NCBI GenBank assembly: GCA_028687755.1
Contig: JAQTZL010000003.1
Span: forward strand, 144,712-208,711
Length of the DNA stretch: 64,000 bases
Reading direction: 5' to 3'
From: Candidatus Nanopelagicales bacterium
GTDB lineage: Bacteria > Actinomycetota > Actinomycetes > S36-B12
Every line of letters starts with the position of its first letter. The stretch's first letter is position 1. Of this stretch, positions 1 to 64,000 are shown one piece after another. Under the pieces are notes generated by a model. The model ran no database searches. It was not told where the DNA came from and was given only the letters and a program-made list of their open reading frames with translations. The translations under genes and the position numbers were made by a program.

Positions 1-168
1 AGCGATCGTGCGAGTATTTCAACGAAGCACACATTGGCGTTGACAAATAGAGGTGGCGCAACAGCTCAAGACATTGTTGAACTAGCGCGCGAAGTTCGCC
101 GCAAAGTGCAAACGCACTTCGGAATTGAATTACATCCCGAAGTGCGTTGCGTAGGTATTGAGCTTTAG
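1..168 (+). CDS. murB: UDP-N-acetylmuramate dehydrogenase, C-terminal fragment (5' end outside window)
   Basis: Manual frame-1 translation [55 protein letters not shown] matches the actinobacterial MurB C-terminus (S.KH.LAL.N.G.A...E). Not in the ORF track. Confidence 0.9.
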
Positions 169-1367
169 TCCACTTCACCAAGAAGTGTTGCAATTCGAGT
201 CACGCCTTCAGTGATGTCGTTATCACTTGTTGCGTATGACAAACGCAAGTAGCCAGGCGTGCCAAAGGCTTCACCTGGAACAACAGCTACTTCAACTTCG
301 TCAAGAATGAGACCCGAAAGTTGAGCTGACGATTCAATCTTCTGCCCGCGCAGACTCTTTCCGATCAGATCCTTCACTGATGGGTACACGTAAAACGCAC
401 CTTCAGGAAGTGGGCAGTTCACGCCAGGAATCGCATCGAGCATTCCAGTGATGAGTTTGCGGCGACGATCGAAGGCCACCTTCATTTCATCAACTGCATC
501 AAGGTTGCCGGTTACTGCTGCAAGCGCAGCAACCTGTGACACGTTGGCAACGTTTGAGGTTGCGTGTGATTGCAAGTTTGTCGCGCCCTTGACGATGTCT
601 GCCGGTCCGATCAACCAGCCCACACGCCAACCGGTCATGGCGTACGTCTTTGCAACACCATTGACAACGATGCAAGTGTTTGCGAGTTCTGGAACGAGCG
701 TAGGCATTGATGCGAACTGAGCATCGCCGTAGACCAGGTGTTCGTAGATCTCGTCAGTGACCACCCAGATGCCATTGGCGACTGCCCATTCACCAATTGC
801 TTTAACTTCAGCAGGGGAGTAGACCGCGCCGGTTGGGTTCGAAGGTGAAACAAACACGAGTGCCTTGGTGCGCGGTGTGCGCGCAGCATCAAGTTGCGCA
901 ATTGTTGCGCGGTAGCCACTGGTTTCGTCAGTCATCACTTCAACCGGAACACCACCTGCAAGGCGAATGGATTCTGGGTACGTGGTCCAGTACGGCGCAG
1001 GCAAGATGACTTCGTCGCCTGGGTCAAGGAGCGCAGCAAAGGCGTTGTACAACGCTTGCTTGCCACCATTGGTAATGAGCACCTGACTTGCGGCAACCTC
1101 GTAGCCCGAGTCGCGCTTGGTTTTCAAAGCGACGGCTTCTTTGAGTTCTGGTAAACCACCAGCTGGTGTGTAGCGGTGCCACTTTGGATCTGAACAGGCC
1201 TTGATGGCAGCGGCGACGATGTAATCAGGGGTTGGGAAGTCTGGCTCGCCAGCTCCAAAACCGATGACGGGACGTCCGGCTGCTTTTAGGGCCTTTGCCT
1301 TGGCATCAACGGCCAAGGTGGCAGATTCGGCAATAGCGGCAATGCGATCAGATACGCGTGCAGTCAT
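165..1367 (-). CDS. PLP-dependent class I/II aminotransferase (aspartate aminotransferase type)
   Basis: Motifs [39 protein letters not shown]. Start set at MTARVS (1367) rather than the track start of 1415. Confidence 0.93.
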
Positions 1368-1436
1368 GGAGAACATTCTTCCAGCGCAAGGCATTAGCGC
1401 AATCATCAGCCTCATTCATGCTGATTGAATGGCGAC

Positions 1437-2372
1437 ATGAGCAATCAGCTGCAATCAGTGGATCATCACCAAGCAGTGTTGGCCGCAGAGCAGCGCTCAC
1501 TTGTCATTTCGTTGTCGGCCGCTGCGGTGGTCTCTGTAGTCGGTATTGCTTGGGGATTGATCGTTTCCTCACAGATCATTTTGTTCGACGGGCTTTACGG
1601 AGTGATTGGCACCGTGCTCTCAGCACTGACGCTGCAGGTGTCACACCTCGTCAAGAAGGGTCCTTCATCTCGCTACCCCTTTGGCCGCGAGGCCTTGGGC
1701 CCGCTGGTGCTTGGTATTCAAGGGCTTGTGCTCACTGGCGCGTTTAGTTATGCCGTGATTGATGCCATCCAAATTATTTTAAATGGCGGTGGTGACACCG
1801 AACTGGGTGCAGCCTTGGTGTACGCAATTTTGGCCTTCATCGGCTCACTGGTGATCTATGTGGTGCTGCGTCGCATGAGTACTGATTCAGAGCTCGTTGC
1901 AGCTGAAGCAGCGCAATGGTTGGCAGCGGTGTACCTGGGTGTAGCCATGTTGGTGGGGTTCATCACGGCAATCCTGCTCAAGGACACTCCGTGGGCCTGG
2001 CTTTCAGGCTACGTCGACCCTGCGCTGGTGCTCATTGCGGCAGTAGTGGTCGCTCCCACCCCTATCGCGATGATTCGCACCACCATGCGCGAACTTCTCG
2101 AGGGTGCACCAGATGTAGATACCCGTGAACCTATAGAGCAGGCAGTCACCGAGCTCACCGCCCAATTCGGACTCCCTGACCCGGTTTCGATGCTGATTGG
2201 GAAGTTGGGGCGCAAGGTTTACGTCGAAGTGGATTACTTGGTGCCTGAAGGACAGTGGTCTATCAGCGACGTCGACCAGATCCGCAAGGCGCTAGGAACA
2301 AAATTGGCCGAGCCGGGCCTGAATTATTGGCTCAATGTTGAACTCCATACCGACCCGAATTGGGATGAGTAG
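1437..2372 (+). CDS. Cation diffusion facilitator (CDF) family transporter
   Basis: About 6 hydrophobic segments, S..ILFDGLY in the TM1-2 region, Y.DP in TM6, and a C-terminal cytoplasmic domain (K.GRKVYVEVDY). The ATG at 1437 looks leaderless; the track starts at 1425. Confidence 0.8.
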   Translation: MSNQLQSVDHHQAVLAAEQRSLVISLSAAAVVSVVGIAWGLIVSSQIILFDGLYGVIGTVLSALTLQVSHLVKKGPSSRYPFGREALGPLVLGIQGLVLTGAFSYAVIDAIQIILNGGGDTELGAALVYAILAFIGSLVIYVVLRRMSTDSELVAAEAAQWLAAVYLGVAMLVGFITAILLKDTPWAWLSGYVDPALVLIAAVVVAPTPIAMIRTTMRELLEGAPDVDTREPIEQAVTELTAQFGLPDPVSMLIGKLGRKVYVEVDYLVPEGQWSISDVDQIRKALGTKLAEPGLNYWLNVELHTDPNWDE

Positions 2373-2403
2373 CGCACTGGGATTTGTGCGCAAATCGGCC
2401 GGA

Positions 2404-2433
2404 TTGGACCTTGGGAAAGCCTCGGCCTAGACT
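2404..2433 (+). promoter_or_regulatory. Putative primary-sigma promoter for tRNA-Trp-secE-nusG
   Basis: TTGGAC-N18-TAGACT. Confidence 0.6.
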
Positions 2434-2492
2434 GTGCGCTCCGGTTGAACCGTTGGCGGTAGCCTGCCCAAGGCGAGCTAAAGGATCGACTT

Positions 2493-2565
2493 AGGGTAGT
2501 AGCTCAATTGGTAGAGTAACGGTCTCCAAAACCGTCGGTTGGGGGTTCGAGTCCCTCCTGCCCTG
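2493..2565 (+). tRNA. tRNA-Trp (CCA anticodon), 3' CCA not encoded
   Basis: Cloverleaf: acceptor AGGGTAG/CTGCCCT, D arm GCTC-AATTGGTA-GAGT, anticodon arm ACGGT-CTCCAAA-ACCGT, T loop GGTTCGAGTCC. Canonical position before secE. Confidence 0.97.
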
Positions 2566-2609
2566 CGCACGAAGTACGACCTCGGAACGACTGAAGTAAA
2601 GGCAAGGGA

Positions 2610-2858
2610 ATGACGGATACGGAAGGCACGAAGCCAAAAGCTTCGACGCCAGCAGAACGTGCGAAGAAGAATTTCTTCACGCGTTCAGCTTTGTTCGTAC
2701 GCCAAGTCATTGCTGAATTGCGCAAGGTCATTTGGCCAACGCGCAAGGAACTCATTGCCTACACCACTGTCGTACTGGTGTTCGTGCTGATCATGGCCGG
2801 CATCATCGCTGGACTTGATTACATCTTTACCAAGGGTGTGCTCTTCATCTTCGGATGA
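2610..2858 (+). CDS. secE: Preprotein translocase subunit SecE
   Basis: [18 protein letters not shown] motif plus one TM helix; synteny. Confidence 0.97.
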
Positions 2859-2902
2859 TGTGCCTACCCACTAGCCCTTCCCCGAACGAGGAGAAACCCG
2901 CC

Positions 2903-3694
2903 GTGTCCGAGCAGGACCTGAACGATCTGGTTGTCGACGCAATCGAAGAGACGATTGTTGATTCACTCGAGCCTGCGCTCGATGTTGAGTCAGAAGTTGT
3001 GCTTGACGCTGCCGTTGAAGTTGCGCAAGAAACCGCAATTGAAACGATCGACGAGACCGGCGCTGAAGAAGAAGAGCTTGATCCAGTTGAAGCGTTTCGC
3101 GAGCAAATGCGTCGCGCTCCTGGTGACTGGTACGTCATTCACTCGTACGCAGGTTACGAAAACAAGGTAAAGCAAAATCTTGAAACTCGTACTCAGTCGC
3201 TCAACATGGAGGATTACATCTTCCAGGTTGAAGTGCCGATTGAAGAAGTTACCGAAATCAAGGGCGGCGTTCGCAAGCTAGTCAAGCGCAACAAGTTCCC
3301 AGGTTACGTACTCGTGCGTTGCGATCTCACTGATGAGTCGTGGGGCGTGGTTCGCCACACACCAGGTGTCACCGGCTTCGTAGGGCATGGCCATCAGCCA
3401 TCACCGCTGTCAGTTGACGAAGTCACCGCGATTCTTGCTCCAGTTCCTGAGAAGAAGGCAGGAGCCGCAGCAGGTGGCAGCAATGCAGGCGGTGCAGCAG
3501 CATCGTCCGCTCCACAAATGGAAATCGATTTCTCTGTGGGCGATTCAGTCACTGTGGTCGATGGACCATTTGCCACGTTGCATGCAACGATCTCCGAGAT
3601 CAACATCGAAGCTCAAAAGGTCACTGGCCTGGTCGAGATCTTCGGTCGCGAAACCCCAGTTGAGCTCGCGTTCAACCAGGTCGTGAAGAACTAA
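2903..3694 (+). CDS. nusG: Transcription termination/antitermination factor NusG
   Basis: [18 protein letters not shown] domain, [13 protein letters not shown] start at 2903 after RBS GAGGAG; acidic N-terminal extension. Confidence 0.97.
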
Positions 3695-3759
3695 CGACCA
3701 CATAGATTCCTAGAAGCGCCGCTTTTAGGTAACACCAACACGTAAGGACCCGAAACACC

Positions 3760-4191
3760 ATGGCACCGAAGAAGAAGGTTGCCGGCCTGATCAAGCTTCA
3801 AATTCAGGCAGGCGCAGCAAACCCCGCGCCGCCAGTGGGCCCAGCCCTTGGCCAGCACGGCGTCAACATCATGGAATTCTGCAAGGCTTACAACGCCGCA
3901 ACAGAAAGCCAGAAGGGCAACGTGATCCCTGTTGAGATCACGGTGTACGAAGATCGTACGTTCGATTTCGTACTCAAGACCCCTCCTGCGTCCCGACTCA
4001 TTCTCAAGGCCGCAGGCATTGAAAAGGGATCGGGTGTTCCGCACCAAACCAAGGCAGGCTCGATCACTAAAGATCAGGTCCGTCAGATTGCAGAAACCAA
4101 AATGCCTGACCTCAATGCCAATGACATTGATGCAGCGATGAAGATCATCGAAGGCACCGCCCGTCAAATGGGTATCACGGTTTCCGCATAA
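3760..4191 (+). CDS. rplK: 50S ribosomal protein L11
   Basis: [18 protein letters not shown] motif. Confidence 0.99.
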
Positions 4192-4211
4192 CTCAATCGT
4201 TTTTCCACCAT

Positions 4212-4241
4212 GTGGGAGAGCCAGCGCGGCTCGCACACCAC
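4212..4241 (+). promoter_or_regulatory. Putative L1-binding autoregulatory RNA element upstream of rplA
   Basis: GTGG-GA-GAGCC-AGCGC-GGCTC-GCACA-CCAC: two stems separated by an asymmetric internal loop containing GGGAG, 19 nt before the rplA ATG. Confidence 0.55.
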
Positions 4242-4260
4242 TACCTGCGAAGGAGCAGAC

Positions 4261-4974
4261 ATGAAGCGCAGCAAGGCCTACCGCGAAGCGGCAGAGAAGA
4301 TCAATGCAGATGAGCTCTACGCACCATTGGCAGCAGTTCGCCTGGTGAAAGAGACCACGAAGTCAAAGTTCGATCCAACAGTTGAGGTGTCAATGCGCCT
4401 CGGTGTGGATCCACGTAAGGCTGACCAGATGGTGCGTGGCACCGTCAATCTGCCTCACGGCACTGGCAAGACCGTCCGGGTCCTGGTTTTTGCTAACGCC
4501 GACAAGGCAGAAGAAGCCCGCGCTGCAGGCGCAGACTTCGTAGGTTCAGATGACCTCATCGAAAAGGTTCGCGGTGGTTGGACCGACTTCGATGCAGCCG
4601 TCTGTACACCTGATCTCATGGGCAAGGTCGGCACATTGGGCAAGGTGCTTGGTCCCCGTGGCCTCATGCCAAACCCAAAGACCGGCACCGTCACGATGGA
4701 TGTTGCAAAGGCCGTGGATGACATCAAGGGCGGAAAGATTGAATTCCGTGTTGATAAGCATTCAAACCTGCAGTTCCCAATTGGCAAGGCTTCGTTCACT
4801 GAAGTTCAGCTCGTTGAAAACTACGCAGCCGCGCTTGACGAAGTGATGCGTTTGAAGCCTTCAGCTTCCAAGGGTCGCTACATCAAGAAGGCAGTGCTTT
4901 CTTCAACGATGGGACCTGGCATTCAGGTTGATTCAAACCGTGTAAAGAACCTGCTTGTTGAGGATGAGGCCTAA
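4261..4974 (+). CDS. rplA: 50S ribosomal protein L1
   Basis: [27 protein letters not shown]; ATG at 4261 after AGGAG. Confidence 0.99.
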
Positions 4975-4993
4975 GCCTTAACTCTCCAAACGA

Positions 4994-5025
4994 ACGAAGG
5001 CCCGCTCAATTGAGCGGGCCTTCGT
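4994..5025. terminator. Bidirectional terminator-like hairpin between convergent rplA and the secreted-protein gene
   Basis: Perfect 32-nt palindrome ACGAAGGCCCGCTCAA/TTGAGCGGGCCTTCGT followed by CTTTG. Confidence 0.8.
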
Positions 5026-5041
5026 CTTTGTGTTGTAACAG

Positions 5042-5683
5042 TTAAAGACCTGCTACCTGCTGAAGTTCAGATGCGATCTTGAGGAGTTGCTGGTAGCTGA
5101 CGCCAGGGCTTACCTGAATAACGACATCCGTGTTCCCAGGCGAACCCATTGTGTTCGAAGGCTTTGCTGTCATACGAAGTTCGCCACCATATTTAGAAAC
5201 ATCAGATTCCTTGCAACGCAAATTTGCAGGCGGTGCTGGAAGTAAACCGTTCTTCGCCTTGGCGGTGTAGCAATCAGCGCTCACCTGAGTCTTAATTGCA
5301 ATTGGGGTATCTGGGCCACCAAGTTTGATCGTTGGGTTACCAACAAGAAGGCGTCGAGTGCTCGGAGTTGGATCAACAGCAGCCGGAACACCAGCCCAGT
5401 TTTCAAACATCACCATTTGCTTCTTGCCAACCTTGTAGGTAGCAACAGCTCCATTACCAAATTGCTTGACCGGCGTGCCGACAGAGACAGAGATGCCGCC
5501 ACTTTGTTTCAAGCCAGCAGTAAAGGTTGGTTGCCACAGTGAGCCATCTGCGCCGAGAGTGGTTGCGGCCTTTGCCCAGGTTGGCACGGTGGTTGTCGTG
5601 ACATCGGCAGATGCCAGCGTGGCGCTGCCAAGCAGGATGGCTGCACTTGAAGTCGCGATAAGGCTAATTTTCTTAAGGTTCAT
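5042..5683 (-). CDS. Secreted hypothetical protein (Sec signal peptide, two Cys)
   Basis: MNLKK-hydrophobic-ASA signal peptide; 213 aa; TACATT-N6-ATG leaderless-type start. Confidence 0.8.
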   Translation of the reverse strand: MNLKKISLIATSSAAILLGSATLASADVTTTTVPTWAKAATTLGADGSLWQPTFTAGLKQSGGISVSVGTPVKQFGNGAVATYKVGKKQMVMFENWAGVPAAVDPTPSTRRLLVGNPTIKLGGPDTPIAIKTQVSADCYTAKAKNGLLPAPPANLRCKESDVSKYGGELRMTAKPSNTMGSPGNTDVVIQVSPGVSYQQLLKIASELQQVAGL

Positions 5684-5731
5684 ATCTTGAATGTACGTTC
5701 TTGGTCACGGTTTTGCCCGGTAGCAGCCGTT

Positions 5732-5760
5732 TTGACGGCGCGGCCCGCGACCCGTACAGT
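5732..5760 (+). promoter_or_regulatory. Putative promoter of rplJ-rplL
   Basis: TTGACG-N17-TACAGT. Confidence 0.7.
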
Positions 5761-5765
5761 TCAAC

Positions 5766-5899
5766 CCGACCGAAGACCGCTGGTCACGAACCGCAAGGTT
5801 CGTCGAAGGCTCCACAACTTGTGAGCGACCCGCGTAGGACATGAAGTGAAGCCGCATACGTGCGGCTAAGCCCCGTGCGCCTGCGCCGGGGCGTTTTGC
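5766..5899 (+). promoter_or_regulatory. L10 leader (L10/L12-responsive r-protein leader)
   Basis: CCGAAGACCGCTGGT...GAAGG...CCCGCGTAGGAC core typical of L10 leaders, followed by GCCCCG...CGGGGC-GTTTTG attenuator-like hairpin before rplJ. Confidence 0.8.
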
Positions 5900-5926
5900 A
5901 TGGTGGGGCCAAATGAAAGGAGCCCC

Positions 5927-6586
5927 ATGGCTAAGGCGACAAAGGTGACAGCAGTCACCGAGCTCGCAGAGCACTTCAGCACCTCAAGTGCAGCAGTGCT
6001 AACTGAATACCGTGGCCTCACCGTTGCTCAGCTCAAAGAGTTGCGCCGTACGTTGGGACCAACGGTCACCTTCGCGGTTGTCAAGAACACCTTGACAAAG
6101 ATCGCAGCAAAAGACGCTGGTGTTACTGGCATTGACGACCTGTTGGTTGGCCCAAGCGCAATTGCGTTTGTTAAGGGTGACGCAGTGGAAGCAGCTAAGA
6201 GCATCAAGGCTTTCGCAAAGGAAAACGCAGCGCTTGTCATCAAGGGCGGCATCATGGACGGCAAGGTGCTCAGCGCATCTGACGTCCAGAAGATTGCTGA
6301 TCTTGAATCACGCGAGGTTCTCCTGTCCAAGCTTGCTGGCGCGATGAAGGCAAAGCAGTCTCAAGCTGCCGCACTCTTCGCTGCACCACTGGCAAAGACC
6401 GCACGCGCTCTTGGCGCATTGCAGACCAAGCTCGAGTCAGATCCATCGGCTCAGGCAGCAGCCCCGGCAGCAGTTGTCGAGGAAGCACCAGCAGCTCCAG
6501 CAGAAGAAGTTGTTGAAGTTGTTGCAGAAGTAACCACCGAAACTGAAGCCGTTGAGGCAGCTGTTGAGGAAACCACCGAGGGCTAA
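5927..6586 (+). CDS. rplJ: 50S ribosomal protein L10
   Basis: [26 protein letters not shown]; ATG at 5927 after AAGGAG; Ala/Glu-rich C-terminal tail. Confidence 0.98.
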
Positions 6587-6636
6587 AGCCCACAATTGCC
6601 CGGCCCTCGGCCGGTTCTACCTGAAAGGACGCCACC

Positions 6637-7026
6637 ATGGCGAAGTTGAGCACCGATGATCTGCTTGAAGCATTCAAGGAGATGACCCTTCTCGAACTCT
6701 CAGAGTTCGTCAAGATGTTCGAAGAGACCTTTGACGTAACCGCAGCAGCTCCAGTAGCAGTTGCAGCAGTTGCAGCAGCAGGCGGCGGCGACGCTGGCGC
6801 TGCAGGCGGCGACCAGGATGAGTTCGATGTCATCCTCGAAGCAGCAGGCGACAACAAGATTCCTGTGATCAAGGAAGTGCGTGCACTTACCAACCTTGGT
6901 CTTAAGGAAGCTAAGGACCTCGTTGAGGCTGCTCCAAAGGCAATCCTTGAGAAGGTTTCAAAGGATGCAGCTGAAGCCGCTAAGGCTCAGCTCGAAGGCG
7001 CTGGCGCAAAGGTCACCGTTAAGTAA
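6637..7026 (+). CDS. rplL: 50S ribosomal protein L7/L12
   Basis: [30 protein letters not shown]. Confidence 0.99.
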
Positions 7027-7040
7027 TTCCTTTACGTTGC

Positions 7041-7068
7041 AAGGGGTCGGCCTTCGGGTCGGCCCCTT
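7041..7068 (+). terminator. Hairpin after rplL
   Basis: AAGGGGTCGGCC-TTCG-GGTCGGCCCCTT followed by CTTCGTTGTTT. Confidence 0.7.
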
Positions 7069-7285
7069 CTTCGTTGTTTAGAGGGATTTTGCGGGCATTT
7101 ATCCCCAAGATTCACGAATTTCCCACAATGCGCTTGACCTTTTGAGCTTTCGGGTCCATCGTTTGCTCCGCAGTCCCGTGCGCCATATCGGTTACCGAGG
7201 ATTTGTTCGTTTCACCAGGTCGCAGCTGTCGCAGATTCTGGTCCGACGAACAAAACATCGAGGGTGATCGCTGATGGGGGCGGGG

Positions 7286-7314
7286 TCGACAGCGGTTTGC
7301 CCTTCGGGTAGACT
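7286..7314 (+). promoter_or_regulatory. Putative rpoBC promoter (a second candidate TTGACC-N17-CATCGT lies at 7134-7162)
   Basis: TCGACA-N17-TAGACT. Confidence 0.6.
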
Positions 7315-7429
7315 GCCGCTTCGCGCTGCCATTTCTATGCACACACCACCGGGTGTTCAAGGGGTCTGCTCCTTGACTGTCCGGATTGTCGGCATTGATT
7401 CAGGTTTCGCAAGTTGGAAATAGCTTTCT

Positions 7430-10400
7430 GTGGAAGGAACTGCTTTGGCCCCCACGCGTACGGCAAACGTCACGCCGCTTTCCCCTGGACTCCACCGAGC
7501 CTCGTTCGCAAAGATTCGCGAGCCGCTTGCTGCACCAGACCTGTTGAAGTTGCAGACTGCAAGCTTTGACTGGCTGCTTGGCGGTGAGCTGTGGAAGTCG
7601 GCTGTTGCCAAGTCCATTGCTGAAGGCAACAACGAAATTCCTCAGGTCTCAGGCCTGACGGAAATCTTCGAAGAGATCAGCCCGATTGAGGATTTCGCTG
7701 GCGCCATGTCGCTGTCGTTCCGCGATCATCGCTTTGAGCCTCCGAAGTACACCGTTGAGCAGTGCAAGGACAAAGACTTCACGTACTCAGCCCCATTGTT
7801 TGTGACTGCAGAGTTCATGAACAACGAGACTGGCGAAATCAAGTCCCAGACCGTCTTCATGGGTGACTTCCCACTGATGACCAACAAGGGCACCTTCGTC
7901 ATCAACGGCACCGAGCGTGTTGTTGTTTCTCAGATTGTTCGTTCACCAGGCGTGTACTTCGATCGCTCTGTTGACAAGGCAACTGACAAAGATGTCTTCG
8001 CAACCAAGATCATCCCGAGCCGTGGTGCATGGCTTGAGTTTGAAATTGATAAGAAGGATCTTGTTGCAGTTCGTGTTGACCGCAAGCGCAAGCAGCCGGT
8101 CACCGTGCTGTTGAAGGCTTTGGGCATGACCACTGAAGAGATTGTTGAGCGTTTCGGTAAGTACGAAACCTTCATGGCAACTCTTGAGAAGGATCACATT
8201 GCTAGCCAAGAAGATGCGCTTCTAGACATTTACCGCAAGCTGCGCCCTGGCGAACCTCCTACATTGGAAAACGCTCGAAACTTGCTCGACAACTTCTACT
8301 TCAACCCAAAGCGTTATGACCTTGCCAAGGTTGGTCGCTACAAGATCAACAAGAAGCTTGGTCTTGATCTGCCATTGACGCAGAGTGTGTTGACTCTCGA
8401 AGACATCATCCAAACGGTTGAGTACTTGGTGTGCTTGCATGCAAGCGAAGCCACCATCGAAGGCCCACGTGGCGCAGTGCGCGTTGAAACTGACGACATT
8501 GATCACTTCGGTAACCGTCGTCTTCGTACCGTTGGCGAACTGATTCAGAATCAGATCCGCACCGGTTTGTCACGTATGGAGCGCGTTGTTCGTGAGCGCA
8601 TGACCACTCAAGATGTTGAAGCAATCACGCCACAGACGTTGATCAACATCCGTCCAGTAGTTGCGTCAATTAAGGAGTTCTTCGGAACTTCTCAGTTGTC
8701 ACAGTTCATGGACCAGACCAACCCACTTGCTGGCTTGACGCACAAGCGTCGTCTTTCAGCACTTGGACCGGGCGGTCTTTCACGTGAGCGCGCAGGCTTC
8801 GAGGTCCGCGACGTTCACCCATCGCACTACGGCCGCATGTGCCCAATTGAAACCCCTGAAGGTCCAAACATTGGTCTGATCGGTTCGTTGGCAACCTATG
8901 GTCGCGTCAATGCATTCGGTTTCATCGAAACTCCATACCGCAAGGTTGTGAATGGTCGCGTTCTCGACGAGGTCGATTACCTGACTGCTGATGAAGAAGA
9001 TCTGCATGTGGTGGCTCAGGCCAACACCACGATTGATGGCAACGGCAAGATGCTCGACGACCGCGTTCTCGTGCGTCGTAAGGGTGGCGAAGTCGATTAC
9101 ATCCTTCCAAACGACGTTGACTACATGGACGTTTCACCACGTCAGCTGTGGTCAGTTGCAACCGCAATGATTCCGTTCCTTGAGCATGACGATGCAAACC
9201 GCGCGCTCATGGGTTCGAACATGCAACGCCAGGCAGTGCCATTGCTTCGTGCAGAGGCACCACTTGTGGGTACCGGCATGGAATTCCGCGCGGCATACGA
9301 CGCAGCAGACATCGTTACTGCGCAAGCAGCTGGTGTTGTCACTGAAGTATCAGCCGATGCAGTCACCGTGATGCAAGACAACGGCGAATACATGGTCTAC
9401 AGCATGGAGAAGTTCCATCGCTCAAACCAGGGCACCTGCTTTAACCAGCGCCCAGTTGTCAGTGCAAACGAGCGCGTTGAAGTTGGTCAGATTCTTGCTG
9501 ACGGTCCTTCAACTGACCTCGGCGAAATGGCTCTTGGTAAGAACCTGCTCGTGGCATTCATGCCATGGGAAGGTCACAACTACGAAGATGCGATCATCCT
9601 GAACCAGCGTCTTGTGCAAGATGACGTGCTTTCTTCAATTCACATTGAAGAGCATGAAGTTGATGCACGCGACACCAAGCTTGGTCCAGAGGAAATCACT
9701 CGCGACATTCCTAACGTTGCAGAAGAAGTGCTTGCTGATCTTGATGATCGCGGCATCATTCGCATCGGTGCAGATGTTGTTCCTGGTGACATTCTCGTTG
9801 GCAAGGTCACACCTAAGGGTGAAACCGAACTCACGCCAGAAGAGCGTTTGCTTCGTGCAATCTTCGGCGAGAAGGCTCGCGAAGTTCGCGATACCTCACT
9901 GAAGGTTCCACACGGTGAATCTGGCAAGGTCATTGGCGTTCGCGTGTTTGATCGCGAAGAAGGCGATGAGCTTCCACCAGGTGTGAATCGTTTGGTTCGC
10001 GTCTACATCGCTCAGAAGCGCAAGATCACCGAAGGTGACAAGCTTGCTGGTCGTCACGGTAACAAGGGTGTTATCTCCAAGATTCTGCCTGCCGAAGACA
10101 TGCCATTCCTCGAAGACGGAACTCCAGTCGACATCGTGCTGAACCCACTTGGTGTTCCAGGACGTATGAACGTCGGCCAGATTCTTGAAACTCACTTGGG
10201 TTGGGCAGCAGCAACGGGTTGGAAGGTTGATCCAACTGACCCACGCGCAAAGAACCTGCCACTTGATGTGCAGTCGGCTGAACGTCGCACGAAGGTGGCA
10301 ACACCTGTGTTCGACGGTGCTCGCGAAGAAGAACTCGCATTGGTTCTTGAATCAACATTGCCAACTGATGATGGGTTCACCCTCGTTGGTGCAGATGGCA

Positions 10401-10912
10401 AGGCGCAATTGTTTGACGGACGTAGTGGTGAGCCTTACCCAGGCCGCGTAACCGTTGGTTACATCTACATCCTCAAGCTCCTGCACTTGGTTGACGACAA
10501 GATCCACGCACGTTCAACCGGTCCTTACTCAATGATCACCCAGCAACCACTGGGCGGTAAGGCACAGTTCGGTGGCCAGCGCTTCGGCGAAATGGAAGTA
10601 TGGGCACTTGAGGCATATGGCGCTGCCTATGCACTTCAGGAGCTCTTGACCATTAAGTCCGATGACGTTCTTGGTCGCGTGAAGGTATACGAAGCCATCG
10701 TTAAGGGCGAGAACGTTCCTGAACCAGGTATTCCTGAATCATTCAAGGTTCTCGTCAAGGAAATGCAGTCGTTGTGTCTTAACGTCGAGGTGTTGTCCAG
10801 CAATGGTCAGCTCATCGAACTGCGTGACTCTGATGAAGATGTCTTCCGCACCGCCGAGGAACTCGGTATCGACTTGTCACGCCCAGAGCGCAGCAGCGTC
10901 GAAGAGCTTTAG
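7430..10912 (+). CDS. rpoB: RNA polymerase beta subunit
   Basis: [34 protein letters not shown]. True start may be TTG at 7445 (GGAAGGA upstream). Confidence 0.99.
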
Positions 10913-10967
10913 AAATCTACAGCTCAATCCTTAGCTAACTTCCCGGAAACGAACGAAGGACACTTCA

Positions 10968-13900
10968 GTGCTAGACGTCAATTTCTTCGACGAATTACGC
11001 ATCGGCCTCGCCACGGCGGATGACATCCGTACCTGGTCATATGGCGAGGTGAAGAAGCCAGAAACGATTAACTACCGCACCCTCAAGCCTGAGAAGGACG
11101 GCCTGTTTTGCGAGAAAATCTTCGGACCTACTCGCGACTGGGAGTGCTACTGCGGCAAGTACAAGCGCGTGCGCTTCAAGGGCATCATCTGCGAACGCTG
11201 TGGTGTTGAGGTCACTCGCGCCAAGGTTCGTCGTGAGCGCATGGGTCACATCGAGCTTGCTGCTCCTGTAACTCACATCTGGTACTTCAAGGGTGTGCCA
11301 AGTCGTCTTGGTTACCTGCTCGACCTTGCTCCTAAGGATCTCGAGAAGGTCATCTACTTCGCTGCCTACATGATCACGTGGGTCGACGTCGATGGTCGCC
11401 ATGAAGCATTGCCTTCATTGGAAAACCAACTCGGTGTTGAGAAGAAGCAGATTGCTAACCGTCGCGATGCTGACATTGATGCTCGCGCCAAGAAGCTTGA
11501 AGCTGACCTTGCTGAACTCGAAGCTGAAGGCGCCAAGGCTGATGTGCGCCGCAAGGTTCGCGAATCAGGCGAGCGCGAGATGGCAGCAGTGCGCCGTCGT
11601 GCCGACACTGAAATCGAACGTCTTGATCGCATCTTCGATCGTTTCCGCACACTCAAGGTTCAAGACCTTGAAGGTGACGAAATGTTGTTCCGCGAAATGC
11701 GCGACCGTTACGGCCGCTGGTTTGACGGCAGCATGGGTGCCCAGGCAATCCAGAAGCGTCTTGAAAGCTTCGATCTTGAAGCAGAAAACGTTTTGCTTCG
11801 CGACATCGTTATGAATGGCAAGGGTCAGAAGAAGACTCGTGCACTCAAGCGCCTCAAGGTGGTTAACGCATTCCTGACCACCACCAACTCACCAACCGGC
11901 ATGGTGCTTGACGCTGTTCCTGTCATTCCACCAGATCTTCGCCCAATGGTTCAGCTTGATGGTGGCCGCTTTGCGACCTCCGATCTCAACGACCTTTACC
12001 GTCGTGTGATCAACCGCAACAACCGTTTGAAGCGTCTGCTTGATCTTGGTGCTCCTGAGATCATCGTGAACAACGAAAAGCGCATGCTCCAAGAAGCTGT
12101 TGACGCGTTGTTCGACAACGGTCGTCGTGGCCGTCCAGTTACTGGTCCAGGTAACCGTGCGCTCAAGTCCCTTTCAGACATGCTCAAGGGCAAGCAGGGT
12201 CGTTTCCGTCAGAACCTGCTCGGTAAGCGCGTGGACTACTCAGGCCGTTCGGTCATCGTGGTTGGTCCACAGTTGAAACTGCATCAGTGTGGTCTGCCAA
12301 AGCAGATGGCACTTGAGCTCTTCAAGCCATTCGTGATGAAGCGCTTGGTTGATCTCAACCATGCTCAGAACATCAAGAGCGCAAAGCGCATGGTTGAACG
12401 TTCACGTTCAGTCGTGTGGGACGTTCTTGAAGAAGTCATCACCGAGCATCCAGTGTTGCTGAACCGTGCACCAACCCTGCACCGTCTTGGCATCCAGGCC
12501 TTCGAACCACAACTCATTGAAGGTAAGGCCATCCAGATTCACCCACTCGTGTGTACTGCATTCAACGCAGACTTCGACGGTGACCAGATGGCAGTCCACC
12601 TTCCATTGAGCGCTGAAGCACAGGCTGAAGCACGCATCCTCATGCTGTCGAGCAACAACATTTTGTCGCCAGCAAACGGTCGCGCTATCACCACGCCAAC
12701 GCAGGACATGGTTCTTGGTATCTACTCATTGACCATGAATGAGCCAGGTGCTCCAGGTGAAGGCCGCGCCTTCTCCTCGATCGCTGAGGCATACATGGCC
12801 TTTGATGCGAAGTCACTGTCACGTCAGTCAGACATCACCATCCGTTTGACCGATGGTCTTCCACCTGAAGATTTCCAAGCACCAGAAGGTTGGACCCCAG
12901 GAGATCCATTCATCCTGAAGACCACCCTTGGTCGCGCGATCTTCAACGAAGCATTGCCAGCTGATTACCCATTCGTGAATGCTCAAATTGATAAGCGCAT
13001 GCTTGGCCTCGTGGTCAACAGCCTCGCTGAGCGTTACGCAAAGGTTGATGTTGCTGAGACTCTCGACAAGTTGAAGGCACTTGGCTTCTACTGGGCAACT
13101 CGCTCAGGTGTCACGATTTCGATTTCCGATGTTGTGACACCTCCAGGTAAGGCTGCCCTCCTTGCAGTTGCTGAAGGCTTCGCCGACAAGGTGCAGCAGC
13201 AGTACGAGCGTGGTTTGATCACTGACTCAGAGCGCCGCCAAGAACTCATTGAGATCTGGACTCGCGCAACTGACGAAGTCGCTCAGGCAATGCAGGCCAA
13301 CTTCCCTCGCAACAACCCAGTTCACATGATGGTTGATTCGGGTGCTCGCGGTAACTTCATGCAGGTTCGTCAGATCGCAGGTATGCGTGGTCTGGTAGCT
13401 AACCCAAAGGGTGAAATTATTCCTCGTCCGATCAAGTCCAACTTCCGTGAAGGCTTGTCGGTTCTCGAGTACTTCATCTCCACCCACGGTGCTCGTAAGG
13501 GTCTTGCAGATACCGCACTTCGTACCGCTGACTCGGGTTACTTGACCCGTCGTCTGGTCGACGTGTCACAGGACGTCATCGTTCGCGAAGTTGATTGCTT
13601 CACCGATCGCAGCACTGCGATTCAGGTTGGCGAACTTCGTGACGGCAAGATGGTTGCTTTGCCAAACATCGAAACAGCTGTCACCACCCGTACCTTGGGT
13701 CGCGCAGTTGAAGTTGATGGAAAGGTGCTCGCTGAAGCTGGCGAGATCATCACCATTGCTCGTCTTGATGAACTCGTGTCACAAGGTGCAACGGAAGTGC
13801 GTACCCGTTCGGTTCTCACCTGTGAGAGCAAGGTCGGCACGTGTGCAATGTGCTACGGCACGTCAATGGCAACCGGCAAGTTGGTTGACGTCGGCGAAGC

Positions 13901-14840
13901 AATTGGCATCGTTGCTGCACAGTCCATTGGTGAACCTGGTACCCAGCTCACCATGCGTACCTTCCACACCGGTGGTGTGGCAGGCGAGGACATCACGCAC
14001 GGTCTTCCACGTATTGTTGAACTCTTCGAAGCACGCACCCCTAAGGGTGTTGCGCCAATCAGTGAAGTCACTGGTCGCGTACGCATCGATGACACCGACA
14101 AGACTCGCAAGCTTGTGGTCGTTCCTGACGATGGCAGTGAAGAAATTGCACAGCCAGTGTCAAAGCGCACCCGCTTGCTCGTTGAAGACGGACAGCATGT
14201 GCAGGTTGGTCATCAGCTCACCGTTGGTGCAGTTGATCCAAAGCAGGTGCTTCGTATCCTCGGTCAGCGTTCAGTGCAGTCGTACCTCGTTGATCAGGTG
14301 CAAGAGGTATACCGCTCACAGGGTGTATCGATTCACGATAAGCACATCGAAGTCATCGTTCGTCAGATGCTTAAGCGCATCACGATCATCGATGATGGCG
14401 ATTCAGGCTTCTTGACTGGCGATGTCATCGAGCGCGGAAACTTCGAGACGGTCAACCGTCGTGTGGTTTCTGAAGGTGGCACTCCAGCAGCTGGACGCCC
14501 AGAACTCATGGGTATCACCAAGGCGTCGCTTGCAACCGAAAGCTGGTTGTCAGCAGCTTCCTTCCAGGAAACCACTCGCGTTCTTACCGACGCAGCGATC
14601 CATGGCAAGAGCGATCCATTGCTCGGCCTGAAGGAAAACGTCATCCTCGGCAAGCTCATCCCAGCAGGTACCGGCATGCCGCAGTACCGCAACATTCGGG
14701 TTGAGCCAACTGAAGAAGCTAAGAATGCGATGTACGCAACGTTCGCGAACTACGACGAGCTTGATTACAGCGGTTTTGCCACCAACTCAGGTGCTGCAGT
14801 GCCACTGGAAGAGTTCGACTTCCGCGGATACAACGCATAA
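10968..14840 (+). CDS. rpoC: RNA polymerase beta' subunit
   Basis: [12 protein letters not shown] catalytic motif, N-terminal Zn finger, RTFHTGG. Confidence 0.99.
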
Positions 14841-14859
14841 AGCAAAGAGTCACGTAGTC

Positions 14860-14893
14860 AAGAAGGGGAAGGACTTTTGTCCTTCCCCTTCTT
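14860..14893 (+). terminator. Terminator hairpin after rpoC
   Basis: AAGAAGGGGAAGGAC-TTTT-GTCCTTCCCCTTCTT, 15-bp perfect stem. Confidence 0.85.
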
Positions 14894-14917
14894 GCATGTA
14901 AAGAGAAGGATGAGTAA

Positions 14918-15754
14918 GTGCCGATTGAACATGTAACAGCATCGAGTGATGCACGGTTGCGTGATTACATCGATCTCACTGATGTTGCGCTGCGTACAAG
15001 CTTTGAAGCAGAGCATGGTTTGTATATCGCCGAAAGCTCGAAGGTCATCCTTCGCGCGCTGCGCGCTGGTCATCAACCACGTTCGCTCTTGATGTCAGAT
15101 GTGTGGTTACCTCGAATGACCGAGCTCATCGATGAAGTGCAAACCCGTTGCCCCGCAACGCCAATTTTCATTGCACAGGAAACAGAGCTTGAAACCATTG
15201 CAGGGTTTCACGTGCACCGCGGAGCACTCGCCTCGATGTATCGACCCGAATTGCCTTCACTACATACCTTGCTGAGGGATGAAACTCGCAGAGTAGTTGT
15301 GCTTGATGGCGTTGTTGATCACACAAATATTGGTGCGATTTTTCGTTCAGTTGCAAGCCTTGGTGCGGATGCGGTCTTGATTACAGATCAATGTGCAGAT
15401 CCGTACTACCGCCGATCAATTCGCGTGAGCATGGGAACAGTGTTTCAAGTTCCGTGGACTCGCATTAATTGGAAGCGTGATCGAGTGACATTACAAACGG
15501 CTGGTTTCACTCTTGCGGCTTTTGCGTTAAGTGATCAATCCATTTCCCTTGATGAGTTTGAGCAACAGCCACCAGAACGTCTTGCCATGGTGTTTGGTGC
15601 AGAAGGCACTGGCCTGTCGCAGCTCATGGTGGATTCATGCGATTGCTGTGTGCGCATCCCTATGTCTGGGGGAGTGGACTCACTCAATGTTGCCGCAGCG
15701 TCTGCTGTAGCAGTCTGGGCGCTTCGGGCTAAGCCAGAGCGCTCATACAGTTAA
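14918..15754 (+). CDS. TrmH/SpoU family (SPOUT) RNA methyltransferase
   Basis: VDHTNIGAIFRS, FGAEGTGL, IPM.GGVDSLNVAAA. Confidence 0.92.
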   Translation: MPIEHVTASSDARLRDYIDLTDVALRTSFEAEHGLYIAESSKVILRALRAGHQPRSLLMSDVWLPRMTELIDEVQTRCPATPIFIAQETELETIAGFHVHRGALASMYRPELPSLHTLLRDETRRVVVLDGVVDHTNIGAIFRSVASLGADAVLITDQCADPYYRRSIRVSMGTVFQVPWTRINWKRDRVTLQTAGFTLAAFALSDQSISLDEFEQQPPERLAMVFGAEGTGLSQLMVDSCDCCVRIPMSGGVDSLNVAAASAVAVWALRAKPERSYS

Positions 15755-15763
15755 GGTGAAGTC

Positions 15764-16156
15764 ATGAGTGACCAGGAGAGCACCCCAGAGCAGCAAAGCT
15801 GGCCGAGTGCCTCAGTAAGCCCAGAAGGCTTTGTTGAACCGGTAGCTGCCTTGGCTGGCTCTGCAGCGCCGTTGGCACGCACCTCAAGCGATGCGATCGT
15901 CGCGTTTGTTCTCTCGGTGGTCTCTTGGGTTTTCTGCCCTGTGATTGTGGCCGTGGTTGCCCTGATTTTTGCGGCAAAAGCCTCAAAAGCCGTTGAAGTC
16001 AACGGCGGACAGCTCTCTGGCGGAGGCCTCACCCTGGCCGCCAAAATCATTGCTTGGGTCAATATCGGGTTTTGGGCGGCGATTGTGGTGGTTGGCGCCT
16101 TCATCGGCGTGGTCTTGATTCTTGCGGGAGCTGGCTCCCAACCTGCCCATCCGTGA
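15764..16156 (+). CDS. DUF4190-like small membrane protein
   Basis: AIVAFVLSVVS...VALIFA.KA...I...GG.L.G.GL..AAKII.W pattern with two TM segments. Confidence 0.7.
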   Translation: MSDQESTPEQQSWPSASVSPEGFVEPVAALAGSAAPLARTSSDAIVAFVLSVVSWVFCPVIVAVVALIFAAKASKAVEVNGGQLSGGGLTLAAKIIAWVNIGFWAAIVVVGAFIGVVLILAGAGSQPAHP

Positions 16157-16194
16157 GGGAATTTGCCCGTTTTCGGGTGGAAGCGGACCCCGTT

Positions 16195-16224
16195 TTGACT
16201 CTTGGCAACATTGCCGGGTAATCT
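16195..16224 (+). promoter_or_regulatory. Putative str operon promoter
   Basis: TTGACT-N18-TAATCT. Confidence 0.7.
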
Positions 16225-16422
16225 TCCCCTTCGTGTCTGACCCCTCAGGCACATCCCGCTGTGCGAACTTCCCCCGAAGCACGCATCGACGCGAATCTCG
16301 CGTCTGGGATCCATCCACGATGTTGGTGTTCGTTGCTGCCGTAAGGCGTGCGACACACCCGACCGCGTGGGTCGGAGACTGAGGGTAAGAAACAGCAAGG
16401 TCAACAACGAGAAAGGCAACAC

Positions 16423-16797
16423 GTGCCAACGATCCAGCAGCTGGTCCGCAAGGGCCGGCAGGACAAGGTCTCCAAGACCAAGGCCCCTGCGCTTAAAGGC
16501 AGCCCACAGCGCCGTGGCGTGTGTACCCGCGTGTACACCACCACTCCAAAGAAGCCGAACTCAGCGCTTCGCAAGGTCGCTCGTGTGCGTCTGACCTCTG
16601 GCATCGAAATCACCGCCTACATCCCAGGCGTTGGCCACAACCTGCAGGAGCACTCAATCGTGCTCGTCCGCGGTGGTCGTGTGCGCGATCTGCCTGGTGT
16701 TCGTTACAAGGTCATCCGCGGCGCACTTGACACCCAGGGTGTCAAGAACCGCAAGCAAGCCCGTAGTAAGTACGGCGCGAAGAAGGAGAAGGCCTAA
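16423..16797 (+). CDS. rpsL: 30S ribosomal protein S12
   Basis: GTG start after GAAAGG; [18 protein letters not shown]; residue 88 is Arg. Confidence 0.99.
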
Positions 16798-17267
16798 TGC
16801 CTCGTAAAGGTCCTGCCCCCAAGCGGCCGATCATCATCGATCCGGTCTACCAGGCACCAATCGTTACCCAGCTCATCAACAAGGTTCTCCTTGATGGCAA
16901 GCGTTCAACAGCCGAAAAGATTGTCTATGGCGCTCTCGAAGGTTGCGCTGCCAAGACCGGCACCGATCCTGTGCAGACGCTCAAGCGCGCACTCGACAAC
17001 ATTCGTCCAACCTTGGAAGTTCGCTCACGCCGTGTTGGTGGCGCGACGTACCAGGTTCCAGTAGAAGTCAAGGCTGGCCGTTCGACCACCCTCGCACTTC
17101 GTTGGTTGATCACGTACTCACGTCAGCGTCGCGAAAAGACCATGACCGAGCGCCTGATGAACGAACTGCTCGATGCTTCAAACGGTCTTGGCGCAAGCGT
17201 CAAGAAGCGCGAAGACACCCACAAGATGGCGGAGTCCAACAAGGCCTTCGCTCATTACCGCTGGTAA
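16797..17267 (+). CDS. rpsG: 30S ribosomal protein S7
   Basis: [26 protein letters not shown]. Confidence 0.99.
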
Positions 17268-17312
17268 TACCTCAACTTTTCTTAATCACGCCTCAAGCAA
17301 CGGAGTTCACTC

Positions 17313-19412
17313 GTGTCAACGCAGACCAGTCTCGATCTGGCCAAGGTGCGCAACATCGGCATCATGGCTCACATCGACGCGGGCAAGACCACGACCACCG
17401 AGCGCATCCTGTTCTACACCGGTGTTAGCTACAAGATCGGTGAAGTTCACGACGGCGGCGCAACGATGGACTGGATGGAGCAGGAGCAAGAGCGTGGCAT
17501 CACGATCACGTCAGCTGCTACCACCTGTGAGTGGAAGAACCACACCATCAACATCATTGACACTCCAGGTCACGTTGACTTCACTGTTGAAGTAGAGCGT
17601 TCACTTCGCGTGCTCGACGGTGCTGTCACCGTGTTCGACGGTGTTGCTGGCGTTGAGCCACAGTCAGAAACCGTGTGGCGTCAGGCTGATAAGTACTCTG
17701 TTCCACGTATCTGTTTCGTCAACAAGCTTGACCGCACAGGTGCTGATTTCTTCCGTTGCGTTGACATGATTGTTGAGCGCCTCGGTGCAACCCCACTCGT
17801 ACTTCAGATTCCTATCGGCGCTGAAGGCGACTTCCTTGGTGTTGTAGACCTCATCACGATGAAGGCATTGACCTGGCGTGGCGAAACCCAAAAGGGCGAA
17901 GACTACGTAATCGAAGAGATCCCAGCAGAGCTTGCTGACCAAGCGGCTGAGTACCGCGAGAAGTTGCTTGAAACTCTTTCAGAAGCTGACGACGCAATCA
18001 TGGAGAAGTTCCTTGAAGGCGAAGACTTGAGCACTGAGGAAATTCAGGCTGCAATTCGTCGCGCAACACTTGCGTACAAGTTGACCCCAATCCTCACCGG
18101 TTCTGCATTCAAGAACAAGGGTGTTCAGCCAATGCTCGATGCAGTGGTTGCTTACCTTCCTTGCCCGCTTGACGTGACCGCAGTTGAAGGTCACAAGATG
18201 GGTGCCGAAGACGTCATCATCGAGCGCAAGCCAAGTGACGCAGAACCATTCGCTGCACTCGCATTCAAGATCATGACCGACCCACACTTGGGCAAGCTCA
18301 CCTACGTGCGCGTTTACTCAGGCCGTTTGAACACTGGTACCGCAGTGCTCAACAGCGTGAAGGATCGCAAAGAGCGCATTGGCAAGATTTACCGAATGCA
18401 TGCGAACAAGCGTGAAGAAATTGACTCAGTGGGCGCAGGCGACATCGTTGCAGTGATGGGTCTCAAGGACACCACTACTGGCGAAACACTGTGCGATCCA
18501 GCAAACCCTGTGGTTCTGGAATCCATGACCTTCCCAGCTCCTGTGATTCACATTGCAATTGAGCCAAAGTCAAAGGGTGACCAAGACAAGCTCGGCATTG
18601 CAATTCAGCGTTTGTCTGATGAAGACCCAACGTTCCACGTGCGTTCAGATGAAGAAACCGGCCAGACCATCATCGGTGGCATGGGCGAACTTCACCTTGA
18701 AGTACTCGTTGACCGTATGAAGCGCGAATTCAACGTTGAAGCAAACGTTGGTAAGCCTCAGGTTGCGTACCGCGAGACCATCACCAAGAAGGTCGAAAAG
18801 GTTGACTACACCCACAAGAAGCAATCGGGTGGTTCAGGTCAGTTCGGTCGCGTCATCATCGACCTCGAGCCAAACACCGACGAGGGTGGTGGCTACGCAT
18901 TCGTGAACAAGGTGACCGGTGGTCGCATTCCTCGCGAATACATTCCTTCAGTTGACGCAGGTTGCCAGGACTCACTTGAAAACGGTGTGCTTGCTGGTTA
19001 CCCAATGGTTGACGTCAAGGTCACGCTGCAAGACGGCGCGTACCACGATGTTGACTCGTCAGAACTCGCATTCAAGATCGCCGGCACCATGGCGTTCCGT
19101 GAAGCTGCCCGCATGGCTGGTGCAGTAATCCTGGAACCAATGATGGCTGTTGAAGTGACGACCCCAGAAGATTTCATGGGCGACGTTATCGGCGACCTCA
19201 ACTCACGACGCGGCCAGATTCAGGCCATGGAAGAGCGTTCCGGCGCTCGTGTTGTGAAAGCTGTTGTGCCGCTGTCCGAAATGTTTGGTTACGTAGGCGA
19301 TCTACGCAGCCGCACACAAGGGCGTGCGTCGTACAGCATGCAGTTTGACTCCTACGCACAGGTTCCTTCAAATGTGCAGGTGGAGATCATCGCTAAGGCT
19401 CGCGGCGAATAG
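17313..19412 (+). CDS. fusA: Elongation factor G
   Basis: [21 protein letters not shown]. Confidence 0.99.
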
Positions 19413-19502
19413 TCGCGGATCAAAAAAGAAAAAAACATATCCAAAGAAACCAAACCCGATCCGCGATAACGCCGGACGGCTACACAACAAGGGAGAACTC
19501 AA

Positions 19503-20699
19503 ATGGCAAAGGCCAAATTTGAGCGCACCAAGCCGCACGTCAACATCGGCACCATTGGTCACATTGACCATGGCAAGACGACCCTGACTGCTGCGATCAC
19601 CAAGGTGCTGCACGACCGTTACCCAGACGTCAACCCATTCACCCCATTCGACATGATCGATAAGGCGCCTGAAGAGCGTCAGCGTGGTATCACGATTTCG
19701 ATCGCACACGTCGAGTACCAGACCGAAGGCCGTCACTACGCTCACGTTGACTGCCCAGGTCACGCTGACTACATCAAGAACATGATCACCGGCGCGGCTC
19801 AGATGGACGGCGCAATCCTCGTGGTTGCAGCTACCGACGGCCCAATGCCACAGACCAAGGAGCACGTGCTTCTTGCTCGTCAGGTAGGCGTACCTTCAAT
19901 CGTGGTTGCACTCAACAAGTGCGACATGGTTGATGACGAAGACCTTCTTGAACTCGTAGAAATGGAAGTTCGCGAACTTCTTTCAACCTACGAATTCCCA
20001 GGCGACGACATTCCTGTGGTCCGCGTTGCAGCCTTCCCAGCACTCCAGGGTGATGAGAAGTGGGGCGAGTCGATCATGAACCTCATGAACGCAGTGGACG
20101 AATACATCCCAACGCCAGAGCGCGAAATTGACAAGCCATTCCTTATGCCAGTGGAAGACGTCTTCACGATCACCGGTCGTGGCACCGTTGTCACCGGTCG
20201 TATCGAGCGCGGCATGATCAAGGTCAACGAAGAAATCGAAATCGTTGGCATCCGCCCAGGTATCCCAGTCAAGACCACCGTCACCGGTGTCGAAATGTTC
20301 CGCAAGTTGCTCGACGAAGGTCAAGCTGGCGAAAACGTCGGTCTCCTTCTTCGTGGCACCAAGCGTGAAGACGTTGAGCGCGGCCAGGTTTGCTGCAAGC
20401 CAGGCTCAATCACTCCTCACACCGGTTTCGACGCTTCGGTCTACATCCTTTCCAAGGACGAAGGTGGCCGTCACACGCCGTTCTTCAACAACTACCGTCC
20501 ACAGTTCTACTTCCGTACCACGGACGTGACCGGTGTTGTGACCCTTCCTGAGGGCAAGGACATGGTTATGCCAGGCGACAACACCGACATGGCAGTTGAA
20601 CTGATTCAGTCAATTGCAATGGAAGAAGGCCTTCGCTTCGCAATCCGCGAAGGTGGCCGCACGGTTGGCGCAGGCCGCGTCACCAAGATCACGAACTAG
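19503..20699 (+). CDS. tuf: Elongation factor Tu
   Basis: [21 protein letters not shown]. Confidence 0.99.
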
Positions 20700-20707
20700 T
20701 AGCTGAT

Positions 20708-20735
20708 TGTTGGGGGCGGGTAACCGCCCCCAACA
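20708..20735 (+). other. 12-bp GC-rich hairpin with GTAA (GNRA) loop between tuf and rpsJ
   Basis: TGTTGGGGGCGG-GTAA-CCGCCCCCAACA with no following U-tract; stabiliser or partial terminator. Confidence 0.6.
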
Positions 20736-20811
20736 TCAACTCAAAAGTACGACCTGCACCACAAAGCAACATCACAGCATTGGCACACGAGAAGTAAGGA
20801 CACCAGCCACC

Positions 20812-21120
20812 ATGGCGGGACAAAAGATCCGAATCCGGCTTAAGGCCTATGACCACGAGGTCATCGATTCATCGGCACGCAAAATTGTCGAGACGGTGAT
20901 TCGTACTGGTGCATCGGTTGCTGGCCCAGTGCCACTGCCAACTGAGAAGAACGTGTACTGCGTGATTCGCTCACCTCACAAGTACAAGGACTCTCGCGAG
21001 CACTTCGAGATGCGCACACACAAGCGCCTCATTGACATTCTTGACCCCACGCCAAAGACAGTTGATTCGCTGATGCGTCTTGACCTTCCGGCTGGTGTCG
21101 ACATCGAGATCAAGCTGTAG
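20812..21120 (+). CDS. rpsJ: 30S ribosomal protein S10
   Basis: [15 protein letters not shown]; ATG at 20812. Confidence 0.99.
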
Positions 21121-21134
21121 GGACGACGAAGACA

Positions 21135-21779
21135 ATGAGCACCAACGTAAAGGGTGTACTGGGCACCAAGCTCGGCATGACACAGGTCTGGGATGAGAAC
21201 AACAAAGTTGTTCCTGTCACGGTTGTGCAGGCTGGTCCTTGTGTTGTGACCCAGGTCCGCACTCCAGAGAACGACGGTTACTCAGCCGTCCAAATCGCCT
21301 TCGGCGCGATCGATCCACGCAAGGTCAACAAGCCTGCTGCAGGTCACTTCGAAAAGGCAGGCGTTACGCCTCGCCGCCACCTCGTTGAGATCCGCACCGC
21401 AGACGCTTCGGAATACACATTGGGCCAAGAGCTCACTGCGGAAACCTTCGAAGATGGCCAGCGCATCGACGTCGTTGCTACCACCAAGGGCAAGGGTTTT
21501 GCCGGCGGCATGAAGCGCCATGGTTTCCATGGTCTTCGCGCATCGCATGGTGTGACTCGCAAGCACCGTTCCCCAGGCTCAATCGGCGGTTGTTCAACCC
21601 CTGGTCGCGTGTTCAAGGGTATGAAGATGGCTGGCCGTATGGGTGGCGATCGTCAGACCACATTGAACCTGATCGTTCAAAAGGTTGACGCAACCAATGG
21701 TTTGCTCCTGATTAAGGGTGCAGTTCCAGGACCTAAGGGCGCACTTGTGTTCGTCCGTACCGCAGTGAAGGAGGCGTAA
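21135..21779 (+). CDS. rplC: 50S ribosomal protein L3
   Basis: [16 protein letters not shown]. Confidence 0.99.
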
Positions 21780-21781
21780 CG

Positions 21782-22456
21782 ATGACTTCTGTTGACGTTC
21801 GCACCCCGGCTGGCAAAGCTGCCGGCAAGGCCGATCTTCCTGCTGAGATCTTCGATGTGCAGGTCAACGTTCCGTTGATCCACCAGGTTGTTGTTGCGCA
21901 GCTTGCTGCGGCACGCCAGGGCACACACGACACCAAGCGTCGTGGTGAAGTTCGCGGTGGTGGCCGTAAGCCTTACAAGCAAAAGGGCACCGGCCGTGCA
22001 CGCCAAGGTTCGATTCGCGCACCTCATTACGCAGGTGGCGGTGTCGCACATGGTCCACACCCACGTGATTACTCACAGCGCACACCTAAGAAGATGAAGG
22101 CAGCTGCACTTCGCGGAGCTTTGTCTGATCGCGCTCGCGATAACAAGGTGCATGTTGTATCTGAACTCGTAACCGGTGCAACGCCATCGACAAAGCAAGC
22201 AATTGCATTGTTCAAGGCGCTTGGCATTGAAGGTCGCGTACTCGTTGCGATCACTCGTACCGATGACATCTCAGCATTGAGCTTGCGCAACGTTCCAACG
22301 GTGCACGTGCTTTACATCGATCAACTCAACACTTACGACGTGTTGGTCAATGATCACGTGCTCTTCACCGAAGATGCACTCGAAGCCTTCATCGCTGGTA
22401 GCCCAGCTGGTAAAAGCGCGAAGGCTGTTGCAACTGAGGGTGAGGTTTCGGCATGA
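21782..22456 (+). CDS. rplD: 50S ribosomal protein L4
   Basis: [11 protein letters not shown]. Confidence 0.99.
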
Positions 22457-22752
22457 GAATCGCAGATCCACGCGACATTCTGATTGCACCAGTGGTGTCA
22501 GAGAAGAGCTACGCACTTCTCGACGAGAACAAGTACACGTTCATCGTTTCACCAAAGGCAAACAAGACACAGATCAAAATCGCAGTTGAAGAAGTTTTTG
22601 GTGTGAAGGTTCTTGCCGTCAACACCATGAACCGTGAAGGCAAGCGCCTTCGCACGAAGACCGGTTTTGGTAAGCGTGCCGACACTAAGCGCGCAATCGT
22701 CTCAGTAGCTGCTGGCGACCGCATCGACATCTTCGGAGGCCCGGTCTCCTGA
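22453..22752 (+). CDS. rplW: 50S ribosomal protein L23
   Basis: PVVSEKS, ANKTQIK.AVE..FGVKV. Confidence 0.99.
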
Positions 22753-22780
22753 CCGGCCATCGATCACCAGAGGAATAGAC

Positions 22781-23617
22781 ATGGGAATCCGTAAGTACAA
22801 GCCGACTACGCCGGGCCTTCGTGGCTCGTCAGTAGCCGACTTCGTCGAGATCACGCGCTCCACGCCGGAGAAGTCGCTCGTTCGTCCATTGCCGAAAAAG
22901 GGTGGACGTAACAACAGCGGTCGCATCACGACTCGTCACCAAGGTGGCGGTCACAAGCGTGCGTACCGCATCATCGACTTCAAGCGTGCAGACAAAGATG
23001 GTGTGCCAGCCAAGGTTGCGCACATTGAATACGATCCAAACCGCACCGCACGTATTGCATTGCTGCACTACGCGGACGGCGAGAAGCGTTACATCTTGGC
23101 GCCAAACAAGCTCAAGCAGGGCGACCTCATTGAGACCGGCCCTGCAGCCGACATCAAGCCAGGTAACAGCCTTCCAATGCGCAATATCCCGGTCGGTACC
23201 GTGATTCACGCTGTGGAACTCAAGCCAGGCGGCGGCGCAAAGATTGCTCGATCAGCTGGTACCAGCATTCAGTTGGTAGCAAAGGACGGCCCATTCGCAC
23301 AGTTGCGTATGCCATCTGGCGAAATTCGCAACGTCGATCTGCGCTGTCGCGCAACCATCGGCGAAGTTGGTAACGCTGAGCAGTCAAACATCAACTGGGG
23401 CAAGGCCGGCCGTATGCGTTGGAAGGGCAAGCGCCCAACCGTTCGTGGTGTGGCAATGAACCCGGTCGACCATCCACATGGTGGTGGTGAAGGTAAGACT
23501 TCCGGTGGACGTCACCCAGTGAATCCAAACGGTAAGCCAGAAGGCCGTACGCGTAAGCGCAATAAGGCCAGCGATCAGTTCATCGTCCGTCGCCGCAAGA
23601 CCGGCAAGAAGCGCTAA
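22781..23617 (+). CDS. rplB: 50S ribosomal protein L2
   Basis: [18 protein letters not shown]. Confidence 0.99.
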
Positions 23618-23625
23618 GGGAAGTC

Positions 23626-23907
23626 ATGCCACGTAGCCTCAAGAAGGGCCCGTTTGTCGACGGCCATCTACTCAAGAAGGTCGACGCACAAAACGAGTCT
23701 GGATCAAAGAACGTGATCAAGACTTGGTCACGTCGCTCAATGATCGTTCCTGCAATGTTGGGTCACACCCTGGCAGTGCATGACGGACGTAAGCACGTGC
23801 CAGTTTTCGTCAGCGAAAACATGGTCGGCCACAAGCTTGGTGAGTTCGCCCCAACACGTACCTTCAAGGGTCACGTCAAGGACGACCGCAAGTCAAAGCG
23901 TCGCTAA
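23626..23907 (+). CDS. rpsS: 30S ribosomal protein S19
   Basis: [21 protein letters not shown]. Confidence 0.99.
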
Positions 23908-23968
23908 GCGCGAACGCTCACTCAACATCATCAATTACTGAATTACACGACGAAGCAAGGGGATAGCG

Positions 23969-24310
23969 ATGGAAGCCAGGGCCCAGGCGCGGTACGTCCG
24001 CGTCACGCCCATGAAGGCGCGCCGCGTGATTGACCTCATTCGAGGCATGAACGCAAGCGACGCCCAGGCGGTGTTGGCATTTGCACCACAGGCAGCAAGT
24101 GAGCCAATTGGCAAGGTACTTGCCAGTGCAATTGCAAACGCAACGAACAACCACGCGATGGACGCCCGTTCGCTCGTCGTGAGCGCGGCATACGTTGACG
24201 AAGGTCCAACGATGAAGCGAATCCGTCCACGCTCACAGGGTCGGGCTTACCGAATCCGCAAGCGCAGCAGCCACATCACCGTGGTTGTGTCAGACCAAAA
24301 GGAAGGGTGA
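23969..24310 (+). CDS. rplV: 50S ribosomal protein L22
   Basis: [26 protein letters not shown]. Confidence 0.99.
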
Positions 24311-24317
24311 TTAGGCC

Positions 24318-25136
24318 ATGGGTCAAAAAGTAAATCCACATGGTTTCCGCCTCGGAATCACCACGGACTTCAAGTCTCGCTGGTTTGCTGATTCGCAGAA
24401 GCCAGGACAGCGCTACCGCGACTACGTGCAAGAGGACGTCAAGATCCGCAAGGTCTTGTCTGAAGGCATGGAACGCGCTGGCATTGCCAAGGTTGAAATC
24501 GAGCGCACCCGCGATCGTGTCCGCATCGACATTCACACTGCCCGTCCCGGCATTGTGATTGGTCGCCGTGGCGCCGAAGCAGATCGCATCCGTGGCGATC
24601 TTGAAAAGCTCACCGGCAAGCAGGTTCAACTGAACATCCTCGAGGTCAAGAACCCAGAGCTTGATTCGCAGTTGGTTGCTCAAGGCATCGCAGAGCAGTT
24701 GAACTCACGTGTGTCATTCCGTCGCGCAATGCGTAAGGGCATGCAGAGCACCATGAAGAGCGGCGCTAAGGGCATTCGTGTTCAGGTGTCAGGTCGTCTT
24801 GGTGGCGCTGAAATGTCACGTACCGAGTTCTACCGCGAAGGTCGCGTGCCATTGCACACCCTGCGCGCAGACATCGACTACGGCTTCTACGAAGCACGCA
24901 CCACTTTCGGTCGCATTGGTGTCAAGGTCTGGATCTACAAGGGCGATGCCCTTGCTACCCGCTCAGAGCGTGAAGCAGCAGCTGCTGCAGCACGTTTGGG
25001 CAAGGGTCCAGCTGCTGCTGGCCGACCACGTCGTCCTCGCGCTGAAGATGCAGGCACCGTTGAAGCTGTTGCTGTAGAAGCAACCGAAGCTGCACCAGTT
25101 GCAGTTGAGGCTGCAGCAGTCGGAACGGAAGGCTAA
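24318..25136 (+). CDS. rpsC: 30S ribosomal protein S3
   Basis: [27 protein letters not shown]. Confidence 0.99.
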
Positions 25137-25138
25137 TC

Positions 25139-25561
25139 ATGTTGATTCCACGTCGCGTGAAGCACCGTAAGCAGCATCACCCAAGCCGCACTGGTGTGGC
25201 AAAAGGTGGCACCGAGGTGACCTTTGGTACCTACGGTCTCCAAGCTCTTGAGCATGGGTACATCACGAACCGCCAGATTGAATCGGCTCGTATCGCGATC
25301 ACCCGTCATATCCGTCGTGGTGGCAAGGTCTGGATCAACATCTACCCAGACCGTCCATTGACCAAGAAGCCAGCAGAAACTCGCATGGGTTCCGGTAAGG
25401 GTTCACCTGAATGGTGGGTCGCTAACGTGAAGCCAGGCCGGGTCATGTTTGAGCTCGATTACCCAGATGCGAAGATTGCGCATGAAGCACTGACCCGTGC
25501 CATGCACAAGCTTCCAATGAAGTGCCGAATTGTTCGGCGCGACGAAGCAGGTGAGAACTAA
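25139..25561 (+). CDS. rplP: 50S ribosomal protein L16
   Basis: [12 protein letters not shown]. Confidence 0.99.
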
Positions 25562-25791
25562 TGGCAGCAGGTACCCAGGCCGGCGAGTTGCGTAATCTTG
25601 ATGACGCAGAACTCACCGCAAAGCTTCGTGAAGCAAAGGAAGAACTCTTCAACCTTCGCTTCCAAGGTGCAACCGGACAACTTGAGAACCACGGTCGACT
25701 TCGCGCAGTGCGCAAAGACATCGCACGGATCTACACGATCCTGCGTGAGCGTGAACTAGGCATCACCCCAGTTCAGGGTGGAGCAGCATGA
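25561..25791 (+). CDS. rpmC: 50S ribosomal protein L29
   Basis: [17 protein letters not shown]. Confidence 0.98.
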
Positions 25792-26072
25792 GTGCGAAAG
25801 AGGCAAGTGTGAGTGACGTCAAGCGCGGATACCGCAAGACCCGTGAGGGTCTTGTCGTCAGCGACAAGATGGACAAGACAGTGGTTGTTGCGGTCGAAGA
25901 CCGTTTCAAGCACCCGCTCTACGGCAAGGTCGTGCGACGCACGAGCAAGCTGAAGGCGCATGACGAGGCAAACGCAGCCGGTATCGGTGACCGCGTGCTT
26001 CTGATGGAGACCCGCCCGTTGTCAGCGACAAAGCGCTGGCGCGTTGTGGAAATCCTCGAAAAGGCCAAGTAA
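25788..26072 (+). CDS. rpsQ: 30S ribosomal protein S17
   Basis: [23 protein letters not shown]. Confidence 0.99.
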
Positions 26073-26126
26073 GTCAGTTCCGCCAGGCTCGGTAAATGAG
26101 AACCGGCAGACGATCAGGAGAATGAA

Positions 26127-26495
26127 GTGATTCAGCAAGAGTCGCGACTACGTGTCGCCGACAACACGGGTGCCAAGGAGCTCTTGTGCATTCGTGTACT
26201 CGGTGGCTCAGGGCGCCGTTACGCCGGCATTGGTGACATCATCGTCGCCACTGTTAAAGACGCCATTCCAGGTGGAGGCGTAAAGAAGGGTGACGTCGTT
26301 AAGGCTGTCATCGTTCGCACGAAGAAAGAACGCCGCCGTCCGGATGGTTCATACATCCGTTTCGACGAGAACGCTGCTGTCATCCTCAAGGCTGACGGAG
26401 AGCCTCGCGGCACTCGCATCTTCGGACCTGTTGGTCGCGAACTGCGCGACAAGAAATACATGAAGATCATTTCGTTGGCTCCGGAGGTGCTGTAA
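26127..26495 (+). CDS. rplN: 50S ribosomal protein L14
   Basis: [16 protein letters not shown]. Confidence 0.99.
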
Positions 26496-26497
26496 CC

Positions 26498-26860
26498 ATG
26501 TCACAGCTCAATATCCGTAAGGGCGACCTCGTTCAGGTTATTTCTGGCAAGGATCGCGGCGTCAAGGGAAAGGTCATCGAAGTATTTCCGCAAGCCCAGC
26601 GCGTCATTGTCGAAGGCGTTAACCGTGTCAAGAAGCACACCAAGATTGGTCAGAACGCCGGCGGCGCTCAGACCGGTGGCATCGTCACGGTTGAAGCTCC
26701 CATTCATGCCTCAAACGTCATGATCATCGATCCCGAAGACGGTCGTCCAACTCGCATTGGCTTCCGTAAGGAAACCGTTGAGAAGCGTCGTCCAGATGGC
26801 TCAACGTACGAAGCACAGCGCAGCATCCGTGTTTCGCGCCGCACAGGTAAGGACATCTGA
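26498..26860 (+). CDS. rplX: 50S ribosomal protein L24
   Basis: [23 protein letters not shown]. Confidence 0.98.
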
Positions 26861-26862
26861 GC

Positions 26863-27420
26863 ATGACTACTGCAACTTCACCTCGTTTGAAGGCTAAGTA
26901 CCGCGCAGAAATCGTTCCTGCACTGAAGAGCGAATTCGAATTCGCAAACATCATGCAGGTCCCAGGGTTGGTCAAGATTGTGGTCAACATGGGTGTCGGC
27001 GAAGCTGCTCGTGACTCAAAGCTCATCGAAGGCGCAATCCGCGACCTCACCGAGATCACAGGCCAAAAGCCACAGGTCACCAAGGCACGTAAGTCGATCG
27101 CACAGTTTAAGTTGCGCGAAGGCCAGCCAATTGGTGCACATGTGACTCTTCGTGGCGATCGTATGTGGGAATTCTTGGATCGTTTGCTTTCACTTGCGCT
27201 TCCTCGTATCCGTGACTTCCGCGGCCTGTCACCAAAGCACTTTGACGGCAACGGTAACTACACCTTTGGTCTCACCGAGCAGTCAATGTTCCATGAGATC
27301 GACCAAGACAAGATCGATCGCACCCGTGGCATGGACATCACTCTTGTCACCACTGCGAAGACCGATGATGAAGGCCGCGCCTTGCTTCGCCTTCTCGGAT
27401 TCCCGTTCAAGGAGGCCTGA
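26863..27420 (+). CDS. rplE: 50S ribosomal protein L5
   Basis: [20 protein letters not shown]. Confidence 0.99.
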
Positions 27421-27423
27421 GCC

Positions 27424-27609
27424 ATGGCGAAGAAAGCACTCATCAATAAGCAACAAGCAAAGCCGAAGTTCAAGGTTCGCGGCTACACACGTTGCAACAA
27501 GTGCGGCCGTCCGCATTCTGTCTATCGCAAGTTCGGCCTGTGCCGTATTTGTCTCCGTGAAATGGCACACGCTGGCGAACTGCCAGGTGTGACAAAGAGC
27601 AGCTGGTAA
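27424..27609 (+). CDS. rpsN: 30S ribosomal protein S14, Zn-binding type Z
   Basis: 61 aa with RCNKCGRP and GLCRIC. Confidence 0.98.
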
Positions 27610-27667
27610 ACCACGACGCTGAAGGTCCTAACGGAAACCGCAGCGAGGAAGGCCTTAGGCCAAAAAC

Positions 27668-28066
27668 ATGACAATGACTGACCCGATTGCAGACATGCTT
27701 GCGCGCTTGCGCAACGCTAACTCTGCTTACCACGACTCCGTGTCGATGCCTCACAGCAAGATCAAGCTGCACATTGCAGAAATCTTGAAGCGTGAGGGTT
27801 ACATCGCCGATTTCAGCGAAAACGACGAAACCGTTGGCAAGACGTTGACACTCAATCTCAAGTACGGCCCTAGCCGTGAGCGTTCAATCGCTGGATTGCG
27901 TCGCGTTTCCAAGCCTGGCCTTCGCGTCTACGCAAAGAGCACTGCATTGCCTCGCGTTCTCGGTGGCCTTGGCATTGCAATCCTGTCAACTTCTAACGGT
28001 CTGCTTACCGACCGTCAGGCACAGCAGAAAGGCGTAGGTGGGGAAGTCCTCGCCTACGTCTGGTAG
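27668..28066 (+). CDS. rpsH: 30S ribosomal protein S8
   Basis: [21 protein letters not shown]. Confidence 0.99.
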
Positions 28067-28077
28067 GGGGTTATCTG

Positions 28078-28617
28078 ATGTCACGCATCGGTCGTCTCCC
28101 AATCACCGTTCCTGCTGGTGTCACTGTTGACATCGCTGGCCAAAACGTCACTGTCAAGGGTCCTAAGGGAACCTTGAGCATCGTTGTGGCTGAGCCAATC
28201 GTTGCCTCCATCGAAGATGGTGTGGTCACGGTTGCTCGTCCAAACGATGAGCGTCGTTCACGTGCATTGCACGGTTTGAGCCGCACATTGATCTCCAACA
28301 TGGTGATCGGTGTAACCACAGGATTTGAAAAGTCTCTAGAACTCGTTGGCACCGGTTACCGCGTTGCGGCAAAGGGCACTGACCTTGAGTTCCAGCTCGG
28401 CTTTAGCCATCCAGTATTGGTACCTGCACCTGAAGGCATTTCCTTCGTGGTGGAAAGCCCAGTGAAGTTGAAGATCGCGGGCATCGACAAGCAAAAGGTC
28501 GGCGAAGTTGCCGCCAACATCCGCAAGATTCGTCCACCAGAGCCATACAAGGGCAAGGGTGTGCGTTACGAGGGTGAAGTCATCCGCCGCAAGGCTGGAA
28601 AGGCTGGTAAGAAGTGA
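28078..28617 (+). CDS. rplF: 50S ribosomal protein L6
   Basis: [19 protein letters not shown]. Confidence 0.99.
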
Positions 28618-28997
28618 GCAAGTACGGTGTCAAGCTTGGCAAGGGCAACAAAAATGTCATTGGCCGCAAGCGTCGCCACATCCGCGTACGCAAGAAGGTT
28701 TCAGGTACTGCCGAGCGTCCACGCTTGGTTGTAACCCGATCAGCACGCCACCTCGTGGCTCAGGTTGTCGACGACACCCAGGGTTTGACGTTGGCATCAG
28801 CCTCAACGATGGAAGCCGACCTTCGTGTCGACGCCGTCGACAAGAGCGCAAAGGCACGCAAGGTTGGCCAGCTGGTCGCCGATCGCGCCAAGAAGGCCGG
28901 CATCGACGCAGTTGTGTTTGACCGCGGCGGTAACAAGTACCACGGTCGTGTGGCCGCTCTCGCTGAGGGCGCCCGCGAAGGTGGACTGGACTTCTAA
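28614..28997 (+). CDS. rplR: 50S ribosomal protein L18
   Basis: RPRLVV.RS, VVFDRGG.KYHGRV. Confidence 0.99.
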
Positions 28998-29031
28998 GAC
29001 GTATTCGGACAAGTAGGGAAGAGGAAACACC

Positions 29032-29625
29032 ATGGCAGCAACCCAGCGACGCGAAGGCGGAGCAGGCGAGCGCAAGGATCGCAAGGAGCGCGCTCCTCGC
29101 GAAGAGAAGTCCGCATTCGTTGAGCGTGTGGTCGCGATTAACCGCGTGGCCAAGGTCGTAAAGGGCGGTCGTCGCTTTAGCTTCACCGCACTTGTGGTTG
29201 TCGGCGACGGCAACGGCATGGTTGGCGTGGGCTACGGCAAGGCGAAGGAAGTACCTGCAGCGATTGCAAAGGGCGTTGAAGAAGCCAAGAAGCATTTCTT
29301 CAAGGTTCCTCGCATCCAGGGCACGATTCCTCACCCAATCACAGGTGAAGCAGCCGCAGGCGTAGTCATGCTGCGCCCAGCTGCTCCTGGTACCGGTGTT
29401 ATTGCTGGTGGCCCAGTTCGCGCCGTATTGGAATGCGCAGGAGTGCACGACATCCTGAGCAAGTCAATGGGATCAGACAACGCCATCAACATCGTGCATG
29501 CCACGATTGCTGCATTGAAGGGCTTGGAATCACCAGCTCAGGTTGCAGCTCGTCGCGGTTTGCCTCTTGAAGACGTCGCGCCAGCTCGTTTGCTGCGCGC
29601 TATGGCAGCAGGGACGGAAAGCTAA
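29032..29625 (+). CDS. rpsE: 30S ribosomal protein S5
   Basis: [22 protein letters not shown]. Confidence 0.99.
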
Positions 29626-29807
29626 TGGCACGGTTAAAGGTGACTCAGAAGAAGTCTGAAATTGGTGGCACTGCTACCCAGCGCAACACGTTGCGTTCAT
29701 TGGGTTTGAAGCGCATCAATGACACTGTGGTCAAAGAAGACCGCCCAGAAATCCGCGGCATGGTGAACACCGTGCAGCATCTCGTCGTTGTTGAAGAGGT
29801 TGAGTAA
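29625..29807 (+). CDS. rpmD: 50S ribosomal protein L30
   Basis: LKVTQ.KS.IG, IRGMV..V.HLV. Confidence 0.98.
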
Positions 29808-29809
29808 CC

Positions 29810-30250
29810 ATGGCACTCAAGGTCCATCACTTACGTCCAGCTCCGGGCGCTAAGACCGAGCGCACCCGCAAGGGTCGCGGTGAAGCCTCAAAGGGTAAAA
29901 CCGCTGGTCGTGGCACCAAGGGCACCAAGGCTCGTTACCAGGTTCCTGCTCGCTTCGAAGGCGGCCAGATGCCATTGCATATGCGCCTTCCAAAGCTCAA
30001 GGGTTTCAAGAACCCAAATAAGGTTGAGTTCCAGGTTGTCAACGTTGCAATGTTGGCCAAGCTCTTCCCAACGGGTGGCGACGTCACCGTTGATGATCTG
30101 GTAGCCAAGGGCGCTGTCCGTAAGGGACACCCAGTTAAGGTTCTCGGACAAGGCGATATTGCAGTAGCCATCAAGGTCAGCGCAGATGCGTTTTCCTCCG
30201 TTGCGCGCGACAAGATCGTCGCCGCAGGTGGGACCGTCACCGAAAGCTAA
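29810..30250 (+). CDS. rplO: 50S ribosomal protein L15
   Basis: [14 protein letters not shown]. Confidence 0.99.
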
Positions 30251-30262
30251 GCAGGAGGCACA

Positions 30263-31561
30263 GTGCACATCAGTGCGTTCGGGGCTGCCCTGCGTACACC
30301 GGATCTTCGAGCGAAGATTCTGTTCACCCTTGGTCTTCTCGCGATCTATCGCTTGGGCTCGGTTGTACCGACTCCCGGTGTTGATTACTCGGCAGTTCAA
30401 CGCTGTATTGACGTTGTTCAGGGAAACTCGGTTTACGCGCTGATCAACCTCTTCAGTGGCGGCGCATTGCTGCAACTGTCCATTTTTGCGCTCGGCATCA
30501 TGCCGTACATCACCGCAAGCATCATCATTCAGTTGATGACCGTGGTGATTCCGCGTCTTGAAACCTTGAAAAAAGACGGTCAAGCCGGCCAAGCAAAGAT
30601 CACCCAGTACACGCGCTATTTAACGATTGCGCTTGCGGTGTTGCAGTCGACGGCGATTCTGTCGCTCGCTCGCACTCCTGGAGCACTCTTCAGTGGGTGT
30701 AATGAAAACATTGTGCCAAACCAAGGCATCTGGATCATTCTTGTCATGGTGTTGGCGATGACTGCTGGTACGGCCGTGATCATGTGGTTCGGCGAACTTA
30801 TTACCGAGCGTGGCGTTGGCAACGGTATGTCGATCCTGATTTTCACCTCGATCATTGCCACTGTTCCCTCACAGTTCGCATCGGTGTGGGGCAGCAAGGG
30901 AGCGTTCACCTTCGCGATCACGATCGGCATTGGTGTGCTGGTGATGGCACTGGTCGTATTTGTTGAGCAAGCGCAACGACGCATACCGGTGCAGTACGCC
31001 AAGCGCATGGTCGGTCGAAAGATGTATGGCGGCACCTCCACATACATTCCATTGAAGGTGAACATGGCTGGTGTTATTCCAGTGATCTTCGCTTCTTCCT
31101 TGCTCTTTATTCCGACCTTGTTTGTGCAACTCACGGGCAGCACGGCAGGTTGGGCACAATGGATCCAGCAAAACTTCGGAAGCGGTAGCGGATCGATTTA
31201 CCTGCTGACCTACTTCTTGCTGATTGTGTTCTTCTGTTATTTCTATGTGTCAATCACCTTCAACCCCGTTGAAGTTGCCGACGACATGAAGAAATACGGT
31301 GGCTTTATTCCAGGTATTCGGGCAGGCAAACCCACTGCGGATTACTTGGACTACGTCCTGACTCGTTTGACTGCACCTGGCTCGCTTTATCTGGGCATCA
31401 TTGCGGTGCTCCCAGTGTTCGCCTTTGGTTACCTTGGCGTCTCGAGTCAGTTCATCTTCGGCGGTACGAGCTTGCTGATCATGGTGGGCGTTGGTTTGGA
31501 CACGGTGAAGCAGATCGAAGCTCAGCTTCAGCAACGTAATTACGAAGGTTTCCTTCGCTAG
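30263..31561 (+). CDS. secY: Preprotein translocase subunit SecY
   Basis: SIFALGIMPYITASII, GVGNGMS, GGFIPGIR.G; ten TM segments. Confidence 0.99.
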   Translation: MHISAFGAALRTPDLRAKILFTLGLLAIYRLGSVVPTPGVDYSAVQRCIDVVQGNSVYALINLFSGGALLQLSIFALGIMPYITASIIIQLMTVVIPRLETLKKDGQAGQAKITQYTRYLTIALAVLQSTAILSLARTPGALFSGCNENIVPNQGIWIILVMVLAMTAGTAVIMWFGELITERGVGNGMSILIFTSIIATVPSQFASVWGSKGAFTFAITIGIGVLVMALVVFVEQAQRRIPVQYAKRMVGRKMYGGTSTYIPLKVNMAGVIPVIFASSLLFIPTLFVQLTGSTAGWAQWIQQNFGSGSGSIYLLTYFLLIVFFCYFYVSITFNPVEVADDMKKYGGFIPGIRAGKPTADYLDYVLTRLTAPGSLYLGIIAVLPVFAFGYLGVSSQFIFGGTSLLIMVGVGLDTVKQIEAQLQQRNYEGFLR

Positions 31562-31574
31562 GAGTTATTGCACA

Positions 31575-32138
31575 ATGCGTTTAGTACTTATGGGACCGCC
31601 AGGGGCTGGCAAAGGCACTCAAGCTGTTGGGCTCGCTGCCCGATTGGGGATCCCTCACATCTCAACGGGCGACATCTTTCGCGCCAATGTCACCGAAGGC
31701 ACTCCGCTGGGCATTGAAGCCAAGCGCTACATGGATGCCGGCGAATACGTTCCTGATGGCGTCACCAATGCCATGGTGCGCGACCGCCTCAGTCAAGACG
31801 ATTGCCGTCCTGGCTTTTTGCTCGACGGTTACCCACGCACCCTTGAGCAGGTCGGTGAACTCGACGAAATGTTGAAGTCAGATGGCTTGGCTATTGATCG
31901 CGCCGTTGAACTGACTGTTGATGTCGACGAGGTTGTAACTCGTTTAGTGAAACGTGCGCAAGAACAAGGCCGAGCAGATGACACCGAAGATGTCATTCGC
32001 CGTCGCCTTGAGGTGTACGCAGAGCAGACAGCTCCACTGACTGCGGTGTACGAAGCACGTGACATCTTGGTGCGTGTTGACGGTATGGGTGCAGTCGATG
32101 AAGTCACTGCACGGCTTCTTCTTGCACTTGGTGCATAG
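31575..32138 (+). CDS. adk: Adenylate kinase (short-LID type)
   Basis: GPPGAGKGTQA, LDGYPRT. Confidence 0.99.
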   Translation: MRLVLMGPPGAGKGTQAVGLAARLGIPHISTGDIFRANVTEGTPLGIEAKRYMDAGEYVPDGVTNAMVRDRLSQDDCRPGFLLDGYPRTLEQVGELDEMLKSDGLAIDRAVELTVDVDEVVTRLVKRAQEQGRADDTEDVIRRRLEVYAEQTAPLTAVYEARDILVRVDGMGAVDEVTARLLLALGA

Positions 32139-32143
32139 CGCTC

Positions 32144-32929
32144 GTGGTCTTTCACAAGAAAGAAAAAATTCAGCTCAAATCACCTGAGCAAATTTTGCTC
32201 ATGCGTGCAGCCGGCTTGGTTGTTGCCAACGCGTTGCAGGCAGTTGAAGCAGCTGTAGCGCCGGGCGTCACGACAAAAGAACTCGATGCAATTGCCCATG
32301 AAGTTATTCGTTCCTCAAATGCAACGCCTTCGTTCTTGGGTTATCACGGTTACCCCGCTGCTATCTGTTCGTCAATTAACGAAGAAGTGGTGCATGGCAT
32401 TCCTAGTGATCGCCAACTGATTGACGGCGACATCATTTCGATCGACTGCGGTGCAATTGTCAATGGTTGGCATGGGGATGCAGCGATCAGTGTGATGGTA
32501 GGCAATGCAAAGCCTGATGTGATGAAGCTTTCTAAAGTAACTGAACAGTCATTGTGGGCTGGCCTTGGTCAAGCGCGTGCTGGAAATCGGCTTTCTGATA
32601 TCGGCCATGCTGTTGAAACTGTTGTAAGAGCCGCTGGAAACTACGGAATTCTGGAAGATTACGTTGGCCATGGCATCGGTACATCAATGCACATGCAGCC
32701 ACCGATTCCTAACTATGGAACTGCAGGCCGCGGTCCAGTGTTGAAAGTTGGCATGGTGTTAGCAATTGAACCAATGGTCACCATTGGTTCGCCAGAGGTT
32801 GAAGTGCTTCAAGACGGTTGGACGGTTGTCACTGAGGACCGTTCCTGGGCTTCCCATTGGGAACACACGGTTGCAATTACGCAAGAAGGTCCGTGGGTGC
32901 TCACTGCACTCGATGAAGTTCGTCTCTAG
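32144..32929 (+). CDS. map: Methionine aminopeptidase type I
   Basis: VVHGIP, IDCG...GWHGD, GHGIG, AIEPM, EHTV metal ligands. Confidence 0.98.
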   Translation: MVFHKKEKIQLKSPEQILLMRAAGLVVANALQAVEAAVAPGVTTKELDAIAHEVIRSSNATPSFLGYHGYPAAICSSINEEVVHGIPSDRQLIDGDIISIDCGAIVNGWHGDAAISVMVGNAKPDVMKLSKVTEQSLWAGLGQARAGNRLSDIGHAVETVVRAAGNYGILEDYVGHGIGTSMHMQPPIPNYGTAGRGPVLKVGMVLAIEPMVTIGSPEVEVLQDGWTVVTEDRSWASHWEHTVAITQEGPWVLTALDEVRL

Positions 32930-32945
32930 AAAGGTCTGGTCAACC

Positions 32946-33440
32946 ATGAAGAAAGTTCTCGCTGCAGCGTTTGCAGTATTCGCAATTGTTGTAGCGGCAC
33001 CTGCTCAAGCAGCGCCTGCCGCTCAGGAGGTCGTACTCGTTACGACACTGACAAGTGTCGGCACCAGCCTGAACACCATTGGCAATGTGAAGTACGGCTG
33101 GAATGACCTCAAGGGTGTGGCGAACTGGGGTAAAGAGCCAGTTTCGATTCGCCTGCAAGGTGACGTGGCCTACAAGAACGACAGTGGACCATTCAATGGC
33201 TACTACACAATTACCCGTGCTGATGGAGCCCAGTTGGCATTCCATGTTGACGGACAGGCTTTGGCTATCCCTGTGGCTGCTGGAACCAAGACCAAGTTCC
33301 ATGGCGTGATGAGTTTCTTGCAAGGTTCAGGTGCGTACTCGAATGCGCAGTCAACGGGAACGATGGTTGGTGCACGCGAAGCGGCCATTGGTAGCCCAGT
33401 GCAAATGACCTTGCGTTTCACCATCGTTCCTCGCGGCTAG
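32946..33440 (+). CDS. Secreted hypothetical protein, 164 aa, predicted beta-rich
   Basis: ATG at 32946 gives the MKKVLAAAFAVFAIVVAAPAQA signal peptide; the track start of 32766 overlaps map and is too long. Confidence 0.8.
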   Translation: MKKVLAAAFAVFAIVVAAPAQAAPAAQEVVLVTTLTSVGTSLNTIGNVKYGWNDLKGVANWGKEPVSIRLQGDVAYKNDSGPFNGYYTITRADGAQLAFHVDGQALAIPVAAGTKTKFHGVMSFLQGSGAYSNAQSTGTMVGAREAAIGSPVQMTLRFTIVPRG

Positions 33441-33444
33441 TTTG

Positions 33445-33588
33445 TTAGTGATGACCCTTGTTGATCATGCCGATCATCTTGAGGTTCAAGCCAGCAAAGC
33501 GAAACAACTGCACAAACAGGTTCTTGCGCGCTTTGAGATCTTTGGCCGTTGGTAATGGTGCATTGGGAAATGTTTCGAGAGTAGACAT
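33445..33588 (-). CDS. Unannotated 47-aa basic amphipathic protein downstream of SQR
   Basis: Manual translation MSTLETFPNAPLPTAKDLKARKNLFVQLFRFAGLNLKMIGMINKGHH*. RBS AAGGTGA upstream; ATG 14 nt after the SQR stop. Below the ORF-track length cutoff. Confidence 0.8.
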   Translation of the reverse strand: MSTLETFPNAPLPTAKDLKARKNLFVQLFRFAGLNLKMIGMINKGHH

Positions 33589-33602
33589 GAGTGACTCACC
33601 TT

Positions 33603-35060
33603 CTATTCGGGGATTAAGTACCAAAACGGGCGAGCTTTTGCTTTGTAGATGAAGAGGTAATGCAACATCACTTTCATCCAGTGCGCGCTCAAACCAATTT
33701 CGCCGTAGGTCTCCTTGGTATCTCGACCCATCTCGCCGTACTTTTCTTTGTCAGGAATGATCGGGAATACCGTCATCGCTGCAGCGGTTCCCGTGCGCCA
33801 ACCTTTACCTGCAGAAGCGATACAGGCCGCACCCATGTCTGCCATTGATGCAGTGTGAACCTTGCCTTCGGCTCCGTGCTTGATGCGTTCGGCAATGCTT
33901 TGCGCAACGGCTCGACCAATGACGCCTGATGGCATGCCGGTGCGCGGTGGTGCCGGTGCGATCACCGTGCCATTTGGAGTGGTTCGGGGGCGTGACATCT
34001 GATGTGGGGGAGCGAATGCGATGCCAGCTGCCCAAACGTTGTCATATTTCACTGACTGGTAGGTCTTGGGCCAGTCACTTGCTTTCCACTCTTCGTACGG
34101 TTTAGCGGTGTAGTCGGCATCAACTTTCATGAAACCACTCGGCGCAAAAACCTCAGCAGTGATGTCATTGTTGTTGGCATCAAAGGCCTTCATGTCGACG
34201 CCACGAAAGGGTGGAAGCAACATTGCGAAGTCAAAGGACTGCTCGGATTTAGTGCCATCTATTTGCTCGTAATGCGCAACACCAGGTTCAACTTTTTCAA
34301 TGTGCGCAGACATGATTGCTTTGACGCCACGTTCATGAAAGAGCGATTCAGTGAACGTCTGGCTCGGAATAATTTGGTCTTTATGGCCGAAATTCATCCC
34401 ATCCATTCCGAAGTCACCAAGCTGTGCTTCGTTGGTGATGTAGATGACCTCGGCCTTGTCGCGAACGCCTTCTTTCACAAGTTCATGCTCAACATTGAAG
34501 GTGTACTCAAACGCGGCGCCCTGACATGTACACGTGCCATGCCCCATACCGATCAAGAGTGTTTGGTGTTGACCGGCTTTAAGTTTGTCGATGACTTCAT
34601 CAAAGGCTTTCGCAGTTTCAGTCGCGTGGCCTGCGGTGCACACTGACCAGGTGTAACCATCGGGTCCCAACCCCGGGGTTGCGCCAAAGTTCAGTTTTGG
34701 TCCGGTGGCATTGATGAGAAAGTCATATTCGAGATTGGCTTCTTGACCTTCGCGTGCTGGATCGGTGTAACGCACCGTGACGTGTGGGTGCGATTGGGCA
34801 GGCGAGCCTTCGGGATGAAGCTCGATCCCAAGTGCTTGGTGGAACTCAATGTTTTTTCGCTTATAAATAGGTGCAAGAGGGAACGTGACTTGCTTGACGC
34901 TCATCTGCCCGACGCCAACCCAAATATTTGAAGGGATCCAGTTCCACTTCGAGTTGGGGGCGACCACTACGACTTCGTGTTCCTTACCCAGCATCCGACG
35001 AAGGTGCAGCGCGGCGGTGTGACCAGCGATCCCAGCGCCCAAAATCACGGTTCTTGCCAT
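33603..35060 (-). CDS. sqr: Sulfide:quinone oxidoreductase (flavoprotein disulfide reductase family)
   Basis: GAGIAG FAD motif, WIPSNIWVGVG, three SQR-type Cys contexts (SVCTAGHA, TCQGAAFEY, ACIASAG), PRTG, C-terminal amphipathic KARPFWYLIPE; RBS AAGGAG. Confidence 0.9.
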   Translation of the reverse strand: MARTVILGAGIAGHTAALHLRRMLGKEHEVVVVAPNSKWNWIPSNIWVGVGQMSVKQVTFPLAPIYKRKNIEFHQALGIELHPEGSPAQSHPHVTVRYTDPAREGQEANLEYDFLINATGPKLNFGATPGLGPDGYTWSVCTAGHATETAKAFDEVIDKLKAGQHQTLLIGMGHGTCTCQGAAFEYTFNVEHELVKEGVRDKAEVIYITNEAQLGDFGMDGMNFGHKDQIIPSQTFTESLFHERGVKAIMSAHIEKVEPGVAHYEQIDGTKSEQSFDFAMLLPPFRGVDMKAFDANNNDITAEVFAPSGFMKVDADYTAKPYEEWKASDWPKTYQSVKYDNVWAAGIAFAPPHQMSRPRTTPNGTVIAPAPPRTGMPSGVIGRAVAQSIAERIKHGAEGKVHTASMADMGAACIASAGKGWRTGTAAAMTVFPIIPDKEKYGEMGRDTKETYGEIGLSAHWMKVMLHYLFIYKAKARPFWYLIPE

Positions 35061-35113
35061 TGCGTGCTCCTTGCCTCCAGCGCCAATCGATCAATTGGCT
35101 GCTCACTGAGGAG

Positions 35114-35136
35114 CCTATACCCCACAGGGGTATAGG
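35114..35136. promoter_or_regulatory. CsoR/CstR/RcnR-family operator-like palindrome upstream of sqr
   Basis: CCTATACCCC-ACA-GGGGTATAGG, perfect 10-bp inverted repeat with C/G tracts and AT-rich flanks, 53 nt upstream of the sqr ATG. Confidence 0.75.
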
Positions 35137-35201
35137 TGTTAGAGGCTAAAGTCCATAGTTGGAGCAGAAAGACTTCCGACAATTCGGGTAAATCACCCCG
35201 A

Positions 35202-35231
35202 TTGGACGTTGGGAACTTCGCCCCCTAGACT
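35202..35231 (+). promoter_or_regulatory. Putative promoter for infA-rpmJ-alpha operon
   Basis: TTGGAC-N18-TAGACT. Confidence 0.65.
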
Positions 35232-35344
35232 TTGCAGGCTGTCGTTGGCTTCCCCAACTACCCGCCACCTGATGTTTTGGTGGATGACGTATGTCCGGGG
35301 TTTCCAATGAAAGCGCCCACCACAACGAAGGACGATGCAAAAGC

Positions 35345-35566
35345 ATGGGTAAAAAAGACGGAGCGATCGAGCTTGAGGGCACGATCATGGAGTCTTTGCC
35401 TAATGCGATGTTTCGCGTGGAGTTGGACAACGGTCACAAAGTTCTTGCGCATATCAGCGGCAAGATGCGAATGCACTACATCCGCATCCTGCCTGATGAC
35501 CGCGTAGTTGTTGAACTTTCACCGTATGACCTCACCCGCGGCCGCATTGTCTATCGCTACAAATAA
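35345..35566 (+). CDS. infA: Translation initiation factor IF-1
   Basis: [27 protein letters not shown]; ATG at 35345. Confidence 0.99.
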
Positions 35567-35590
35567 CCACACGAGGACTGGCAAAACATC

Positions 35591-35704
35591 ATGAAGGTGA
35601 ACCCAAGCGTCAAGCCGATCTGCGATAAGTGCAAGGTCATTCGTCGCCATGGCCGCGTCATGGTGATCTGCGAGAACACTCGCCACAAGCAGCGTCAGGG
35701 CTAA
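35591..35704 (+). CDS. rpmJ: 50S ribosomal protein L36, Zn-binding form
   Basis: Manual translation [37 protein letters not shown]; not in the ORF track. Confidence 0.99.
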
Positions 35705-35876
35705 TACCTGACGAGGGTCAATGCGGGGAGAAATCCCGTACGACCTCAACTGTGAAGTACCCGACCCCCAGGTAACTGGGACGACACCTTGAGCCACGGG
35801 GCTCAAGACCTGATCTGACGGTCAGGGCTGGTACTTCAATCGAAACCCCGTGCATGAGAAGAAGAGAGAACGTCAC

Positions 35877-36254
35877 ATGGCACGTCTTGTTGGTGTCGAT
35901 CTGCCGCGCGAAAAGCGCATGGCAATCGCACTTACCTATATCTATGGCATTGGCCGCTCACAGGCCTCCGCTGCCCTCACCGCCACGGGCATTGATCCAG
36001 AAATGAAGTCCAAGGACCTCACCGACGATCAGACTCTTGCTCTGCGCGATTGGATCGATCAGAACCTCAAGGTTGAAGGCGATCTTCGCCGCGAGGTTGC
36101 AGCTGACATTCGCCGCAAGGTGGAAATTGGTTGCTACCAGGGTCTTCGCCACCGTAAGGGCCTTCCGGTCCGCGGCCAGCGCACCCATACCAACGCGCGT
36201 ACTCGTAAGGGTCCTCGTAAGACCGTCGCTGGCAAGAAGAAGGCCGCGAAGTAA
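35877..36254 (+). CDS. rpsM: 30S ribosomal protein S13
   Basis: [24 protein letters not shown]. Confidence 0.99.
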
Positions 36255-36293
36255 TTCGCTGGTCTCTACCGGACTTCTAGGAGATACATACAC

Positions 36294-36701
36294 ATGGCAC
36301 CCAAGGCAGGACAGAAGGGCGCGGCGAAGAAGATTCGCCGCAAGGAGAAGAAGAACGTGGCCCACGGCCATGCTCACATCAAGAGCACGTTCAATAACAC
36401 GATCGTCTCGATCACTGACCCAACAGGCGCAGTCATTGCATGGTCAAGCGCTGGCCAGGTTGGTTTCAAGGGTTCACGTAAGAGCACCCCATTCGCCGCA
36501 CAGCTCGCAGCAGAATCTGCAGCACGTCGCGCAATGGAACACGGCATGCGCAAGGTTGACGTGTTCGTTAAGGGTCCAGGCTCAGGCCGCGAAACCGCTA
36601 TCCGTTCGTTGCAGGCAACTGGTCTTGAAGTTGGTTCAATCGCCGACGTCACCCCAGCGCCTCACAACGGCACCCGTCCACCAAAGCGTCGTCGCGTTTA
36701 A
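36294..36701 (+). CDS. rpsK: 30S ribosomal protein S11
   Basis: [34 protein letters not shown]. Confidence 0.99.
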
Positions 36702-36732
36702 TCGCGCGTAAGAAAACAGGAGAACACAAACC

Positions 36733-37359
36733 ATGGCGCGTTATACAGCTGCCGATTGCAAGCGGTGCCGTCGCGAGAAGATGAAGTTGTTCCTTAAGGG
36801 AGCTAAGTGCGAGTCACCAGCTTGCCCATTCGAAAAGCGTCCTTACCCACCAGGCCAACACGGTCGCGGTCGCTCAAAGGATTCTGAGTACCTGCTCCAG
36901 TTGCGCGAAAAGCAAAAGGCAACCCGTATGTACGGTGTGCTTGAGAAGCAGTTCTCGAACTACTTCGTTGAAGCTGCTCGCCAATCAGGTAAGACCGGTG
37001 AAAACCTGCTCGTCATTCTCGAGACTCGCCTTGACAACGTGGTGTTCCGCGCTGGCTTTGCAAAGTCCCGTGACATGGCACGCCAGTTGGTAACCCACGG
37101 TCACTTCCTCGTGAACGGCAAGAAGGTCAACATTCCTTCCTTCCGCGTCAGTGCTGCTGACATCGTTGAGGTTGCACCTGCATCACGCGAACTGACGCCA
37201 TTTGTGATTGCACATGCAGAGATCGGTGATCGCCCAGTGCCAGCATGGCTCGAAGTGATCCCATCAAAGATGCGCATCCTCGTGCACGCACTTCCATCGC
37301 GCGCAATCATCGACACCCCTGTTACCGAACAGCTGATCGTCGAGCTCTACTCCAAGTAA
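36733..37359 (+). CDS. rpsD: 30S ribosomal protein S4, Cys-containing (Zn ribbon) form
   Basis: CKRCRRE...KC...C, LETRLDNVVFR. Confidence 0.99.
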   Translation: MARYTAADCKRCRREKMKLFLKGAKCESPACPFEKRPYPPGQHGRGRSKDSEYLLQLREKQKATRMYGVLEKQFSNYFVEAARQSGKTGENLLVILETRLDNVVFRAGFAKSRDMARQLVTHGHFLVNGKKVNIPSFRVSAADIVEVAPASRELTPFVIAHAEIGDRPVPAWLEVIPSKMRILVHALPSRAIIDTPVTEQLIVELYSK

Positions 37360-37436
37360 TCCCTAGTAGTTGGAACGCCCTAACTACTCGACAAAATCGC
37401 GACTTCAAATAATGGTCGTCGCGGGAAGGAAGACAC

Positions 37437-38462
37437 GTGCTCATTAGCCAGCGTCCAGTGCTCACCGAAGAGCCAATTAGCGAGTTCCGCTCGCGTTTTG
37501 TGCTTGAGCCACTCGAGCCAGGTTTCGGTTACACCCTTGGTAACTCACTTCGCCGCACCCTGCTTTCATCAATCCCAGGTGCAGCAGTAACCAGCATCCG
37601 CGTTGATGGCGTGTTGCATGAGTTCACCACAATCCCAGGTGTCAAAGAAGACGTCACCGAGTTGATCTTGAACATCAAGCAGCTCGTTGTTTCATCAGAA
37701 CACGATGAGCCAGTTGTTATGTACTTGCGCAAGCAAGGTCCAGGTGCCGTTACTGCAGCTGACATTCAGCCACCAGCAGGTGTTGAAGTACATAACCCAG
37801 GTCTGCACATTGCAGAGCTCAACGACAAGGGCAAGCTTGAGATTGAACTCGTTGTCGAGCGTGGCCGCGGCTACGTATCAGCAACGTTGAACAAGCAAGC
37901 TGGTCAGGAAATCGGTCGCATTCCTGTTGACTCGATCTACTCACCAGTACTCAAGGTCACCTACAAGGTTGAAGCTACTCGTGTTGAGCAGCGCACCGAC
38001 TTTGACAAGCTCGTGATCGATGTCGAGACCAAGCATTCAATTCGCCCAGCAGATGCAGTTGCATCAGCAGGTAAGACCTTGGTTGAACTCTTCGGTTTGG
38101 CTCGTGAGCTCAACGTTGATGCTGAAGGCATTGACATTGGCCCATCACCAACAGACACCTTTGTTGCTGAGCAGCTTTCGACTCCAATTGAGCAGCTTGA
38201 TATGACCGTTCGTTCATACAACTGCTTGAAGCGCGAAGGCATCCACACCGTTGGTGAACTCATCACCCGCAGCGAGGCTGATTTGCTCGACATCCGTAAC
38301 TTTGGCGCAAAGTCAATCGACGAAGTCAAGGTCAAGCTTGTGAGCTTGGGCTTGGCACTTAAGGACAGCCCTCCAGGGTTCGATCCATCAGCATTTGCTA
38401 ACTACGACGACGATGAAGATCTTGATGACGACTTGGCATTTGCCGAGGACGAACAGCTCTAA
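37437..38462 (+). CDS. rpoA: RNA polymerase alpha subunit
   Basis: [26 protein letters not shown]. Confidence 0.99.
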
Positions 38463-38502
38463 ATCGCACTACTGATTTTTCGAAACTGACAGGAGAAAGA
38501 CG

Positions 38503-39036
38503 ATGCCTACCCCAACCAAGGGTCCCCGCCTCGGCGGCGGTCCAGCTCACGAGCGGTTGATCTTGGCGAACCTCGCCACGTCGCTGTTTGCGAACGGACG
38601 CATCACCACGACCGAAGCTAAGGCCAAGCGCCTTCGCCCATTGGCGGAGCGTTTGATCACCAAGGCAAAGCGCGGCGACATCCACAACCGTCGTCAGGTA
38701 TTGCAGGTCGTACGCGACAAGTCAGTCGTGCACACGCTGTTCACTGAGATTGCACCGATGTATGTCGGTCGTCCAGGTGGATACACCCGCATCACCAAGA
38801 TTGGTAACCGCAAGGGCGACAACGCACCTATGGCAATCATTGAGCTCTGCGAGCCAATGCTTGAGCAGGTCGTTGCAGAAGCTACTGGCGCAACCAAGCG
38901 TGCAGCTAAGGAAGCTGCTGCTCCTGCAGTCGAGACCAAGGTTGAAGAGACCGTGGTTGTTGAACAGACTCCAGAAGTAGTTGAAGAAGTGGTTGTAGAA
39001 GCTGAAGTATCAGAAGAAGCAACTGACAAGGAATAG
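38503..39036 (+). CDS. rplQ: 50S ribosomal protein L17
   Basis: ITTT.AKAK.LR, GGYTRI.K. Confidence 0.99.
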
Positions 39037-39056
39037 TCCTGTCAACGCAGATCATT

Positions 39057-39095
39057 GATCAGCCCGTCCCCGATCTACCTGGGGACGGGCTGATC
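39057..39095 (+). terminator. 15-bp hairpin after rplQ, abutting the truA start
   Basis: GATCAGCCCGTCCCC-GATCTACCT-GGGGACGGGCTGATC followed by CGTTTG. Confidence 0.7.
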
Positions 39096-39098
39096 CGT

Positions 39099-39893
39099 TT
39101 GCGCATTGATTTTTCATATGACGGTGCAGGGTTTTTTGGCTATGGAGTTCAAAAGGATTTGCGCACGGTTCAAGGCGAAATCCTGCGCGTCTTTAATTAC
39201 CTGACGCATTCAAAGGTTGAAATCTTTGTTGCAGGCCGCACTGATGCTGGAGTCCATGCACGCGGTCAAGTCATTCATGTCGACTTAAGTCCAGAACATG
39301 TTGCGCGCCTTGAAGATCCTGCGCGATTAAATCGCGCGCTCCCTGAAGATATTCGCATCCACTCAATTCAAGAAGCGCCTTACGGCTTTGATGCACGCTT
39401 TTCAGCGTTATGGCGCAGGTATTCCTATCGCGTGTGCGATGTGTCAGATGAAATGAATCCTTTGACGCGTCATCAAACGTTATTCCACTACAAGCGGCTT
39501 GATATTGATGCAATGAATCAAGCAGCGCAAGGGTTAATGGGCTTACAAGATTTCACTGCCTATTGCCGCCCACGCGATGCATCAACATCAGTGCGCGAGG
39601 TAGAAAAGCTCGAGTGGCATCGCGAAGGTGCAATCTGCGTGATGACTGTGCAGGCGGATGCGTTTTGTCATTCAATGGTGCGCAGCCTGGTAGGCGCCAT
39701 GATCCCGGTGGGAGATGGGCGCAGGTCAGTTGATTGGCCAGCGATGATTTTGGCTTCAAAAGACCGCACGTTGAGCCCTGAAGTGATGCCGGCGCACCCC
39801 TTGGTGCTAGAAGAAGTGGGCTACCCCGAAGCCGACCAGATGATGGCCCGCCAGCTCATCACCCGCACCAAACGCAACCCTGATCAGGGCTAA
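39099..39893 (+). CDS. truA: tRNA pseudouridine(38-40) synthase
   Basis: YDG..F.G, AGRTDAGVHA, FCHSMVR. Confidence 0.97.
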   Translation: MRIDFSYDGAGFFGYGVQKDLRTVQGEILRVFNYLTHSKVEIFVAGRTDAGVHARGQVIHVDLSPEHVARLEDPARLNRALPEDIRIHSIQEAPYGFDARFSALWRRYSYRVCDVSDEMNPLTRHQTLFHYKRLDIDAMNQAAQGLMGLQDFTAYCRPRDASTSVREVEKLEWHREGAICVMTVQADAFCHSMVRSLVGAMIPVGDGRRSVDWPAMILASKDRTLSPEVMPAHPLVLEEVGYPEADQMMARQLITRTKRNPDQG

Positions 39894-40034
39894 TGCTCTG
39901 GGTTCGTGGGGAAGGGGTACCCCAATTTGGCGTAAAGCGCCCTTACTGGGTACTCTTTGGGGTCGCTTCAGTGCTTCCCCGAATGCCCTGAAGTCATAAT
40001 CAGCAGTCCGAATCAACTATGAAGGTGGCGTCCC

Positions 40035-40478
40035 GTGCGCACGTACAGCCCAAAGGCCGGTGAGGTAACTCGCACCTGGCACGTTATTGACGCTTCCGAT
40101 GTCGTTCTCGGACGCCTTGCAACGCATGCAGCAGATTTGCTACGCGGCAAGCACAAGACCACATATGCACCGCATATGGACCAAGGTGACTTCGTCATCA
40201 TCATCAACGCTGACAAGGTCGCGTTGACGGGTCAAAAGCGTGAGCAGAAGAAGGCGTATCACCACTCCGGTTACCCAGGCGGCATGAAGTCGACCTCGTA
40301 CACCGACTTACTTGCTAATGATTCACGCAAGGCTGTTGAAAAGGCTGTGAAGGGCATGATCCCTCACAACAAGATCGGCAAGCAGCAGCTCACGAAGCTA
40401 AAGGTGTACGGCGGACCCGATCACCCACATGCTGCGCAGGCTCCACAGCCATTTGTGATCACCCAGATCGCTCAGTAG
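40035..40478 (+). CDS. rplM: 50S ribosomal protein L13
   Basis: [26 protein letters not shown]. Confidence 0.99.
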
Positions 40479-40510
40479 TCACCCCCAAGCCGGAACTTAA
40501 CGAAGAGGAA

Positions 40511-41014
40511 ATGGCAGTGTCAGAGGCCACGATCGAAGACGTCGACATCGACATCGAAGAAGAGATTCCATCTGAGTACACCTCAGAGACCCCAGCACGC
40601 GCTGTCGTTACCCGCGACATTGTTGTTGCACCTGCAGGCGCAACCGGTCGTCGTAAGCAAGCAATTGCTCGCGTGCGCATCGTTCCTGGCACCGGCAAGT
40701 GGACCATCAACGGTCGTGAGCTTGACGATTACTTCCCTAACAAGGTTCACCAGCAGGAAGTGAATGATCCATTCACGACCACCGGTGGCGAGGGCAAGTT
40801 CGACGTCATTGCACGCATCAACGGTGGCGGTGTTTCCGGTCAAGCTGGTGCACTTCGCCTCGGTGTTGCACGCGCACTCAACGAGATCGATCGTGACGGC
40901 AACCGCCCTTCATTGAAGAAGGCTGGCTTCCTTACTCGTGATCCACGTGCCAAGGAACGTAAGAAGTACGGTCTGAAGAAGGCACGTAAGGCTTCCCAGT
41001 ACAGCAAGCGCTAA
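40511..41014 (+). CDS. rpsI: 30S ribosomal protein S9
   Basis: [27 protein letters not shown]. Confidence 0.99.
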
Positions 41015-41018
41015 TCCA

Positions 41019-42368
41019 TTGGGTCGGCTCTTCGGCACTGATGGAGTGCGCGGGCTCGCTAATCGCGATCTCACCGCTGAACTGTCATTAGATCTTGCTG
41101 TTGCAGCTGCCCATGTTCTGGGTGATGTTGGTGCCTTTGAAGGCCATCGTCCCCGCGCTGTTGTTGGTCGCGATTCCCGCGTAAGCGGTGAATTTCTTGA
41201 AGCAGCAGTTGTAGCAGGTTTAGCAAGCGCCGGTGTTGATGTCATTCTCTTAGGAGTGACACCGACACCGGCGGTTGCATTTTTAACCGACAAACTTGAA
41301 TGTGATCTCGGCGTGATGCTTTCGGCATCCCATAACCCAATGCCTGACAACGGTATTAAATTCTTCGCACGCGGTGGACACAAACTCGACGATGTCATTG
41401 AAGATGCCATCGAAGCGCGTATGGGTGAAGAGTGGGATCGACCGCTTGGCGGCGATGTTGGTCGCGTAGTCGTCGAAGCAGATGCTGCAGTTCTCTATGA
41501 AGAGATGTTGTTGGCATCAACGCCGCATCGACTTGATGGAATCAAGGTTGTTGTTGACTGCGCTAACGGTGCAGCCTCTTTCATTGCTCCAGATGTATAT
41601 GAACGCGCAGGCGCGCACGTCATTGCCATTCATGCGCAACCAGATGGCTTAAATATCAATGACAACTGCGGCAGTACCCACCTTGGTGATCTGCAGGCTG
41701 CAGTGCGCGAACACAAAGCTGATCTTGGTATTGCCCATGATGGCGATGCTGATCGTTGTCTTGCTATTGATGCTGATGGCAATGAAATCGATGGCGATCA
41801 CATACTTGCGATTCTGGCTATTGCGATGCGTGATGCCGGAACACTCACCAACAACACTGTTGTTGCAACCGTGATGGCAAATCTTGGATTCAAGATTGCA
41901 ATGCAAGCTCACAACATCACAGTGATTGAAACCGGTGTTGGTGATCGCTACGTACTTGAGGCAATGAAGGCTGATGGCCTTGCTCTCGGTGGTGAACAAA
42001 GTGGCCACGTCGTGATGCTTGAACACGCAACCACTGGCGATGGCTTACTTACTGCACTGCATTTGATGGCACGCATGGCGCAAACCAAGGAATCGCTGGC
42101 GCAATTAGCTGCGCGAGTAGAGAAGCTGCCTCAAGTTCTTGTGAATGTACGCGGTGTTGATAAAGCAGCATTAGTAAACAATGCCAGTGTTGCTGCGGCA
42201 GTTACTGCTGCGGAAGTTGAACTTGGTGCAACTGGTCGAGTATTGCTGCGTTCATCAGGAACAGAGCCGGTTATCCGCGTGATGGTTGAAGCGCCGAGCC
42301 AAGAGCTTGCACAACGAATTACTGATCAGCTCGCTGCCGTGGTGTTGGCCGAGCTTTCACTTGGATAG
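41019..42368 (+). CDS. glmM: Phosphoglucosamine mutase
   Basis: [28 protein letters not shown]. Confidence 0.98.
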
Positions 42369-43281
42369 GGCTCTTCCAAAGTTTTTGCTGAAGTACCAAG
42401 GTCAGCCAACCAGCGATAGCCATACCGGTGATGTTCACTATCAACTGGGCACTGCTACCTAAGACTTGGCTCCACACCCCATAAGCCACCCCCAGAGCAA
42501 TATTTCCGGATGCTGGGATTGTGGTGACAGAAATAAATACTCCGATGAGCCCACTGCCTTTTGACGAGGTAAGCGAGAGCACGCCAGCGGCACCAGCGAT
42601 AACCGCAACCGCAAGTGACCACCAGTTCACGTTGTAGATGAAATTGGTGCCAGGTCGAGCTGAATTTAATTCGCTGAAGTCCACGATGTTGGTCAGATTC
42701 AAGATGACTGCCACCACGGTGGTGAACGCAATTGAAATCGTGAACCCAATGATTAACGTGCGCAGCGCCTGACGCAGGAGCATTGGGCGTTTGCGTACCA
42801 AGGCCAGCCCTAAGGCGGCAATCGGCACGAACTCTGGGCCAAGAACCATCGCACCGATCAGCACGATTGTTGAATCGGTAAGAATCGCTATGGAGGCCAA
42901 GAGGGTGGCAAGAATCATGAAACTCAGATAGGTCCAATTGAGTTCACTGTCGTCGTAGGCCCGTTCGGTGACCTCAGCCCAGACCACGGCATCTGCGCTT
43001 TGCCCGGGTGCCTGTTCCTCTACGTGGTAGCCAGTCTGGGAAATCCAGGTTTCCACGTGGTTGAGGGCAATAGTGCCCTCGTAATGCACACCTAGGGCCC
43101 GAAGTTGATCAACGATGTCATTGGCTCGCTCGCGGGGGATATCGGCAATGAACACGTCACCCTTGGGTTGCACACTGGCTCCGCGCAGCACGGTCAAGCT
43201 ACTGATGTGGGCCTCAGAGATCAGCAGCGATTCCACGGCAGGGCTGAGTTGGACAGTTGTACTCACGCGCAGGCTCAGCAT
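42319..43281 (-). CDS. DUF389 family membrane protein
   Basis: [26 protein letters not shown]. Start set at MLSLRV (43281); the longer track ORF overlaps glmS. Confidence 0.85.
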
Positions 43282-43320
43282 GGGCCTATCCAACACCGTG
43301 CGCCCCGTAGGCTGGGCCCT

Positions 43321-45162
43321 ATGTGCGGGATCGTGGGATATGTCGGGCAAAAGCAGGCTCTGGAGATCGTCGTGGCTGGCCTGCGCCGGCTGGAATATCG
43401 CGGCTATGACTCTGCGGGAGTAGCAGTGCTGGCTGATGGCGCTCTTGATACCCGTAAGAAGGCCGGCAAGTTGGTCAATCTGGAAACCCTGTTGGGCGAA
43501 GACCCACTTCCTGACTCCACCACCGGCATCGGCCATACCCGTTGGGCTACCCACGGCGGCCCAACCGATCGCAATGCTCATCCGCATGTCAGCGAAGATG
43601 GATCGGTCGCGATCATCCACAACGGCATCATTGAGAACTTCACCGAACTTCGTGAAGAACTCACAAATGCGGGCGTGAAACTTTCTTCTGATACTGACTC
43701 TGAAGTCGTTGCGCATTTGCTCGCACGTGTGTTGCCAAGTGCAGGCGATCTCACGGTTGCCATGCGTGAAGTCTGTAAAGAGCTTGAAGGCGCCTTCACT
43801 CTCGTTGCTGTTTCTCCGCTCTATCCAGATGTTGTTGTTGGAGCTCGCCGTAATTCACCGCTGGTTGTTGGTGTTGGCGATGGTGAAAACTTCCTTGCTT
43901 CCGACGTTGCCGCTTTCGTTGATCACACGCGCAATGCGCTGGAGCTTGGTCAGGACCAAATCGTCACCCTGACACCTGATGGCGTAACGGTCACCGACTT
44001 CTTCGGCGAGATTGCACCTGTTCGACCATTCACGGTTGATTGGGATGCGTCTGCCGCGGAAAAAGGTGGCTACGACCTGTTCATGTTGAAGGAAATCGCT
44101 GAACAGCCGAAGGCTGTTGCTGATTCGCTTCGCGGTCGCATGACCAAAGAAGGTCGTCTACAACTTGATGAAATGAGTGTGTCTGACGAAGATCTTCGCG
44201 GCATCGACAAGGTTGTCGTGGTCGCCTGTGGCACCGCGTATCACGCAGGCCTCGTTGCGAAATACGCAGTTGAACACTGGACTCGCATTCCCGTTGAAGT
44301 GGAGGTGGCAAGCGAGTTCCGTTACCGCGATCCAATCGTTGGTCCAGGAACTCTTGTGATTGCGATCTCGCAATCAGGTGAAACCATGGACACGCTCATG
44401 GCTTTGCGGCATGCGGCAGAACAGGGCGCTCGAACACTTGCGATTTGTAACACAGTTGGTTCAACGATTCCACGTGAATGTGATGGTGTGCTGTACACCT
44501 ACGCAGGCCCAGAAATTGCGGTTGCTTCGACTAAGGCTTTCCTTACTCAGATCATCGCCGCGTATCTCATTGGGCTGTATTTGGCTCAGGTCCGTGGGGC
44601 GATGAGCAGTGATGAGATTCGCACAATTCTTGCCGAGCTCGACAACATGCCACAAGCAGTTGACCTAGTGCTCGACACAGTTGAACCAGTTCGCGCAATC
44701 GCTCGCGAACTTGCCGATGCAAAGTCAGTGCTCTTCATTGGCCGCCATGTGGGCTTCCCTGTTGCACTTGAAGGTGCATTGAAACTCAAAGAACTTGCCT
44801 ATATGCATGCAGAAGGTTTCGCTGCAGGTGAGTTGAAGCATGGTCCGATTGCTCTCATTGAAGACGGCGTGCCGGTTGTGGTGATCGTGCCTTCGCCAAG
44901 TCACTTCCTGCATGACAAGGTCATCTCCGCAATTCAAGAGGTGCGTGCGCGTGGTGCGCATATCGTGGCGATTGCTGAAGAAGGCGACGAGAAGATTGTC
45001 GCGTTTAGTGATCACATCATTCGTGTTCCGGTAGTCCCGCCATTAATGCAGCCATTGGTCTCCACCGTGCCACTTCAAGTATTCGCGTGTGAGATGGCAA
45101 CAGCTAAGGGTCATGACGTTGACCAGCCACGTAACTTGGCTAAGTCCGTCACTGTGGAATAA
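43321..45162 (+). CDS. glmS: Glutamine--fructose-6-phosphate transaminase
   Basis: MCGIVGY N-terminal catalytic Cys, GHTRWATHG, SQSGET, DQPRNLAKSVTVE. Confidence 0.99.
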   Translation: MCGIVGYVGQKQALEIVVAGLRRLEYRGYDSAGVAVLADGALDTRKKAGKLVNLETLLGEDPLPDSTTGIGHTRWATHGGPTDRNAHPHVSEDGSVAIIHNGIIENFTELREELTNAGVKLSSDTDSEVVAHLLARVLPSAGDLTVAMREVCKELEGAFTLVAVSPLYPDVVVGARRNSPLVVGVGDGENFLASDVAAFVDHTRNALELGQDQIVTLTPDGVTVTDFFGEIAPVRPFTVDWDASAAEKGGYDLFMLKEIAEQPKAVADSLRGRMTKEGRLQLDEMSVSDEDLRGIDKVVVVACGTAYHAGLVAKYAVEHWTRIPVEVEVASEFRYRDPIVGPGTLVIAISQSGETMDTLMALRHAAEQGARTLAICNTVGSTIPRECDGVLYTYAGPEIAVASTKAFLTQIIAAYLIGLYLAQVRGAMSSDEIRTILAELDNMPQAVDLVLDTVEPVRAIARELADAKSVLFIGRHVGFPVALEGALKLKELAYMHAEGFAAGELKHGPIALIEDGVPVVVIVPSPSHFLHDKVISAIQEVRARGAHIVAIAEEGDEKIVAFSDHIIRVPVVPPLMQPLVSTVPLQVFACEMATAKGHDVDQPRNLAKSVTVE

Positions 45163-45164
45163 CC

Positions 45165-46679
45165 ATGATTACCCTGCACGACGTCGCAGCCATTCGAGCA
45201 GCCGAACAGGTGCACGCCGAAGAGCTCGCAAGTGGCGCGTTAATGGATCGAGCAGCGCATGGCGTTTCTGCTGCCGTCATCGACCTCTTGCAACAAGTCT
45301 TCGGCCGTGTTGTTGGAGCACGTGTGGTGTTGCTCGTTGGATCGGGCTTTAACGGCGGAGATGCACTCTTTGCTGGCGCGAAATTACTGCGTCGCGGGGT
45401 GCGGGTCGTTGCGATCACTTCATCGTCAACATTTCATGAGGCTGGAGCGCAGGCTCTCGTTGCGGCAGGTGGGTTACTGCTGCCCTGGGATGAAGATGCA
45501 CAAAGCGAACTACAAAACGCAGATCTCGTTATTGACGGGCTTTTAGGAATTGGCGCAACAGGCGACCTGCGTGCACCGATGGATGAAATGGTTGCGGCCA
45601 CGCGCTCAATTCCTGGCCTCATTGTGTCTGTCGATGTACCTACTGGTGTTGATGCAGACACTGGTGCGATTGCAAACGAAGTCATCGATGCAGATCAAAC
45701 GGTGACCTTTGGTGGAGTGAAGCCAGGCTTACTCGTGAATCCAGGTAAAGAGTTCTCTGGGGGAGTGCGACTCGTCGATATCGGCGTCACTGATGCTCTT
45801 GAGGTGTGCGGTGGAATTCTTGATGCCAACGATGTTGCGATGTGGGTGCCTGAACCTGAAGTCAGCGATTACAAATACCGTCGCGGTGTTGTGGGCCTGC
45901 TCGCAGGTAGCGAGCAGTACCCAGGTGCCGCATTCCTGACCACGGCTGCGGCATCGTGTGCGGACATTGGCATGGTGGAGTACTTCGATCGCGGCGATGG
46001 TTTGGCTCGCGATGTAGTCCTCGCCCATCCTCCTGTTGTCACCACCATTGCAGACCCAGCATCAAACTCACGGGTACGCGCATGGGTGGTAGGCCCAGGA
46101 TTTAGTGGTGCACCACATGACGATGAAGCGATCTTTGCAGTGTTGCGATGCTCAACACCCGTAGTGCTGGATGCAGGAGCGCTCACTGCGATAGCTAACA
46201 ACGATGAATTACGAGCGGCAGTGATCGATCGCAATTTCCCGACCATCATCACTCCGCATGAGGGGGAATTCGCACGGTTGAGTGATGCTGATCTTGAAGT
46301 CAATCGTTTGGGTGCAGCTTATGAATGTGCGCGAGACCTGAATGCGATTGTGGTGCTCAAGGGTTCAGGCACAATCGTGGTGAGCCCTGACGGAATTCTA
46401 TTTATCGATGTTCTTGGTACACCTGCGCTTGCAACCGCGGGTAGTGGCGATGTGTTGAGTGGTCTCCTGGGCGCTTTGCTAGCTGGGGCCGTGGCGCGTA
46501 CTGACGAAGACATTGATGACACCACTGCCGCTGAGGTCGCAGCTGCTGCGGTGTGGCTGCACAGTGAGGCAGGGCGTTTGGCTTCGGTGGGCGGGCTGCC
46601 GGTAACAGCTACGCACATTCTTGGGGCGCTACCGGCGGCTGTTGCTGCAGTTCGGCGACCGGGGAGAATGGGTTCATGA
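45165..46679 (+). CDS. nnr: Bifunctional NAD(P)HX epimerase/dehydratase (YjeF/Nnr)
   Basis: G.G.NGGD, DGLLGIG, VDVPTG, TPH.GE, LATAGSGDVL.G. Confidence 0.93.
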   Translation: MITLHDVAAIRAAEQVHAEELASGALMDRAAHGVSAAVIDLLQQVFGRVVGARVVLLVGSGFNGGDALFAGAKLLRRGVRVVAITSSSTFHEAGAQALVAAGGLLLPWDEDAQSELQNADLVIDGLLGIGATGDLRAPMDEMVAATRSIPGLIVSVDVPTGVDADTGAIANEVIDADQTVTFGGVKPGLLVNPGKEFSGGVRLVDIGVTDALEVCGGILDANDVAMWVPEPEVSDYKYRRGVVGLLAGSEQYPGAAFLTTAAASCADIGMVEYFDRGDGLARDVVLAHPPVVTTIADPASNSRVRAWVVGPGFSGAPHDDEAIFAVLRCSTPVVLDAGALTAIANNDELRAAVIDRNFPTIITPHEGEFARLSDADLEVNRLGAAYECARDLNAIVVLKGSGTIVVSPDGILFIDVLGTPALATAGSGDVLSGLLGALLAGAVARTDEDIDDTTAAEVAAAAVWLHSEAGRLASVGGLPVTATHILGALPAAVAAVRRPGRMGS

Positions 46680-47806
46680 CCAGAGCACGGGCAGTTATTG
46701 ACCTGAGCGCCGTTGGTCACAATCTCGCGCTCATTCGTAAGGCCGCTCCTCATTCGCAGGTGTTGGCAGTGGTGAAAGCTGATGCCTACGGCCACGGTCT
46801 GGTTCAGGTGGCGCAAGCTGCTCGAGCAGCAGAAGCTGAGTATCTCGGTGTTGCTCTGCTTCGTGAAGCCATTGAGTTGCGCGAATCGGGTGATGAAGGC
46901 CCGGTGTTGGCGTGGTTGTGGACACCAGGGGACCCAGATTTAGTTGAATGTCTCAAACGCAATGTTCAGATTTCTGTTTCATCAATGTGGTCACTGATTG
47001 AAGTGACAGAAGCAGCTGCGCACGCTAACGCTGTTGCGCGAATTCACTTGAAGCTTGACACTGGTCTTTCGCGTAACGGTGCTGACTTGTCGGAATGGGA
47101 TGAACTAGTGATCGCCGCGAGAGCGCTGCAATCACGTGGGCGCATAGAAGTCGTTGGTATTTGGTCACACCTTGCCAATGCCGGTTACGAAAACGATCCG
47201 TCTGTGGCGCAGCAGCGTGAGCGTTTCCTTCAGGGGGTGGCAATAGCCAAGACTGAAGGACTTGAGCCGCAGTTACTTCATCTGGCAAACAGTGGTGGTG
47301 CGCTGGCCTACCCTGATACTCAATTCGACATGGTGCGTATCGGCATCGCAATGTATGGCGTTTCCCCACTTGATCCAGCCAGTGCGCAGCGGTTTGATCT
47401 CAAGGCTGTGATGACTTTGCATGCCAAGTTGGCGCATGTGAAAACCATCCCTGCTGGTCAATCAGTTTCCTATGGCGGAACCTGGACTGCAACGCAGCCA
47501 ACTCGCATCGGGCTGGTGCCTGTGGGTTATGCCGATGGCATTCCACGGTCGGCTCAGAACGCATACGTGATGGTCAATGGCGTGCAATGTGATGTTCTTG
47601 GTCGAGTAGCGATGGATCAGTTTGTGATCGCATTGCCCGATGCGGTGGGAGATATTGCCGCGGGTGATGATGTCGTGATTTTCGGTGACGCTCACACGGG
47701 AGCGCCAACGGCTGATGACTGGGGTAGCGCCAGTAACACGATCGGCTATGAAATTGTCACACGCATCGGATCACGAATCCCGCGCGATTACCAAGGTCAA
47801 GCATGA
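46676..47806 (+). CDS. alr: Alanine racemase
   Basis: AVVKADAYGHG PLP-Lys motif, GYADG, GRVAMDQ. Confidence 0.98.
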   Translation: MTRARAVIDLSAVGHNLALIRKAAPHSQVLAVVKADAYGHGLVQVAQAARAAEAEYLGVALLREAIELRESGDEGPVLAWLWTPGDPDLVECLKRNVQISVSSMWSLIEVTEAAAHANAVARIHLKLDTGLSRNGADLSEWDELVIAARALQSRGRIEVVGIWSHLANAGYENDPSVAQQRERFLQGVAIAKTEGLEPQLLHLANSGGALAYPDTQFDMVRIGIAMYGVSPLDPASAQRFDLKAVMTLHAKLAHVKTIPAGQSVSYGGTWTATQPTRIGLVPVGYADGIPRSAQNAYVMVNGVQCDVLGRVAMDQFVIALPDAVGDIAAGDDVVIFGDAHTGAPTADDWGSASNTIGYEIVTRIGSRIPRDYQGQA

Positions 47807-48897
47807 GCCCCAGTGTTCCGGGTGTTTTAAAAATCGCTGGCGGTAGTTTGATTGCTGTAGGAACTGTCGCAGCAGGAGCTGCAATTGGCTTAGCGGTGCA
47901 GCGTCGTGTGGTTGCTCGAACTATGCATTCAGACGCTGATTGGTTCTTGCCCACCTTTACGCCGCAGGTTCATGAGTTCACTACCGGTGATGGAACCACA
48001 CTGCATGTTGAAATTGATGGACTCACAGGAGATAAAAACCCACTGACGGTGATTCTGTGTCATGGGTACGCGCTGAGTTCAGCGTCGCTGGTGTTTCAAC
48101 GCGCAGTGCTTGAGGATCGCGCTCGAGTAATTTCCTATGACCAACGCAGTCATGGAAAGTCAGGCAGTTCGCAGGTTGCTTTTGACACCGTTGATCAGTT
48201 AGGTCAAGACCTGAGTGAACTCATTGATGCCTTTGCACCACAAGGCCCGTTGATGTTGATTGGTCACTCTATGGGCGGCATGACCATCATGGCCTTAGCT
48301 GAACAGCGCCCCGAACTCTTTCGCGAACGAATCAAGGCGATTACCTTTATTGCAACAACGGCAGGCGGACTCACGGAAGTGACGTTTGGTATGCCTGCAG
48401 TGATGCGCTCACTGGTGCATCGAGCAGCACCAGTGATGGCATCGGCTCTGGCAAAAACAAAAGGCATTGTTGAAGTGAGTCGCCGTGCAGGTGGCGATAT
48501 TTCCGAAATGATTTTCCGCGCATATTCATTTGGGTCGCGACCCTCTAAAGAAGCCAGCGCATTTGTCGCTGGGATGATCGATGACACACCAATAGATGTA
48601 CTCGCCGAGTTCTTGCCAGCGTTACAAGAACACGATAAGTATGGGGTGCTACCTCAGTTTGCCAAGTGCGATGTGCTGGTTGTCGTCGGCGATGCTGACC
48701 GACTCACGCCTGTGGTGTTCAGCGAACGATTAGCTTCGGGAATTCAAGGATCCACACTCGCAGTCATTCATGATGGCGGTCATATGGTGGGAATTGAGCA
48801 CCACGATGAAGTCAATCAAGTGCTCCTTGAACAGTTGCAGCGAGTGGAAGCAAGTCTTGGCAAGCAGTCACCTAAGGCAGCATCACTGTGGTCGTAG
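47803..48897 (+). CDS. Alpha/beta hydrolase with N-terminal membrane anchor
   Basis: HGY oxyanion motif, GHSMGG nucleophile, GD.D.LTP, GHM. Confidence 0.9.
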   Translation: MSPSVPGVLKIAGGSLIAVGTVAAGAAIGLAVQRRVVARTMHSDADWFLPTFTPQVHEFTTGDGTTLHVEIDGLTGDKNPLTVILCHGYALSSASLVFQRAVLEDRARVISYDQRSHGKSGSSQVAFDTVDQLGQDLSELIDAFAPQGPLMLIGHSMGGMTIMALAEQRPELFRERIKAITFIATTAGGLTEVTFGMPAVMRSLVHRAAPVMASALAKTKGIVEVSRRAGGDISEMIFRAYSFGSRPSKEASAFVAGMIDDTPIDVLAEFLPALQEHDKYGVLPQFAKCDVLVVVGDADRLTPVVFSERLASGIQGSTLAVIHDGGHMVGIEHHDEVNQVLLEQLQRVEASLGKQSPKAASLWS

Positions 48898-49352
48898 TTG
48901 AAACGCGCGAACGGATGCACGAGTTAGGTGTGCATGTTGCGCGACACCTCTTGCCAGGTGATCTCGTGGTGCTGGTTGGAGATCTGGGTGCGGGTAAGAC
49001 CACGTTCACTCAAGGGTTAGGCCTTGGCTTGGGCATTTCCGATTCGATTACCAGCCCCACCTTTGTGATCGCCCGCGCTCATTTGGATGGCACCCATCCG
49101 CTTGTTCATGTTGATGCCTATCGATTGGGATCCACAGTCGAACTTGATGAGCTTGATCTTGATGCTGACATCAATACCAGCATCACCGTGGTCGAGTGGG
49201 GTGAAGGAAAGGTTGAACAGCTCGCTGATGATCGTTTAACCATTGCTATTACGCGATCAGATGATGATGATGACACGCGAACAGTCGACTTCACCGGTGT
49301 TGGCCACCGCTGGAATATGGAAGCACTCAATGAGCTGAGCGCACCATGGTGA
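48888..49352 (+). CDS. tsaE: t6A biosynthesis ATPase TsaE
   Basis: GDLGAGKTT, SPTF, H.DAYRL, VEW. Confidence 0.98.
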   Translation: MVVVETRERMHELGVHVARHLLPGDLVVLVGDLGAGKTTFTQGLGLGLGISDSITSPTFVIARAHLDGTHPLVHVDAYRLGSTVELDELDLDADINTSITVVEWGEGKVEQLADDRLTIAITRSDDDDDTRTVDFTGVGHRWNMEALNELSAPW

Positions 49353-50062
49353 TGCTGGCAATAGATACGTCTTCTCCAGCAACTTCAGTTGCGGTGCTGG
49401 ATGGTGACCTGCTTCTGGCTCATGATGTGCACGTTGATGCGCGACATCATGCTGAAGTGCTCGCAGTGATGGTGCACAAGGCACTGCAGGTTTCGGGTTC
49501 GCCAGCGGTGACCACCATCGCCGTAGGAGTTGGCCCAGGGGCCTACACAGGTTTACGCGTTGGCGTGAGTTCAGCCCAGGCGTATGGCTTGGTCTGGGAA
49601 GTTCCCGTGATTGGTGTGTGTTCACTGGATGCGATGGCGCTAGCAGCCTCTGATGCGGTTGATCAATCCTTTGCGTGTGCAATCGATGCTCGCCGCAAAG
49701 AGGTCTACTGGGCGCAATATGACGCTGAAGGTGTGCGCATTTCTGGACCGCATGTGCAACGGCCAAGTGAAATAGCCGCTGAGGTTCGATCACTTCCATG
49801 GTTCGGTGATGTCGCTCTCGAGCATTTGGAAGCTCTCCACGGGGAATTGGCAGACACTGTTGCGTATCCCGATGCGCGCGATATTGGACGATTTGCCTTG
49901 CATCACTTGCAAGCTGGCAATGTCGTGAGTGAAGCACGTGCCGAGCTTTCAACGCACGGGCACGACGACGGCGCAACCGCTCTTGCCTTGCAAGGGCAGC
50001 ATCTCCTAGCGCCATATCCGCTCTATGTTCGGCGCCCTGATGCAGTGGAGCCAACCAAATGA
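49346..50062 (+). CDS. tsaB: t6A biosynthesis protein TsaB
   Basis: LAIDTS, GVGPGAYTGLRVG, DARRKEVYW. Confidence 0.97.
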   Translation: MVMLAIDTSSPATSVAVLDGDLLLAHDVHVDARHHAEVLAVMVHKALQVSGSPAVTTIAVGVGPGAYTGLRVGVSSAQAYGLVWEVPVIGVCSLDAMALAASDAVDQSFACAIDARRKEVYWAQYDAEGVRISGPHVQRPSEIAAEVRSLPWFGDVALEHLEALHGELADTVAYPDARDIGRFALHHLQAGNVVSEARAELSTHGHDDGATALALQGQHLLAPYPLYVRRPDAVEPTK

Positions 50063-50508
50063 TTCTTGAACCAATGCGCTGGTGGCATATTGATGAAGTG
50101 CACGCCCTTGAGCAGCAACTCTTTCCCGTTGATGCTTGGAGCAAAGAGCAGTTCTGGTCTGAGTTAGCTCAACCAACGCGAACCTATGTTGTCGCGAAAG
50201 AAACCGAATCGATTCTTGGGTACTACGGGCTGTTTGCACTTGCGCCGCAGGCTGATGTCCAAACAATCGCGGTCAACCCGGTTGCTCAAGGCCGAGGACT
50301 AGGAGCACAGTTACTCAACGACTTGATATGTAATGCACAGAATCAAGGATGTGAACAACTCATGCTGGAAGTGCGCTCCGATAACTCAGCAGCGCTCGCG
50401 TTGTATGCACGCTTTGGATTTGAGTCACTCAATATTCGTAGCGATTATTACGCTCCTGGGGTAGACGCAATAGTCATGATCCAAAAGCCCTTGCGGATGG
50501 TGGCCTGA
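50059..50508 (+). CDS. rimI: Ribosomal-protein-alanine N-acetyltransferase
   Basis: IAV.P..QGRGLG, LEVR..N..A..LY..FGF, DYY..G.DA..M. Confidence 0.93.
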
Positions 50509-51554
50509 TGAATGAGCCATTGATTCTTGGCATTGAAACAAGCTGTGATGAAACTGGCGTTGGCATTGTGCGGGGTTCAACGTTGCTTGCCGATGCAGTT
50601 GCATCAAGCGTGGAGCAGCATGCTCGATTTGGTGGCGTCGTTCCTGAGGTCGCTTCGCGTGCTCATGTGGAAGCCATGGTTCCCACAATTCAACTTGCGT
50701 GTAGTGATGCTGGAGTGAGCCTGCGCGATATTGATGCCATTGCTGTGACGGGCGGCCCTGGTCTGGTTGGTGCGCTACTCATTGGCACAGCAACGGCAAA
50801 AGCGTTAGCAAGCTCGTTGGGCATTCCGTTGTATGCAGTCAATCACCTTGCCGGTCATGTGGTTGTCGATGAACTCGAACACGGGCCACTACCTGAAACA
50901 GCGATCGGCATGTTGGTCTCAGGAGGTCATTCTTCTTTGCTGCTTGTCCGAGATGATGCTGAAAATGTGACCTCCCTTGGCGCGACAATTGACGATGCTG
51001 CGGGTGAAGCCTTCGACAAGATCGCAAGAATTCTCGGTCTGCCGTTCCCCGGCGGTCCATGGATTGATAAATCCGCTCGAGATGGTGATCGCGACGCAAT
51101 TGCCTTCCCGCGTGGGCTCACTGCGAGTAAAGATCTGATTGAACATCAATACGACTTTTCATTCAGTGGTCTCAAGACTGCTGTTGCTCGATGGATAGCG
51201 CAGCAGCAGAAAGCTGGCAATGCAATTTCGGTCCCCGACGTTGCGGCATCTTTCCAAGAAGCAGTGGTCGATGTGCTGACGAAGAAAGCTGTTGCTGCGT
51301 GCAAGGAATATGGAGTTGAACACCTCGTGATTGGGGGAGGTGTGGCAGCCAATAGTCGACTTCGTGTGCTGGCGCAGGAGCGCTGTGATGCTGCGGGTAT
51401 TGTTCTGCGGGTGCCAAGCCCAAAGTTGTGTACCGATAACGGCGCAATGGTGGCGGCTCTTGGCTCAAAGCTTGTTCGGCAAGGTGTGGCACCAACGCCC
51501 TTGGGTTTTCCAACGCTGTCGGTCATGCCTGTCTCAACCGTCGTGATGCACTAA
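50508..51554 (+). CDS. tsaD: t6A transferase TsaD
   Basis: [34 protein letters not shown]. Confidence 0.99.
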
Positions 51555-52766
51555 CACTGTTGTTCGCGCTCCTCGAGCAGTCGTGATCACTATCGTTCCC
51601 GGAGATCCGGTTGGGAGTTTCAATTCCTTGCGAAGGGCATCTGTATTGATGTTCATGCCTTTGCTTTTGATAGTGATGTCACCGACATTGAGATTGACCA
51701 GCGACTTTCGCAACGCTTTGATGTCGTTGGGCAAGGTGTGTAATACCTGATAGCGACGCACCATTGGGTGGGTGACGGGTTCATGGGAAGTCAGCCAATT
51801 GGAATCAGCATCAATGCGTTGAAGCCCACTGAGTGCGTGGCAGAAAACATCGAGTAGTTGAGCATTAACTAGGCAAACATCGGGTTCATAGAGGAACGTC
51901 AGTATTGGAGAAATTTCTGCACTTACGACTCCACTACCGCTGAAGTCAGTTACCTGCTCATCAATCAAGCGTGCGGTGCGCAATGGGCCATCACTCCACG
52001 AGAACACCATGGCTTCAACGCCATCGCGGTGCATAGAGGTCCAGATGCCTGACCACCCAGAGGGAAGAAGGGTGGGAGAAAAGCCCGGCGCAACTTTTGC
52101 ACAGACTCGTATTCCGCGCTGTGCAAGTGAAGTTACAAATGACCACGAAGGCGACCAGCGTTCTGGATCGCGCTCTGGATGTGCGCGTGAACCATCAAGA
52201 GTGCGTCGCCCGCTACGCCGTGCAGGGTCAACGAACACCACATCAGAAGACGACAGTTGTGGAAGTAATTCATCAATCAATGTGACGCTGTCACCTTCGA
52301 TGATCGTTGCTTCAGGAGCGTTCGCTCGTAGGTATGCAGCTGTTACTGGATCGCGTTCGATTGCGATGACATTGAGGCTCTGTTCAATGAATGCGCGTAC
52401 ATCAAACCCCAGACCAGCTGACATGTCGATCACAGTGTGAGCGCCAATGTTCTTTATGAGTTGCGCACGGAACGTTGCCACTTCTGGCCGAGTGCCTTGT
52501 TCGAGCCCGTCGCGCGTCAGTAAGAGGGCAGTGGCATCGATTCCATAGCGATCTGATGCCAGAGTAAACAGCGTTGCTTGGTCTAAAGCGGCCGCGATCT
52601 GATCAGCGGCAAGTTCGGGGTGAGCCTTGCGAAGTGCAGTGTTCGCAGCCAGTGGATCGGACAATTGTCCGGACAATAGTTGTATGGCTTTTGTCCGGAC
52701 ACGTTGTCCGTGCTCAGAAGTGATCCACACGCCGTCATCGTTCCACGCGTTCTGTCTGGCTTTCAA
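51534..52766 (-). CDS. Class I SAM-dependent methyltransferase with THUMP-like C-terminus
   Basis: [35 protein letters not shown]; usual actinobacterial neighbour of groES. Start uncertain. Confidence 0.85.
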
Positions 52767-52791
52767 CGGGCGGGGGTGGCAAACTTCGCAG

Positions 52792-54417
52792 GTGCCAATT
52801 GAAGAGACCCGCCTGGATGTAGTTTTCGGGCACCTTCATGAAGGTGTGCTGGTCGAAGATGAATCGCGACATGTGAAATTCGCGAACAAGGCCTTCACGG
52901 ACATTTTCATTCCGGGCTTAGATCCCGAACTCATGGTGGGTAGCGATTGCGATGCATCAGCAGTAGAAACAGCTGCAATGTTTAAAGAGTCACAACAATG
53001 GCTAACTGAAACGCGCGCAATTGTGGCCGGACAAACGTCGGTTAGTAATGACGAATGGGAAACCGTTGATGGTCGCTGGCTACAACGCGACTATCGCCCT
53101 CGAGTAAAAGACGGCCAAGTGTTCGAACATATTTGGTTGTATCGCGACGTTACGCGGCAGCATGTGCATTCAGATCCTGTCGGAGTTGATTCCTTTAGTT
53201 CTGAACGCACGGGGCTTCGTGACTGGGCTTCGGCGATTAAGCGACTTGGTGACCGCGCAGAATCCCTTGGCATCATCAATCAAGGCGCAATGGTGTTCGT
53301 CAAGGTGCTCGATGTTGATCAACTCAATGCCGAGTTTGGTTACGACGGAGGCGATCGCCTCATCACTTCAGTGCTGGAAGAGCTCCGAAGTGAGTTTGGC
53401 GAAGCAAATGTCGAACGCCTTAAAGGAACGGTTTTTGGAATCATCACAACCGAAACAGATCCGGCATTGTTAATTGAGCGAACGCGCAAGTTACTGGATC
53501 CGACTCGTCCGGTTGGCGATCACTTCGTTTCTTTACATACACAAATTGGTGTTGCCACAACTGAGACCGTCGGTGATTTTGAATCGGGTCGCGAGATGTT
53601 TGAAAGTGCGCGACTTGCAGTGCGCCAGGCCAAAATTCGCCACAGTGATCTAGTTCTCGATGCTGCGATGCGCAGTTATGCACGAGTGCGCACAGAGCTC
53701 ACAGCCCGCATTGATGAGATGTTGGCTGGAAATGAATTCTGCTTGTACTACCAGCCGATCGTCAGTCTGGATGATCAACGGGTGCTCGGTTTTGAAGCGC
53801 TTGTGCGATGGGTGCATCCCGATCGCGGTGTCATTCCAGCGTTCGAGTTCATAACCGCGGCCGAGGAAACAGGCGTGATCGCAAAAATTGACCGGTGGGT
53901 CATTCGCGAGGCCTGTCGTCAGGCAGCAGTACTGCTCACTGAGCCTGGGCAAACCGTTGCAGTAAATGTCAGTCAAAAAACTTCGCTTACTCAACACGAT
54001 TACATCGGTGCCGTGAAGTCAGCGCTTGCTGAGTACGCAGTTGATCCTGCTCAGATGGTCATCGAGGTCACCGAAACCGCGATTGCTCACGATCAAGGTG
54101 CCTTCCATGAACTCATCAGTGCATTAAGGGCGTTCGGCATCAAGATCAGCATTGATGACTTTGGTGCGGGCTCATCAACCTTGGCAATTCTTAAAGACAT
54201 CCCGTTTGACCGACTGAAGTTGGACCGATCTTTCACGGCGGATATCAGCGAGCCGCGGGCGCAGGAGCTCATTCGCGTAGGGGTAGCGATTGGGGAGATC
54301 TTCGGTGGCCAGGTGATCGCTGAGGGAGTGGAGACCCAAGAGCAGGCGGAACTCCTCCTGGACTGCGGAGTCGAGATTGGGCAGGGCTGGCATCTGGGCA
54401 TGCCGCAACCTCTCTGA
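52792..54417 (+). CDS. PAS / degenerate GGDEF / EAL c-di-GMP phosphodiesterase
   Basis: PAS-like N-terminus (EGVLVED...FAN.AF); GGDEF motif replaced by RLKGTVF; intact FEALVRW, VNVS, IEVTE, IDDFG, KLDRSF, AEGVET, QGW. GTG start at 52792. Confidence 0.9.
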   Translation: MPIEETRLDVVFGHLHEGVLVEDESRHVKFANKAFTDIFIPGLDPELMVGSDCDASAVETAAMFKESQQWLTETRAIVAGQTSVSNDEWETVDGRWLQRDYRPRVKDGQVFEHIWLYRDVTRQHVHSDPVGVDSFSSERTGLRDWASAIKRLGDRAESLGIINQGAMVFVKVLDVDQLNAEFGYDGGDRLITSVLEELRSEFGEANVERLKGTVFGIITTETDPALLIERTRKLLDPTRPVGDHFVSLHTQIGVATTETVGDFESGREMFESARLAVRQAKIRHSDLVLDAAMRSYARVRTELTARIDEMLAGNEFCLYYQPIVSLDDQRVLGFEALVRWVHPDRGVIPAFEFITAAEETGVIAKIDRWVIREACRQAAVLLTEPGQTVAVNVSQKTSLTQHDYIGAVKSALAEYAVDPAQMVIEVTETAIAHDQGAFHELISALRAFGIKISIDDFGAGSSTLAILKDIPFDRLKLDRSFTADISEPRAQELIRVGVAIGEIFGGQVIAEGVETQEQAELLLDCGVEIGQGWHLGMPQPL

Positions 54418-54433
54418 GAGCGAACACGGCATG

Positions 54434-54460
54434 CTGGCACTCGACTTGACGGAGTGCTAA
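54434..54460. promoter_or_regulatory. CIRCE element 1 (HrcA operator) overlapping the groES -35
   Basis: CTGGCACTC-N9-GAGTGCTAA; overlaps promoter TTGACG-N18-TAGATT (54446-54475). Confidence 0.92.
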
Positions 54461-54480
54461 CCGCCGGCGTAGATTCTGTT

Positions 54481-54507
54481 CTGGCACTCCCCACCGGGGA
54501 GTGCCAA
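54481..54507. promoter_or_regulatory. CIRCE element 2 (HrcA operator)
   Basis: CTGGCACTC-N9-GAGTGCCAA. Confidence 0.92.
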
Positions 54508-54566
54508 AAGACCTAACCGTTTCGCCCCCTAAAAAGGGCCTCACCGACTATCCGGAGGACGTAACC

Positions 54567-54866
54567 GTGTCGGTCACAATTAAGCCCCTTGAGGATCGCA
54601 TCCTCGTTCAGACACTCGAAGCTGAGCAGACCACTGCATCAGGCCTCGTTATTCCAGACACTGCGAAGGAAAAGCCTCAGGAAGGCACCGTTATCGCAGT
54701 AGGTCCCGGTCGTTTTGACGACGCTGGCGCCAAGCGCATTCCGCTTGACGTCAAGGTCGGCGACGTTGTGATCTACAGCAAGTACGGCGGCACTGAAGTG
54801 AAGTACAACGGCCAGGAGTACTTGCTGCTCTCAGCCCGCGACATCCTCGCAATCGTCGAAAAGTAA
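54567..54866 (+). CDS. groES: Co-chaperonin GroES
   Basis: [25 protein letters not shown]; GTG after GGAGGA. Confidence 0.99.
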
Positions 54867-54875
54867 ATCTCTTCG

Positions 54876-54915
54876 CGAAGCGCCCCGATCCGGCCTACCG
54901 GGGCGGGGCGCTTCG
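54876..54915 (+). other. GC-rich hairpin between groES and groEL
   Basis: CGAAGCGCCCCG ... CGGGGCGCTTCG, 12-bp stem. Confidence 0.6.
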
Positions 54916-54950
54916 TTCATAGCAATCCAATGCAATCCATTTGGGAGTGA

Positions 54951-56594
<1,644 letters not shown>

Positions 56595-56607
56595 AGAAAA
56601 ACCTCAC

Positions 56608-56643
56608 ACTGAAGGCGGCTTCCTCACGGGAGCCGCCTTCAGT
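56608..56643 (+). terminator. Hairpin after groEL
   Basis: ACTGAAGGCGGCTTCC-TCAC-GGGAGCCGCCTTCAGT followed by ATTT. Confidence 0.75.
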
Positions 56644-56688
56644 ATTTCTAGGGTTGGTTTGAGCACTCCACGAGGCCGGTAGCCTTAG

Positions 56689-58185
<1,497 letters not shown>

Positions 58186-58194
58186 GGAAACCAA

Positions 58195-59304
58195 GTGGAC
58201 ACCATTGAGATTGGTGGGACCAAGCGTGCCCGCCGTGGCTACACCTTTGATGAAGTAGCGATTGCTCCAAGCCGACGCACTCGTGACCCTCAAGGTGTTT
58301 CCACTAACTGGAACATTGATGCGTACCAGTTCAAATTGCCATTCATTGCAGCACCAATGGACTCCATTGTTTCGCCAGCGTCTGCCCAGACTCTGAGTGA
58401 GCTTGGCATGTTGGCAACCTTGAATGTTGAAGGCCTTTGGGGTCGTTATGAAGACCCAACGAAGTTGCTTGCAGAGATTGCTTCACTTCCCGCAGAGAAA
58501 GCAACCAAGCGCCTTCAGGAAATTTACGCAGCAGCGACAGTAAATCCAGAGCTTGTTGCACAGCGCGTTGCTGAACTTAAAGCAGCGGGCATCACCGTTG
58601 CCGTTGCAGTAAGCCCGCAGGCAACAGCTGCTCTTGCTCCTGTTGTTTCAAAAGCAGGCGCTGATCTCGTAGTGATTCGTGGAACCACAGTGTCCGCGGA
58701 GCATGTCACGGCCGATGGTGAACCGCTGAACCTCAAGCAGTTCATTTATGACCTTGATGCGCCAGTGATCGTTGGCGGTTGTGCGACCTACCAAGCCGCG
58801 CTGCACTTGATGCGTACAGGAGCAGCTGGCGTACTCGTGGGCTTTGGTGGAACATCAGACTCAACAACTTCTGACGTCCTGGGTGTCCGTGTGCCTATGG
58901 CAAGTGCGATCGCTGACGTAGCTGCAGCTCGTCGCGATTACCTTGACGAATCAGGTGGCCGTTATGTGCATGTAATTGCCGATGGTGGCCTTGGTCGAAG
59001 TGGCGACATTGTGAAGGCATTCGCTTGTGGTGCTGACGCGGCAATGCTCGGCTCTGTACTTGCCCGTGCAACTGATGCGCCAGGCAATGGCACGCACTGG
59101 GGCGCCGAAGCCTGGCATCCACATTTGCCTCGCGGTAAGCGCAACACCTTGGAGCAGTCAGGCACCTTCGCTGAAGTTCTTCATGGTCCTAGTCGCCAAG
59201 CTGATGGCACGATGAATATTGCTGGTGCACTGCGTAAGGCAATGGCAACCACGGGCTACAGCGATCTCAAGGAATTCCAGCGCGTTGAAATGGTCATTGG
59301 TTAA
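58195..59304 (+). CDS. guaB3: GuaB3 family IMP-dehydrogenase-related protein
   Basis: FDEVAIAPSRRTRDP, VIADGG...SGDI.KA.A.GADA; lacks the catalytic Cys loop, as is typical of GuaB3. Confidence 0.92.
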   Translation: MDTIEIGGTKRARRGYTFDEVAIAPSRRTRDPQGVSTNWNIDAYQFKLPFIAAPMDSIVSPASAQTLSELGMLATLNVEGLWGRYEDPTKLLAEIASLPAEKATKRLQEIYAAATVNPELVAQRVAELKAAGITVAVAVSPQATAALAPVVSKAGADLVVIRGTTVSAEHVTADGEPLNLKQFIYDLDAPVIVGGCATYQAALHLMRTGAAGVLVGFGGTSDSTTSDVLGVRVPMASAIADVAAARRDYLDESGGRYVHVIADGGLGRSGDIVKAFACGADAAMLGSVLARATDAPGNGTHWGAEAWHPHLPRGKRNTLEQSGTFAEVLHGPSRQADGTMNIAGALRKAMATTGYSDLKEFQRVEMVIG

Positions 59305-59312
59305 TCACGACC

Positions 59313-59585
59313 ATGGATGAAGTGGAAGTAGTCGCAAACGCTGCGCCACGCACCTACCTCTGGTGGGCTGTCGCGGCAACCGCGTTGTGCTTCTTTCCGC
59401 TTGGCATTGTGGCGTTGATCTTCTCGATCAAAACAATGGCTGCTGTCGATCGAGGCGATCTTGACGCTGCAAGTAGGTCAAGTAATTTGGCTCGTCGATG
59501 GCTCAAGATCACCGTGATTTTAGGTGTGGTGATTAATGGCCTCATTTTGGTCATCTTCGGTTTTATGGGTGCGTTTAGTTCGTAA
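59313..59585 (+). CDS. CD225/dispanin family membrane protein
   Basis: YL.W...T.LCFFPLGIVAL.FS......GD...A...S..A.RW pattern plus C-terminal TM. Confidence 0.8.
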   Translation: MDEVEVVANAAPRTYLWWAVAATALCFFPLGIVALIFSIKTMAAVDRGDLDAASRSSNLARRWLKITVILGVVINGLILVIFGFMGAFSS

Positions 59586-59614
59586 GTTTGTTCCTTCAAC
59601 GTTAGGCAATACAG

Positions 59615-61180
59615 GTGAGTGCACAGCCAACAGTTCTCGTCGTTGACTTCGGTGCGCAGTATGCGCAACTCATTGCTCGCCGCGTGCGCGAAGGCAAGGT
59701 GTATTCCGAAATCGTTCCGCACACCATCACTGCGGCAGAAGTGCAGGCGAAAGCCCCATCTGCCATCGTGTTGAGTGGTGGGCCTTCATCTGTTTATGAC
59801 GAAGGTGCACCTTCTCTGGACCCAGCGATTCTTGAACTGGGTGTTCCAGTATTTGGCATTTGCTACGGCTTCCAAGCAATGGCTCAAGCACTTGGTGGCA
59901 CGGTAGAAAACACTGGCGGTCGAGAATATGGCCGTACTCCGCTCACGGTGAGTGCATCAGGAAAACTTTTCGAAGGAATCCCAGCGACCCATCAGGTATG
60001 GATGTCACATGGCGATGGCGTCAGTGTTGCGCCTGAAGGTTTCACGATTGCCGCAAGTACGCCTGGTGCACCCGTTGCCGCCTTCGAAAATCTTGAACGA
60101 AAAATGGCAGGCGTTCAGTATCACCCAGAAGTGCTCCATAGTGAGCATGGTCAAACCATCCTCGTGAATTTCCTGCGCAACATTGCAGGGCTTGAACCAA
60201 CCTGGACCATGTCGAATGTGATCGACGAGCAAGTTGCAATCATCCGCGAAAAGGTTGGCACTGGCCGAGTTATCTGTGGTCTATCCGGCGGTGTTGATTC
60301 AGCTGTTGCTGCAGCATTGGTGCATAAAGCAGTAGGGGATCAGCTCACCTGCGTGTTCGTTGATCATGGTTTGCTTCGTAAGGGTGAAGCAGAGCAGGTT
60401 GAAGAAGACTATGTAGCAGCTACAGGTATCAAACTCGTTGTGGTGGATGCAAAAGAACAATTCTTGAATCACCTTGCAGGAGTGATTGATCCAGAGCAGA
60501 AGCGCAAAATCATTGGACGTGAATTCATTCGCGTGTTCGAGGCAGCAGAGCGTGAAGTTATTGCTGAGGCTGGCGCATCGGGTGAAAAGGTTGAGTGGTT
60601 GGTGCAAGGCACTCTCTACCCAGACGTTGTTGAATCGGGTGGTGGCACCGGAACTGCCAACATCAAGAGCCATCACAATGTCGGCGGCCTGCCTGATGAT
60701 CTTCAGTTCAAACTGATCGAACCATTGCGCACCTTGTTCAAGGATGAAGTGCGCCAAGTTGGTCTTGATCTTGGTTTGCCTCCAGAGATTGTTTGGCGTC
60801 ATCCCTTCCCAGGCCCGGGCCTAGCGATTCGAATTGTCGGCGCGATCGATGAAGATCGTCTTGAAATTCTGCGCGATGCTGATGCAATTGCGCGTGAAGA
60901 GCTCACGGCTGCAGGTCTTGACCGTGATGTTTGGCAGTTCCCGGTGGTGCTGCTTGCCGATGTGCGCTCCGTTGGCGTGCAAGGTGACGGCCGAACCTAT
61001 GGTCATCCAATTGTGTTACGCCCGGTCTCGAGTGAAGATGCGATGACTGCCGACTGGTCGCGCTTGCCATACGAGGTACTTGAACGAATATCTACGCGTA
61101 TTACCAACGAAGTGCGCGAAGTGAACCGAGTGGTGCTCGATATTACGAGCAAGCCGCCGGGCACTATTGAATGGGAGTAA
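59615..61180 (+). CDS. guaA: GMP synthase (glutamine-hydrolysing)
   Basis: [30 protein letters not shown]. Confidence 0.99.
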
Positions 61181-61255
61181 TTCAGCGAGTCTCAACACGG
61201 ATGTTGTTGTGTCAAGTTAACAAGTGAACGCTGTTTGAACCATTACAGTCAGTCT

Positions 61256-61609
61256 ATGGAATTCATTTTTAATCTCATTGTTGTTCTGCACTTTGTGGGT
61301 CTGGCAAGTTTGCTCGGTGGCTTTATCGTGCAAATGAAGAGCCCAGATAAAGGCGTCAACCCAGCGATGCTTCATGGCGCACTTACTCAGTTAGTCACTG
61401 GCGTTTTGATGGTGGGCATCGTTGAGTCAGGCGCGCTCGACGAAGAAGAGCCGTTGAACATGAGCAAGATTGGTACCAAGCTCATCGTTGTTTTGATCAT
61501 CACAGCCCTTGCTTGGGTAGGTCGCAAGAAGCCTGCGCCACAGGTTGGGCTGTGGGGCGCTATCGGTGCACTCACCTTGTTGAACGTGGTGCTTGCAGTT
61601 TTCTGGTAA
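61256..61609 (+). CDS. Small multi-pass membrane protein, function unknown
   Basis: LHFVG.A.LLGG, HGAL.QLVTG..M, K..VV motifs of a common actinobacterial family; ATG at 61256 preceded by TACAGT-N6. Confidence 0.75.
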   Translation: MEFIFNLIVVLHFVGLASLLGGFIVQMKSPDKGVNPAMLHGALTQLVTGVLMVGIVESGALDEEEPLNMSKIGTKLIVVLIITALAWVGRKKPAPQVGLWGAIGALTLLNVVLAVFW

Positions 61610-61612
61610 TCC

Positions 61613-62326
61613 TTAAGGGATTTGAACCTTTAAGAACCCTTCAGCGAGGCGGCCTTCTGCAAAGTCGGCCGCCTTTGCTGTGCCTGCATTCCAACCGCGA
61701 ATGAAGTCATCGAATCCTTCAATGTGCGCTGTTTGACTTTCATGGGCCTTGAGGGCAGCGAGTTTGCGATCGAAATGATCAGTGATGTCGATGTAGTGAT
61801 CGAGATTTGGTCCAGCCATGACCCAGACGTGATGCACGGTCCAAGGCTCCAGGCCTTCATCGTCAAAGAGCGATGTATGTGCGAACTGATTGCGCGCATC
61901 GGGGTAGATGGCAAAAATCGCCGCTTCGCCTGCTGCGAGATGATCGGGGTGTGAAGCGGGCATGCGAGCCCAATTGCGTTCAGGAGACTGAATGATCATC
62001 AGTTGAGGACGCACCTGACGAATGACCCGGCTGATGTCGCGGCGTAAATCATGGGTAACTGTGAGCTCGCCATCCGTGTATCCCAGGAAGTGCAGATCGG
62101 TGACGCCGAGGATGGCAGCGGCCGCGGTTTGCTCAGCTTGGCGGATTTTGGGGATCTCGGAGCGGGGAACATCAGGGTCAAAGCCGCCGGCATCGCCATT
62201 AGTCGCGATGCAGTAACTCACCTGGATGCCAGCAGCGGTCAAGGTAGCGACGGTGCCAGCAGCCCCGAAGTCCACATCGTCTGGATGAGCAGTCACCACA
62301 AGAACGCGTTCAATTCCATCCAGCAT
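61613..62326 (-). CDS. PIG-L family Zn-dependent deacetylase (LmbE/MshB/Mca-like)
   Basis: AHPDD, T.G.AG, R..EQ..AA.ILG, HPDH; start at ATG 62326 or TTG 62332. Confidence 0.92.
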   Translation of the reverse strand: MLDGIERVLVVTAHPDDVDFGAAGTVATLTAAGIQVSYCIATNGDAGGFDPDVPRSEIPKIRQAEQTAAAAILGVTDLHFLGYTDGELTVTHDLRRDISRVIRQVRPQLMIIQSPERNWARMPASHPDHLAAGEAAIFAIYPDARNQFAHTSLFDDEGLEPWTVHHVWVMAGPNLDHYIDITDHFDRKLAALKAHESQTAHIEGFDDFIRGWNAGTAKAADFAEGRLAEGFLKVQIP

Positions 62327-62345
62327 GAGCAACTCTTTTCTCCAA

Positions 62346-62361
62346 TGTGACCCCGATCACA
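62346..62361. promoter_or_regulatory. CRP/GlxR-type binding site in a divergent promoter region
   Basis: TGTGA-CCCCGA-TCACA, perfect consensus. Confidence 0.7.
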
Positions 62362-62427
62362 TGATTGAGGCCTAAATCCCACTCGTCACATTCGTCACAT
62401 GGGCCACTTTCGTGACACCATAGGCGG

Positions 62428-64000
62428 GTGCTTCCCCGCCACGGGCATTTTGCCCTGTCTACTCGACGACGCCCTCATGGCGTTCGCGCGCTGACCTCGG
62501 CGGTTCTGGCAGCAACGTTACTCGTCGCGACCGCGCCGTTGGCGCAAGCGGCCGATTCTGGGTGGACTTCGAACAACTGGACAGGTGTCGTTGGCGGACC
62601 GCCTGTTCCGGGTGTGGGGCTACCCGCGGCACCAGTGCCGACGAATCCCGCGCCCGTGGCGCCCGTGGTCGACATTGCTCCTACCTATGAAGGCCAACAA
62701 ACATGTGACCCAACAATCAAACCCGGTGCCCAGCGTGCAGCGGATTTGATCAAAGCCACGTACGGCGCAAGTCAGACCGTATGGATTCCGCGCGGGTGTG
62801 ATGTTGGCGATCAAAGCGAGCACAAAGAAGGTCGTGCACTCGACTGGATGACTGATGTACGCAAAGCCCAAGAGCGCTCTAATGCTGAGACGTACTTGGC
62901 CTGGTTGCTTGGACCTGATGCGGCAGGTATTCCTTATGGCAATGCGATGCGTATGGGTGTGATGTACATCGGTTGGAATGATCGCATTTGGCGTGGCTAT
63001 GACGTCAGTCGCGGCTGGACCGAACTTAAGGGTTGTTTCTCAAAACCAGAACCGTCATCTGACACCACGTGTCACCGTAACCACATTCACATTTCGTTTA
63101 CTTGGGACGGTGCGGCGGGCACCACTTCCATGTGGACGGGAAATCCAATCACAGCGCCCTACTGCGCTCGCGCAAGTTCTGGTGCTAGTACGAAATATCC
63201 AGAAGCCCGAGGCGAACTCATTCCTGTTGGCCCAGTGCGTGTATTGGATACACGCGCGGGTCTTGGTGTTGCGCAACGGTGCAGGCTTCAACAAGATCGA
63301 TGGACGGGCGATTCACATCGCCTGTTCCCAAAGATCGCTGGCGTAGGTGGTCTTCCACCAAACAACGTTGGTTCAGTGCGCGTGCGTGTTACCGCGCAGG
63401 GATCGAACGCAAAAGCAACTGTTCGCGTGTGGTCTCCCGGTCAAGATAAGAGTCAGCCACTATTCGAAGTCGGCATGAATTCAGATGCCAGTGCCGAAAC
63501 CACTGTTCCTGTTTCGACTGACGGCACGATTGCCATTGCCACATCAACGGGTGCAACTGACGTTGTTGTAGAAGTGTTGGGCTACTACAAGGCTGATGCC
63601 ACAGGTGCAGCTGCAGCGCTACCAACAACGACGAGCGGTTCAACGCCTATGGGCGCGGTGCCGGTATTCACGCCAACACCGAATGCGACAGTGACGAAGG
63701 CGCCAGAAAAGGCGCCAGCGCAAACCATCACTCCAGCGAGCCCGCCGCCACTTGAACCTGAACCAAGTGAATTCCAGGCGCTTGGGTCGATCGTGGGATT
63801 TGAAACGACGAGTGATGCACCAATTCAAGCGGGTGAATCTCGAACGATTTCGCTGGCTGGTCTTCCAACAACCGCGCGAAGTGCGGTGGTGTTCGTGACC
63901 ACCAAGGAAGCCGAGAAGAAGGGTTTCCTTCGGATTGGGCGTTCGACCGCAACTGAATCCTTAAAGGTGAAGTTCCCAAAGACTGCAATGAAAAAGGCAG
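62428..64000 (+). CDS. Secreted or surface protein with putative Zn-peptidase domain and beta-sandwich modules (3' end outside window)
   Basis: Frame 1 is open from GTG 62428 to the window end in my manual translation. Signal peptide ...TSAVLAATLLVATAPLAQA; SEHKEGRALDW and HRNHIHISF; then PVGPVRVLDTR...TDVVVEVLGYY module and a Pro/Thr linker. Absent from the ORF track because it has no stop. Confidence 0.85.
   Translation, partial: MLPRHGHFALSTRRRPHGVRALTSAVLAATLLVATAPLAQAADSGWTSNNWTGVVGGPPVPGVGLPAAPVPTNPAPVAPVVDIAPTYEGQQTCDPTIKPGAQRAADLIKATYGASQTVWIPRGCDVGDQSEHKEGRALDWMTDVRKAQERSNAETYLAWLLGPDAAGIPYGNAMRMGVMYIGWNDRIWRGYDVSRGWTELKGCFSKPEPSSDTTCHRNHIHISFTWDGAAGTTSMWTGNPITAPYCARASSGASTKYPEARGELIPVGPVRVLDTRAGLGVAQRCRLQQDRWTGDSHRLFPKIAGVGGLPPNNVGSVRVRVTAQGSNAKATVRVWSPGQDKSQPLFEVGMNSDASAETTVPVSTDGTIAIATSTGATDVVVEVLGYYKADATGAAAALPTTTSGSTPMGAVPVFTPTPNATVTKAPEKAPAQTITPASPPPLEPEPSEFQALGSIVGFETTSDAPIQAGESRTISLAGLPTTARSAVVFVTTKEAEKKGFLRIGRSTATESLKVKFPKTAMKKA

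Follow-up and report, generated by a model that had tools for sequence, protein, structure and literature searches.

Sulfide:quinone oxidoreductase (SQR) reduces quinone, so that any turnover of the enzyme feeds the respiratory chain, and SQR-based sulfide handling under a repressor of the CsoR family is well known. In Staphylococcus aureus the cst genes follow the order cstR/tauE-cstA-cstB-sqr. Type IV SQRs (SqrD), exemplified by Chlorobaculum tepidum CT0117 and Sulfurimonas denitrificans YP_393133, are said to span Chlorobi, Campylobacterota and Aquificae. To our knowledge, SQRs are treated as single-subunit enzymes. The cst operon of Enterococcus faecalis has the order cstR-rhdA-rhdB-coaP, and the CoA persulfide reductase (CoAPR) of this species is a CstR target (PMC9405070). 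Streptomyces coelicolor ScCsoR is a CsoR-like repressor that is released by polysulfide through cysteine (PMC7533328). Among the SQR types, I and IV form one clade with common FAD-binding and redox cysteines (PMC4584964), and 531 actinobacterial genomes contained 13 type IV SQRs versus one of type I (PMC5702731).

Here we analyze an sqr gene of Candidatus Nanopelagicales, contained in a 64,000-nucleotide stretch of genomic DNA that we refer to as the window. Because CsoR-controlled SQR handling is well known, such a system is unsurprising in a freshwater actinobacterium. The unit described here is a moderately interesting variant of it, and its least ordinary part is the small ORF that follows sqr. 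In our assessment the relocated SQR and 47-aa unit is likely to be an arm of a dispersed, CsoR-type sulfide/persulfide regulon, and not a stand-alone energy module.

The sqr unit and its position

A palindrome, a 485-aa SQR and a 47-aa ORF lie on the minus strand between map, followed by a secreted hypothetical, and infA, exactly as the original prediction had described them (Table 1). The unit would be read in the order promoter/operator, sqr, a 14-nt spacer with a Shine-Dalgarno sequence, and the 47-aa gene. A mechanical ORF list starts the small ORF at TTG 33624 instead of at the ATG adopted here. The 164-aa hypothetical, for which no family was matched in Pfam or NCBIfam, is convergent with the small ORF, their stop codons being 4 nt apart. 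It is also found in genomes G010 and G007 and is missing from the map-infA junction in other genera.

Table 1. Features of the map-infA interval, in window coordinates
Feature	Position	Strand	Evidence and remarks
map (methionine aminopeptidase), last gene of secY-adk-map operon	32144-32929	+	ORF; identity from sequence and adk-map-infA synteny in relatives
Signal-peptide hypothetical, 164 aa	~32946-33440	+	ORF
Inserted segment (sqr unit and control region)	~33441-35180		Missing in same-genus genome G010
Operator, sqr and 47-aa ORF, single unit	~33441-35180	-	1.74 kb, two genes
Conserved partner gene, 47 aa, MSTLETFPNAPLPTAKDLKARKNLFVQLFRFAGLNLKMIGMINKGHH	33445-33588	-	ORF; ATG start 14 nt past sqr stop, behind AAGGTGA
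sqr, predicted FAD-dependent sulfide:quinone oxidoreductase, 485 aa, C141/C179/C413	33603-35060	-	Homology and predicted fold
Second, imperfect palindrome GCCAAT-N6-ATTGGC	35082-35099	.	In presumed 5′ leader; 9-nt arms, 89% complementary
Predicted CsoR/CstR-class operator CCTATACCCC-aca-GGGGTATAGG	35114-35136	.	Perfect palindrome
infA (IF-1), opens infA-rpsM-rpsK-rpsD-rpoA-rplQ row	~35345-35566	+	ORF

An empty site exists within the same genus. In G010, map and the hypothetical are followed by 273 unrelated bp, which contain terminator-like hairpins, and then by infA; blastn over this junction shows homology with the window lost between ~33435-33441 and ~35180-35181. In five other genera of the family adk, map and infA are contiguous, and infA itself is 95-100% identical across the family. 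Because the site is empty in G010 and map adjoins infA in other genera, the position of sqr is, judged by synteny, derived and not ancestral. Neither direct nor inverted repeats of ≥7 nt were found at the insert borders, and the insert has no GC anomaly. The original prediction saw an antisense insertion inside the ribosomal superoperon. The insertion is borne out by the empty site, whereas the site itself falls between two operons, in the gap that separates spc/secY-adk-map from infA-rpmJ-alpha, and not within a transcription unit. Within the genus, the gene content of this gap differs in nearly every species checked, and the unit would have been placed there in a single sub-lineage of this genus of freshwater actinobacteria.

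The palindrome upstream of sqr has arms of 10 nt each that are 100% complementary, and its near edge lies 54 nt 5′ of the sqr ATG. Its sequence supports assignment to the CsoR/CstR class of operators, and it fits the ATACC-N6-GGTAT site that ScCsoR binds (PMC7533328). An operator of this class also lies 5′ of sqr in 43 of 80 relatives. The strict core TACCCC-N1-7-GGGGTA occurs at 4 sites in the 2.5-Mb genome versus 0 in a reversed control. The looser pattern TACCC-N4-7-GGGTA is unspecific genome-wide (9 sites versus 7 in the control), and evidential weight is given only to the GC-rich strict class and to its position before genes. The second palindrome is kept in the closest relatives alone (G007 and L012) and is missing from G006, G012 and L006. 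A consensus scan found no sigma-70-like promoter at the unit, and a terminator scan gave a single terminator-like match, located inside the small ORF, a number below chance expectation.

The enzyme and its small partner gene

The contexts SVCT (C141), CTCQGAAFEY (C179) and ACIASAG (C413), which had been proposed to correspond to the FAD-linked and redox cysteines of SQRs, all align as expected, with Cys128, Cys160 and Cys356 of the Acidithiobacillus ferrooxidans enzyme. They are kept in family members down to 44% identity, and long-branch relatives within the clade that are without one to three of them also exist. The FAD-binding GxGxxG Rossmann motif (GAGIAG, residues 8-13) lies at the extreme N terminus, and Pfam PF07992 (Pyr_redox_2) scores above its cut-off. 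When phmmer was run against the PDB, the type I SQRs of A. ferrooxidans and Aquifex came first (E ~1e-33), Ndi1 reached only 3e-3, and FCSD gave no match. Foldseek on the AF2 model (pLDDT 91.9) again placed type I SQR at the top (E 1e-36, target TM 0.85; 0.83-0.88 across the type I structures), above human SQR, NDH-2 (1e-22), type V SQR and FCSD (1e-18). These rankings rule out an NDH-2 or FCSD identity. The protein is an SQR, as originally proposed, with type I best by both sequence and fold and all three cysteines kept.

Sequence and model together place the enzyme closest to the type I SQRs, yet in a separate clade of ~480-aa proteins. When a tree was built that included unnamed ~400-aa SQRs and one SQR from a cyanobacterium, it fell in a clade of its own (100/100), whose stem measures 1.44 substitutions per site. 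Full-length clusters at 50% identity that group with it number about six among 1.84 billion representatives, and when P0208, the closest cluster outside this group, was used as query, the search led to a ~400-aa clade in Alicyclobacillaceae, Chloroflexi and Thermoleophilia, with no named type. The NCBIfam model SQR_III_seleno, which covers the selenoprotein subtype alone, gave 48.6 bits against a cut-off of 525, a failed match to type III. The original guess of a type IV (SqrD)-like protein was plausible, given the joint I/IV clade and the type IV counts published for Actinobacteria. Close homologues run to thousands, mostly from environmental metagenomes and MAGs, many of them labelled Nanopelagicales or Acidimicrobiia; with such numbers, the enzyme may matter for reduced-sulfur turnover in oxic lakes. 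By homology, it would be a monotopic flavoprotein that oxidizes HS- at the C179/C413 pair, with C141 at the position of the FAD-linking cysteine of type I enzymes. Turnover would yield sulfane sulfur, in the form of persulfide or polysulfide, and would reduce a quinone that is presumably menaquinone.

The 47-aa gene accompanies this enzyme closely. A homologue lies downstream of sqr at 74 of 80 loci by tblastn and at five more by HMM (73-79 bits). In other words, the gene follows sqr in 79 of 79 scorable relatives, these being all of the 80 surveyed loci that have downstream DNA, at a distance of 3-79 nt (with one 4-nt overlap). Against an HMM of the family, the small protein of the window reaches 86 bits, and it contains the motif of the 47-50-aa family, P-x7-R-x-N-x3-Q-x2-R-F-x3-N, in which P13, R21, Q27, R30 and F31 are invariant besides the start Met. 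Its sequence is conserved in both Actinomycetes and Acidimicrobiia, and beside SQRs with as little as 64% identity. At greater distance, the stop codon of an SQR homologue of 45% identity is overlapped by a 50-aa gene, and a 17-bit match to the small-protein HMM lies downstream of a 34%-identical one. Searches of Pfam and NCBIfam with the window protein and 42 homologues returned chance-level matches alone, and the 431 clusters of this protein that we found are named "hypothetical protein" wherever the source gives a name. The predicted model (pLDDT 90) has an extended N terminus and helices at residues 15-22 and 24-45, with moderate helix amphipathicity (muH 0.35-0.39).

This linkage makes the 47-aa protein a candidate accessory subunit that may associate physically with SQR. 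We envisage an obligate partner whose long helix most likely packs against SQR at the membrane interface, where it might serve in anchoring or at the quinone/sulfur-acceptor site. Since SQRs are handled as single-subunit enzymes, a conserved accessory peptide would change expression and assay practice for the clade. Alternatively, the ORF could encode no SQR subunit at all, and could instead specify a small membrane peptide with a role of its own, or serve as a translated spacer tuning the expression of the genes downstream of it in the ancestral operon. The association with SQR does rest on linkage, and a homologous ORF is kept beside one clade member among those missing catalytic cysteines, which would imply that the peptide is not tied to sulfide chemistry as such. 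However, it is the amino-acid sequence that is conserved, with five invariant positions, and the gene stays with sqr whatever comes next, including in the window, where nothing follows. Moreover, that the ORF is kept next to a paralogue without the cysteines is compatible with a structural role alongside the flavoprotein scaffold. We consider it unlikely that the ORF encodes no SQR subunit, and we retain it as a candidate subunit.

A dispersed operator-linked gene set

In this genome, strict-core operator sites are confined to sqr, a CoADR-rhodanese gene, a DUF2202-like/thioredoxin/rhodanese operon and a gene for a Prx5-like peroxiredoxin. Further sites precede a SAM methyltransferase gene and the gene of the CsoR-family regulator, the latter site being conserved in five relatives. 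The operator-linked genes lie on five or more contigs, and each has an operator to itself. CoADR-rhodanese is a homologue of CoA persulfide reductases, and its whole length matches E. faecalis CoAPR, Bacillus anthracis CoADR-RHD and Shewanella NPSR (E 1e-150 to 1e-166 versus 8a56, 3icr and 3nta), so that the operator-linked genes include persulfide-processing partners in CoADR-RHD and rhodanese. The idea of a minimal module does not survive this distribution, in which one operator class precedes sqr and all of these other genes.

Persulfide dioxygenases (PDOs) have the MBL fold. Seven MBL-fold matches occur in the genome, none operator-linked and none assigned as PDO; of the four that were scanned, three are GloB-like, far below the GloB and Blh cut-offs. 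No TauE gene is operator-linked. The original observation that PDO, rhodanese and TauE genes are not nearby extends to the whole 245-kb contig, with 0 rhodanese or TauE matches and 0 MBL-fold proteins. We picture the sqr unit as one arm of a dispersed regulon that shares its operator. The other arms would be the CoA-persulfide-reductase homologue, the thioredoxin and rhodanese operon, the Prx5-type peroxiredoxin, the SAM methyltransferase and the regulator gene, and they would clear or transfer the sulfane sulfur made by SQR.

Many relatives carry a single operon, sqr-small-cstR-rhodanese-CoADR_RHD(CoAPR)-trx. In about half of 80 relatives cstR and/or CoADR-rhodanese is directly downstream of sqr and the small gene, often with rhodanese and trx, and two genomes of the same genus (G002 and G003) have trx-(rhodanese)-sqr-small-cstR. 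The sqr gene itself is patchy, present in 6 of 13 genomes of the genus and, elsewhere in the family, in 1 of 12 genera. Because the same genes form a single cst-like operon in relatives, the system reads as one of sulfide/persulfide homeostasis, in which electron input to the respiratory chain would be an automatic by-product. The original prediction had named an ancestral position and linkage to a standard detoxification operon in close relatives as findings that would speak against it; the operon linkage is indeed found in relatives, whereas the position is derived.

That prediction suggested that the unit may serve to gain energy from sulfide and not just to detoxify it, which would make the cassette a self-sufficient, minimal sulfide-inducible module devoted mainly to respiratory harvest. 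It is true that quinone reduction by SQR feeds respiration, that the unit is physically isolated and has its own operator, and that the contig is devoid of PDO, rhodanese and TauE, with no MBL-fold protein operator-linked. However, the operator is common to persulfide-clearing genes elsewhere in the genome, sqr is part of cst-like operons in relatives, together with cstR, rhodanese, CoAPR and trx, and the patchy distribution is of the kind seen in accessory genes for stress. A circuit that stays repressed until persulfide appears likewise follows the logic of detoxification. Nothing at the locus favors harvest over detoxification, and the two are inseparable here because SQR electrons enter the quinone pool in either case. 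An arrangement built chiefly for harvest is improbable.

The genome's sole CsoR-family regulator (type A, G000 C1:163718-163996) has the residues Cys35-His60-Cys64. Among NCBIfam models it matches RicR best, with 110 bits, below the 175-bit cut-off. In each of the genomes G000, G006, G007 and G012, only one CsoR-family gene was found. A His-less CstR, with two cysteines and no His at the Cu-ligand position, was not found in this lineage; regulators of that type adjoin sqr in relatives. With a completeness of 97%, the assembly could have missed a His-less cstR. The usual His-less CstR is probably not the sensor here, and the candidate is the RicR-like Cys-His-Cys paralogue, which appears to have taken its place. 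Going by the operator class, a CsoR-family tetramer would sit on the sqr palindrome and leave once the product of SQR has persulfidated its two paired cysteines.

With the Cys-His-Cys triad kept and RicR as the top match, the signal could be copper. The operator set would then be a copper regulon in which the sole CsoR-family protein is a Cu(I) sensor of the RicR/CsoR type, and sqr and the other genes would answer to copper instead of sulfide or persulfide. The triad consists of Cu(I) ligands, and the ATACC-N6-GGTAT sites recognized by RicR/CsoR closely resemble those of CsoR-like proteins that sense persulfide (PMC7533328). We nevertheless regard a copper regulon as very doubtful: the RicR score is well under the family cut-off, 0 of 3 P-type ATPase genes and 0 of 4 CopZ-like genes have an operator within 400 bp upstream, the operator-linked genes encode sulfur and thiol enzymes plus an uncharacterized SAM methyltransferase, and the same genes adjoin a His-less CstR-type regulator in relatives.

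The dispersed persulfide regulon may be relevant in several ways. First, it would represent the break-up of a regulon in progress, with fragments of a former operon each under its own operator and one of them now in the map-infA gap. Second, the sensor swap, if true, offers a natural test of copper versus persulfide sensing in the CsoR family. Finally, a broader synthesis can be offered tentatively. In it, the 47-aa protein is an obligate subunit at the membrane/quinone or sulfur-acceptor site of a two-subunit actinobacterial SQR. In freshwater Actinobacteria, an abundant group, this SQR and the co-regulated CoA persulfide reductase would form a sulfide-catalyzed shuttle from NAD(P)H to menaquinone, and a RicR-like Cys-His-Cys sensor would have been recruited to persulfide sensing. 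We rate this combination as possible but not likely.

Comparison with described systems

Type I SQRs (Aquifex aeolicus 3hyv; A. ferrooxidans 3sz0/3t31) share with the window enzyme an N-terminal FAD Rossmann motif, three homologous cysteines, equivalents of His132 and Glu166, and a C-terminal helix. However, identity is 25-28%, and the window protein is ~55 residues longer, the poorly aligned residues ~290-335 being one candidate for the extra length. In place of A. ferrooxidans His198 it has an Asp, and its family carries signatures of its own, namely GHTA at residues 13-16 and the motif GHGTCTC with Cys177 as an additional cysteine. Unlike type I SQRs, its clade is always accompanied by the 47-aa partner gene. 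Compared with type IV, the ~six full-length clusters are a narrow group for so widespread a type. By analogy only, the pair recalls YjlC-YjlD of Bacillus subtilis, a quinone reductase with two dinucleotide-binding domains and a co-encoded partner; the integrative model of that complex (PDB 9a63), in which the small partner is bound to an NDH-2 flavoprotein, is among the fold matches of the SQR.

The ScCsoR circuit is likewise actinobacterial and uses the same ATACC-N6-GGTAT operator class. In Streptomyces it controls PDO, rhodanese and TauE and no SQR, whereas the window genome controls SQR and a CoAPR homologue and no PDO. Relative to the CstR-controlled cst operons, the genes of the window genome are scattered under their own operators, and no PDO (CstB) or TauE is operator-linked. 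The SQR is of the three-cysteine, type I-like kind, versus type II in Firmicutes, an extra 47-aa gene is present, and the Cys-His-Cys (RicR-like) regulator stands alone, with no His-less CstR. What the two share is a CsoR-family operator, the GC-rich ATACC...GGTAT palindrome, and a regulated set that includes SQR, rhodanese and a CoADR-rhodanese persulfide reductase.

An antisense sqr unit in a variable gap

The source genome (G000; 2.5 Mb in 21 contigs, 97% complete) carries, on the minus strand between map with its secreted hypothetical neighbor and infA, an operator, a gene for a sulfide:quinone oxidoreductase (SQR) and a small ORF. The ORFs and palindrome in the window bear out this arrangement as the original prediction described it. 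The window spans C21:144712-208711 of G000, which, to judge by how its nearest relatives are named, is probably the MAG of a freshwater actinobacterium allied to Nanopelagicales.

Features of the sqr unit, its flanks and the related operators (window positions unless a contig is named)
Feature	Position	Strand	Remarks
map	32144-32929	+	flank; secY and adk also + on this side
164-aa signal-peptide hypothetical	about 32946-33440	+	downstream of map; convergent with the small ORF
small ORF	ATG at 33588, end at 33445	-	47 aa; starts 14 nt past the sqr stop, behind AAGGTGA
sqr	33603-35060	-	485-aa ORF
second palindrome, GCCAAT-N6-ATTGGC	35082-35099		imperfect; between operator and sqr start
operator palindrome, CCTATACCCC-aca-GGGGTATAGG (site 1)	35114-35136		upstream of sqr; perfect 10+10
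infA	about 35345-35566	+	other flank; rpsM, rpsK, rpsD, rpoA and rplQ there too, all +
operator site 2			10 nt upstream of 543-aa CoADR-rhodanese fusion
operator site 3			before DUF2202-like/thioredoxin/lipoprotein-rhodanese row
operator site 4			before Prx5-type peroxiredoxin
operator ATACCCTATGGGGGTAT with the gene behind it	contig C18:41800-42521		before SAM-dependent methyltransferase adjoining site 3; slightly relaxed pattern
sole CsoR-family gene of the genome	contig C1:163718-163996		downstream of NDH-2-like oxidoreductase

Comparison with 40 relatives supports the claim that the unit was inserted between normally adjacent genes. Six of 13 same-genus genomes encode the SQR; among 12 other genera of the family, one does. 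The order adk-map-infA is contiguous in five other genera, with gaps of 100–300 bp, and the same-genus genome G010 presents an empty site, map-hypothetical-[273 bp]-infA; its homology to the window leaves out the stretch from about 33435 to about 35181. The 164-aa hypothetical, which has no family in Pfam or NCBIfam, was likewise added to the map-infA gap at the level of the genus. Only G000, G006, G007 and G012 have sqr at infA (SQRs 94–99% identical). In G002 (SQR 87%) and G003 (83%), sqr lies in a trx-(rhodanese)-sqr-small-cstR cluster, which in G003 adjoins ilvD; the CoADR-rhodanese gene of G000, with its operator, also adjoins ilvD. From one species of the genus to the next, the genes upstream of infA are nearly always different (loci L102–L106, L108 and L114), which marks this junction as a local rearrangement hotspot at a ribosomal gene-row boundary. 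The borders of the insert show no repeats, and there is no GC anomaly. We read the infA-side position as derived: a former operon would have been broken up, each piece keeping an operator, and the sqr piece would have come to lie between the map and infA operons, in a gap that varies among species of the genus.

The stops of the small ORF and the convergent hypothetical gene lie 4 nt apart (33441–33444), with no terminator between them in G000. The 273 bp of G010 (L100:1065-1338) hold two terminator-like hairpins, GATCCCTAGGTG...CACCTAGGGATC and then a T-run; the strong hairpin with its T-run reads as a terminator. Given these hairpins in the empty site and the lack of a terminator in G000, derepressed sqr transcription may read through, antisense, into the map operon.

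A distinct SQR clade and its linked 47-aa gene

Pyr_redox_2 is the sole Pfam match of the 485-aa protein, and both sequence and fold identify it as an SQR, as originally proposed. Among PDB sequences, the type I SQRs of Aquifex and A. ferrooxidans match it best, at E about 1e-33. Matches to the type V enzyme of Acidianus (1e-7), the human type II enzyme (1e-5) and Ndi1 of yeast (3e-3) are much weaker, and FCSD is absent. An AlphaFold2 model built from 30 homologues (mean pLDDT 91.9) again retrieves type I SQRs first in Foldseek (E 1e-36, target-normalised TM 0.83–0.88), ahead of human SQR (1e-24), NDH-2 (1e-22), type V (1e-21) and FCSD (1e-18). C141, C179 and C413 align with Cys128, Cys160 and Cys356 of the A. 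ferrooxidans enzyme, and the equivalents of His132 and Glu166 are retained. Because type I SQRs lead both rankings, a grouping with NDH-2 or FCSD fails.

Within the SQRs the protein belongs to a small and isolated group. Full-length clusters (50% identity) related to it from end to end number only about six among 1.84 billion representative proteins (63, 45, 44, 38, 37 and 34% identity; 476–486 aa); below them comes a gap, then SQRs of about 400–440 aa (E 1e-32 to 1e-41). The SQRs of about 480 aa group together with 100/100 support in a maximum-likelihood tree, their stem measuring 1.44 substitutions per site, apart from an unnamed clade of about 400 aa (Sulfoacidibacillus, Alicyclobacillus, Anaerolineales, Baekduia) and a cyanobacterial SQR. 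Types I and IV are sister groups with these cysteines in common (PMC4584964), and 531 actinobacterial genomes held 13 type IV, 11 type III, 61 type II and 1 type I SQR (PMC5702731); on both grounds, type IV-like status is plausible. The three longest-branch members of the clade lack one to three catalytic cysteines and, given this loss, are probably not sulfide oxidases. Cysteine-losing long-branch members include L086:5001-6538, L087:5001-6461 and the proteins P0127, P0138 and P0139, and one keeps a small-ORF homologue overlapping the stop codon.

The small ORF is, judged by its conservation, a real gene. We fetched 80 loci with SQRs 64–99% identical, from Nanopelagicales, Acidimicrobiia, Kineosporia and other actinobacterial MAGs. 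A homologue lies directly 3′ of sqr in 74 by tblastn, and an HMM found it (73–79 bits) in all five remaining loci having downstream sequence; co-occurrence is thus 79/79, the 80th locus stopping inside sqr. Spacing is 3–79 nt, with one 4-nt overlap. The family consensus is M..x..APLPT..TLR.R.NL..Q.WRF..LNLKM..MI.KGHH, with P13, R21, Q27, R30 and F31 invariant. Farther afield, a JGI contig has an SQR of 45% identity whose stop is overlapped by a 50-aa gene, and the contig of a low-GC flagellate encodes a relative of 34% identity, without the cysteines, after which the next ORF matches the HMM at 17 bits. The protein has no family in Pfam or NCBIfam; the 431 protein clusters found are called "hypothetical protein" wherever a source gives a name. 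Its AlphaFold2 model (pLDDT 90) has an extended Pro-rich N-terminus and helices at 15–22 and 24–45, the long one moderately hydrophobic and moderately amphipathic. The linkage holds whatever comes further downstream, and also where the paralogue has lost its cysteines. This favors a role as structural partner to the flavoprotein; a direct role in sulfide chemistry looks less likely. The fold matches include the integrative model of B. subtilis YjlC-YjlD (PDB 9a63), showing that flavoproteins of the NDH-2 type can come with a small partner encoded alongside.

A proposed scattered regulon and its candidate regulator

The sqr palindrome is a predicted CsoR/CstR-class operator, in agreement with the original prediction of an operator at this place. 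The genome has four copies of its core, TACCCC-N1-7-GGGGTA, against none in a reversed control; of the 80 relatives, 43 carry such an operator ≤300 nt upstream of sqr. ScCsoR, a sulfane-sulfur sensor of S. coelicolor, binds ATACC-N6-GGTAT (PMC7533328). The second palindrome, retained only in the nearest relatives (G007 and locus L012), could be another binding site or a leader hairpin. The CoADR-rhodanese fusion matches Shewanella NPSR, B. anthracis CoADR-RHD and E. faecalis CoA persulfide reductase (CoAPR) full-length (E 1e-150 to 1e-166); the E. faecalis enzyme is under CstR control (PMC9405070). The methyltransferase has weak TehB/MduS-like matches and may be a thiol or sulfide methyltransferase of the same regulon.

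The sole CsoR-family protein of G000 has Cys35, His60 and Cys64, and the NCBIfam model closest to it is RicR, with 110 bits versus a cut-off of 175. Very probably an operator of the same class lets it control its own gene, since ATACCCCCAGTGGGTAC lies directly upstream of that gene and equivalent sites precede its orthologues in five relatives. At C1:162424-163996 this Cys-His-Cys regulator stands behind an NDH-2-like/"Nterm_to_SelD"-type flavoprotein gene, as it always does, with the operator between them; five relatives keep the pairing. The sqr-adjacent regulators of relatives are a different paralogue, with two cysteines and Ser, Gly or Glu at the histidine position, the CstR fingerprint. 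HMM and tblastn searches did not detect this paralogue in G000, nor was it detected in the three other genomes with infA-side sqr; G002 has both paralogues, and G003, G009 and G013 the CstR type alone. None of the three genes for P-type ATPases in G000 has such an operator within 400 bp upstream, nor does any of its four CopZ-like genes. On the simplest reading, which we moderately favor, control of the sulfur regulon has passed to the Cys-His-Cys paralogue, whose signal may be persulfide, copper or both.

Proposed working and relation to cst systems

Without sulfide, a CsoR-family tetramer would sit on the palindrome, which on the minus strand would overlap a −10-like element, TAGGCT/TATAGG. 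By homology, SQR is expected to oxidise sulfide to sulfane sulfur and reduce quinone. Basal SQR would convert incoming sulfide to persulfide, the repressor cysteines would be modified, and the whole regulon would be released. The CoAPR homologue, rhodanese, thioredoxin and peroxiredoxin would then protect CoA and thiol pools; no persulfide dioxygenase was assigned in G000. The original view of a minimal module that harvests energy from sulfide rather than only detoxifying it does not hold, because the same operator class also precedes the CoADR-rhodanese gene, the trx-rhodanese row, the peroxiredoxin and the methyltransferase. Electron input to the respiratory chain is intrinsic to SQR, and nothing points to it as the purpose of the system. 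Overall, a cst-like system for sulfide and persulfide is the ordinary side of these findings. Unusual are an invariably linked 47-aa protein without a described family, a distinct clade of SQRs of about 480 aa, the scattering of the regulon and an apparent swap of regulator.

Follow-up and report, generated by a model that had tools for sequence, protein, structure and literature searches.

We found that a 47-codon open reading frame (ORF) directly behind a gene for a sulfide:quinone oxidoreductase (SQR) in a Candidatus Nanopelagicales bacterium is almost certainly a real, conserved gene. As judged from sequence comparisons, its product belongs to an unnamed family of microproteins (43-65 aa) encoded directly 3' of one SQR type in the loci examined, and the function of the microprotein is very likely tied to this SQR type. 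SQRs have been described as single-subunit monotopic flavoproteins (PMC10892978). The strict linkage of the two genes suggests that this supposedly single-subunit SQR probably works with a small partner protein. The gene pair was analyzed in a 64,000-nt stretch of contig JAQTZL010000003.1 (hereafter the window), in related loci and genomes, and in protein databases.

The sqr-microprotein unit

The microprotein gene occupies positions 33445-33588 on the minus strand of the window, stop codon included (ATG at 33588-33586, TAA at 33447-33445), and was identified by its translation, homologues, substitution pattern and a helix predicted with AF2. The 47-aa product, MSTLETFPNAPLPTAKDLKARKNLFVQLFRFAGLNLKMIGMINKGHH, lacks cysteine and ends with HH. 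The start codon is located 14 nt past the TAG of sqr (33605-33603). A Shine-Dalgarno (SD)-like AAGGTGA (33596-33602, minus strand) adjoins the sqr stop codon and leaves a 7-nt spacer to the ATG. An ORF of this length, start position, SD motif and composition had been described in the original prediction, and the sequence agrees with that description, the strand being minus. The ORF is read in a frame different from that of sqr and is thus a separate cistron rather than a read-through extension. Such an extension was also rejected for the homologous loci, where the two genes are in frame in only 21 of 77 cases (about one third is expected by chance) and stop codons always intervene.

Only a convergent gene, with its stop codon 4 nt away, was found downstream of the microprotein gene, so that the unit in this genome consists of sqr and the small ORF. 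The convergent ORF adjoining the unit (32766-33440) encodes a secreted protein. Positions 32144-36254 of the window hold the sqr-microprotein unit and the secreted-protein ORF, on the opposite strand within the ribosomal-protein/secY/adk/map ... infA/rpmJ/rpsM cluster.

Conservation and coding signal

A set of 80 loci from public genomes (Nanopelagicales, Acidimicrobiia, Kineosporia, and other Actinomycetota), with SQR identities of 64-99%, was searched with a profile of the peptide. A homologous ORF was detected directly 3' of sqr on the same strand in 79 of the 80 loci; the sole miss is a contig that ends inside sqr. The microprotein is 47 or 48 aa long in 65 of 77 complete loci, and the start codon is ATG in 71 of 77. 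An SD-like motif is present at positions -16 to -6 in 64 of 77 loci, compared with 14% at random positions. The gap between sqr and the microprotein gene ranges from 3 to 79 nt, with a median of 15.

The substitution pattern indicates that the microprotein gene is under purifying selection. Closely related pairs gave dN/dS values of 0.08-0.2, and entropy at the three codon positions (1.08/0.77/1.37) is highest at the third. Synonymous sites are saturated in distant pairs, some high-GC pairs showing apparent values above 1; dN/dS of distant pairs is therefore unreliable, and only close pairs were used. Coding-type substitution had been put forward as a check in the original prediction, and it is present. 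The peptide evolves faster than the enzyme (35-83% vs 66-94% identity).

Since the ORF is short, it might be no functional gene at all but have arisen by chance, or else the region 3' of sqr might be conserved as an RNA or a terminator. We regard this as extremely improbable: the frame, length, start codon, SD and amino-acid motif are kept across phyla while the third codon position varies, and a terminator-like excess was not seen. A promoter and terminator scan revealed nothing above background.

The upstream enzyme

The sqr gene (33603-35060, minus strand) is preceded by the SD sequence AAGGAG (35067-35072, minus strand) and encodes a protein of 485 aa. Its sequence and predicted fold, examined through PDB sequence matches, AF2 and Foldseek, identify it as a probable SQR. 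The FAD-binding Rossmann motif GxGxxG (GAGIAGH) is found in VILGAGIAGHTAA at residues 5-17, and a Pyr_redox_2 match above cut-off was obtained. The closest solved relatives are the type I enzymes of Acidithiobacillus ferrooxidans and Aquifex aeolicus (E ~1e-33), compared with E-values of 1e-5 to 1e-7 for solved types II and V. Three cysteines align (phmmer) to the catalytic Cys128, Cys160 and Cys356 of the A. ferrooxidans SQR, with the pairings SVCT/SICT, CTCQGAAFEY/ASCFGPAYEY and AACIASAG/AVCFADMG. The AF2 model of an 84%-identical homologue has a pTM of 0.85, and its top Foldseek matches are all SQRs, with target TM scores of 0.83-0.85 to type I structures.

The enzyme is most probably of type IV (SqrD-like), a class assignment reached by inference from its relatives rather than by comparison with a reference SqrD sequence. 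Three observations argue for it. The nearest solved relatives are of type I, and types I and IV form one clade (PMC4584964). Sulfurovum and one member of the Chromatiaceae possess full-length homologues of 52-56% identity, and Chromatiaceae and Campylobacterota carry types IV and VI (PMC3368242, PMC4584964). Finally, Actinobacteria have been reported to carry type IV (PMC5702731, Table 1). Type VI was rejected: its third cysteine is located near residue 332, compared with ~413 here, type VI enzymes being much shorter before this cysteine (PMC9666304). The solved structures matched include no type IV SQR, the closest being type I.

Most SQR types possess two C-terminal amphipathic helices, which serve in membrane binding, oligomerization, and formation of the quinone site or channel, while types V and VI possess one (PMC9666304). 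In the model of the 84%-identical homologue the C-terminal part forms one long amphipathic helix (~457-474), after which comes a short aromatic tail, and the C-terminus is among the best conserved regions of the enzyme across phyla. A clade-specific insert (KAFDANNNDITAEVFAPSGFMKVDADYTAKPYEEWKASDWPKTYQ...) at residues ~291-350 (window ~34011-34190, minus strand) has no counterpart in the type I alignment. Across phyla this insert, too, ranks with the best conserved segments of the protein, and it is a candidate docking surface.

Features of the peptide

In the microprotein a variable N-terminal part precedes an AP-L-P-T motif, which leads into a cationic amphipathic helix (residues ~15-45). 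Among 64 actinobacterial sequences R21, Q27, R30 and F31 are invariant, and P13, N35 and G45 nearly so. The same R, Q, RF and N stay invariant across phyla (N35 near-invariant), giving the family signature P-x-P-[TS] ... R-x5-Q-x2-R-F-x3-N-x-[KR], the latter part of which falls in the C-terminal helix. The peptide of the window carries this signature as P11-L-P13-T14, R21, Q27, R30-F31, N35 and K37. AF2 with the family alignment predicted helices at residues 15-22 and 24-45 (mean pLDDT 89). The helix has a hydrophobic moment of 0.45-0.60 and the peptide a net charge of +5, in agreement with the Lys/Arg-rich amphipathic helix foreseen in the original prediction.

On a helical wheel, by our reading of its angles, Q27, F31 and N35 share one face, and R30 and K37 lie on another. 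That polar residues on the helix are invariant suggests that they touch a particular protein and do not simply bind lipid. An interfacial position would suit both the basic stripe and the hydrophobic face of the model. A transmembrane helix was rejected: Q27, R30, N35 and K37 fall within the only hydrophobic stretch, which is too polar to span a membrane. A role as a sulfur carrier or relay is excluded because the microprotein has no cysteine.

Distribution of the family

The pair of genes was also found in Campylobacterota, Chromatiaceae, Alphaproteobacteria, Bacteroidota and Zetaproteobacteria. Named plasmid records of Sulfurovum mangrovi, Candidatus Thiodictyon syntrophicum, Marivivens sp. 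and Chondrinema litorale contain the same SQR type (tblastn), with full-length identities to the SQR of the window of 52-56%. In all four records RefSeq lists a 52-53-aa "hypothetical protein" directly 3' of sqr, and these peptides match the actinobacterial profile at E-values of 1e-10 to 1e-13. In Sulfurospirillum, Ghiorsea and Thiocystis the microprotein gene again follows a gene for a Pyr_redox_2 protein of 485-488 aa. The other neighbors of the pair differ in every cross-phylum case, which indicates that the conserved unit is the pair and not a larger operon.

A search with the single sequence returned only four close clusters, and profiles were needed to reveal the family. With an E-value limit of 0.001, the profile search of 1.84 billion representative proteins recovered 423 clusters. 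Among the matches listed, almost every cluster is 46-90 aa long and has the core at the C-terminus, some with Pro/Ala-rich N-terminal extensions. Two of the most distant members listed are both encoded right behind an SQR 56-60% identical to that of the window. A profile built from non-actinobacterial members added 388 further clusters, all annotated as "hypothetical" and with no Pfam domain; their named sources include Thiocystis, Halochromatium, Thiohalocapsa, Thiothrix, Sulfurospirillum, Sulfurovum, Reichenbachiella and Ghiorsea. In one predicted protein of the representative library (P0058, 190 aa) the microprotein core, at residues 136-175, follows an N-terminal part that resembles metallo-beta-lactamases (persulfide-dioxygenase-like); a frameshift or a gene-calling artifact is the probable cause.

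No family for the peptide was found in Pfam-A or NCBIfam at E up to 1, and precomputed Pfam domains were absent from ~790 related clusters. A literature search, mostly outside subscription journals, found no paper linking SQR to such a small protein. The family thus appears to be undescribed in public annotation and in the literature searched, as the original prediction had supposed for this peptide. The same prediction mentioned similar short ORFs after actinobacterial SQR-like genes; this is correct and was an understatement, since the pair spans several phyla. The suggestion that the gene is likely missed by annotation needs to be qualified. For the family it does not stand: gene callers often report the peptide as a "hypothetical protein", and RefSeq has it in the four plasmid records.

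Co-occurrence with one SQR subtype

A six-frame search detected the peptide in 11 of 61 related genomes, each time directly after a same-strand sqr homologue. The 11 genomes that have this SQR subtype are exactly those with the peptide, which is present in none of the other 50 (Fisher p = 2e-12). Four of the 50 possess other SQR types (30-38% identity) and 46 have no SQR. In a sample of 400 genomes drawn evenly across the phylum, the subtype occurs in two, both peptide-positive downstream, one in a divergent form of 45 aa; no peptide was found downstream of sqr in the nine genomes of this sample with other SQR types. Judging by these genomes, the microprotein is inherited strictly together with this SQR type. 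Conservation of the ORF downstream of homologous sqr genes and co-occurrence with sqr, both proposed for checking in the original prediction, were therefore observed not only in the 80 loci but also in 11 of the 11 related genomes with the subtype, and in other phyla. The pair is present in only 7 of 13 genomes of the genus, and hence behaves as an accessory cassette.

Regulatory context

Upstream of sqr we found a perfect palindrome, ATACCCCTGTGGGGTAT (35117-35133), a candidate CsoR/CstR-type operator by its sequence. A second palindrome, GCCAATTGATCGATTGGC, is located in the sqr leader at 35082-35099. The core TACCCC-N3-GGGGTA occurs three times in the genome, from which the reversed control pattern is absent. 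Besides the copy at sqr, one lies in front of a CoA-disulfide-reductase-like gene (C15:8961) and one in front of a secreted-protein/thioredoxin/rhodanese cluster (C18:42547), and the three copies together suggest a small persulfide-type regulon. The sole CsoR-family gene of the genome (C1:163742-163981; L115 1465-1758) lies on another contig, far from sqr and beside an NDH-2-like gene. The encoded protein has a Cys-His-Cys spacing like that of copper-sensing CsoR (C...25...H-x3-C), and its signal may be copper or persulfide.

A CsoR-family gene is located directly 3' of the peptide gene in 31 of 77 related loci, in some of them followed by a gene for a CoADR-rhodanese and by cydAB. Where the peptide gene stands between sqr and a CsoR/CstR-family repressor gene, the peptide stop and the repressor start abut. 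Three metagenome contigs (L117-L119) have an operon of sqr, microprotein, CsoR-family repressor, CoADR-rhodanese fusion, a 57-aa ORF, methyltransferase and cydAB, which is a sulfide-detoxification cluster joined to a sulfide-tolerant terminal oxidase. The palindrome copies and the CsoR-family and CoADR-rhodanese neighbors indicate that the sqr-microprotein pair may belong to a sulfide/persulfide-type regulon.

A putative small subunit of SQR

We slightly favor the view that the microprotein is a physically bound small subunit of SQR at the membrane interface, binding being read from gene linkage only. Co-transcription, physical binding and a membrane role are what we infer from the sequences. 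It is proposed that sqr and the microprotein gene would be co-transcribed from a promoter under the CsoR/CstR-type operator, and that the microprotein would be translated from its own SD a few bases past the sqr stop. As a small subunit, the product would attach to SQR on the cytoplasmic side of the membrane. The helix of the microprotein (~24-45) may lie in the membrane interface with the basic stripe R30, K37 and K44 toward the lipid head groups, while the invariant Q27-F31-N35 stripe and the extended AP-x-P-T segment may pack on the SQR C-terminal domain. This domain appears to have one long amphipathic helix where most types have two; the partner would therefore help to anchor the enzyme and/or shape the region of the quinone site and oligomer contacts. 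The conserved single-helix C-terminus and the conserved insert make it plausible that a partner adds an interfacial helix in trans.

As a stand-in for the complex, AF2 was run on a natural in-frame sqr-linker-peptide read-through with stops set to Gly, using an alignment of 21 such read-throughs and unpaired rows. The enzyme part was modeled with confidence. The peptide helix had a pLDDT of 58-75, compared with 91-97 when folded alone, and was not docked with confidence. Covariation between SQR and peptide, measured as mutual information over 78 pairs (Neff ~41), mainly reflected clade-specific residues, and no SQR region was enriched. The possibility that the peptide is a detached SQR C-terminal helix, i.e. 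the product of a split gene, finds no support in the sequences. In an hmmsearch of the C-termini of 10 SQRs of other types with the peptide profile, no E-value below 0.6 was reached, and no SQR-length protein was found among the best 150 of 423 family matches.

The original prediction offered a membrane tether, an assembly factor or a regulator as roles, and our data are compatible with each of the three. The main rivals of the bound-subunit reading are an assembly factor and a moderator of activity. An assembly or targeting factor would act transiently, assisting SQR folding, FAD uptake or insertion of the amphipathic helix, and would be absent from the mature enzyme. Strict gene linkage and a short gap suit a dedicated chaperone equally well, no stable docking was obtained in the AF2 stand-in, and active expression of type IV and other SQRs in foreign hosts has been reported to be difficult (PMC9666304). 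We nevertheless consider this role unlikely. A helix of 47 residues with no cofactor-binding or enzymatic motif would be an unusual chaperone, its amphipathic cationic character suggests that the peptide sits at the membrane, and the position of the gene directly after sqr with an SD of its own suggests roughly equal production of the two proteins. The alternative of a regulator, which would tune SQR, for example by controlling access to the quinone site or restricting how much polysulfide is released, or would link SQR to a CsoR/CstR-type repressor, is likewise doubtful. It draws on the CsoR-family gene that directly follows the peptide gene in 31 of the 77 loci, on the candidate operator of the sqr in the window, and on small-protein moderators reported for the related NDH-2, such as YfhS in B. 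subtilis (bioRxiv 10.64898/2026.03.25.714349). The peptide follows SQR and not the repressor, however, which makes a repressor-centered role less likely: no repressor gene adjoins the pair in the window or in the Sulfurovum, Thiodictyon, Marivivens, Chondrinema, Sulfurospirillum, Ghiorsea and Thiocystis loci. The peptide also has no cysteine with which to sense sulfane sulfur.

The microprotein might also be linked to SQR in function while remaining physically independent, as a peptide of the membrane interface that would deal with the hydrophobic sulfur or polysulfide produced, or shield the membrane. An amphipathic cationic helix is typical of membrane-active peptides, and the AF2 stand-in, with no confident docking, would agree with such a role. 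But lipid contact alone hardly accounts for the retention of R21, Q27, R30 and N35 across phyla, no such peptide accompanies other SQR types that make the same product, and the peptide lacks cysteine; taken together, these points render an independent peptide quite improbable.

A stronger form of the bound-subunit reading can be put forward tentatively, although we think it will probably turn out to claim too much. Type IV (SqrD-like) SQRs might be obligate two-subunit enzymes, in which a partner of ~50 residues gives in trans the second interfacial helix that other SQRs carry in cis, completing the anchor and the quinone channel; the enzyme would then be inactive or mislocalized when the partner is missing.

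Comparison with known systems

CydX of cytochrome bd is a protein of less than 50 aa encoded in the operon of its enzyme, was long overlooked, and is needed for full activity. CydX-like subunits are single transmembrane helices of integral membrane complexes, whereas the SQR-linked peptide is too polar to span the membrane and its putative partner is a monotopic enzyme. A likeness can also be seen to YjlC-Ndh (NDH-2) of Bacillus subtilis, in which the enzyme, a flavoprotein that is likewise monotopic and quinone-reducing and shares the fold superfamily of SQR (Foldseek), is accompanied by a co-operonic small membrane-associated protein. The yjlC gene is located upstream of ndh and encodes a protein larger than the SQR-linked microprotein. 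The enzyme of this system oxidizes NADH rather than sulfide, and no sequence relationship of the peptide was found (no Pfam/NCBIfam match). The YjlC-Ndh complex (PDB 9a63) is among the Foldseek neighbors of the SQR homologue model, and has been reported as a two-protein NADH dehydrogenase (bioRxiv 10.64898/2026.03.25.714349).

Closer to SQR itself, the C-terminal helices of type I enzymes (Aquifex aeolicus, 3HYV/3HYW; Acidithiobacillus ferrooxidans, 3T31) are likewise amphipathic helices at the membrane face, and they contribute to anchoring, oligomerization and the quinone channel (PMC9666304). The helix described here differs in being a separate polypeptide with its own gene and invariant polar residues, and has no detectable similarity to SQR C-termini. 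In Allochromatium vinosum, Alvin_1196 and Alvin_1197 are located 3' of sqrF (type VI) and have been proposed to attach SqrF to the membrane (PMC10892978), so that there, too, genes directly 3' of sqr may supply membrane attachment. Those genes accompany type VI and not type IV, and encode other proteins; they are not universal with type VI, being absent in Thiocapsa bogorovii (PMC10892978). As none of these analogues is known to be related in sequence to the peptide, it was filed under none of them.

Implications for sulfide oxidation

The genome analyzed here represents a freshwater-type actinobacterium in which a complete sqr unit, apparently regulated by sulfide or persulfide, forms an accessory cassette that about half of the genus possesses. 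If the proposed partnership is true, the annotation of sqr would change, and the gene pair would provide a simple genomic marker of this SQR type. The explanation of how the enzyme binds to the membrane and forms its quinone site would change as well. A co-inherited partner would also alter the way in which this type of SQR should be expressed, purified and modeled.
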